Assembly: GCA_026985515.1 (NCBI GenBank) | Contig: JALSQH010000157.1 | Coordinates: 1 to 36,228 of the forward strand | Origin: a bacterium | GTDB taxonomy: Bacteria > JALSQH01 | Direction of reading: 5' to 3' | DNA: 36,228 bases | Shown: in pieces, positions 1 to 36,228 of the stretch | Layout of the letters: each line of letters begins with the position of its first letter | How positions within the stretch are numbered: position 1 is the stretch's first letter | The notes under the pieces: model-generated | Databases searched by the model: none | Told to the model about the DNA's origin: nothing | Seen by the model: only the letters and a program-made list of their open reading frames with translations | Position numbers and translations under genes: made by a program

Positions 1-2
1 AT

Positions 3-644
3 GATACTCTGAAGGAGAAGCTTGCCCTTGTCCACTTCTATGGATACACACTTTTTAACAGGTTACCTGAAAATTCAACTGTCCTTATTAAATTGAACAA
101 CGGAGCTCCCCTTATTGTGGAGAGCGAAATGGGGAGGGGAAAGGTTCTCTACTATCTCTCAACTGTTGACGATGAGTGGACAGATTTTCCCTTTAAGACT
201 GCTTTCCTTCCCCTCTGGTATCTGCTTCTCAACCGCTTATTTGCAGGGAAAATTTCAATTAATGGTGCGCAATTCTCTTCAGGAAGTAATGTAATTTTTA
301 CCTCTGCTTCTCCCTTTTCCATTGAAGTAAGAAAGCCAGATGGCACTATAAAAAAAGTCGTGGCTGAAAAGGGAGCGGGAGGATATAAAGCTCTTTTCGC
401 TGAAACTGATCAGCCCGGTATATACCATGTATTTCAGAGTGGGAAACCACTCCCTGAACTGAATTTTGCAGTAAACATACCTCCCGAGGAGAGTTTCACC
501 TGCTATTATAAATCAGAGGAACTCAGGGGAAAAGGAGGTACCGGTAAAATTTTTGTAAAGAGCAGGAAGGATCTCTCACCTTATATTTTGTTGATTCTTA
601 TTTTACTGATTTTTTCAGAAGGAGCGGTAAATAAATGGATGTAA
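3..644 (+). CDS. 5'-partial BatA/vWA-associated membrane protein (C-terminal part)
   Basis: Frame is open from the window edge (DTLKEKLALVHFYG...) into the listed ORF. Motifs GRGKVLYYLSTVDDEWTDFP and PGIYHV...FAVNIPPEES plus a C-terminal TM helix are typical of BatA-domain proteins next to DUF4159. Confidence 0.6.
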   Translation, partial: DTLKEKLALVHFYGYTLFNRLPENSTVLIKLNNGAPLIVESEMGRGKVLYYLSTVDDEWTDFPFKTAFLPLWYLLLNRLFAGKISINGAQFSSGSNVIFTSASPFSIEVRKPDGTIKKVVAEKGAGGYKALFAETDQPGIYHVFQSGKPLPELNFAVNIPPEESFTCYYKSEELRGKGGTGKIFVKSRKDLSPYILLILILLIFSEGAVNKWM

Positions 645-1474
645 GATTTAAGCTCACAGGTCTGATAGTGGCGGTTTTGCTGTTAACATCCTTCGGTGAT
701 GCTTCCCTTTTCCACCTCAGGTTTTTGAAATTGCCCGGGATGAAAATCCCTTTTGAGAAGGGGGATTATAAGTTTTTCCTTCTGGATCTGAAGAGGAGAA
801 CCAATGTTGAACCTGCTCCCCTGAGTGATATTGTTACACTCCAGAGCAGGAAACTTTTCGACCAGCCTTTTTTGATTATTTACGGATGCAATTCTTTTCC
901 CCCTCTGACGGATGAGGAGAGACAGAGATTAAGGCTGTTTCTCCAGTCTGGTGGATTTATTTTTATTGATAGCTGTGACACGGATGATCTCACAGATTTC
1001 AACAGGGAGATAAAGGATGAATTTTTAAAGATTCTACCAGGAAGAAAATGGAAGAGAGTTAAACCTGATCATGTTATTTTCCAGAGTTTTTATCTTCTTG
1101 ATGCTCCTACCGGAAGGGTGGAGAGGTATCCATATTTTGAGAAAATCGATTCATGGGGAAGAACTGTTGTCCTTTTTTCTGGAAATGATCTTATGGGTGC
1201 ACTGCGCCAGGATGTTTTTGGTAATTATATTGAGGACCTTGAACCCGGGTGGAGTTTGCAGAGGGATTTCTGCATAAGGACATTGATAAACATCATCTTT
1301 TACGCCCTCACTGGAACCTATAAAAAAGATCAGTTGCATGCTCCATACATTCTGGAAAGAAGGCAGAGAAGGGGGTTTTATCAGAAGTGGATCAATGAAA
1401 TGATGAATGATGTCAACAGAAGGCAGAAGAAGTTTAAAAAATTGCAGAAGTCCAGGAGGAATCGGAAGAGGTGA
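635..1474 (+). CDS. DUF4159 domain-containing protein
   Basis: Signal-like N-terminus; PFLIIYG..FPPLTDEERQRLRLFLQSGGFIFIDSC, HVIFQSFYLLD and YALTGTYKKDQLH match DUF4159. Confidence 0.85.
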   Translation: MDVRFKLTGLIVAVLLLTSFGDASLFHLRFLKLPGMKIPFEKGDYKFFLLDLKRRTNVEPAPLSDIVTLQSRKLFDQPFLIIYGCNSFPPLTDEERQRLRLFLQSGGFIFIDSCDTDDLTDFNREIKDEFLKILPGRKWKRVKPDHVIFQSFYLLDAPTGRVERYPYFEKIDSWGRTVVLFSGNDLMGALRQDVFGNYIEDLEPGWSLQRDFCIRTLINIIFYALTGTYKKDQLHAPYILERRQRRGFYQKWINEMMNDVNRRQKKFKKLQKSRRNRKR

Positions 1475-3723
1475 AGTGGATTCTCTATTTACTCACTGGT
1501 CTTTCTGAGAGGATTTATCCAGAGTTTGATATTGAATTTATCGCCCCCCACTGGCTTTTGATAATTGCGATTCTCCTTGTCTCAGCGTATCTTCTCTTTA
1601 TGGTTCTTGAAATGAAAGAGTCAGGACTTAAAGGTGGCAGGAAGCTGACCATTTTGTTTCTTTCTCTCTCTGTTGCAATACTGTTTTTATTCATTGCAGC
1701 ACTACCCCAGGCCACATTTTACAGAGTAAAAATGAAGAATTTAAATGCTCTTTTCCTGCTTGATGAGTCGCTGAGCATGAAGTTGCCTGCTGATGGTGGG
1801 AGCAGGTGTGAGTGGGTGAGAGATTTTATTATGGAGAGAAAGAGTACAATAAAAGATCTCAATCGCTACTTTTCCATTGACTTCTACGGATGGGGGGATG
1901 ATGAAACATTTCTTGGAAGAATAAAAAGAGGAAATTACAGTTTCTCCTCTCTTAAAAAAATTCTTGATAATTACAGATGTCATGAGAGAAGGTCTGATCT
2001 TCTCGGGGCATTATCTAAAGTATCTGTCAGTAAGAAATATTCATGGGTCGTTGTACTGACAGATGGTGTTGTGGATGAGAAGGTTCATTCTTCTATTCCC
2101 CTTTATGTGGTTTATCCTCCGGAATCAAAAATGGAGGATATTTCCATAACTGGAATTGATGTACCGGAACTTGCATATGTTCGTTCACCGGTGGATGTTA
2201 AATTGAAAGTTTATTCAGGTTTTGAAAATATGGTGAAGAGGGTTTTGAATATCTATGAGGATGGAAAACTGATAAAAAGTCAGATACTCAATATTTCACC
2301 AGGAGAGGATAAGTATCAGGTTGAATTAAGACCCAACTTTACAGGACAGCACATTTACACCTTTCTCATTTCCCCGGATGGGGAAAAATTTCCTCAGAAT
2401 AACTCTTCTTCGATTATTTTAAATGTTCTCCTTGATAAAATAAGGGTTCTTCACATAGTTGGAAGACCAACATGGGATAGCAGATTTCTCAGACTCTACC
2501 TGAAGAATGACCCGAGAATTGATCTTGTTTCCTTTACGATTTTGAGGTCAAACAACGATGATCCCATGGCCAGTGAGGATGAGTTGAGTCTGATTCCCTT
2601 TCCTGCGGAAACTCTTTTCTCAGATGAATTAAACAATTTTGATGTTCTGATCCTTCAGAATTTTGATTATGCCTCCTATTTTATGTTTTACACCTTTGAG
2701 CTGCTTCGCAGTATTAAGAAATTTGTGGTTGAGAGAGGAGGTGGTCTTGTACTTGTTGGTGGAGAACTTTCTTTTTCTGAAGGAGATTATCAGAATACAC
2801 CCATTGATGAGGTGATGCCTGTAAGAATTTTACCTTACCACAATGAAATTTATCCAGGAAAGGTAAAGCTTCAATTGACTGAGGAAGGGGCAATGAGTCC
2901 CATTACTTCTCTGGGCCTCTCTCCTGAGGATGCAAAAAATCTCTGGAATTCTCTGAAACCTGTTGATGGAGAGAACCTTGTGGGTGGACTGAGGAAAAAT
3001 TCAGTTCCCCTTTTAGTTGATAGAAAATCCGGAAATGTCGTGGTTGCTGCAAGAAATGTAGGCAGGGGCCGAACACTCTCCATCGCCACTGATTCTCTCT
3101 GGGAAATGGCTTTCAGAAATCCGGAGAGGGAGGATTTGAGGAGAGGGTATTTTCAGTTCTGGAAGAGAGCAATAAGATGGCTGATAAAGGATGAATCCTT
3201 CAAGCAGATAAGGGTTACCCTGAATCCCACCATTGCTTTTCCGGGAGAATCGGTGAAAATCACGATAAGAGCTTTTCAGAGTGACTTTAAACCTATCCAG
3301 AGGAAAGATCTTCAGGTGCGTGTGGTGAAGAGAAACAATAAAAAAATTGAACATCCTGAACTCTCAGGTAGCAATGGAATATATTCATCAATTGTGACCT
3401 TCACCACCCCGGGTTCATACATTGTTACTGTCTCATTTTCAAGGGGAAGCATTACAATAGGTGACTCTGCACTGGAACTGGTAAAGGATCCATACGCAGA
3501 GGAAATAAGAAAGGTCAGGATAGATAAAAGCAGAATTTCAGGAAGAGAGATTTCTTCCCTTGATCCTGATCTGTTGATGAGAAAGGTTATATTCTCCCCT
3601 TCAAGCAGGATGATAGTTGGTGAGAAGGTTGTTCCTCTCTGGGATAAAATGGTATTGTTGCTTCTTCTTTCTCTGTTATTCATCTTTCTCTGGGGCGTGA
3701 GAAGGAGGAGCGGGTTTCTATGA
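1471..3723 (+). CDS. Membrane protein with vWA-like, Ig-like and class I glutamine amidotransferase-like domains
   Basis: N-terminal TMs; MIDAS-like LLDESLSM and VVVLTDG; VERGGGLVLVGGELSF and GRGRTLSIATDSLW (GATase1-like); C-terminal PLWD+TM+RRR. GTGA overlap with the upstream gene. Confidence 0.75.
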   Translation: MKWILYLLTGLSERIYPEFDIEFIAPHWLLIIAILLVSAYLLFMVLEMKESGLKGGRKLTILFLSLSVAILFLFIAALPQATFYRVKMKNLNALFLLDESLSMKLPADGGSRCEWVRDFIMERKSTIKDLNRYFSIDFYGWGDDETFLGRIKRGNYSFSSLKKILDNYRCHERRSDLLGALSKVSVSKKYSWVVVLTDGVVDEKVHSSIPLYVVYPPESKMEDISITGIDVPELAYVRSPVDVKLKVYSGFENMVKRVLNIYEDGKLIKSQILNISPGEDKYQVELRPNFTGQHIYTFLISPDGEKFPQNNSSSIILNVLLDKIRVLHIVGRPTWDSRFLRLYLKNDPRIDLVSFTILRSNNDDPMASEDELSLIPFPAETLFSDELNNFDVLILQNFDYASYFMFYTFELLRSIKKFVVERGGGLVLVGGELSFSEGDYQNTPIDEVMPVRILPYHNEIYPGKVKLQLTEEGAMSPITSLGLSPEDAKNLWNSLKPVDGENLVGGLRKNSVPLLVDRKSGNVVVAARNVGRGRTLSIATDSLWEMAFRNPEREDLRRGYFQFWKRAIRWLIKDESFKQIRVTLNPTIAFPGESVKITIRAFQSDFKPIQRKDLQVRVVKRNNKKIEHPELSGSNGIYSSIVTFTTPGSYIVTVSFSRGSITIGDSALELVKDPYAEEIRKVRIDKSRISGREISSLDPDLLMRKVIFSPSSRMIVGEKVVPLWDKMVLLLLLSLLFIFLWGVRRRSGFL

Positions 3724-4880
3724 ATCTGTCATTCGTTCTCATTCTCGTTTTTATTTTTGTTGTTGCCGGCATATCTTCTTATGTTGTAAAAAAGGGAGTT
3801 TCTCCAGGTATTCTTGAACTGGTCATTATTCTTGCAGGCTTCACCTTTGCCCTCCCATTTCTGGGGATTGTGGATTCTTCCATTATTGCAGAAATGGAAC
3901 CACTTTTTCTGATGGCTTTTGCATGGATAGGAATTCTGGTGGGACTTCAACTCAACTGGAAGATTTTAAAAAGATTTTCCCCTTTTTTCTATCTATTTAC
4001 GGTTTCAGAATACTTTGTTTCGAGTTTTTTTGTAATTGCAGGTTTGCTTTTGCTGAGAAGGTGGAATAGCATTCCTGAACTATCCATGTTTACTATTCTT
4101 ACCATCGGGATTGTTTCTTCCGTTTCTTCTCCCTTTTATATTTTTTCCGCTTCCGGAAGGGAGAAAATTTACGATTATGTTAAATTTGCTGGAAGTATGG
4201 ATGGTGTACTTGGCATTCTCCTCTTTCAGATTCTTTTCCTCCTTAAAATGCCTATTACTATCTATTCCTCAGGAAATTTTACTCTTTCTCAGTACACCCT
4301 GTTTGTTTTTTCCATTTCACTTCTTGTTGGGCTTCTGTTTTACTGGAGCACTTCCCTGAGGTTGAAGAGGCATGAGTACACTCTTCTTGCCATTGGTTTT
4401 GCTCTGGTTACAGGTGGTTCCGCAGGCATTAACCTCTTTTCACCTGCTTTTACAGGACTGATGGTGGGTTTGATTCTTGCAAATCTTTCTTCCCGCAATT
4501 TTATTCTCAACAATGTGTTCAGTGCTGGGGAAAGACCGGTTTTTTTTCTTTTTCTTTTTGTGGCAGGGATGGTGTTGAATTTTTCAGGTGATTTTTTACA
4601 TCCTTTTTTATCATCGCTTGTCGTTGTGGTATTCCGACTTGGTGGAAAGCTTTTAACTTCAGGTATATTTCTTCGAATTGCAGGCTTCAGAAAAAATCTT
4701 CTTGATGTATCTTCTCTTCTCCTTCCTGAGGGTGGAATTGCTCTCATACTTGCAGCCAATTATCTCCTCTTCTTTCCAGACAGGAATTCCTACTTTCTCT
4801 TTTCTATGATAGTTATGACTTATGTTTTAAACCAGCTTCTCGCAATTTACCTGAACAGAGGTATCAGGGTGAGAATATGA
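3720..4880 (+). CDS. Cation:proton antiporter-like membrane protein (divergent)
   Basis: About 12 TM segments; WIGILVGLQLN, SVSSP, ERPVFFLFLFVAG and PEGGIALILA resemble the Na+/H+ exchanger fold. Confidence 0.65.
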   Translation: MNLSFVLILVFIFVVAGISSYVVKKGVSPGILELVIILAGFTFALPFLGIVDSSIIAEMEPLFLMAFAWIGILVGLQLNWKILKRFSPFFYLFTVSEYFVSSFFVIAGLLLLRRWNSIPELSMFTILTIGIVSSVSSPFYIFSASGREKIYDYVKFAGSMDGVLGILLFQILFLLKMPITIYSSGNFTLSQYTLFVFSISLLVGLLFYWSTSLRLKRHEYTLLAIGFALVTGGSAGINLFSPAFTGLMVGLILANLSSRNFILNNVFSAGERPVFFLFLFVAGMVLNFSGDFLHPFLSSLVVVVFRLGGKLLTSGIFLRIAGFRKNLLDVSSLLLPEGGIALILAANYLLFFPDRNSYFLFSMIVMTYVLNQLLAIYLNRGIRVRI

Positions 4881-6097
4881 GAAAGAAGTTTTTTATCCTT
4901 GTAACTCTTTTTATCTTTGCTCTTTTTCTCAGGGAACTCTACAGTATAGGTTTTCATCCATTGTTTCCATCTGCCCTTTTTACGCTGCTGAGTGGTTTTG
5001 CCATACTTGCTGCCTTTTTCGCGGGGCAAATATTTTCCAGTTTCTCCTTTCCCACCATAGTGGGTTATCTTTTTGTAGGGATATTGTTCGGTCCAGGGGT
5101 GATGCATATTTTTTCACACGGAGATATAAAAAATCTTGAGTTTATAACGCAACTTGCTCTTGGACTCATAACGATTTCAGCGGGAAGGGAACTTTCCATT
5201 ACTTCCATAAAAAGTAATCTGATGGTGATATCAAGAACTATTTTAATACACCTCCTCCTAATCCCGGCCATTATGGGAATCTTTATTTACCTTTATTTCA
5301 AGACAGGTGTTGTTGTGGCAATTCTCGTTGGATTGATACTCACAACTTCTTCTCCTGCTGTTCCAATGGCTCTGATAAGTGAATATGAACTTGAGGGAAG
5401 ATTTCCCATTCTTGTTCTTTCAATCCTCATAATGAGAGATATCCTTATAATTTTTATCTTTGCTGCCCTTGGATCAATTGTAACAGGGGGAGGGTGGAAC
5501 TCAATTCTGTGGATAGTTGCTTCTCTCCTGCTGGGGTTCTTCTCAGGATGGCTTTATTCATCTCTTTTGAAATATATGGGGAAATACTCCTTTGTTTTTC
5601 TTCTCTTCTTTTTGCTTGTGATTTATGAAATTTCTCTTGATCTCCCATTTAACTACATTGTGGCAACAGTTTTCTTTGGTTTTTCAGTTGAAAATCTGTC
5701 AAAAAAAGGAGATGAGCTGCTTGAGGTGATTGAGAAGGGTTCTCTACCCCTCTACACAATCTTTTTCAGTCTGGCAGGCGCCTCTCTTGAAATAGATGTT
5801 ATCTTGAAAATTGGATTTATTGCTGCCCTTATCGTTCTCATAAGGGTAATTCTTCTCTTTGTTGCTACCTATTTTGCACTCAAAAAAGAGACATTGAAGT
5901 ATTATTTGTTCACCGGTTTTGTCCCTCAGGCAGGAGTGAGCATAGGGCTGGCGGTGATTTTTGAAAAAATGTTTCCACAGTTTGGAGTAATTGCAGGTCT
6001 GGTAGTTGCTTCTGCAGTAATTAATGAGATACTTGGTCCATTTTTCTTTAAATGGGGTGTCAGCAAGGCTTTATCTGAGAATGTCAGCAATGTGTAG
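4877..6097 (+). CDS. Cation:proton antiporter (CPA family)
   Basis: PTIVGYLFVGILFGP, TTSSPAV, FFSLAGASL, PQAGVSIGLA and INEILGP motifs. Confidence 0.85.
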   Translation: MRKKFFILVTLFIFALFLRELYSIGFHPLFPSALFTLLSGFAILAAFFAGQIFSSFSFPTIVGYLFVGILFGPGVMHIFSHGDIKNLEFITQLALGLITISAGRELSITSIKSNLMVISRTILIHLLLIPAIMGIFIYLYFKTGVVVAILVGLILTTSSPAVPMALISEYELEGRFPILVLSILIMRDILIIFIFAALGSIVTGGGWNSILWIVASLLLGFFSGWLYSSLLKYMGKYSFVFLLFFLLVIYEISLDLPFNYIVATVFFGFSVENLSKKGDELLEVIEKGSLPLYTIFFSLAGASLEIDVILKIGFIAALIVLIRVILLFVATYFALKKETLKYYLFTGFVPQAGVSIGLAVIFEKMFPQFGVIAGLVVASAVINEILGPFFFKWGVSKALSENVSNV

Positions 6098-7783
6098 TTC
6101 TATCTCTTTAAATCCGTTGTAGGTGTTAATGTGGGGGGTGTAAATTATCTCCACTTTGCTTTCCTCAGGTGGTGTGTCTCCCTTCCACCTGAAAGCAATT
6201 GCTGAAAAGCGTTTTCCATCTTCATCTTCAAGAATAAGTTTCAGGTGGTTGCCGGTGGATGTCATGTATCTTTTCTGGACCGTCAGATTCCTTGCCCTGA
6301 AAAGCGGCTCAGGATTTCCTTCACCGTAAGGCTGGAGAAGATTTATCCCTTCCATTAATTCCATACTCAACCTGGAAGGCTGAAGATCGAAATCGTAAGT
6401 TTCAACAATCTCCAGATCCCTTCCTATTCGGGAAACAACCTCTTCAATTCTTTCAATCAACAGGGGAATCTTTTCCTCTTCAATGGTTAAACCTGCTGCC
6501 ATACTGTGCCCACCATAGCTTATAAAGAGGTCTTCCATCTCTTTAAGCACAGAAAACAGATGAATCCCTGGTAATGATCGTCCTGAACCCACAGTTACAT
6601 CTCCCTTGTTTCCAAGTATGAAGGTGGGTTTTCTGAATCTTTCAGCGAGTCTTGAAGCCACCAGTCCTATTATGCCCGGATGCCACTCCGGATTGTAAAG
6701 GACCAGTGTTTTTCTCCCTTCTGCATCTCCTGAGGATGAGTAGTGTTCAAGGGCCTCCTTTTCTATGAGTCTTTCAAGCTCCTGTCTCTCTCTGTTTCTC
6801 TTTTCCAGTTCCCTTGCAATCACGATTCCCTCTTCAAGATTTTCTGAGATGAGCAGACGGAATGGTAGTTCTGTGTCTCCCAGTCTCGCCGAGGCGTTGA
6901 GTCGGGGTGCAATAATAAAACCAACTGTGTAGGGAGTTATCCTGCTGTTTTCAATCCCCGCCACTTTTTTCAATGCCACAAGCCCGGGTCTTTTTGTATC
7001 CTCCAGGACTTCAAGCCCCTTTTTAACAAAAATCCTGTTTGCACCTGTAAGAGGTACAATGTCCGCTATTGTTCCCAGGGCAACCAGATCAAGATACTTT
7101 TTTAGATTGGGCTCTTCTCTTCTTCTGAAGAAACCTGTTCTTCTCAGATAGCTTCTCAATCCTATTACAAAGTAGTAGGCAACTCCAACTCCTGCCAGTT
7201 CCCTTGATGGGAAGGAGCAACCCTTTCTGTTAGGATTGAGAAGGGCAAAAGCCGGGGGAACTCTATCACCAATCTGGTGGTGATCAGTTATTATGACATC
7301 CATTCCATGTGATTGGGCAAACTCAACTTCTCTGTAACTCGATGAACCACAATCCACAGTTATCAGAACGGTGACTCCCTTTTCATATAACACCTTTACA
7401 GCTTCCATTGAGAGGCCATAAGTGTCCGTTATTCTGTTTGGGAGTATGTAGGAAACATTTCTTGCTCCCACCTCTTTTAGAAATAAGTAAAGGAGAGCGG
7501 TACTCGTTATACCATCAACATCGTAGTCACCATGAATGGCAATTTTTTCTTCATTTACAATTGCCCTTGCCACTCTTTTTACAGCTTTTTCCATCTCTCT
7601 GAAGAGGAAGGGATCTGGAAGATCCCTTAGGGAAGGTGAGAGAAATATTTTTGCCTCTTCCGTCGTGGAAATTCCCCGGGCTGATAGCAGCATTCCTATT
7701 TCCCGGGGTAAATTGAGTTCTGTTGAAATCCTCAGTGAAGCGTCCGGGTCAAAGTTTCTTCTGACCCATTTCTTGTCCGTCAA
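6071..7783 (-). CDS. recJ: ssDNA-specific exonuclease RecJ
   Basis: GDYDVDGITS, ITVDCG, IITDHH, LGTIADIVPL, APRLNA, GSGRS and GGHSMAAG (DHH/DHHA1 motifs). Confidence 0.97.
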   Translation of the reverse strand: MTDKKWVRRNFDPDASLRISTELNLPREIGMLLSARGISTTEEAKIFLSPSLRDLPDPFLFREMEKAVKRVARAIVNEEKIAIHGDYDVDGITSTALLYLFLKEVGARNVSYILPNRITDTYGLSMEAVKVLYEKGVTVLITVDCGSSSYREVEFAQSHGMDVIITDHHQIGDRVPPAFALLNPNRKGCSFPSRELAGVGVAYYFVIGLRSYLRRTGFFRRREEPNLKKYLDLVALGTIADIVPLTGANRIFVKKGLEVLEDTKRPGLVALKKVAGIENSRITPYTVGFIIAPRLNASARLGDTELPFRLLISENLEEGIVIARELEKRNRERQELERLIEKEALEHYSSSGDAEGRKTLVLYNPEWHPGIIGLVASRLAERFRKPTFILGNKGDVTVGSGRSLPGIHLFSVLKEMEDLFISYGGHSMAAGLTIEEEKIPLLIERIEEVVSRIGRDLEIVETYDFDLQPSRLSMELMEGINLLQPYGEGNPEPLFRARNLTVQKRYMTSTGNHLKLILEDEDGKRFSAIAFRWKGDTPPEESKVEIIYTPHINTYNGFKEIELHIADILR

Positions 7784-8712
7784 CTCCTCCCCTTCTTTTT
7801 TCTTTTCCTGGTGTAGCTATCCCAGGCAAGAACGAGTGGACTTGCGACGAAAATTGAAGAGTAGGTACCTATTACGATTCCAATGAAAAGAGCAAGGGCA
7901 AAGTCCCTGATTATGTCTCCACCCAGAACCAGAAGGGCAATTACCACCAGCAGAGTGGTCAGAGATGTGAGGACTGTTCTCGAAAGGGTTTCACTTATGC
8001 TGATATTCATGATCTCCGCCAGATCCTTCACTTTGTCTTTAAGCTTTCTCATATTTTCTCTTATTCTGTCAAAAACCACAATTGTGTCGTTGAGGGAGTA
8101 TCCAACAATTGTGAGGAGTGCAGCAATCGTCGTTAAATTGAACTCCCTGTGGAGAATGTTCATCATTCCTGCAGTTATTGTGACATCGTGAACAAGGGCA
8201 AGAACTGCTCCCACAGCAAAACTGAACTCAAATCTGAGTGCAATATATATGAGAATACCGATAAGGGCAAATAAGATGGCTTCAATACCTTTTCTCCTGA
8301 GTTCAGCTCCAACCTTGGGTCCGATTGATTCCTCCCTGAGAATTTTGAAGGAATTTTTCCCAAATTTTTTCTCCAGAGCCTCACTTACAATGTTACTGAC
8401 GCCCTTTTTTAGACTTGAACTTGTCTTCTCAACCCTTACAAGAAAGGAATTTGCCCCCATTTCTCCAAATCTCTGAATGGATACATCACCAAGATGGAGA
8501 GACTCTATGGTTTTTCTCAATTCAGATATTTTCACATTCCTGTTGAACTTTATGTGCAGTTCAGTCCCGCCTGCAAAATCAATACCAAGGTTCAGTCCGA
8601 AGAAGAAGGAAATTATGGAAATGACGATAAGGGTTCCGGAAAAGAGATAGGCAAACCTCCGGTAATTGAGAAACCTTATAATCGTTCCCGGTTTGATAAA
8701 TTCAAGTGGCAT
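7780..8712 (-). CDS. secF: Protein translocase subunit SecF
   Basis: LNLGIDFAGG, IGPKVGAEL, GYSLNDTIVVFDRIREN, GTYSSIFVASP. Confidence 0.97.
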   Translation of the reverse strand: MPLEFIKPGTIIRFLNYRRFAYLFSGTLIVISIISFFFGLNLGIDFAGGTELHIKFNRNVKISELRKTIESLHLGDVSIQRFGEMGANSFLVRVEKTSSSLKKGVSNIVSEALEKKFGKNSFKILREESIGPKVGAELRRKGIEAILFALIGILIYIALRFEFSFAVGAVLALVHDVTITAGMMNILHREFNLTTIAALLTIVGYSLNDTIVVFDRIRENMRKLKDKVKDLAEIMNISISETLSRTVLTSLTTLLVVIALLVLGGDIIRDFALALFIGIVIGTYSSIFVASPLVLAWDSYTRKRKKKGRS

Positions 8713-8727
8713 TTTATCCTCCTGCTA

Positions 8728-10380
8728 CTATATACTGATGGTCTGAGGAGATGCTCTTTTTTCCAGTATGAATTCCTGAATGGCTCTCGTAACAAAGATG
8801 GCTGTGTACATGGATGTTATTATTCCTATGGAGAGTGTCACAGCAAAGCCCTTGACCGGTCCTGAACCAAACTGGAAAAGAACGATGGCGGCGATGAGAG
8901 TGGTCACATTGGCATCCAAAATTGTGATTACTGCTCTGCTGTAACCTGCATCGATTGCCGCTCTTGGAGTTTTACCAGCCCTCAGTTCCTCCCTGATTCT
9001 TTCAAATATGATAATGTTCGCATCCACTGCCATACCTATGGTGAGAACAATACCTGCAATACCCGGAAGCGTCAGAGTTGCCTGAAAGGCAGCCAGAATT
9101 GCAAGCATGAAGATTAAATTGAGGATCAGGGCAAAGTCGGCTATTATTCCACTTACACCATAGTAAATTGCCATGAATACTACCACTAAAATTCCTCCAA
9201 CAATCGTGGCCATGATGCCTCTTCTTATGGAGTCCTCACCAAGTGAAGGACCAACTGTCCATTTCTGGAGAATCTTAACCGGTGCAGGAAGTGCACCTGC
9301 TCTAAGGACTATTGCCAGCTCTCTCGCCTCATCCCATGTAAAATTACCGGTTATCTGGGCTCTGCCACCCGGGATTCTCTCCCTTATGACAGGAGCAGAG
9401 TAGACTGTATTATCCAGAACTATGGCAAGTCTCTTACCCACATACTCACCTGTAATCTGTGCAAACAGGTCAGCACCATCTGAGGTGAATTCAATCGCCA
9501 CATATGGTTCATTAAACTGATAATTTTCCCTGACCCTTGCATCACTTACCATATCCCCCGTGAGGAGAGGAGTCTTCTTGAGAAGGAGAGGAATTCTTGT
9601 TACATAACCCGTTTCTCTGTCGACTCTCCTTTCAAATAGTACCTCATCATCATCGGGTATTTTCCCCTTCAGAAGCCTGTTTAGTAAGACAGGATCATCT
9701 TTTGCCTTGGGATTTTCCTTTATGGCTTCATCAACGAGTTTCTGAATGTTGATTTTTTTCATGTTTTCATCATCAACTAATTTGAATTCAAGCCTTGCTG
9801 TTTTTCCAATGAGGTCAATTGCCTGCTGTGGATTTTTAATCCCGGGGAGTTGAACTGCGATCCTGTCTTCTCCCTGTCTCTGGATGGAAGGTTCCGCCAC
9901 ACCAAACTGGTCAATTCTGTTTCTGATTGTTTCAAGGCTCTGTTCAACAGCCATATTTTTTATTTCTCTGATTTCCCTCTGGGTGAGCGTTGCAATGAGA
10001 GTGAATTTATCATTTTCAATTTTAGTGTCAACAACTTTCAGTCTGACATCTGAAATCTTTGCTTTTAATTCATCTTCCTTGGATAGTGGCACGCTTATGG
10101 CGATTTTCAAACCGGGAAGAATTTTCGTCTGAAGTTCAGGGATATCCTTTTTCAGCCGCTGGGCTCTGTTTTCGAGAGTCGTTTCCACAGCCTTGTCAGA
10201 TTCTACCTCAAGAACCAGGTACATACCTCCCTTGAGGTCAAGGCCCAGATTTATCTTCTGATCAGGCAGAAGTCCTTTCCACCACTCAGGAACACCGGAA
10301 AAAGATGGAAGAATCAGAATGAATGAAATTATCAGGAGAATAGCAAGAATAATAAATTGAACCCTGGGGTTAACCTTCAT
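8728..10380 (-). CDS. secD: Protein translocase subunit SecD
   Basis: LGLDLKGG, IRNRIDQFGVAEP, LRAGALPAP, GMAVDANIIIFERIREE. Confidence 0.97.
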   Translation of the reverse strand: MKVNPRVQFIILAILLIISFILILPSFSGVPEWWKGLLPDQKINLGLDLKGGMYLVLEVESDKAVETTLENRAQRLKKDIPELQTKILPGLKIAISVPLSKEDELKAKISDVRLKVVDTKIENDKFTLIATLTQREIREIKNMAVEQSLETIRNRIDQFGVAEPSIQRQGEDRIAVQLPGIKNPQQAIDLIGKTARLEFKLVDDENMKKINIQKLVDEAIKENPKAKDDPVLLNRLLKGKIPDDDEVLFERRVDRETGYVTRIPLLLKKTPLLTGDMVSDARVRENYQFNEPYVAIEFTSDGADLFAQITGEYVGKRLAIVLDNTVYSAPVIRERIPGGRAQITGNFTWDEARELAIVLRAGALPAPVKILQKWTVGPSLGEDSIRRGIMATIVGGILVVVFMAIYYGVSGIIADFALILNLIFMLAILAAFQATLTLPGIAGIVLTIGMAVDANIIIFERIREELRAGKTPRAAIDAGYSRAVITILDANVTTLIAAIVLFQFGSGPVKGFAVTLSIGIITSMYTAIFVTRAIQEFILEKRASPQTISI

Positions 10381-10393
10381 CTTTTACTCCTGT

Positions 10394-10717
10394 TTATCTG
10401 GATTGATTTTCGCCCAGTTTTGAAGATATGTAGGATTTGGCTACTTTAATTTTTACGCCGTCGGCTATCTGAAGGGTGATGGTATCATCTGCCACACCCA
10501 CTACGGTCCCTATAATGCCACCTGCAGTTACCACCCTGTCTCCCTTCTTGAGACTGGCGATCATTTCTCTGTGTTTCTTTGCCTGTCTCTGCTGGGGAAG
10601 TATGAGGAGAAAGTAAAAAATTGCAAAGAGAATAAGGAGCATTATGAGACTTCCAGCTGCACTCCCTCCAGCTCTCTGGGGTGCAGCCCACAAGTTCTCT
10701 ACAAGAAAATCAAACAT
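10394..10717 (-). CDS. yajC: Preprotein translocase subunit YajC
   Basis: FYFLLILPQQRQAKKH...LKKGDRVVTAGGIIG; upstream of secD; AGGAGG SD. Confidence 0.95.
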   Translation of the reverse strand: MFDFLVENLWAAPQRAGGSAAGSLIMLLILFAIFYFLLILPQQRQAKKHREMIASLKKGDRVVTAGGIIGTVVGVADDTITLQIADGVKIKVAKSYISSKLGENQSR

Positions 10718-10741
10718 CTCTTCCTCCTGAATTTTGAGTTA

Positions 10742-10770
10742 AGTATATATAATTTTAGATTTCATCGCAA
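10742..10770 (-). promoter_or_regulatory. Putative sigma70 promoter of yajC-secDF-recJ
   Basis: Minus strand TTGCGA-17 nt-TATACT upstream of the SD. Confidence 0.55.
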
Positions 10771-10815
10771 ATAAGTTCCAGACTGTGGGATGGATTCATT
10801 CCCCGGAGTGGACAT

Positions 10816-10843
10816 TTGCCTGATTTTTCTTTTGATGTATACT
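10816..10843 (+). promoter_or_regulatory. Putative sigma70 promoter of the menA-like gene
   Basis: TTGCCT-16 nt-TATACT, followed by GGAGG SD and ATG at 10868. Confidence 0.45.
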
Positions 10844-10867
10844 TCAATTCAATCTCTGGAGGAAAAA

Positions 10868-11917
10868 ATGTTGAGAAAATGGATTTTCATTCTGAGAACA
10901 TGTAACCTTGATGATTACAGCAACATTGATCCGGTTTCGAGGTGGCTGATTATTACCAGGGCCTGTGTTTTTGTTATGACAGTTATTTCAGCTCTGCTGG
11001 GTGGCTTTTATGTCCTGGAGCACTATTCACTAAACTGGTTTAATTTTATTCTGGTTGTTGCTGGTCTGATTCTCGCCCATGCAGCAAATAATCTTGTGAA
11101 CGATTACTACGACCTGAAATTTAAAGTTGACACAGAAGGATATGTAAGGGAGGAATACTCACCCCATCCAATTACATCGGGTCTTATTTCTGAGAAAGGT
11201 CTTATACTGCTGGTACTTGTGATGGACATTATCGATTTTTTTATAGCCCTCTATTTGAGCGTCACTGTTAGCTGGAGTATTATGCTCTTTGCGGTTATCG
11301 GTCTTGCCATCAGTGTTTTTTATGTAGCACCACCACTTAAACTCAAGTACAGGGGCCTTGGAGAAGCTGCTATCTTCTTTATCTGGGGACCCCTTATAAT
11401 TGGTGGAACCATTATTGCAATAGGTGGAAAACTGGACTGGAGGGGGTGGCTTTTCACCATACCGTATGGACTTGCCGTAACGGCCGTGGTGGTGGGTAAG
11501 CATCTGGATAAGCTTGAGAAGGATCGGGAAAAGGGGGTTCACACTCTTCCTGTTATTCTTGGTAAGGAGAGGGGTATCCTTTTAATGAAGATTCTCGTCA
11601 TTTCCTTCTATCTGGTTATCTTTCTGTTCCCCCTATTGAAAGTCACCGGATGGTGGATCTACCTTACCTATCTTTCCATCCCCGTAACCATGAGACTGTT
11701 CAAAACCCTCAATGCACCAACGCCAGTGGATAAACATGAGGCTTTCAAACTGGCAGAAGATGTGATTCCACGAGATCTGAAGGAAAAATATTCACCCGAC
11801 GATCCCGATGCGGAGGTTCCCCTCTGGCCCCTCTGGTATGTGGCATGGGGGGTGTGGTGGATAAGAATTACAGGTGGTGTTTTTCTTCTTTCCCTGTTGA
11901 TTGATCTGATTTTTTGA
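10868..11917 (+). CDS. menA: UbiA-family prenyltransferase, MenA-like (DHNA octaprenyltransferase-like)
   Basis: HAANNLVNDYYD, FYVAPPLKLKYRGLGE, HLDKLEKDREKGVHTLPVILG, C-terminal WPLWYVAW. Start moved to ATG 10868 because of the GGAGG SD. Confidence 0.75.
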   Translation: MLRKWIFILRTCNLDDYSNIDPVSRWLIITRACVFVMTVISALLGGFYVLEHYSLNWFNFILVVAGLILAHAANNLVNDYYDLKFKVDTEGYVREEYSPHPITSGLISEKGLILLVLVMDIIDFFIALYLSVTVSWSIMLFAVIGLAISVFYVAPPLKLKYRGLGEAAIFFIWGPLIIGGTIIAIGGKLDWRGWLFTIPYGLAVTAVVVGKHLDKLEKDREKGVHTLPVILGKERGILLMKILVISFYLVIFLFPLLKVTGWWIYLTYLSIPVTMRLFKTLNAPTPVDKHEAFKLAEDVIPRDLKEKYSPDDPDAEVPLWPLWYVAWGVWWIRITGGVFLLSLLIDLIF

Positions 11918-11924
11918 AGAGGGT

Positions 11925-12316
11925 GGATAGCCTGATGCATAAGCCGGATTCTGTGTCCCGCAGATGTCTGCGGGATGGGGATCATTTATCTGGTCCCGAT
12001 GTCACCACCGGGACTCAAGCGGCCTACCCGGGGGAATACGGCCGGGCCAGCCACCCCCTGTTTGGCCTTGCTCCGGGTGGGGCTTGCCGTGCCCCCCGAT
12101 GTTACCACCGGGGGCGGTGGTCTCTTACACCACCTTTTCACCCTTGCCCTCCCGTAAATACGGGAGATGGCGGTCTGTTTTCTGTGGCGCTTTCCCTTCC
12201 CCGACCCTTAAAGGTCGGGGAGGCTGGTGTTACCAGCCACCCTGCCCTGTGGAGTCCGGACTTTCCTCCCTCCGATCACGAATGATCGGAGAGCGATCCC
12301 CTGCATCAGGCTATCC
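11925..12316 (-). ncRNA. rnpB: RNase P RNA, bacterial type A
   Basis: Minus strand has GAGGAAAGTCCGGACTCC near the 5' end and ACAGAATCCGGCTTAT near the 3' end (P4), plus GAAAGCGCCACAGAAA, GGTGAAAAGG and GAGCAAGGCCAA. The ends form a perfect 15-16 bp P1. Confidence 0.97.
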
Positions 12317-12323
12317 ATTTATT

Positions 12324-12329
12324 ATTTTA
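12324..12329 (-). promoter_or_regulatory. Putative -10 element of rnpB
   Basis: TAAAAT 7 nt upstream of the P1 5' end; no clear -35. Confidence 0.45.
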
Positions 12330-12367
12330 AACATTTTCCAGTTTTGTTCCAGAGGTGTTTGATTCTA

Positions 12368-12376
12368 TGCTATAAT
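12368..12376 (+). promoter_or_regulatory. Extended -10 promoter of mlaE (leaderless)
   Basis: TGCTATAAT, 7 nt before ATG 12384; no properly spaced SD. Confidence 0.6.
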
Positions 12377-12383
12377 ATATTCA

Positions 12384-13133
12384 ATGTATTTGCTTCTTTT
12401 CCACATTCAAAACATTACAATTCTATTCTGGCAGCTTTTGAGGCGTACCTTTTCAAAGCCATTTTACTGGCGGGATCTGCTTTTTGAAATGGACTCCCTT
12501 GGATTTGCATCTCTACCCATCACAATCTTAACGGGGATTTTCCTCGGCCTGGTTCTGACCCTTCAGGCGGCAATAGGTGTACATAAGATAGGGGCAGTCA
12601 GCCTTGTTCCCCGGGCAATAACAATTTCCCTTATAAGAGAAATCGGACCTGTTGTGGGTTCACTTATGATTGCAGGTAGGGTTGGTTCAGGAATCACCTC
12701 GCAAATTGGATCAATGAAGGTGACCTATCAGCTTGATGCAATGAGGGTCCTGGGTACGGATCCTCTAAGGAAACTGATCTTACCCAAATTCCTTGCCATA
12801 ACCATAATGCTTCCCCTTCTGATAATTCTGCTCTGCTTTTCCGGACTGGTGAGTGCCTATTTTCTTGCAAGTGTTAATCTGAACATAGGTGCGGTTTTTT
12901 TCTGGAATGAGGTATTGAGGGGTATTAAATTCCTTGACCTGATAAATAACATTACAAAGTCCCTTGTTTTCGGTGGAATAATAGGTCTCTTTGGCAACTA
13001 TTTCGGGCTTGAAGTGGAAGGAGGAACAGAGGGTGTAGGACGTGCAACAACCACATCTGTTATTGTGATTTTCATTTCCATTCTGGCGGCAGATTTTATT
13101 TTGACAAAAATCTTTTACGAGATTTTAAAGTGA
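12384..13133 (+). CDS. mlaE: MlaE family lipid asymmetry ABC permease
   Basis: REIGPV...AGRVGSGITSQIGSMKVTYQLDAMRVLGTDP; GGTEGVGRATT. Confidence 0.93.
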   Translation: MYLLLFHIQNITILFWQLLRRTFSKPFYWRDLLFEMDSLGFASLPITILTGIFLGLVLTLQAAIGVHKIGAVSLVPRAITISLIREIGPVVGSLMIAGRVGSGITSQIGSMKVTYQLDAMRVLGTDPLRKLILPKFLAITIMLPLLIILLCFSGLVSAYFLASVNLNIGAVFFWNEVLRGIKFLDLINNITKSLVFGGIIGLFGNYFGLEVEGGTEGVGRATTTSVIVIFISILAADFILTKIFYEILK

Positions 13134-13873
13134 GCAGGCAGATAATAATTGAAATGAGGGATGTATGGTTCTCCTACCGGGAGAGGGAAGTTCTTAAAGG
13201 GGTAAATCTGCGGCTGTATGAGGGAGAAAATCTTGTAATACTTGGAGGAAGCGGTAGTGGAAAAAGCACAATTTTAAGACTTCTCCTCGGCCTTGAAAAG
13301 TGCAGCAGGGGGAGAATCTACATTTTTGGAAAGGATGTTACAGATCTGAATGAGGATGGATGGTTTGAAGTGAGGAGGAAAATAGGGATGGTTTTTCAGG
13401 AGGGGGCCCTCTTTGATTACATGTCAGTAAGGGAGAACGTGGGTTTCAGATTGTATGAAGAGGGATATAAGGAAGAAAATATTGACAGGATTGTCAGGGA
13501 AAAACTGAGAATTGTGGGGCTCGAGAGTGTAATTGACGCGATGCCTGGAGATCTCAGTGGGGGTATGAAGAGAAGGGTGGCTATTGCAAGGGCTCTGGTG
13601 GGAGAACCGGGAGTAATATTCTACGACGAACCAACCACAGGTCTTGATCCCATAACTGCAAGAACAATTGTGAGGCATATCAACATGTTGAAGGAACAGT
13701 ACAGGGTTGCTTCAATAATAGTTACTCATGAGCTTGAATATGCTTTTTCCCTCGCTGACAGATTGATGATGCTTAAAGATGGAAAGTTCATATTTGAGGG
13801 AAGTGTGGAGGATTTTAAGAGAAGCAGAGATCCCTACATTGTAAAATTCCTTGGAAGAGAGGAGATGGTATGA
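13130..13873 (+). CDS. mlaF: MlaF-type ABC ATP-binding protein
   Basis: GGSGSGKS, FQEGALFD, LSGGMKRRVAIARA, YDEPTTGLDP; lies between mlaE and mlaD. Confidence 0.9.
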   Translation: MSRQIIIEMRDVWFSYREREVLKGVNLRLYEGENLVILGGSGSGKSTILRLLLGLEKCSRGRIYIFGKDVTDLNEDGWFEVRRKIGMVFQEGALFDYMSVRENVGFRLYEEGYKEENIDRIVREKLRIVGLESVIDAMPGDLSGGMKRRVAIARALVGEPGVIFYDEPTTGLDPITARTIVRHINMLKEQYRVASIIVTHELEYAFSLADRLMMLKDGKFIFEGSVEDFKRSRDPYIVKFLGREEMV

Positions 13874-14832
13874 GAAGGAAAGATTATACCCTTTCCGGGT
13901 TGAAAGTTGGTATTGTTGTATTTACTTCACTCATAATTCTCATTGTTGTGGTTTTTTTACTTGGCAGGAGAGGAGGTGTCTTCTCCACTTATTATGAACT
14001 CAGGGCTCGCTTTCCAAAGGTTAATGGTCTTGTTATAGGATCTCCTGTGTGGTTATCTGGTGTCTCTGTGGGTTATGTATCCGATATAAGATTTCCTGAG
14101 AAACTTCAGAGCAAGGAACTTGTTGTTGTGATGAAAATTAAAACAAGATACAAAAAGTACATACGGGAGGATTCAAGGGCGTACATTGAGACAAAAGGAC
14201 TTCTGGGAAATAAAATAATTACCATAACAATTGGTAGCAGTGGAAAGAGAATCCTTCAGAATGGAGATTTCATAAAAACGGTTCCTCCTCTTGATATAAC
14301 TGAATTCGTATCGGGAGCGACAGCATCTCTCAGAAACCTTCAGCAAATTATAGAGGACTTGAAGGATATTGGTAATGCCATAAGGGCAGGTAAAGGGAGT
14401 CTGGGCCTGCTGGTTAATGATAACAGGCTGTATGCAGAGTTAACCTCCATTCTTGCAAATCTTGATAGATTTTCAAGGTTGCTAAACAAAGCAGATTCAT
14501 CCCTTGGTAAGTTTATGCGAAGCTCTGAACTTTATGACAATATAAACGGTGTTGTTCTTGATGTTAAAAATGGAAGAGGCACGATGGGTCAGTTATTGCA
14601 TAATCAGAAGCCCTTTGATAAAATAAATGAAATTCTTGAAAGGCTGGACAGAATAATTGCTTACATTGAGAGTGGAAAGGGTAATATGGGCAGGCTGGTG
14701 AAGGAGGAACAATTTTACAACAATATGAATGACACACTGAATGAAACCCGTGAAACTCTGAAGGAGATAAAGGCACTTATTCAGGATATCAAGAAAAATC
14801 CGCAGAGGTACTTCAGGGTAAAAGTCTTTTAA
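13870..14832 (+). CDS. mlaD: MlaD/MCE family protein
   Basis: N-terminal TM; GLVIGSPVWLSGVSVGYV; KGLLGNK; helical repeats GKGSLG/GRGTMG/GKGNMG. Confidence 0.9.
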   Translation: MRRKDYTLSGLKVGIVVFTSLIILIVVVFLLGRRGGVFSTYYELRARFPKVNGLVIGSPVWLSGVSVGYVSDIRFPEKLQSKELVVVMKIKTRYKKYIREDSRAYIETKGLLGNKIITITIGSSGKRILQNGDFIKTVPPLDITEFVSGATASLRNLQQIIEDLKDIGNAIRAGKGSLGLLVNDNRLYAELTSILANLDRFSRLLNKADSSLGKFMRSSELYDNINGVVLDVKNGRGTMGQLLHNQKPFDKINEILERLDRIIAYIESGKGNMGRLVKEEQFYNNMNDTLNETRETLKEIKALIQDIKKNPQRYFRVKVF

Positions 14833-14843
14833 AGGATGCGATC

Positions 14844-15089
14844 ATGGAGAAAAAGAAGAAGAAAAATGTTCCCATAGCACCCAATACCATGTTGAAGGAT
14901 CTGTTTCAGGCATACCCCAGAGTAAAGGAGGTCTTCCTTGAGTATCACATGGACTGCCTTCACTGTAAGGGGTTAAATTATGAAACCATTCGCCATGCAG
15001 CTGAAAATCATGGAATCAGACTTAATGAGTTGCTCGAAGCAATAAAAAAGAAGGTGGAAGAAGGAGGGGAAGGGAATAAATCTAAATGA
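14844..15089 (+). CDS. DUF1858 domain protein (CxxC redox-disulfide type)
   Basis: YPRVKEVFLEYHMDCLHC...ETIRHAAENHGI. Confidence 0.8.
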   Translation: MEKKKKKNVPIAPNTMLKDLFQAYPRVKEVFLEYHMDCLHCKGLNYETIRHAAENHGIRLNELLEAIKKKVEEGGEGNKSK

Positions 15090-17418
15090 ATTTGAAAGAC
15101 CCCTCAAATTCATAATTGAGAATCCCTCAAAACTTAAAAATATTCGTGGTCTTCATTATTACTACAGAAATCTGGCAAAAAAACTTAAAAAACCTGAGGA
15201 TCGCGTACTTGCCCATCACCTTGTCACCCTGTTTGAGAAGTATGATGTGGCTGATGATGAACTCAAGAAAAAAATAATAAAGGAAGCCATAAAGTCTATT
15301 GAAGAATTCAGAAAAAGCCAGAACAGGTGGAGGGAAAAGGTCGACTTTGTGAAGTTCCTTTTTACTCCCCTTGCAGTTGAAGACAGAAGGCTTGAAAAGT
15401 ACTTCAGGAAAAATGGGGTAAAATCTGTTAGAGACCTTCTTCTCTTTCTTCCGGGAAAGTATGTGGACAGGAGAAGGATTACCACTGTTTTTGATGCAAT
15501 GGTTAATAGTGAGGCGGTTATAAAGGGAAAGGTTGTATCCAGGGGAGAAGTAAGAACCCCCGGAGGAAAAAAGTTTTATCAGGTAATACTTAAAGATAAA
15601 ACAGGGGCACTGAAATTAGTATGGTTTAACTACAACAGGGTCTACCCTTCAAAGATGTTTAAAGAGGGGGAAGAGGTTCTGGTGGCTGGAAAAGTTGTTT
15701 TTGACACATTTTCGGGATATAAGAGCATCATTCACCCCGAATTAATTAAGGAGGATAGCTACTCTCCGGGAATAATACCCATTTATCCCCAGGAGAGGTT
15801 TCTTTCACAGGAGAAAGTAAGGGAGAAAATTAAAACATACCTTCAGCAGATTAAAATTGATGATTACCTTCCAGACAGGATTTTGAGTAAAATTGACCTT
15901 CCTTCTTTTAGAGAATCCCTTGAGAAGCTTCATTTTCCCCCTGATAATCTTTCACCGGAAAAATTAAAGGAGGAAAACACCCCATATCACAGAAGGATCA
16001 AGTTTTCCATTTTTTTCCCCTTCCAGCTTGCTCTTGTTTACAGGCGGGAAAAAAACAAAAAGGAGAGGGGAATTGCCTTTAAGTTTTCAGGTGAATTGAA
16101 GAAGAAACTGCTTTCCTCTTTACCGTTTGAACTGACAGGTGCCCAGAAAAGGGTAATTGGAGAAATAGAGAGGGATCTGGTCTCCCCCTTTCCCATGAAC
16201 AGACTGCTTCAGGGTGATGTGGGGAGCGGGAAGACCCTTGTTGCACTGGTGACTGCTCTTGATGTGGTTGAAAGCGGGTATCAGGTTGCACTCATGGCTC
16301 CAACTGAAATCCTGGCAGAACAGCATTATCTCAATATCAGAAGTTTTCTCGAAAAAATTGATATTGGGGTTGCTCTCCTCACGGGCAGTGTTACGGGAAG
16401 AAAGAGGGATGCAATAGTTGAGGCGATAAGAGATGGTCGTGCAAATATTGTGGTGGGAACCCATGCCCTTTTTCAGGAAAAGGTGGAATTCAACAAATTA
16501 GGGTATGTGATAATTGATGAACAGCATCGTTTTGGAGTAATCCAGAGGGCTCAACTGGTTTCCAAGGGGACCAACCCAGATGTTCTTGTTATGACTGCCA
16601 CCCCCATTCCACGAACACTTGCGATGACCACATATGGGGATCTGGATGTCTCCATTCTGGATGAAATGCCACCCGGAAGGAGGCCAGTAAAAACATTTGT
16701 GGTGGAAGAACGGAGAATCAACTTCGTGTTTTCTGAAGTGAAAAAAGCTCTTGAAAGAAAGGAACAGGTTTATTTTGTTTATCCTCTCATTGAAAAATCT
16801 GAAAAACTTGACCTGAAAAATGCCACCGAGATGTTTGAAAACCTGAGAAAAATTTTTAAGGGTTACAATGTGGGGCTTCTCCACGGAAGAATGAGTCCTG
16901 AGGAGAAGGAGTGGATAATGAGGAAATTTCAGAGGGGCGAAATAGATATCCTCGTCAGCACAACGGTAATTGAAGTTGGTGTTGATGTTCCAAATGCTAC
17001 TGTAATGGTAATTGAGCACGCTGAAAGATTTGGGCTTGCTCAGTTGCATCAGTTGAGGGGGAGGGTGGGGAGAAGTGACAAAGAATCAGTATGTTTTCTG
17101 ATAGTTGGAAAAAATGCCGGCAGGCAGGCGTATCAGCGGTTGAGGATCCTTGAGAAGACAGGCGATGGATTCAAAATTGCTGAAGAGGATTTAAAATTGA
17201 GAGGTCCTGGTGAGATACTGGGAACGAGGCAATCGGGTGAGCAGGAGATTCCTTACTCAGATATAATCAGGTACAACGATCTCCTTGCACTGGCAAGGGA
17301 AATGGCAGAAGAGATAATTTCCACTGATCCTGAACTCGTTGTGAATGATCACCAGGCTGTAAAAATGGAAATGTTCAAATTGTGGGGTGAAAGACTGGAA
17401 CTTGGTAAAATTGCCTGA
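15076..17418 (+). CDS. recG: ATP-dependent DNA helicase RecG
   Basis: RLLQGDVGSGKT, DEQHRFG, MTATPIPRTL, QLHQLRGRVGR, DLKLRGPGE. First canonical start is GTG 15247, but the frame is open from 15046; ATA 15076 is proposed (see findings). Confidence 0.95.
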   Translation: MNLNEFERPLKFIIENPSKLKNIRGLHYYYRNLAKKLKKPEDRVLAHHLVTLFEKYDVADDELKKKIIKEAIKSIEEFRKSQNRWREKVDFVKFLFTPLAVEDRRLEKYFRKNGVKSVRDLLLFLPGKYVDRRRITTVFDAMVNSEAVIKGKVVSRGEVRTPGGKKFYQVILKDKTGALKLVWFNYNRVYPSKMFKEGEEVLVAGKVVFDTFSGYKSIIHPELIKEDSYSPGIIPIYPQERFLSQEKVREKIKTYLQQIKIDDYLPDRILSKIDLPSFRESLEKLHFPPDNLSPEKLKEENTPYHRRIKFSIFFPFQLALVYRREKNKKERGIAFKFSGELKKKLLSSLPFELTGAQKRVIGEIERDLVSPFPMNRLLQGDVGSGKTLVALVTALDVVESGYQVALMAPTEILAEQHYLNIRSFLEKIDIGVALLTGSVTGRKRDAIVEAIRDGRANIVVGTHALFQEKVEFNKLGYVIIDEQHRFGVIQRAQLVSKGTNPDVLVMTATPIPRTLAMTTYGDLDVSILDEMPPGRRPVKTFVVEERRINFVFSEVKKALERKEQVYFVYPLIEKSEKLDLKNATEMFENLRKIFKGYNVGLLHGRMSPEEKEWIMRKFQRGEIDILVSTTVIEVGVDVPNATVMVIEHAERFGLAQLHQLRGRVGRSDKESVCFLIVGKNAGRQAYQRLRILEKTGDGFKIAEEDLKLRGPGEILGTRQSGEQEIPYSDIIRYNDLLALAREMAEEIISTDPELVVNDHQAVKMEMFKLWGERLELGKIA

Positions 17419-18063
17419 TCAAATAATCCCCATATTTTTCATGCTCCTGAAAGAGTTATTCCCGACAATGATGTGATCGAGCAGTCTTATTCCCAGAATC
17501 TCCCCGGCTTCCTTAACCCTCTTCGTGAACTCAATATCCGCCTTTGAAGGTGTGGGATCGCCAGATGGGTGGTTGTGACCAAGGATTATTCCGCTCGCAC
17601 TCTCTTTAACTGCTGAAATAAAAATTTCTCTCGGTGTCAGCACAATCCCGTTGCCACTTCCTATTCCCGGTATTTCATATTTTATGACCTGGTTTTTGTT
17701 ATCCAGCATAACAACCATTAGCTTCTCCCTTTCCTCATTCCAGATAAGAGGTTTTATGAAACTGAAGGCATCCTCTGGAGATGTGATTCTTCTTTTCCGC
17801 ACACTCTCCATAGATAATCTTCTGCATATCTCAAAGACCGCTTTGATGGTGACAGCTTTAGCAATACCTATACCCTCAGTCGTGGCAAGTTCTCTGATTC
17901 CAGCTTTTTCCAGGCCTCTCCATCCATTAAATTTGTTGATTATTTTTCTAGAAAGTGTCAAAACATCCTCACCCTTTCTGCCTGTTCTCAGAATAATTGC
18001 CAGAAGCTCATAATCTGAAAGGGATGAAGCCCCACTGTTTATCAATCTTTCTCTTGGAAACAT
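17419..18063 (-). CDS. radC: RadC/JAB domain protein
   Basis: PRERL...LSDYELLAIILRTG, HhH GIGIAKA, HNHPSGDPTPSKAD, LLDHII. Confidence 0.95.
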   Translation of the reverse strand: MFPRERLINSGASSLSDYELLAIILRTGRKGEDVLTLSRKIINKFNGWRGLEKAGIRELATTEGIGIAKAVTIKAVFEICRRLSMESVRKRRITSPEDAFSFIKPLIWNEEREKLMVVMLDNKNQVIKYEIPGIGSGNGIVLTPREIFISAVKESASGIILGHNHPSGDPTPSKADIEFTKRVKEAGEILGIRLLDHIIVGNNSFRSMKNMGII

Positions 18064-18072
18064 CCTGACTCA

Positions 18073-18100
18073 ATTATACAGAATCGTGGTTTAAAATCAA
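18073..18100 (-). promoter_or_regulatory. Putative sigma70 promoter of radC
   Basis: TTGATT-16 nt-TATAAT, 9 nt before ATG. Confidence 0.6.
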
Positions 18101-18122
18101 TTTATTTTATAATAAAAATTTC

Positions 18123-18150
18123 TTGACAAAAACTCAATATTTTGTAAAAT
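18123..18150 (+). promoter_or_regulatory. Putative sigma70 promoter of comM with TTGA-N7-TCAA palindrome
   Basis: TTGACA-16 nt-TAAAAT, 7 nt before ATG 18158. Confidence 0.7.
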
Positions 18151-18157
18151 TGCAAGC

Positions 18158-19705
18158 ATGGAGGTGATAAAAATCAGTTCAGCCACTATAAGGGGAGTTG
18201 AGGCAGTGGAGGTTGAGGTTGAGGTGAGCATTTCCACCTCAGCTTTTCCAACCTTTGTTATTGTTGGACTTGCAGATAATGCTGTTAAGGAGAGCAGAGA
18301 GAGAATAAGGTCAGCCATCTCAAGCACTGGCCTCTCTCTGCCTTCAAAGAAAATTGTGGTAAATCTGGCACCAGCAGGTATTAAAAAAGAAGGAACTTTT
18401 TACGACCTGCCAATCCTCCTTGGTATACTCTCTGGGCTGGGATATGTTGACCCGGGCAGGCTGGAATCGCTCATGGTTGTTGGAGAGGTTTCCCTTGATG
18501 GAAATTTGAGAAAGGTGAGGGGGGTACTACCCGTTGCCCTCCTGGCAAGGGATCTGAATCTCAAGCTTTTAATTCCAGCAGAAAATCTCAGAGAAGCCCT
18601 GATTGTGAACAATCTACCCGTCTGGGGAGTGGGGAACATCACAGAAATCATTGAGGGATTGAATGAGGGAAAGGCAGGATTTGTAATTTCTTCCGGGGGT
18701 GAGGAGAGGACCCTCTATCCTGATTACTCCATTGATTTTTCCGAGGTTAAGGGACAGGAGCAGGCAAAAAGAGCTATCGAAATAGCGGCTGCTGGAGGCC
18801 ATAACATACTGATGGTGGGTCCACCGGGCTCCGGGAAGTCAATGCTTGCAAAGAGAATTCCAACAATACTTCCTCCCATGAACTTTGAAGAAGCCCTTGA
18901 AACAACAAAAATATATTCCATTGCAGGTTTGCTTAAAAAGGATGATTCCCTTATCACAACAAGGCCCTTCAGATCACCACATCACACTATCTCGGATGTG
19001 GGGCTGATAGGAGGTGGGAATCCTCCCCGACCCGGTGAAGTTACACTCAGTCATAATGGTGTCCTCTTCCTGGATGAATTGCCTGAATTCAAGAGAAATG
19101 TTCTTGAAGTATTGAGACAGCCCCTTGAGGATGGTGTGGTTACAGTTACAAGGGCTTCGGGAACAGTCATTTACCCCGCGAGATTCATGCTTGTGGCTGC
19201 AATGAATCCCTGCCCATGCGGCTATCTTACTGACCCGTATCACCAGTGTACCTGCAGTGTATCCCAGATTCAGAGGTATCAGCAGAGGGTATCTGGACCT
19301 CTGCTTGATAGAATTGATCTTCAGATTGAGGTTCCATCAATCAAATACAGAGACCTTTCAACTATAAAAAAAGGGGAAACTTCTCTCAGGATAAGAAAGA
19401 GGGTGTTGAAAGCAAGAAAAATTCAGTGGGAGAGGTACAGGAAGTATGGAATCCACTCCAATGGGATGCTGACACCTTCTCTGATAGAGAAATTTGCACC
19501 TCTGGGAGAAGGGGAAAAGAGAATACTTGAGATTGCAATGGAGAAATTTGGACTCAGTGCCAGAGCTTTTCACAGGGTGATAAAAGTCGCCCGTACCATT
19601 GCAGACCTTGAAGGGGAGGAGAAAATAAGGGAGCATCATCTGACAGAGGCAATTCAGTACAGGATGCTTGACAGGTTAAATTTCAGAATAAAAGTTCAGA
19701 CCTGA
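18158..19705 (+). CDS. comM: ComM/YifB Mg-chelatase-like AAA+ helicase
   Basis: VGLADNAVKESRER, VNLAPA, GPPGSGKSM, RPFRSPHH, GVLFLDELPEF, AMNPCPCG, SGPLLDRID. Confidence 0.95.
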   Translation: MEVIKISSATIRGVEAVEVEVEVSISTSAFPTFVIVGLADNAVKESRERIRSAISSTGLSLPSKKIVVNLAPAGIKKEGTFYDLPILLGILSGLGYVDPGRLESLMVVGEVSLDGNLRKVRGVLPVALLARDLNLKLLIPAENLREALIVNNLPVWGVGNITEIIEGLNEGKAGFVISSGGEERTLYPDYSIDFSEVKGQEQAKRAIEIAAAGGHNILMVGPPGSGKSMLAKRIPTILPPMNFEEALETTKIYSIAGLLKKDDSLITTRPFRSPHHTISDVGLIGGGNPPRPGEVTLSHNGVLFLDELPEFKRNVLEVLRQPLEDGVVTVTRASGTVIYPARFMLVAAMNPCPCGYLTDPYHQCTCSVSQIQRYQQRVSGPLLDRIDLQIEVPSIKYRDLSTIKKGETSLRIRKRVLKARKIQWERYRKYGIHSNGMLTPSLIEKFAPLGEGEKRILEIAMEKFGLSARAFHRVIKVARTIADLEGEEKIREHHLTEAIQYRMLDRLNFRIKVQT

Positions 19706-19716
19706 GGAGGTGAGGT

Positions 19717-19905
19717 ATGAAAGATGTTTATGTTATCATTGAGGGTAAAGAAGGTAGAGACATCTGGCAGAAAATCGGGACTGCCTTTGAAAACAGGGAT
19801 GGATCACTGAATATCTATCTGAATTGCATTCCCCTTTCAGGTAAACTTCATGTGCGGGACAGATTCAACAACGAAGAAAAAGTGGAAGAGGAAGTTGAGG
19901 AGTGA
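19717..19905 (+). CDS. Conserved-looking small beta-rich protein, candidate ssDNA-binding protein
   Basis: Strong SD (GGAGGTGAGG); W-x-x-IG-x-AF-x-NRDGS-LNIYL-x-x-IP-x-x-G-x-L-H-x-RD pattern recalls a widespread DUF736-like hypothetical family; acidic tail. Confidence 0.75.
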   Translation: MKDVYVIIEGKEGRDIWQKIGTAFENRDGSLNIYLNCIPLSGKLHVRDRFNNEEKVEEEVEE

Positions 19906-20361
19906 CTATCCCTCAAGGGTTTTTCTTATGTTGGTCAGGTATCCCTCAACAAGATTTTTTATTTCACTTTCCAGGATTGGCTTTGCAAGTTTTGTCATCA
20001 ATCTGGGAATGGGGGCATCAACAGTTACATCCATGGTGAGGGTGACAGATGTCTCGTCACCTTCACCCTTTAATTCGAATTTTCCCTTTACCTCGGCATT
20101 TCCACTCCCGGGAATCGTTTCCCATGAAACTTCCTTTTGAGGAATATTTGAGAATCTTACATCGTACTGAACTTTGACATTGATTCCCTTTACTCCCACA
20201 GGCTTGAATTCCCAGTGGTAAATTTCTCCTCTCTTTTCTATCTTTTCAAGGTCAGGAACATGAGATGCGGATCTCTCATAATCTGAGAGGAGTTCAAAAA
20301 CTTTTTCCACAGGAGCTTTTATTTTTACTTCTCTTTTAACCACAGTGTTCAACTTTGCCAT
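19906..20361 (-). CDS. SRPBCC/START family protein (CoxG/polyketide cyclase-like)
   Basis: VKIKAPVEKVFELLSDYE...VP; C-terminal amphipathic helix; 151 aa. Confidence 0.85.
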   Translation of the reverse strand: MAKLNTVVKREVKIKAPVEKVFELLSDYERSASHVPDLEKIEKRGEIYHWEFKPVGVKGINVKVQYDVRFSNIPQKEVSWETIPGSGNAEVKGKFELKGEGDETSVTLTMDVTVDAPIPRLMTKLAKPILESEIKNLVEGYLTNIRKTLEG

Positions 20362-20365
20362 TTTT

Positions 20366-21943
20366 TCACCTCACTTTTTTCAGTTTAACAGTCGTTTCAA
20401 TCTCATCACCATCTTCAACAGAAAATTTAAGGTGTTTTTCTTTCCTCCCGGGTGCAGAAATGGAAATTGAGATCTCTCCAGGTGAAACTTTCAATTTTAG
20501 CTCTCCAGGTTCATGTTTTAACACTCTGAATTTAGAGGCTTTAACATTGAATTTGTATTCTTTAACTGGTTCTCTTTTCTCTGTGACGATTTTCAGAGTT
20601 ATTATGGCATGAGGGAATTCTATCTCTTTGAGATTTATTCTCACCACCTCCTGTGTACCTGATTCAACTTCCACAAATTGCTGAGAAGCCTGATAATCGG
20701 GAGCAGTAACCGTTATTGAATAGGTTGCAGGAGGAAGTCCCTTTATTTTGAACATCCCATTTCTGTCTGTGTATGTGGTGGAGGTTACAGGGCCACTTAT
20801 TTTTACTTTAGCATTTTCTACGGGGATCCCTGAAGTTGTTACAAATCCAAGGATACTTCCCGGCAAAATGATTTTTCTCAGTTCAACTTCTAACACTTTT
20901 TTCTCGTCAGGTTGCAATGTCACTTCGGTTGTAAGGCTTCTGTATCCTTCTGCACTGATTGTAAGGGAATATTTCCCAGGAAGTAGATCCAGGTATTTAA
21001 ATGTATTGTCCTGCTTGATATCTGGAGTTACGCCATTTAATTTGACCTCTGCCTTCCCTTTGACATTTTTAACACTGATTGTGAGTTCGGCTCTCTTTTT
21101 TAATGAGATCTGAATTTTTTTCTTTGAAGAAGAGATCTGTGGTGGATGATAGAAAATGGTGAGTTCCAGAGTAACATTGCCCTTTTCCGGGTATCCCTCT
21201 ATGCTTTTTCTGTAAAGCTTCCACTCTGCCACAGGGGTAACAGTTATACAGGGAGTAATTTCAAGGTTAACACCCGTTGATATAAAGAGGGGGACTCCGC
21301 TTCCATAGAGTTTTTCACCTTCAAAGAGAATAAATGGTGAAAAACGGGATAGATTATAAATTGCCCCGATTGAAAAGGGACTCCAGGTGTAGTCAACTTC
21401 TTCCCATGCCATCCTCTCAAAGAGGTCAGGTTCTCTATCAATAAAATTTATTCTTCTGTCGTAGAAGTACCCGAAGTTACCGGTAAAGGTAAGCCTTCCA
21501 GAGATATAATTGAGAATAAGATTGAATAAGTAACTTGAAGTGTCACCATAGGTGCTCTGATCTTTAACAGGGGCAAAAAGGTAAAGTCCTGCATTTAGCC
21601 AGAGGCTCAAATTTTGTCTGAGTTTAATTTTGTAAAAAGTGTTCAGATCAAGGTCTCCAGTGGCAGAAAGCCACTCAACTGAAGGATATGATCTCCTTGT
21701 GAAGGATGCACTCCATCCTGCTTCAAAAACAGCTTCTGTCAGAGGTGAATAAAAACCGAAAATTTTTATTCCAGTTTTCTGATACTCCCCAGGTGAGTTT
21801 GAAGGTGAAAAGTAAAAATAGTTGATTTTACTTCCGGCTCCCCATTTTAGATAGTGTTGAGTAAAGTATGGAAGATTACCTGTTTCGGAAAAGAGGAATG
21901 CTGGAAAAATAAGTGCGAGAACAACATATAGCCTGCCCTTCAT
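20366..21943 (-). CDS. Exported protein: aromatic-rich beta-barrel-like N-half plus PEGA/carboxypeptidase regulatory-like domains
   Basis: Signal peptide; LLPGKYSLTISAEGY; TDRNGMFKIKGLPPATYSITVTAPDY; SPGEISISISAPG. Confidence 0.7.
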   Translation of the reverse strand: MKGRLYVVLALIFPAFLFSETGNLPYFTQHYLKWGAGSKINYFYFSPSNSPGEYQKTGIKIFGFYSPLTEAVFEAGWSASFTRRSYPSVEWLSATGDLDLNTFYKIKLRQNLSLWLNAGLYLFAPVKDQSTYGDTSSYLFNLILNYISGRLTFTGNFGYFYDRRINFIDREPDLFERMAWEEVDYTWSPFSIGAIYNLSRFSPFILFEGEKLYGSGVPLFISTGVNLEITPCITVTPVAEWKLYRKSIEGYPEKGNVTLELTIFYHPPQISSSKKKIQISLKKRAELTISVKNVKGKAEVKLNGVTPDIKQDNTFKYLDLLPGKYSLTISAEGYRSLTTEVTLQPDEKKVLEVELRKIILPGSILGFVTTSGIPVENAKVKISGPVTSTTYTDRNGMFKIKGLPPATYSITVTAPDYQASQQFVEVESGTQEVVRINLKEIEFPHAIITLKIVTEKREPVKEYKFNVKASKFRVLKHEPGELKLKVSPGEISISISAPGRKEKHLKFSVEDGDEIETTVKLKKVR

Positions 21944-21949
21944 GCTTTA

Positions 21950-21978
21950 ATCCTATTAAATTATGATTCATTTGTCAA
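21950..21978 (-). promoter_or_regulatory. Putative sigma70 promoter of the barrel/PEGA gene
   Basis: TTGACA-17 nt-TAGGAT, 6 nt before ATG. Confidence 0.6.
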
Positions 21979-22020
21979 CTTGTGAGGGAACCATCTCACT
22001 ATTTCCTTCTTTGTAAAAAA

Positions 22021-22048
22021 TTGACAAAAATTCAATGAAAAATAAAAT
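22021..22048 (+). promoter_or_regulatory. Putative sigma70 promoter of dprA-topA with ATTGA-N7-TCAAT palindrome
   Basis: TTGACA-16 nt-TAAAAT, 6 nt before ATG 22055. Confidence 0.7.
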
Positions 22049-22054
22049 GAAAGC

Positions 22055-23116
22055 ATGGATTTCAGAGAAAGTAAGCTGTATGCACTGGTCCTTTTATGGC
22101 AGAAGGGGATTGGCTTTTCCCATTTAAAAAATCTTGTGGAGAACTTTAAGACTCCGAGAGAAGCATGGGAAAATTACAGGCAGCACAGATTGTTAAAGGG
22201 TGAGTATTCGGTTGAAGAGTTGCTTGAGAGATCCCTCAAATTGCTTGAGGATCTTGACAGAATGGGGTGGGACCTCCTCTCCATGTGGGATGAAGAGTAT
22301 CCCTCACTGCTTAGAGAGATAGATTACCCGCCGCCGGTGCTTTTCTATAAGGGAGATTTATCTCTTCTGAAGGAAAATATTGTGGCAATCGTGGGAACAA
22401 GGAAGCCCACCTCCTATGGGGAGGAAGTCACAGAGAAAATTGCATCTGAGCTGGCGGAAGCTGATATCCCGGTGGTGAGTGGACTTGCGAGAGGAATTGA
22501 TGCAGTTGCCCACAAATCCGTTATTGAGTCACAGGGAAAGACAATTGCTGTTTTACCATCTCCACCTGATAGAATCTACCCCAGAAGGCATGAGGAGCTT
22601 GCTGAAAAAATAGCGGAGAGAGGTCTCATCCTTTCCGAGTATCTCCCGGGATCGAGGGTTTTTAAACAAAACTTTTATTTGAGAAACAGGATTATCAGTG
22701 GAGTGTCAAAAGCTGTGATAGTTGTTGAGGCTGGTGAGAGAAGTGGGGCACTTATCACAGCCAGGTATGCCCTTGAGCAAAACAGGGAGGTATATGCTGT
22801 GCCGGGTTCAATATTTTCCGACAGGAGCAGAGGAACCAACTACCTTATCAAAATGGGGGCTGTACCTTTTCTTGATACGGAGGATTTTCTCAGGGACCTG
22901 GGGTTGCAAAAAAATTTTTTAAATATACAATTACCAGAACTGGATGATAGAGAAAGGGAAGTTTTTGAACTGATTGAGAAAGACGGAGTTCACTTTGATG
23001 CTCTTCTGAATATGAGTAAAAAAGGTTTTGGAGAACTCATGGATATCCTTTTTAACCTGCAGATAAAGGGTTACATTGAAGAGACACATCCAAATTTTTT
23101 CAGAAGAAAGGTGTAG
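22055..23116 (+). CDS. dprA: DNA-processing protein DprA
   Basis: YPSLLREIDYPPPVLF, VAIVGTR, VSGLARGIDAVAH, RNRIISG, VEAGERSGALITA. Confidence 0.96.
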   Translation: MDFRESKLYALVLLWQKGIGFSHLKNLVENFKTPREAWENYRQHRLLKGEYSVEELLERSLKLLEDLDRMGWDLLSMWDEEYPSLLREIDYPPPVLFYKGDLSLLKENIVAIVGTRKPTSYGEEVTEKIASELAEADIPVVSGLARGIDAVAHKSVIESQGKTIAVLPSPPDRIYPRRHEELAEKIAERGLILSEYLPGSRVFKQNFYLRNRIISGVSKAVIVVEAGERSGALITARYALEQNREVYAVPGSIFSDRSRGTNYLIKMGAVPFLDTEDFLRDLGLQKNFLNIQLPELDDREREVFELIEKDGVHFDALLNMSKKGFGELMDILFNLQIKGYIEETHPNFFRRKV

Positions 23117-25357
23117 ATGAATAAGAAACTTCTTGTGGTTGAGTCCCCCACCAAGGTAAAAACAATTTCAAAATTTCTGGGTAAGGATTTTGTAATAAAG
23201 GCATCGAAGGGTCACGTAAAGGATCTTCCTGAAAATTCCCTGGGAGTTGATGTAACAAATAATTTTAAACCTACCTACATCACGATTAAAGGAAAGGAGA
23301 AGGTAATTAAGGAGATAAGGGATGCTGCTGCAAAGGTTGACGAGATCTACCTGGCTCCCGATCCTGACAGGGAAGGTGAAGCTATAGCCTGGCACATAGC
23401 AGAGGAAATAAGAAAAAAGGTGAAGGATAAGCCCATAAAAAGAGCGGTTTTTCACGAAATTACAAAGAGAGCAGTCGAGGATGCAATAAACAATCCCAGG
23501 GACCTTGATGAAAATCTTTTTAATGCTCAGCAGGCGAGAAGGATTCTGGACAGACTTGTTGGTTACAATTTGAGTCCCCTTCTGTGGGAAAAGGTTAAGA
23601 GGGGATTGAGTGCAGGGAGAGTTCAATCTGTGGCTGTCAAGATTATATGTGAGAGAGAAAAGAAAATCAGAGAATTTGTGCCTGAGGAATACTGGACAGT
23701 CACTGCCCTTCTGAAAGCTTCAACTCCTCCTGAAATCACAGCCAGACTCAGCAAAATTGAGGGTAAAAAAGCTGAGATAAAGAGTGAAGAAGAGGTAAAG
23801 GTTATACTCTCTGATCTTGAAAGTAGCGATTTTGTCGTTGAAAAGGTGGAGAAGAAGGAAGTTAAGAGGAATCCTCCTCCTCCCTTTATAACCTCCACTC
23901 TCCAGCAGGAAGCTTCAAGAAGATTTGGCTACAGTGCGAAAAAAACAATGATGATTGCACAGAGACTCTATGAGGGCGTTGACCTTGGACCGTATGGAAC
24001 GGTGGGGTTAATTACCTATATGAGGACCGATTCTGTAAGAATTGCCGATGAAGCAGTTTCAATGGTTAGAGATTTTATCAGGGAAAAGTATGGGGAGGAA
24101 TTTCTTCCTTCCTCACCTAATAAGTTTAAAAATAAAAATGCTGCTCAGGATGCCCACGAGGCAATAAGACCTACTTCTATGGATTATCCCCCTGACTCCA
24201 TTGAGCAGTACCTTGATAAGGATAGTTTCAGACTTTACAGACTTATCTGGGAGAGGTTTGTCGCATCACAGATGCCTCCTGCCCGCTATGATCAGCATAC
24301 CATAACCATCAGAGCTGGAAAATACACATTTACTGCTACAGGAAAGAAGTTGATTTTTCCTGGCTTCCTGAAGGTGTACAGGGAGCAGGAGGAGGAAAAT
24401 GGTGAAATGATATTTCCAGAAGTGAAGGTGGGTGAGAAACTTGATGTGCTAAAGATAACCCCTGAACAGCATTTTACAAAGCCTCCGCCAAGATTTAATG
24501 AGGGTACCCTTGTCAGGGAACTGGAAGAGAAGGGGATAGGAAGACCTTCAACATATGCTACGATAATCTCTACGATTCAGGAGAGGGGCTATGTAAGAAA
24601 GGAGAAGAATTTCCTTGTTCCAACTGATCTGGGCTTCCTTATAACGGAACTGCTTGATAAGAGTTTTCCTGACATAATGAATGAGAAGTTCACAGCGGAG
24701 ATGGAGGAGAGACTTGATCTGATTGAAGAGGGGAAAAGGGACTGGGTTGAGGATCTCAGAGAGTTTTACAGCAAATTTGAAAGGGATCTTGAAAGAGCCA
24801 GGGAGGAGATGAAAAACATAAAGAAGGAGGGGGTTGAGGTAACCGATGAGGAGTGTCCTGTCTGTGGTGCGAAGCTTGTGGTGAGATATGGCAGGTATGG
24901 AAAATTTCTTGCGTGCAGCAGATATCCGGAGTGTAAGTACACAAGACCCCTGCCTGAAGAGATAGAGTATTCTGATGAGAAGTGCCCGGTGTGTGGCAGC
25001 AGATTAATTATTAAGAGGGGAAAGGGAGGAGTGAGATATCTGGCGTGTGAGAGATATCCAAAGTGCAACTATACTGCTCCCTACTCATTGAAGATAAAGT
25101 GTCCCCAGTGTGGTGAAGGCGAAATTGTTGAGAGGGTGACAGGTAAGGGTAAAATTTTTTACAGCTGCAGCAGGTATCCTGAGTGTAAATTTGCCTTATG
25201 GGATGAGCCGGTGGACCACCCCTGTCCTTCATGTGGTTACCCCATCCTCGTAAAGAAAAAGGGAAGAGGAAAATCCTACTATTACCAGTGTCCATCCTGC
25301 AATTCAAGGTTTAAAAGAGATGAAATAGAGGGGAAAGAAGACTCAGAGAGTTCTTGA
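23117..25357 (+). CDS. topA: DNA topoisomerase I with four C-terminal zinc ribbons
   Basis: VVESPTK, DPDREGEAI, SAGRVQS, ITYMRTDS, GIGRPSTY; CPxC repeats. Confidence 0.97.
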   Translation: MNKKLLVVESPTKVKTISKFLGKDFVIKASKGHVKDLPENSLGVDVTNNFKPTYITIKGKEKVIKEIRDAAAKVDEIYLAPDPDREGEAIAWHIAEEIRKKVKDKPIKRAVFHEITKRAVEDAINNPRDLDENLFNAQQARRILDRLVGYNLSPLLWEKVKRGLSAGRVQSVAVKIICEREKKIREFVPEEYWTVTALLKASTPPEITARLSKIEGKKAEIKSEEEVKVILSDLESSDFVVEKVEKKEVKRNPPPPFITSTLQQEASRRFGYSAKKTMMIAQRLYEGVDLGPYGTVGLITYMRTDSVRIADEAVSMVRDFIREKYGEEFLPSSPNKFKNKNAAQDAHEAIRPTSMDYPPDSIEQYLDKDSFRLYRLIWERFVASQMPPARYDQHTITIRAGKYTFTATGKKLIFPGFLKVYREQEEENGEMIFPEVKVGEKLDVLKITPEQHFTKPPPRFNEGTLVRELEEKGIGRPSTYATIISTIQERGYVRKEKNFLVPTDLGFLITELLDKSFPDIMNEKFTAEMEERLDLIEEGKRDWVEDLREFYSKFERDLERAREEMKNIKKEGVEVTDEECPVCGAKLVVRYGRYGKFLACSRYPECKYTRPLPEEIEYSDEKCPVCGSRLIIKRGKGGVRYLACERYPKCNYTAPYSLKIKCPQCGEGEIVERVTGKGKIFYSCSRYPECKFALWDEPVDHPCPSCGYPILVKKKGRGKSYYYQCPSCNSRFKRDEIEGKEDSESS

Positions 25358-26497
25358 AATTTCCCTGACCATGTGTCTGCTTATGACCAGTTTCTGAATC
25401 TGATTGGTACCTTCCACTATCTGCATCACTTTTGCTTCTCTCATATATCTTTCTACCGGGTAATCCTTCATGTAACCATTCCCTCCCATTACCTGAACGG
25501 CATTGGTTGTAACCTCCATGGCTATGTCAGTAGCAAATAGCTTTGCCATTGCAGCTTCTTTGGAATAGGGGAGACCTCTGTCCCTTAGAAAGGCGGCCCT
25601 CTGAGTGAGTAGTCGCGCTGCATTTATCTTTGTCTCCATGTCCGCTAGGGGAAAACTCACTCCCTGAAATTCCACAATTGGTTTTCCAAATTGCCTTCTC
25701 GTTACAGCATACCTGAGGGCACAATCCTTTGCAGCCTCTGCGATGCCAATGGCCGTCGCAGCAATTGTTATTCTTCCAGAATCCAGAGCCATCATTGCTA
25801 TCTTAAATCCATAACCCTCTTTTCCCACCACATTTTCAACAGGTACATCAACATCCTCCAGATAGATTTCCCTTGTTGCCGTTGCGTTGAGCCCCATTTT
25901 TCGTTCTTTTTTACCAAAGGTTATTCCTTTCATATCCTTTGTGATGATGAAGGCGGTTATGTCGTGAGAAGAACCGGTGTTTTGAGTCCTTGCAAGAAGT
26001 ATGTAGAGGTCGGCAACCCCTGCCTGGGAGATGAACCTCTTGGTTCCATTTATGATGTATCTGTCTCCTCTTCTTTCCGCAAAGGTCTTTATGCTCTTTG
26101 CATCTGAACCATAATCAGGTTCTGTGAGGGCGAAACCTCCAGTTATCTCTGCCGTGCTGAGTTTTGGAAGATATTTTCTTTTCTGTTCTTCGTTGCCAAA
26201 TTTGTCAATTATCAGCTGGGGCAGGCCATTGACTGCCACAGCTATAGCAAGGGAGGCAGAGGCTCTGGCTATTTCTTCAAGGACAATTATGTACTCCTGA
26301 TATCCCAGCCCCTGTCCATTGTATTCTTCGGGATATGGGATCCCCAGAAAACCATTTTCTCCAAGTTTTTTCATAACTTCAATGGGAAATTCCATTCTTT
26401 CTTCCCATTCATCCACATGTGGTGAAACTTCTTTTTCAACAAACCTTTTTATGGAATCTTTTAACATCTCCTGCACTTCGTTGTACATAAAATCCAT
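25343..26497 (-). CDS. Acyl-CoA dehydrogenase
   Basis: FALTEPDYGSD, INGTKRFIS, QFGKPI, QVMGGNGY, IVEGTNQIQ. Confidence 0.93.
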   Translation of the reverse strand: MDFMYNEVQEMLKDSIKRFVEKEVSPHVDEWEERMEFPIEVMKKLGENGFLGIPYPEEYNGQGLGYQEYIIVLEEIARASASLAIAVAVNGLPQLIIDKFGNEEQKRKYLPKLSTAEITGGFALTEPDYGSDAKSIKTFAERRGDRYIINGTKRFISQAGVADLYILLARTQNTGSSHDITAFIITKDMKGITFGKKERKMGLNATATREIYLEDVDVPVENVVGKEGYGFKIAMMALDSGRITIAATAIGIAEAAKDCALRYAVTRRQFGKPIVEFQGVSFPLADMETKINAARLLTQRAAFLRDRGLPYSKEAAMAKLFATDIAMEVTTNAVQVMGGNGYMKDYPVERYMREAKVMQIVEGTNQIQKLVISRHMVREISRTL

Positions 26498-27345
26498 TAT
26501 ATCCTCCTGAGCTGAAATTTTCCCTTTTCATTTAATTCCACTTTTCCCACAGGTGTATCATAGTCATGTTCAAAGATTATAGTCCAGTCTTCATCAATTG
26601 CCTGCAGAAGAATATCCTTCTTCACTTTCAGAGTTGTCACAGGATACAGGTCATACGACATAATGTAAGGAAGGGGGATGTGTCTTGAGGTTGGAATTAG
26701 GTCCCCTGCGTAGAAAAATTTTTTACCGCTCCGGGTTGTGATGAGAACACTCTGATGACCCGGGGTGTGCCCCTCAGTCGGGATTACAACAACACCATCT
26801 GCTATTTCTGTTTCTCCTTCCAGCAGGGTTACAAGACCATTTTCCATAAGGGGCAGATAGTTCCAGGAAAGGTAGCTTGCCCTGTCTCTCTCGTTTGGGT
26901 TGAGGGCATGCTCCCACTGATCTGTGTGGATGTAATATGTGGCATTGGGAAAGGTTGGAACGGCTTCTCCGTTTTTCAGAATAGTTGAACCTCCAGTGTG
27001 GTCAAAGTGGAGATGAGTCAGTACCACATCTGTTATATCCTCAGGTGCAACTCCCACCTCTCTCAGAGCATCTGTGATAGTTCTTTTTTCAAAGTCATAT
27101 ATTTTTCTCTCTTTTTCCGTGTACTTGTCTCCATTTCCCGTGTCAATAAGTATATTTCTTCTGTCGTTTTTAAATGTTATGAGAAGGGAATTGGTGGCCA
27201 TGGGTATCTGGTTCTTTTCATTGACCTCAATCAATTTTTCCCACATCACCTTCGGTACAACACCAAACATGGCACCACCATCAAGGCGGAAGTTCCCTCC
27301 ATTGACAATGGTTAACTTTACATTTTCATCTTCATAAATAATCAT
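26497..27345 (-). CDS. MBL-fold metallo-hydrolase, YtnP-like
   Basis: FRLDGGAMFGVVPK, LTHLHFDHTGG, GHTPGHQ, AGDL. Confidence 0.88.
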   Translation of the reverse strand: MIIYEDENVKLTIVNGGNFRLDGGAMFGVVPKVMWEKLIEVNEKNQIPMATNSLLITFKNDRRNILIDTGNGDKYTEKERKIYDFEKRTITDALREVGVAPEDITDVVLTHLHFDHTGGSTILKNGEAVPTFPNATYYIHTDQWEHALNPNERDRASYLSWNYLPLMENGLVTLLEGETEIADGVVVIPTEGHTPGHQSVLITTRSGKKFFYAGDLIPTSRHIPLPYIMSYDLYPVTTLKVKKDILLQAIDEDWTIIFEHDYDTPVGKVELNEKGKFQLRRI

Positions 27346-27354
27346 GGCATTCTC

Positions 27355-28593
27355 CTACCAGATTACTGAAATTGCGAAACGGGCAAAAAGTGAATTTGCC
27401 ACACCGCTCAGAATATAGGTCCCATTAAGAATTGCATTGGTATTCAGTGTAAAATCCAGTTTGATAAAACCAATCTTCCCCCTTATTCCCATTGCAATGG
27501 ATGTGGGTTGTGAGGAGAATATTGAATTTGAATGGGCAGATGTAATCTTGTCATTCTGGTTCAGGCTCTTGCTTCGGGAATATGAATAGAAGATAATTTT
27601 TCTTATTCCACCGAGCAGATACCATGATTTGTAAATATTCATGACTCCGCTTAAAAATGCATCAAGTGTGAAATTGAGGCTCCATCTATCCTCAGGAGTT
27701 ATGGTCGTACTTGAAACATCTCTTACATATAGATGTTGATCTTTTGTAAAACCCTCATATCCAATATCAACTGTTGCACCGCTTCTGATGAGAAGTCCTT
27801 TTACTGGTGATAGAGGGTAGGAAATTCCTCCGGCAATATCAATTTTATTATCAGATTCATCGGAAGAGTTTTCAGTTAATAGATCATAGGTCGCACCTCC
27901 CCAAGTCTTGTTGGCGGTTTCTCTCCCTGAGTACTGGTAATTGATATTTCCATATATTCTGAACTTGTTTATTCTGGTTCTTCCATTAAGACTTAATCCA
28001 AATCCGTTGCTGTTATCAAGGGAAGATGCAATGGTATGGCCTGAATCATCGTTGATGTTGCTGGAAATGTGTTCATATGGGAAACTTATGCCGAGGCTGA
28101 GGTCTACCGGCATGCCCGGATGTAAACTTATTCCTGCAAGTAATCCCACATGACCTGATGAGGAATAATTTTCACTTCCTCCTTTGGTTTTGGGTACATC
28201 AGTTGGAAGTTCCGTGTAATCATTTGAATTCCTGCCAAAAGTTAAAATAAATCCTCCCCTGCCAAGGGATCCCAGATTCATTGAGTAACCAGCGCCAAAA
28301 ACATTGGTACCGTTTGCTATGGAACCAGAATATGGTCTGTTTAATATCAGCGCAGCGTTGCCAGATAGAAGTGGTAGATAAGTGTATCCCCATATATTTG
28401 TGCCAGAGTATTCAAGAACAAATCTTTTTGAAAAAACCGGTATCAACTGGGGAAACATGCTCTGTGCAATGAAATCATCGTTGGTGGCCCATACAGGGAT
28501 ATTCAGTGAATTTAAATAGGTGGTTGTTGCAAAAAGATGACCCGGACCAGCGAGAAAAATAAGAACAACAAGCAGAACCAGGCTTTTCTTCAT
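27355..28593 (-). CDS. Hypothetical outer-membrane beta-barrel protein
   Basis: Signal peptide ending LFA; alternating amphipathic strands; C-terminal FAISVIW beta-signal; AAGGAGG SD. Confidence 0.65.
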   Translation of the reverse strand: MKKSLVLLVVLIFLAGPGHLFATTTYLNSLNIPVWATNDDFIAQSMFPQLIPVFSKRFVLEYSGTNIWGYTYLPLLSGNAALILNRPYSGSIANGTNVFGAGYSMNLGSLGRGGFILTFGRNSNDYTELPTDVPKTKGGSENYSSSGHVGLLAGISLHPGMPVDLSLGISFPYEHISSNINDDSGHTIASSLDNSNGFGLSLNGRTRINKFRIYGNINYQYSGRETANKTWGGATYDLLTENSSDESDNKIDIAGGISYPLSPVKGLLIRSGATVDIGYEGFTKDQHLYVRDVSSTTITPEDRWSLNFTLDAFLSGVMNIYKSWYLLGGIRKIIFYSYSRSKSLNQNDKITSAHSNSIFSSQPTSIAMGIRGKIGFIKLDFTLNTNAILNGTYILSGVANSLFARFAISVIW

Positions 28594-28621
28594 TGGTAAC
28601 CCCTCCTTTTTAATACTTGTG

Positions 28622-28642
28622 ATAATTTTAGCATAAAATTAT
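28622..28642. promoter_or_regulatory. Palindromic operator candidate over an extended -10
   Basis: ATAATTTTA-gca-TAAAATTAT perfect 9-3-9 inverted repeat; minus strand reads TGCTAAAAT within it. Confidence 0.5.
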
Positions 28643-28705
28643 AGAGGAAACGAGGTATATCCCCAATTTATGGAATACCAAATGGCGCCAGGGATTGAGG
28701 GCTAA

Positions 28706-29473
28706 CTATCTCCTTCCCAAAATTTTATCGTATGCTTCCTGTATCTCTTTGAATTTTTCCTCTGCCAGTTTAATAATTTCCTCTGGTAGATCCTTTCCTG
28801 CCAGGGTATCGGGATGATATTTTTTTACTTTTTCAAGATAGCATTTTTTCACTTCTTCCAGTGAAACATTCGTATCCCTGCAGCCAAGCAGGTTGTAATA
28901 CCTGGTGAGATCTTCTATATTGCAGTAGATTTTCTTCAGTTCCTCAAATTCGTTCTGCTTAATACCAAACACATCGGCAACTTTTTTAAGTTGCACCTCT
29001 TCTCCGGGATCAAGTATTCCATCAACAGCTGCCACGTTAAAGAGTAAATTCAACATGCTGTATCTCATCTGAGGATCAAAATCTGTTAACTTTTTAAATT
29101 GATGAGCATATTCTTCTATAGAGTAATTATCATTTTTTGCTGAATTGAAAACATTTTTTGCGTATTCATACAATTCTCCGGTAAGTTCCATATCGTTAAT
29201 CATAAAAGCTTTTACAAAATCTGCTTCTTCTCTTGATACTATCCCATCAGCCTTGGCAATTTTGGCCATCATTGCAATGATTGATGTGATGTAGATGAGC
29301 TGAATATCCTCATCAGATAACTGGTAGTTTTCACTGTTGATATCCCTTTTCCTGTTTTCCTCCTCAACCGCCTCATCAACTATGTGTCCCAGTGCTGCAC
29401 CGATCAGGCCGCCAATGGGTCCTCCAAGTAGCCATCCAAGGCCTGCTCCTCCTAATTTTCCAAACCAGGACAT
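28706..29473 (-). CDS. djlA: Co-chaperone DjlA (TM + TerB-like + J domain)
   Basis: GKLGGAGLGWLLGGPIGGLIGAALGH; AKIAKADG..S..E; KYHPD...AEEKFKEIQEAYDKI. Confidence 0.88.
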   Translation of the reverse strand: MSWFGKLGGAGLGWLLGGPIGGLIGAALGHIVDEAVEEENRKRDINSENYQLSDEDIQLIYITSIIAMMAKIAKADGIVSREEADFVKAFMINDMELTGELYEYAKNVFNSAKNDNYSIEEYAHQFKKLTDFDPQMRYSMLNLLFNVAAVDGILDPGEEVQLKKVADVFGIKQNEFEELKKIYCNIEDLTRYYNLLGCRDTNVSLEEVKKCYLEKVKKYHPDTLAGKDLPEEIIKLAEEKFKEIQEAYDKILGRR

Positions 29474-29517
29474 GGTTACACCTCCGGATCGTTTATTTCT
29501 TTTTTATATCAACCTTC

Positions 29518-29829
29518 TTAAATAGTCAAGCTCCCTGTTTTTCTCAAATCCAGTTTTGTCTTTTTCTTTATTACTTCCAAGGGCCTGGAAGTTGCGTAGC
29601 AGGTAATCAATTCCCCAGATGGTGACTGAACAATAAGCCATTTTGAAGCTTTTCTTGCAAATTCGCTTTTCCTCAAAGCGGGTGGTAACTTTTTTAGTTC
29701 AATAAATATGAAAATTGCCCCTGCCCGTTCCACCTCAATTCCATACTTCAGAATAAAAGAAAGCATTTGTTTTCTCAGTCCCCTCTGTTTCCTTCTCTTT
29801 TCAAAATGTTCTGTTGATCTGTACCACAA
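29518..29829 (-). CDS. DUF4258-like small basic protein (putative RNase/toxin fold)
   Basis: TEHFEKRRKQRGL....ILKYG and ELITCY motifs; AAGGAGGAG SD; TTG start. Confidence 0.65.
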   Translation of the reverse strand: MWYRSTEHFEKRRKQRGLRKQMLSFILKYGIEVERAGAIFIFIELKKLPPALRKSEFARKASKWLIVQSPSGELITCYATSRPLEVIKKKTKLDLRKTGSLTI

Positions 29830-29861
29830 TTTTCTCCTCCTTTTATGTTCAGTTTATAAAC

Positions 29862-29876
29862 GCAAGGTTCCTGCCA
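29862..29876 (-). promoter_or_regulatory. Sigma54 (-24/-12) promoter candidate
   Basis: TGGCAGGAACCTTGC versus consensus TGGCACG-N4-TTGC; exact GG-N10-GC spacing. Confidence 0.7.
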
Positions 29877-29893
29877 GATCTGACAGTAGAAAT

Positions 29894-29928
29894 TAATCTT
29901 TTGATTTCAATATGTTATCAAAAACTTA
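29894..29928. promoter_or_regulatory. Two IHF-site consensus matches
   Basis: WATCAA-N4-TTR: AATCAAAAGATTA (minus, 29894-29906) and TATCAAAAACTTA (plus, 29916-29928). Confidence 0.55.
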
Positions 29929-30003
29929 TCTCTCGAAAGAAAAATTTTTTAAAAAATATCTGAATGGTGAAAAATTTGTTTCTTTTTGGATTTTCCAGTG
30001 GAG

Positions 30004-30012
30004 TGATATAAT
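30004..30012 (+). promoter_or_regulatory. Extended -10 promoter of polA
   Basis: TGATATAAT, 9 nt before ATG 30022. Confidence 0.55.
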
Positions 30013-30021
30013 AAAACCGAT

Positions 30022-32733
30022 ATGGCTGGGAAGAGATCTTATCGTGGTGGTCTTGCCATTATTGATGGAAGTTCCTACATTTTCAGGGCTTACTATGCAA
30101 TTAGAGGACTGAGTAACAGCAAGGGACTTCCCACCAATGCTATTTTTGGTTTTACAAATATGCTCATAAAAACCATTAAGGACCTTTCTCCTGAATATCT
30201 TGTTGTTACCTTTGATTCAAAAGTCCCAACCTTCAGGGCAGACATATATAAAGAGTACAAGGCAAATCGCCCGCCTCCTCCACCAGATCTGGAAGAACAG
30301 ATCAAATGGATAAAAAAGATACTTGAAGCATTCAGAATTAAAGTCATTGAGATGCCAGGCTATGAAGCTGATGATATCATTGCAACTCTTATCAAGAAGT
30401 TCAAGTCTAAAGTTTCTCCCATTGTCATTGTTGCTGGTGATAAGGATTTGATGCAGCTTGTTGATGAGAATGTGGTAATGTATGATTCAATGAAGGATAA
30501 GATTTATGACAGGGAGGGTGTTAAAGAGAAACTGGGAGTTTTTCCTGAGCAGGTTCACGATTTTCTTGCCCTGTCGGGAGATAACATCGACAATATTCCC
30601 GGCATTCCGGGAGTTGGACAAAAAACGGCGAAGGATCTCCTTAACAGGTATGGTTCCATTGAAGGGATATATCAGCACCTTGATGAACTTAAGCCAAAAC
30701 AGAGAGAAAAATTTCAGCAGTACAGGGATCTTCTGGAAGTCAGTAAAAGACTTGTGAAACTGAAGGATGATCTTGAAATTGAAGATGATCTTTCACAGTT
30801 CAAGATACCTGAACCTGACAGGAGGAAATTGAGAGAAATCTTTATGGAGCTGGAGTTCAACAAACTTCTGGAAGAACTTCAGCTTGCATCTGACACTGAG
30901 AAGGAATCTGCAAATATTGAATACAGAACCCTTTTTGATATTGAAGAGATAAAAAGGGAGTTTCTCAAAGCAAAAGAGAAGGGTGAATTATCATTTGATC
31001 TTGAAACAACTTCTCTTGATCCGGTAACAGCTGAGATAGTTGGGATTTCCTTTGCATATGAGGAGGGTAAGGCCTTTTACATTCCGGTTGGTCATCACTA
31101 TATCGGGGTGGAAAAACAGCCCTCTGTAAAGGATGTTCTGGAGGTGATAAAGCCTTTTCTTGAAGATCCTGAAGTTGGTAAAATTGGTCACAACATCAAG
31201 TATGATTACTCTGTGATAAAGAAGTATGGAATAGAAATTGACCCCATCAAACATGATACCATGATTGCTTCTTACCTTCTCAATCCGGAGAAGTTTTCCC
31301 ACAAACTTGATAATCTTTCACTGGAATACCTGGGATACAGAATGATTAAGTATGGTGAGGTGGCAGGAAAGGGAAAAAATGAGAAAAATTTTTCACAGGT
31401 TGACATTGAAACTGCCACGAAATATTCAGCGGAGGATTCTGACATCGCTTTGAAACTTGCCCATATTTTAGAGGAGAAGTTGAAGGAGAACAATCTCTGG
31501 GAACTCTACAGAAAAATTGAGTTACCTCTTATTAAAGTTCTTGCAGATATGGAGTTGAGAGGGGTGCTCATAGATGTGGAACATCTCAAAAATCTTTCCA
31601 GGATGTTTGAGAGGGAACTGGCTTCTCTGGAGGAGAAAATATACGCCTTTGCCGGTGAGAAATTCAATATAAATTCTCCCAGACAGCTTGGCTACATTCT
31701 TTTTGAAAAATTGAAAATGAAAATGCCCGGAAACAAGAAGATAAAGAAAACGAAGACTGGACAGTATTCCACCGGTGAAGAAATTCTTTCTGAACTTGCC
31801 ACAAAGTATGAGCTACCCAAGCTGATTCTTCGCTACAGAACCCTCAGCAAGCTCAAGTCCACCTATGTTGATGCACTTCCACAGATGATAAATCCCGCCA
31901 CCGGGAGAATTCATACGAGTTTCAATCAGACAGTGACAGCGACGGGAAGGCTTTCAAGCAGTGAACCCAATCTCCAGAATATACCTGCCAGGGATTTTGA
32001 AGGAAGAGAAATAAGAAAGGCCTTTATAGCTCCTGAGGGATGGAAGTTGCTGTCTTCCGATTATTCCCAGATTGAGTTGAGAATCATGGCTCATCTCTCA
32101 GGTGATGAGGAATTAAAGAAGGCTTTTTTAGAGGGTAAGGATATTCATACTGAGACTGCCTCAAGAGTCTTTGGGGTGAGTCCTGAGGAAGTTACTCCGG
32201 ACCTGAGAAGAAGAGCAAAAGTGATAAATTTTGGAGTGATTTATGGTATGACACCCCATGGTCTTTCCAAGGAGCTTGGTATTTCCCACTCAGAGGCAAA
32301 GGAGTATATTGATAACTATTTCAGAAAGTTCAGAGGAGTCAGGGAATTTATTGAGAAAACTGTAAGGGAAGCAGAAGAGAGAGGATATGTCACAACGATT
32401 ATGGGAAGACGAAGGTATATACCAGACATAAGAAGTAAAAATCCTGTTCAGAGACAGCTTGCAGTGAGAACTGCCATCAACACCCCCGTTCAGGGATCTG
32501 CGGCGGATATCATCAAACTTGCCATGATTAACATTTATAACAGGTTGAAGGAAACCGGTCTCAGAGCTCATATGCTGATTCAGATACATGATGAGCTTCT
32601 TTTTGAGATTGAGGAGAGTGATGTGGAGAAGGCTGCCAGGATGATCAGAGAGGAGATGGAGAATGTGATAGAACTTTCTGTGCCTCTCAAAGTTGACATT
32701 GGCATAGGAAAGAACTGGGCTGAAGCCCATTAA
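30022..32733 (+). CDS. polA: DNA polymerase I
   Basis: 5'-exo IDGSSYIFRAYY and EADD; 3'-exo DLETT and HNIKYD; polymerase TGRLSSSEPNLQNIP, DYSQIELR, QIHDEL. Confidence 0.98.
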   Translation: MAGKRSYRGGLAIIDGSSYIFRAYYAIRGLSNSKGLPTNAIFGFTNMLIKTIKDLSPEYLVVTFDSKVPTFRADIYKEYKANRPPPPPDLEEQIKWIKKILEAFRIKVIEMPGYEADDIIATLIKKFKSKVSPIVIVAGDKDLMQLVDENVVMYDSMKDKIYDREGVKEKLGVFPEQVHDFLALSGDNIDNIPGIPGVGQKTAKDLLNRYGSIEGIYQHLDELKPKQREKFQQYRDLLEVSKRLVKLKDDLEIEDDLSQFKIPEPDRRKLREIFMELEFNKLLEELQLASDTEKESANIEYRTLFDIEEIKREFLKAKEKGELSFDLETTSLDPVTAEIVGISFAYEEGKAFYIPVGHHYIGVEKQPSVKDVLEVIKPFLEDPEVGKIGHNIKYDYSVIKKYGIEIDPIKHDTMIASYLLNPEKFSHKLDNLSLEYLGYRMIKYGEVAGKGKNEKNFSQVDIETATKYSAEDSDIALKLAHILEEKLKENNLWELYRKIELPLIKVLADMELRGVLIDVEHLKNLSRMFERELASLEEKIYAFAGEKFNINSPRQLGYILFEKLKMKMPGNKKIKKTKTGQYSTGEEILSELATKYELPKLILRYRTLSKLKSTYVDALPQMINPATGRIHTSFNQTVTATGRLSSSEPNLQNIPARDFEGREIRKAFIAPEGWKLLSSDYSQIELRIMAHLSGDEELKKAFLEGKDIHTETASRVFGVSPEEVTPDLRRRAKVINFGVIYGMTPHGLSKELGISHSEAKEYIDNYFRKFRGVREFIEKTVREAEERGYVTTIMGRRRYIPDIRSKNPVQRQLAVRTAINTPVQGSAADIIKLAMINIYNRLKETGLRAHMLIQIHDELLFEIEESDVEKAARMIREEMENVIELSVPLKVDIGIGKNWAEAH

Positions 32734-32752
32734 CTTCTACTGGAGGCTCCAG

Positions 32753-34336
32753 ATGTTTCATGAAACAGATGTACTGGTTATTGGTGGTGGGGTTGGAGGT
32801 CTGAGTTTTGCCATTAAAGCATCTGAATTTGCCAGAGTTACTGTATTGATGAAAAAGGGCAAATTTGATTCAAATACCGCCCATGCGCAGGGTGGTATTG
32901 CGGCCGTTCTTTCTCCAGAGGATAGTTACGAATCCCATATTCAGGACACACTCAAAGCGGGAGATGGTTTGTGTAAGAGAAAGACTGTGGAACTTGTTGT
33001 GAAGAATGGTCCGGAGAGAGTGAAGGAATTGATGGAGTGGGGGGTGCCATTTGACAGGCATAATGGTGAGCTTGAACTGGGAAGAGAGGGGGGACACTCT
33101 ACCAGAAGAGTTGCACATGCAACAGACTTCACCGGGAGAGAGGTTCAGAAAGTCCTGGTTGAGAGGGCTGAATCACGGGAAAATGTCACTCTTCTTGAAA
33201 ACAGAATGGCAATTGATCTCATAACCACAAAGAAGATGAAATTGAAGGGGAAAAACACTGTTCTTGGTGCCTATGTACTGAATAAAGAAACTGGAGATGT
33301 GGAAGTCTTTTCAGCAAAGGTGGTAGTTCTTGCCACAGGTGGGTCAGGGAAGGTTTACCTCTACACCAGCAATCCCGATGTTGCCACCGGCGACGGTGTT
33401 GCCATGGCTTACAGAGCAGGAGCTGATATTTGTAATATGGAATTTACCCAGTTTCATCCCACCTGTCTCTATCACCCTGAGGCAAAGAACTTTCTCATTT
33501 CAGAGGCGGTGCGGGGAGAAGGAGCTATTCTGCTCAATAAAAGGGGTGAAAGATTTATGGAGAAGGTGCATCCCCTGAAGGAACTTGCACCGAGAGATAT
33601 TGTTGCAAGGGCCATTGATCACGAAATGAAGAAGTGGGGGGACGATTTTGTTTATCTTGATATCAGTTTCAAAGACAGAGATTTCATAATCAACAGATTC
33701 CCGAATATTTACAGAACCCTTCTTCAGTATGGAATTGACATGACCAGGGAACCAATTCCTGTGGTTCCCGCAGCTCATTATCAGTGTGGTGGTGTTAAAG
33801 TAAATTTGAAGGGCGAGACAACTATACGCAATCTGTTTGCTGTGGGTGAGGTTTCCTGTACCGGTTTGCATGGTGCCAATCGACTTGCCAGCAATTCTCT
33901 CCTTGAAGCCCTTGTTTTTGCGGATATCATTGCCAGGGAGGTTTATGGAAGGATTGATAAGATTAAACTGAGAACATCTTCCATACTTCCATGGGAAACA
34001 GGCTTTGCTGTAGATAGTGACGAGATGGTGGTTGTAAGCCATAACTGGGATGAGATAAGGAGGCTGATGTGGAACTATGTTGGGATTGTGAGGACCACAA
34101 AGAGACTTGAGAGGGCAAGGAGGAGAATAGATCTTCTTCAGGAAGAGATAAGGGAGTACTACTGGAATTTTCTACCAACAGGGGATCTTCTTGAATTGCG
34201 AAACATTGCCACCGTTGCGGAATTGATCATAAAAAGTGCTCTGATGAGGCAGGAGAGCAGAGGAACCCACTACACGGTCGATTATCCCTACAAGGACAAT
34301 GTGAACTGGAAACATGATACAATTCTGAGAAAATAA
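32753..34336 (+). CDS. nadB: L-aspartate oxidase
   Basis: GGGVGG, AQGGIAAV, REGGHS, QFHPT, LAPRDIVARAI, GLHGANRLASNSLLE. Confidence 0.96.
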   Translation: MFHETDVLVIGGGVGGLSFAIKASEFARVTVLMKKGKFDSNTAHAQGGIAAVLSPEDSYESHIQDTLKAGDGLCKRKTVELVVKNGPERVKELMEWGVPFDRHNGELELGREGGHSTRRVAHATDFTGREVQKVLVERAESRENVTLLENRMAIDLITTKKMKLKGKNTVLGAYVLNKETGDVEVFSAKVVVLATGGSGKVYLYTSNPDVATGDGVAMAYRAGADICNMEFTQFHPTCLYHPEAKNFLISEAVRGEGAILLNKRGERFMEKVHPLKELAPRDIVARAIDHEMKKWGDDFVYLDISFKDRDFIINRFPNIYRTLLQYGIDMTREPIPVVPAAHYQCGGVKVNLKGETTIRNLFAVGEVSCTGLHGANRLASNSLLEALVFADIIAREVYGRIDKIKLRTSSILPWETGFAVDSDEMVVVSHNWDEIRRLMWNYVGIVRTTKRLERARRRIDLLQEEIREYYWNFLPTGDLLELRNIATVAELIIKSALMRQESRGTHYTVDYPYKDNVNWKHDTILRK

Positions 34337-35671
34337 TCAGTAGGGAGCACGGTAGTACCTGAAAATCCTCTCTCCTGGGGAGAGAGCTACCTTACCAAGA
34401 TCAACAACTTCGATAATTCTTTTGTGCTTGCCCAGCAGTTTCAATTTAAGATCATATTCCCCCGGGTCAAGAAGAAGTCTTATTAGATGAATATCGTGTG
34501 GTAGCGTGTACCACCCTCTTATATCAGCCTTTTCTGAGGCTGAAGCGGCAATGTGCCCTGCAATACTGAGTAAGCCCGCAGCAAGTCTTACTGTTTGGTT
34601 TTTACTTTTTTCAGCAATGGCTCCGAGACCCTCTGCGATCCCGTGCTTTATGGCAATTCTTGCTGCTGCTCTTGCCATAATTCGCGCACCTCTGTCCAGC
34701 AGGTCCTGTTTTGCTATTTCAGCAAGGGGTTCCATCAGAATACTTCTGGCTGTGAATTTTCCGGCGATTAGAATACCTCTCTTAACCTTTGAGGGTCTGT
34801 CATGTTTGTAAACCGGGAAAGCTATTCTCACCCACCTTCCCCCCACCACCACATCAAGTTTTCCCTCTTCCTTCCTGGGGATGAAGCCAGTTTCGAGAAT
34901 GAGGATAACTTCACTTTTATTATTGATAAACTCATTTTCAGGGATGATTCTGCAGCCACATTTCCTATCCCATTTTCTAAGGTCATCATTCATTCCGAGG
35001 AATGTTGCAAGTCTTTTAAGATCACGGTATATTCGGCGTGGAAAGTGGATATGGTAAAACTTCGTATAGATTTTTTTGAATGCGAGGTATGAATGATAGT
35101 AATCCACATATGAATCGTTGAATTCATGATCTGTCTCAAAGAGAATTCCGTTAAGATATCTCACAAATGCGTCGTCGTGATATACATTTTTTTTCTTATA
35201 CCTGTCATTGATCTCATTAAGGTAGAGGATTACCTGCCTGGATTCTACAAGAGCGTCTTCAAGATTTCCTTTCATGAGATAATTCAGGGCAAGATAGTAA
35301 TGGATCAGGACTCTTTCAAAATCTTCTCCTTTATAGGGCAAAGAGATGTCATTGCTGAGAAAGCTCTCTGCCTGTTTATGAACACTGGTGGCGAACAGCT
35401 GATCCACTCTCTCCTTGGCCTTCTGAAAGTATTCAATGCTCTGATCATATTTTTTCAGAAGGAACAGAAGGGTACCTTTGTCAAGGTAGTAGATTAAACT
35501 GTCCTTCTCACTTTTGGCAAGGCTGGAATTGTCAAGAGCTTTGAGTGCGGATTCATACCTCTTTCTATGAATATCCTTCCTGATCTTCTTTACAAGGCCT
35601 GTATAAGTGGCACAGCCTGTCTCTCCAAAGAGAAGCAGAGCAAAAATAAAAAGAAGCTTCCCCCTCCTCAT
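34337..35671 (-). CDS. COG3014 family TPR-like lipoprotein
   Basis: Lipobox-like ETGC; PYKGEDFERVLIHYY; ALVESRQ; EKADIRGWYTLP; downstream of lpoB. Confidence 0.78.
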   Translation of the reverse strand: MRRGKLLFIFALLLFGETGCATYTGLVKKIRKDIHRKRYESALKALDNSSLAKSEKDSLIYYLDKGTLLFLLKKYDQSIEYFQKAKERVDQLFATSVHKQAESFLSNDISLPYKGEDFERVLIHYYLALNYLMKGNLEDALVESRQVILYLNEINDRYKKKNVYHDDAFVRYLNGILFETDHEFNDSYVDYYHSYLAFKKIYTKFYHIHFPRRIYRDLKRLATFLGMNDDLRKWDRKCGCRIIPENEFINNKSEVILILETGFIPRKEEGKLDVVVGGRWVRIAFPVYKHDRPSKVKRGILIAGKFTARSILMEPLAEIAKQDLLDRGARIMARAAARIAIKHGIAEGLGAIAEKSKNQTVRLAAGLLSIAGHIAASASEKADIRGWYTLPHDIHLIRLLLDPGEYDLKLKLLGKHKRIIEVVDLGKVALSPGERIFRYYRAPY

Positions 35672-35673
35672 CG

Positions 35674-36228
35674 TTACCAGGTAATGGTGCTTCTCTTAAT
35701 GTATTTTTTGATTTTTTTCTGTCCTATCCATACAATTTCAGAGGTTTCAAGATTGATCAGTTTCAGGTCCACCTGGTAGTACTTAACCTCTCTCCCACCT
35801 TCTTTATCTATGATTGAGTTGATGCTTCCAACAAGCATAAAATCTGCACCGAGTTCGTTCCTCAATCTTTTTATTGTGGCTGGATTGGACCAGTCTCTCA
35901 TGGCTTTTCTTTCTGCACGAAGCTGGGCACGAACTGCGTCACTTGCGACAAATCTGACCTGCCCGGAATTTATCAATGCTCTTTCCAGCTCATTTACTAT
36001 CGTTTCCGTGTTAATGTGTTCGTGACTCTTGTTAACTATTCTCCCCACAATAACAACCGGTTTTTTCCCTGTCTTACTTCTCCATTCAGCATACCAGGGT
36101 GAATTTAGGCAATCTGCTATCATGGCTTTGGCAGTTAACTGAGCATCCACATCATTCCACCTTCCACTGATGTCAATCACTTCACTGGCTGACACTCTTT
36201 TGATTTCCTTGTGAGCGCAGGAGGATAA
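35674..36228 (-). CDS. lpoB: Penicillin-binding protein activator LpoB family lipoprotein (5'-partial)
   Basis: Frame is open to the window edge with lipobox LSSC; DISGRWNDVD, NKSHEHI, GADFMLVG, YYQVDLKL, WIGQKKIKK. Confidence 0.85.
   Translation of the reverse strand, partial: LSSCAHKEIKRVSASEVIDISGRWNDVDAQLTAKAMIADCLNSPWYAEWRSKTGKKPVVIVGRIVNKSHEHINTETIVNELERALINSGQVRFVASDAVRAQLRAERKAMRDWSNPATIKRLRNELGADFMLVGSINSIIDKEGGREVKYYQVDLKLINLETSEIVWIGQKKIKKYIKRSTITW

Follow-up and report, generated by a model that had tools for sequence, protein, structure and literature searches.

The window considered here is a stretch of 36,228 nucleotides (positions 1 to 36,228 of contig JALSQH010000157.1, assembly GCA_026985515.1) from an uncultured vent bacterium that is represented by a metagenome-assembled genome only (2.36 Mb, 97.6% complete; G000). 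In the collection searched, its candidate phylum comprises two vent genomes, this host genome and G001, which is 80% complete. The radC gene (17419–18063, minus strand; Pfam and NCBIfam) lies divergent from comM (18158–19705, plus strand), which codes for a YifB-family Mg-chelatase-like AAA ATPase and was assigned with Pfam and with the NCBIfam model TIGR00368 (607.9 bits, residues 8–502 on model positions 3–499). Further along, a gene for a CarboxypepD_reg/PEGA protein (20366–21943, minus strand; Pfam) is the divergent neighbour of dprA (22055–23116, plus strand), the product of which matches Pfam DNA_processg_A and TIGR00732 (265.6 bits, cutoff 191). The topA gene (23117–25357, plus strand; Pfam) begins at the base that follows the dprA stop codon and thus is probably co-transcribed with dprA. 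The identities of comM, dprA and radC and the divergence of radC from comM, all proposed in the original prediction, were confirmed by these assignments. No Rfam family match was obtained in the region.

Both comM and dprA are preceded by TTGACAAAAAYTCAAT (at 18123 and 22021), which at each gene supplies a near-consensus sigma-70-type promoter with its −35 hexamer and half of its spacer. The comM promoter (18123–18150, plus strand) consists of TTGACA at 18123–18128, a 16-nt spacer and TAAAAT at 18145–18150, while the dprA promoter (22021–22048, plus strand) consists of TTGACA at 22021–22026, a 16-nt spacer and TAAAAT at 22043–22048. The comM ATG at 18158 is 7 nt past the −10 hexamer and the dprA ATG at 22055 is 6 nt past it, so that the mRNAs of both genes would be leaderless. 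The close likeness of the two upstream regions, from which the idea of a common operator had arisen, holds in every detail: the repeat reads TTGACAAAAACTCAAT on the comM side (18123–18138) and TTGACAAAAATTCAAT on the dprA side (22021–22036), 15 of the 16 positions are identical, both spacers are 16 nt long, AAGCATGGA is found at both start codons, and the two sites are 3898 nt apart. With up to two mismatches allowed, the window contains two matches versus 0.22 expected, a count that was reached in 3 of 100 shuffles; in the whole genome, matches to the 16-mer with at most one mismatch are found at the comM and dprA seeds only. A promoter scan of positions 17900–22200 ranked these two promoters best, with 11 of 12 hexamer positions each.

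The repeat contains two inverted half-sites, TTGA-N7-TCAA, which we refer to as the box. Box 1, TTGACAAAAACTCAA (18123–18137, plus strand), spans the −35 hexamer, runs 9 nt into the spacer of the comM promoter and has the highest position weight matrix (PWM) score in the genome (22.4), while box 2, TTGACAAAAATTCAA (22021–22035, plus strand; PWM 22.0), overlaps the −35 hexamer and spacer of dprA. The promoter of radC (TTGATT-16-TATAAT, 18100–18073) lacks a good box. A weaker promoter-like site, TTGAGT-17-TATTAT (18137–18109; 9 of 12 hexamer positions), makes use of the reverse half of box 1. A divergent promoter was considered as the reason for the second half-site; this explanation, which would hold at comM alone and, on inspection of the sequence, fails at dprA, comF and recA, was rejected. 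The CarboxypepD_reg/PEGA gene has a leaderless-type promoter of its own (21978–21950), the −35 hexamer of which is 43 nt from box 2, and is probably outside the regulon proposed below.

For the genome-wide scan the box was generalised to TTGAYAAAAAHTCAA, i.e., TTGA-N7-TCAA with an A-tract at its centre. The PWM, which was trained on the four exact sites and is hence circular for those four, gave scores of 22.4–21.9 at five intergenic places (upstream of comM, recA, comF and dprA, and on contig C42), followed by 19.4 at one intragenic site and 18.9 upstream of comEC, and it did not exceed 15.5 in any of the remaining upstream regions (1947 scored). There are four exact matches in the 816 intergenic segments of the genome, compared to 0.6 after dinucleotide shuffling (a count of four was reached in 3 of 300 shuffles), for a consensus that was generalised after the data had been seen. 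Beyond the two seeds, exact intergenic matches are present upstream of a ComF-family gene and of recA-pilT only, and when one mismatch is allowed the top-ranking site before a gene is that of comEC. The C101 and C256 sites had been chosen as look-alikes of the seeds before the identities of the genes were known, and the genes then turned out to be comF and recA-pilT. Of the genes for which the original prediction suggested looking for enrichment, comF, recA-pilT and comEC are indeed preceded by the box, whereas ssb and the pilus operons are not and comEA was not found in the genome; the upstream regions without a box include those of ssb, of five pilus or secretion loci and of umuDC. Thus, the regulon would not comprise the whole uptake machinery. 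As the genome is in 268 contigs, additional members, for instance comEA or a boxed regulator gene, may have escaped the scan. The box is not as frequent before housekeeping genes, the exact intergenic matches being confined to comM, dprA, comF and recA-pilT, and the scan supports the proposed undescribed competence or DNA-repair operator, with the caveat that radC is not among the boxed genes. The motif strings gave no match in a literature search, and nothing similar was seen in the wider literature on competence regulons as represented by titles and abstract openings.

The product of the ComF-family gene aligns with 190 of the 190 positions of TIGR00201 (E 3e-24), matches Pribosyltran and has an N-terminal CxxC...CxxC motif; the promoter of this gene is TTGATA-16-TAAAAT, with TCAA at spacer positions 6–9 and the ATG 7 nt past the −10 hexamer. 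The recA gene (TIGR02012, 550 bits), overlapped by pilT (TIGR01420, 494.6 bits), has a boxed promoter, TTGATT-16-TAGAAT, and a second, box-free promoter downstream of it. The comEC site has a mismatch in one half-site, and its box is 2 nt nearer the −10 hexamer. At both recA and comEC the A-tract has the opposite orientation with respect to transcription and both half-sites are kept, which fits a symmetric site for a dimeric protein and not a promoter element such as an extended −35. The C42 site lies upstream of a TPR protein gene and lacks promoter geometry; the protein has no Pfam or NCBIfam match, and its resemblance to TatT/RMD1-3 TPR proteins by language-model features (score 0.96) is a lead only. 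This site was not counted as a member of the regulon and is probably fortuitous.

The geometry of the sites is uniform. All four exact sites, which represent four of the five operons, have the box starting at the −35 hexamer and a spacer of 16 nt, a length that occurs in 31 of the 109 promoter-like matches genome-wide. The half-sites are separated by N7 in all five operon sites, and the centre of the box is near −27.5. Across the genome (1939 starts), the gap between the −10 hexamer and the ATG peaks at 6–9 nt, with counts of 26, 20, 22 and 18 versus 3–7 at 10–16 nt. The start codons of comM, dprA and comF, at 7, 6 and 7 nt, leave no room for a Shine-Dalgarno sequence, and the N-termini of the three products agree with the family models. 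Judged by hexamers, spacer and start-codon gap, these three promoters appear to be sigma-70-type and leaderless. The predicted leaderless expression would leave three operons without a 5′ leader through which they could be controlled, and control would have to act at transcription initiation. A second palindrome embedding TTGACA, unrelated to the box, was observed upstream of beta-oxidation-type genes, and −35-based operators thus appear to be a recurring feature in this organism.

Comparison with relatives is the main weak point of the operator reading and in part speaks against it. The original prediction had made a point of conservation of the half-site, and at comM of G001 the geometry TTGACA-16-TATAAT-7-ATG is kept, but the TCAA half-site is absent from the corresponding place. 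This is the sole readable orthologous promoter, with the recA, comF and comEC upstream regions of G001 lost at contig ends and dprA not found in this 80% complete genome with the query used. The box is absent from 80 metagenome comM loci and 29 dprA loci of other lineages, the closest metagenome ComM relative being 56% identical. A scan of genome contigs for the box followed by N7 and TAWAAT gave at least 119 matches scattered over many phyla, and of 80 matching loci that were compared with eight regulon proteins by tblastn, one (L227, genome G041) lies beside a competence gene, in the order dprA 3′ end, box, radC. Since G041 is without another intergenic site, we treated this locus as a chance match. 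Among the public sequencing runs listed, four DNA runs and no RNA run contain the organism, and contigs from three of the DNA runs are short and mostly identical to the window, so that they carry no footprinting or transcription-start information.

We propose, with a probability of roughly 0.6, that the box serves as operator for a transformation regulon specific to this lineage and consisting of comM, dprA-topA, the ComF-family gene, recA-pilT and comEC, and that it is likely bound by a repressor. As judged from the sites, the operons of DNA translocation and single-strand processing would share a cis element that is rare elsewhere (background ≤15.5). A dimeric DNA-binding protein would bind the inverted TTGA and TCAA half-sites, 7 bp apart around the A-tract. 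At these near-consensus sigma-70-type promoters, the box extends over the −35 hexamer and the adjoining upstream half of the spacer; a protein bound there would block RNA polymerase, which makes a repressor most likely. Its release, presumably in response to a signal, would switch on DNA translocation and single-strand processing together in an organism that may be transformable, while the box-free downstream promoter of recA would provide basal expression. As for the regulator itself, TfoX_N (PF04993), ComK (PF06338) and the IrrE/ImmA-type metalloprotease of the DdrO/IrrE response (PF06114) have matches in neither of the two phylum genomes. LexA was not found: PF00717 (S24) is present only in short UmuD-like ORFs (138 and 101 aa) that lack a DNA-binding domain, and a match to LexA_DNA_bind (PF01726) was rejected, as it is below the cutoff and the protein is of GntR/FCD type. 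Three cNMP-binding CRP-family regulators are encoded; nothing ties them to the box.

It seems unlikely to us that the box is instead a site over the −35 hexamer from which an activator, of the CRP/FNR family or MerR-like, recruits or remodels RNA polymerase. TTGA and TCAA do resemble the half-sites of FNR type, the CRP-family regulators could provide such an activator, and the competence regulons of model organisms are activator- or sigma-driven, as is CRP-S/Sxy (PMC1635313). However, the hexamers of comM and dprA are already so near consensus (11 of 12 positions) that no activator is needed, there is no TfoX_N match, and the 2-nt shift of the box at comEC would be poorly tolerated by an activator that depends on phase. 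Moreover, the box is centred near −27.5 and not at −41.5 or −61.5, the five sites have N7 where the CRP/FNR family has N6, and the spacers are 16 nt long compared to 19–20 nt in MerR-type promoters. An architectural role, with the box bound by a nucleoid-associated protein of IHF/HU type, we consider very improbable. IHF-like sites consist of an A-tract followed by a WATCAA-N4-TTR core, and in the orientation of the A-tract the recA and comEC sites do read A-tract, AATCAA, 4 nt, TTA; yet none of the comM, dprA and comF sites has both the core and the TTR, the left TTGA half-site persists although a site of this kind would not need it there, and so few sites in one functional class are unlike a nucleoid protein.

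There may also be no dedicated regulator at all, in which case the boxes would be part of generic strong, AT-rich, leaderless sigma-70 promoters with a chance link to competence. TTGACA, TAAAAT and short discriminators are generic and leaderless geometry is frequent, the box is moderately enriched in intergenic DNA (its count is equalled in 3 of 300 shuffles) for a consensus set post hoc, and the box is not conserved at comM of G001. We nevertheless find this explanation improbable. The 16-mer with at most one mismatch is confined to the two seeds, and among the 18 listed of the 109 promoter-like matches that have an exact TTGACA, TCAA is found at spacer positions 6–9 in comM and dprA only, to which comF, with TTGATA, may be added. 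Both remaining exact matches in intergenic DNA, as well as the best match with one mismatch, precede comF, recA-pilT and comEC, for which a rough chance estimate is ~(10/816)^2 x 0.01, assuming that genes listed in the original prediction lie downstream of ~10 of the 816 intergenic segments. Nor does a promoter require that both half-sites be retained around an inverted A-tract, as they are at recA and comEC. The original prediction had also offered a duplicated promoter as an alternative, and a recent duplication between comM and dprA might indeed be suspected from the 15/16 identity, the identical −10 hexamers and the AAGCATGGA junction within 3.9 kb; this is hardly credible, however. The latter half of the spacer is identical at 0 of 6 positions and the upstream flanks are dissimilar, so that there is no copied segment; the discriminators of comM and dprA differ in length by 1 nt, and the box is also present on three other contigs, inverted on two.

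Detailed knowledge of competence regulation comes from a few cultured groups, each of which regulates it differently. The operator proposed here delineates, from DNA sequence alone, a candidate regulon in a deep-branching lineage that is uncultured, and a defined 15-bp site with five promoters makes a concrete, testable hypothesis. The regulon would group RecA and a PilT-type motor with ComEC, ComF, DprA and ComM and leave out pilus structural genes and ssb, and the box can serve as a marker for finding the regulator as further genomes of the phylum appear. If our proposal is true, repressor-gated control would be exerted through a new 15-bp operator over leaderless promoters in a phylum without a LexA, TfoX, ComK or IrrE match.

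The late competence regulons of Bacillota that are governed by ComK and by ComX/sigma-X include recA, dprA, comF and comEC. The content of the regulon proposed here overlaps with theirs, and recA would likewise have a basal and an inducible route; on the other hand, the promoters are housekeeping-sigma-like and not of an alternative-sigma type, there is no ComK match, and neither a K-box nor a cin-box pattern precedes any of the six genes checked. The FNR/FixK-type box, TTGAT-N4-ATCAA, has the same outer TTGA and TCAA half-sites, and two of our sites read TTGAT...ATCAA, but the box differs in its N7 instead of N6, in its A-tract centre and in its position at about −27.5 instead of −41.5; the FNR pattern with at most one mismatch had no match in the six upstream regions.

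The CRP-S site is described as a 22-bp CRP site with the core half-site TGCGA that needs CRP, cAMP and Sxy as activators, and the CRP-S/Sxy regulon of Pasteurellaceae, Enterobacteriaceae and Vibrionaceae as including comM, dprA, comF and rec2/comEC (PMC1635313). As in that regulon (PMC1635313), a single short symmetric site unites promoters for DNA uptake and cytoplasmic processing. Unlike CRP-S, the box has TTGA/TCAA half-sites with N7 and lies inside the core promoter, there is no TfoX_N match, and recA and pilT are boxed whereas ssb and pilus genes are not. Within 250 nt upstream of comM, dprA, comF, comEC and radC no CRP-S-like site with at most two mismatches was found; upstream of recA there is one CRP-S match with two mismatches at −182 and loose canonical-CRP-like matches at −182 and −47, none of which is shared.

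The comparison with the LexA/SOS system is of a different kind, in that it concerns the likely mode of regulation. In SOS, as in the regulon proposed here, a palindromic operator lies over the core promoters of recA and of other genes of DNA metabolism, and repression is the likely mode. The differences are that the content here is DNA uptake and processing and not excision repair, that no LexA was found and that umuDC is unboxed. Of the genes expected under SOS control, recA is boxed, umuD is at rank 1234 among 1947 upstream regions, and uvrA/B and ruvAB were not located. LexA boxes of the Cheo type are absent (0 matches); for the E. coli type, dprA and radC have a single loose match each at a distant upstream position, and these are not shared. 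It is a tentative possibility, with the odds rather against it, that a repressor of unknown family couples recA to comEC, comF, dprA, comM and pilT and that the regulon is a competence-centred, independently evolved substitute for SOS.

Both sequences singled out in the original prediction were found at their positions upstream of comM and dprA, and the gene names that it used were borne out by family models: radC (17419-18063, minus strand), comM/YifB (18158-19705, plus strand) and dprA (22055-23116, plus strand), the last followed by topA (23117-25357, plus strand), whose first base comes directly after the dprA stop codon. The window, contig C157, belongs to a MAG of 2.36 Mb (268 contigs, 41% G+C, completeness 97.6%). 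DNA-metabolism genes crowd it, with recJ, recG, radC, comM, dprA, topA and polA lying inside 27 kb (segments 6071-7783, 15247-17418, 17419-25357 and 30022-32733). The comM and dprA promoters are near-consensus and of the sigma-70 type (TTGACA, a 16-nt spacer, TAAAAT), and with 11 of 12 hexamer positions they were the two top sites of a promoter scan of 17900-22200. Between the -10 element and the ATG there are 7 nt at comM and 6 nt at dprA. Since each ATG is the earliest possible start past an in-frame stop, and family-model alignments begin within a few residues of it, both mRNAs would be leaderless if these promoters are used. AAGC stands right before the ATG in three leaderless-type promoters of the window, those of comM (18151-18157), dprA (22049-22054) and a divergent CarboxypepD_reg gene (21944-21978), and this ending is restricted to the three among 18 exact-TTGACA matches listed genome-wide.

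The genome-wide test supports the proposal that the palindrome shared by the two promoters (TTGA-N7-TCAA, hereafter the box) is an operator. Allowing one mismatch at most, the MAG has no further copy of the seed 16-mer. TTGA-N7-TCAA is found at 111 places, of which 13 lie in crude intergenic DNA, and two of these 13 (C101:1109 and C256:1338), chosen as seed look-alikes with an all-A/T centre before their genes were identified, turned out to precede comF and recA. The first gene encodes a 228-aa ComF-family protein with an N-terminal CxxC...CxxC and a phosphoribosyltransferase domain (TIGR00201 aligned across the full length, E 3e-24). The end of recA and the beginning of a PilT/PilU-family ATPase gene share 14 nt (C256:1418-3650), and the two genes look like a single operon. 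A weight matrix trained on the four exact sites scored comM, recA, comF, dprA and one site on contig C42 at 22.4-21.9, an intragenic site on C24 at 19.4 and TGGACAAAAAATCAA, 20 nt upstream of the comEC start, at 18.9; all remaining upstream regions among the 1947 scored reached at most 15.5, so that there is a clean break between the top sites and the background. The intergenic enrichment by itself is modest, with four exact consensus matches where dinucleotide shuffles give 0.6 (four are reached in 3 of 300) and a consensus drawn after the data were seen. The main weight is on site placement, as all non-seed quality sites precede comF, recA and comEC, genes that the original prediction had listed for such a scan. 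Other genes fared differently: in the same scoring ssb has no box upstream, the type IV pilus/secretion loci on C174, C233, C147, C69 and C224 are all without it, as are a T2SSK-like gene, polX and umuDC, and comEA was not found in the MAG, where the two HHH_3 matches are the T2SSK-like protein and PolX.

Downstream of the C42 site is the gene of a secreted 267-aa protein without a family match, whose likeness to TatT-type TPR proteins is seen in language-model features only; the site has no properly placed -10 element and, about half a chance site being expected, is probably fortuitous. A gene on C7 (18809-20914), whose 701-aa product has a TadE-like N-terminus, has a leaderless-type promoter (C7:18771) identical to that of comM at 23 of 28 positions. 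With ACAA as its right half-site this promoter scores 15.5, which heads the background, and the gene may be a weak member of the regulon. A second palindrome family, TTGACA-N4-TGTCAA (16 bp), likewise embeds a -35-like hexamer (C85:3264, C152:204, C180:6091, C190:3918, C210:2395, C214:790, C229:5678 and C148:799). Its family-assigned neighbours are of the beta-oxidation type (thiolase/ChsH2, MaoC dehydratase, acyl-CoA synthetase, CoA transferase and acyl-CoA dehydrogenase), and it is probably the operator of a separate fatty-acid regulon.

At comM, dprA (both TTGACA), comF (TTGATA) and recA (TTGATT) the box starts with the first base of the -35 element, the -10 element is TAAAAT or TAGAAT, and the box centre lies about 27-28 bp upstream of the expected start. 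All four have a 16-nt spacer, compared with 31 of 109 promoter-like matches genome-wide. The geometry is leaderless at comM, dprA and comF, while recA starts with GTG behind a leader that carries a strong AGGAGG. A second, box-free promoter-like site (TTGACT-17-TAAAAT) downstream of the recA box would supply box-independent basal expression. At comEC the distance from the box to TATAAT is 5 nt, not 7 nt, the GTG start lies 8 nt past the -10 element, and box and -10 fill a 38-nt gap after a same-strand LonC-like AAA protease gene (C10:9334-11784).

We give the box a probability of roughly 0.8 of being a genuine regulatory site. A generic promoter, a minor alternative, would find some room in the commonness of the leaderless geometry: matches to TTG-N16-18-TAnnnT peak 6-9 nt upstream of 1939 crude gene starts (26, 20, 22 and 18), with only 3-7 at 10-16 nt, and a Shine-Dalgarno-like motif occurs at 882 of these starts, hence the comM/dprA arrangement is not exotic. 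At recA and comEC, however, the A-tract opposes the direction of transcription and both half-sites are there nonetheless, as expected of a symmetric dimer site and not of an extended -35 element. Duplication of one promoter, also minor, would account for the likeness of comM and dprA, and the box recurs before comF, recA and comEC. The A-tract centre would suit an IHF-like architectural site, another minor reading, in which the left TTGA half-site would not be needed. The second half-site as a divergent -35 element was ruled out by sequence reading at dprA, comF and recA; at comM it may belong to a promoter toward radC (TTGAGT-17-TATTAT, 9 of 12), and radC would then have a box-overlapped distal promoter besides its proximal one (TTGATT-16-TATAAT).

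If the box is a regulatory site, repression is somewhat favoured as its mode of action, being the most economical reading of near-consensus promoters with a site over the -35 element and upstream spacer, where binding of a dimer would leave no place for sigma region 4. Binding of an activator there is the main rival. Three cNMP-binding CRP-family proteins are encoded in the MAG, but the usual site of this family has a spacing one base pair shorter than the box and nothing else links them to it. The MAG yielded no LexA: LexA_DNA_bind matches only a GntR/FCD protein, below the cutoff. S24 domains occur only in UmuD-like short ORFs, one of which (138 aa) lies with a Y-family polymerase gene at C110:8141-10523 (locus L160, 1441-3123) although LexA was not found. 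Neither of the phylum's two genomes in the collection has a match to the TfoX_N, ComK or IrrE/ImmA family.

Comparative support is the weak point: the phylum is represented in the collection by this MAG and G001, of a sister genus and 80% complete, and only comM could be compared, the recA, comF and comEC upstream regions of G001 being lost at contig ends. Its comM promoter (TTGACA-16-TATAAT-7-ATG) keeps the leaderless geometry, but the TCAA half-site is absent at the same position, and 8 nt further upstream there is TTGA-N7-ACAA. In G001 (loci L032 and L158) comM is split over two frames, an in-frame TAA interrupts comEC, and dprA did not turn up in the 80% covered; either decay of transformation genes or assembly error would explain this. 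The 889,914 bases of the loci compared hold no box before comM or dprA in other lineages, and their single match is inside a G001 gene. Box-N7-TAWAAT, searched in one genome per species, gave scattered matches among those listed, with one of 80 screened loci beside a competence gene. At locus L227 of G041, an unrelated MAG, the identical 15-mer TTGACAAAAATTCAA, then TATAAT, lies between the dprA 3' end and radC on two contigs with a common dprA end (C35:3889 and C49:2749); as G041 has no other intergenic site, this is read as chance. The public sequencing runs listed for this sequence were of DNA, none of RNA, and contigs from them are mostly identical to the window. In run X2 a low-depth contig (2 of 4.4) is 3 nt short immediately 3' of the dprA box, at 22037, which would shorten the dprA spacer and may be an assembly error.

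Taken from a single MAG, these observations support a putative regulon of the competence type, with a new operator and leaderless promoters. The usual CRP-S, CRP, FNR, ComK, ComX and LexA boxes are absent from the six upstream regions or present only as isolated loose matches that these regions do not share. The motif strings were not found in the literature searched, nor, among the best matches listed, in a wider search on competence regulons. Membership in the CRP-S/Sxy or LexA regulon fails on the defining features tested. In its logic the proposed regulon is closest to the CRP-S/Sxy regulon, where a single site type is common to several uptake and processing genes and, according to one study, unites comM, dprA, comF, rec2 and others (PMC1635313). 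In mechanism it is closest to LexA, whose operator likewise lies over the core promoter, that of recA included.
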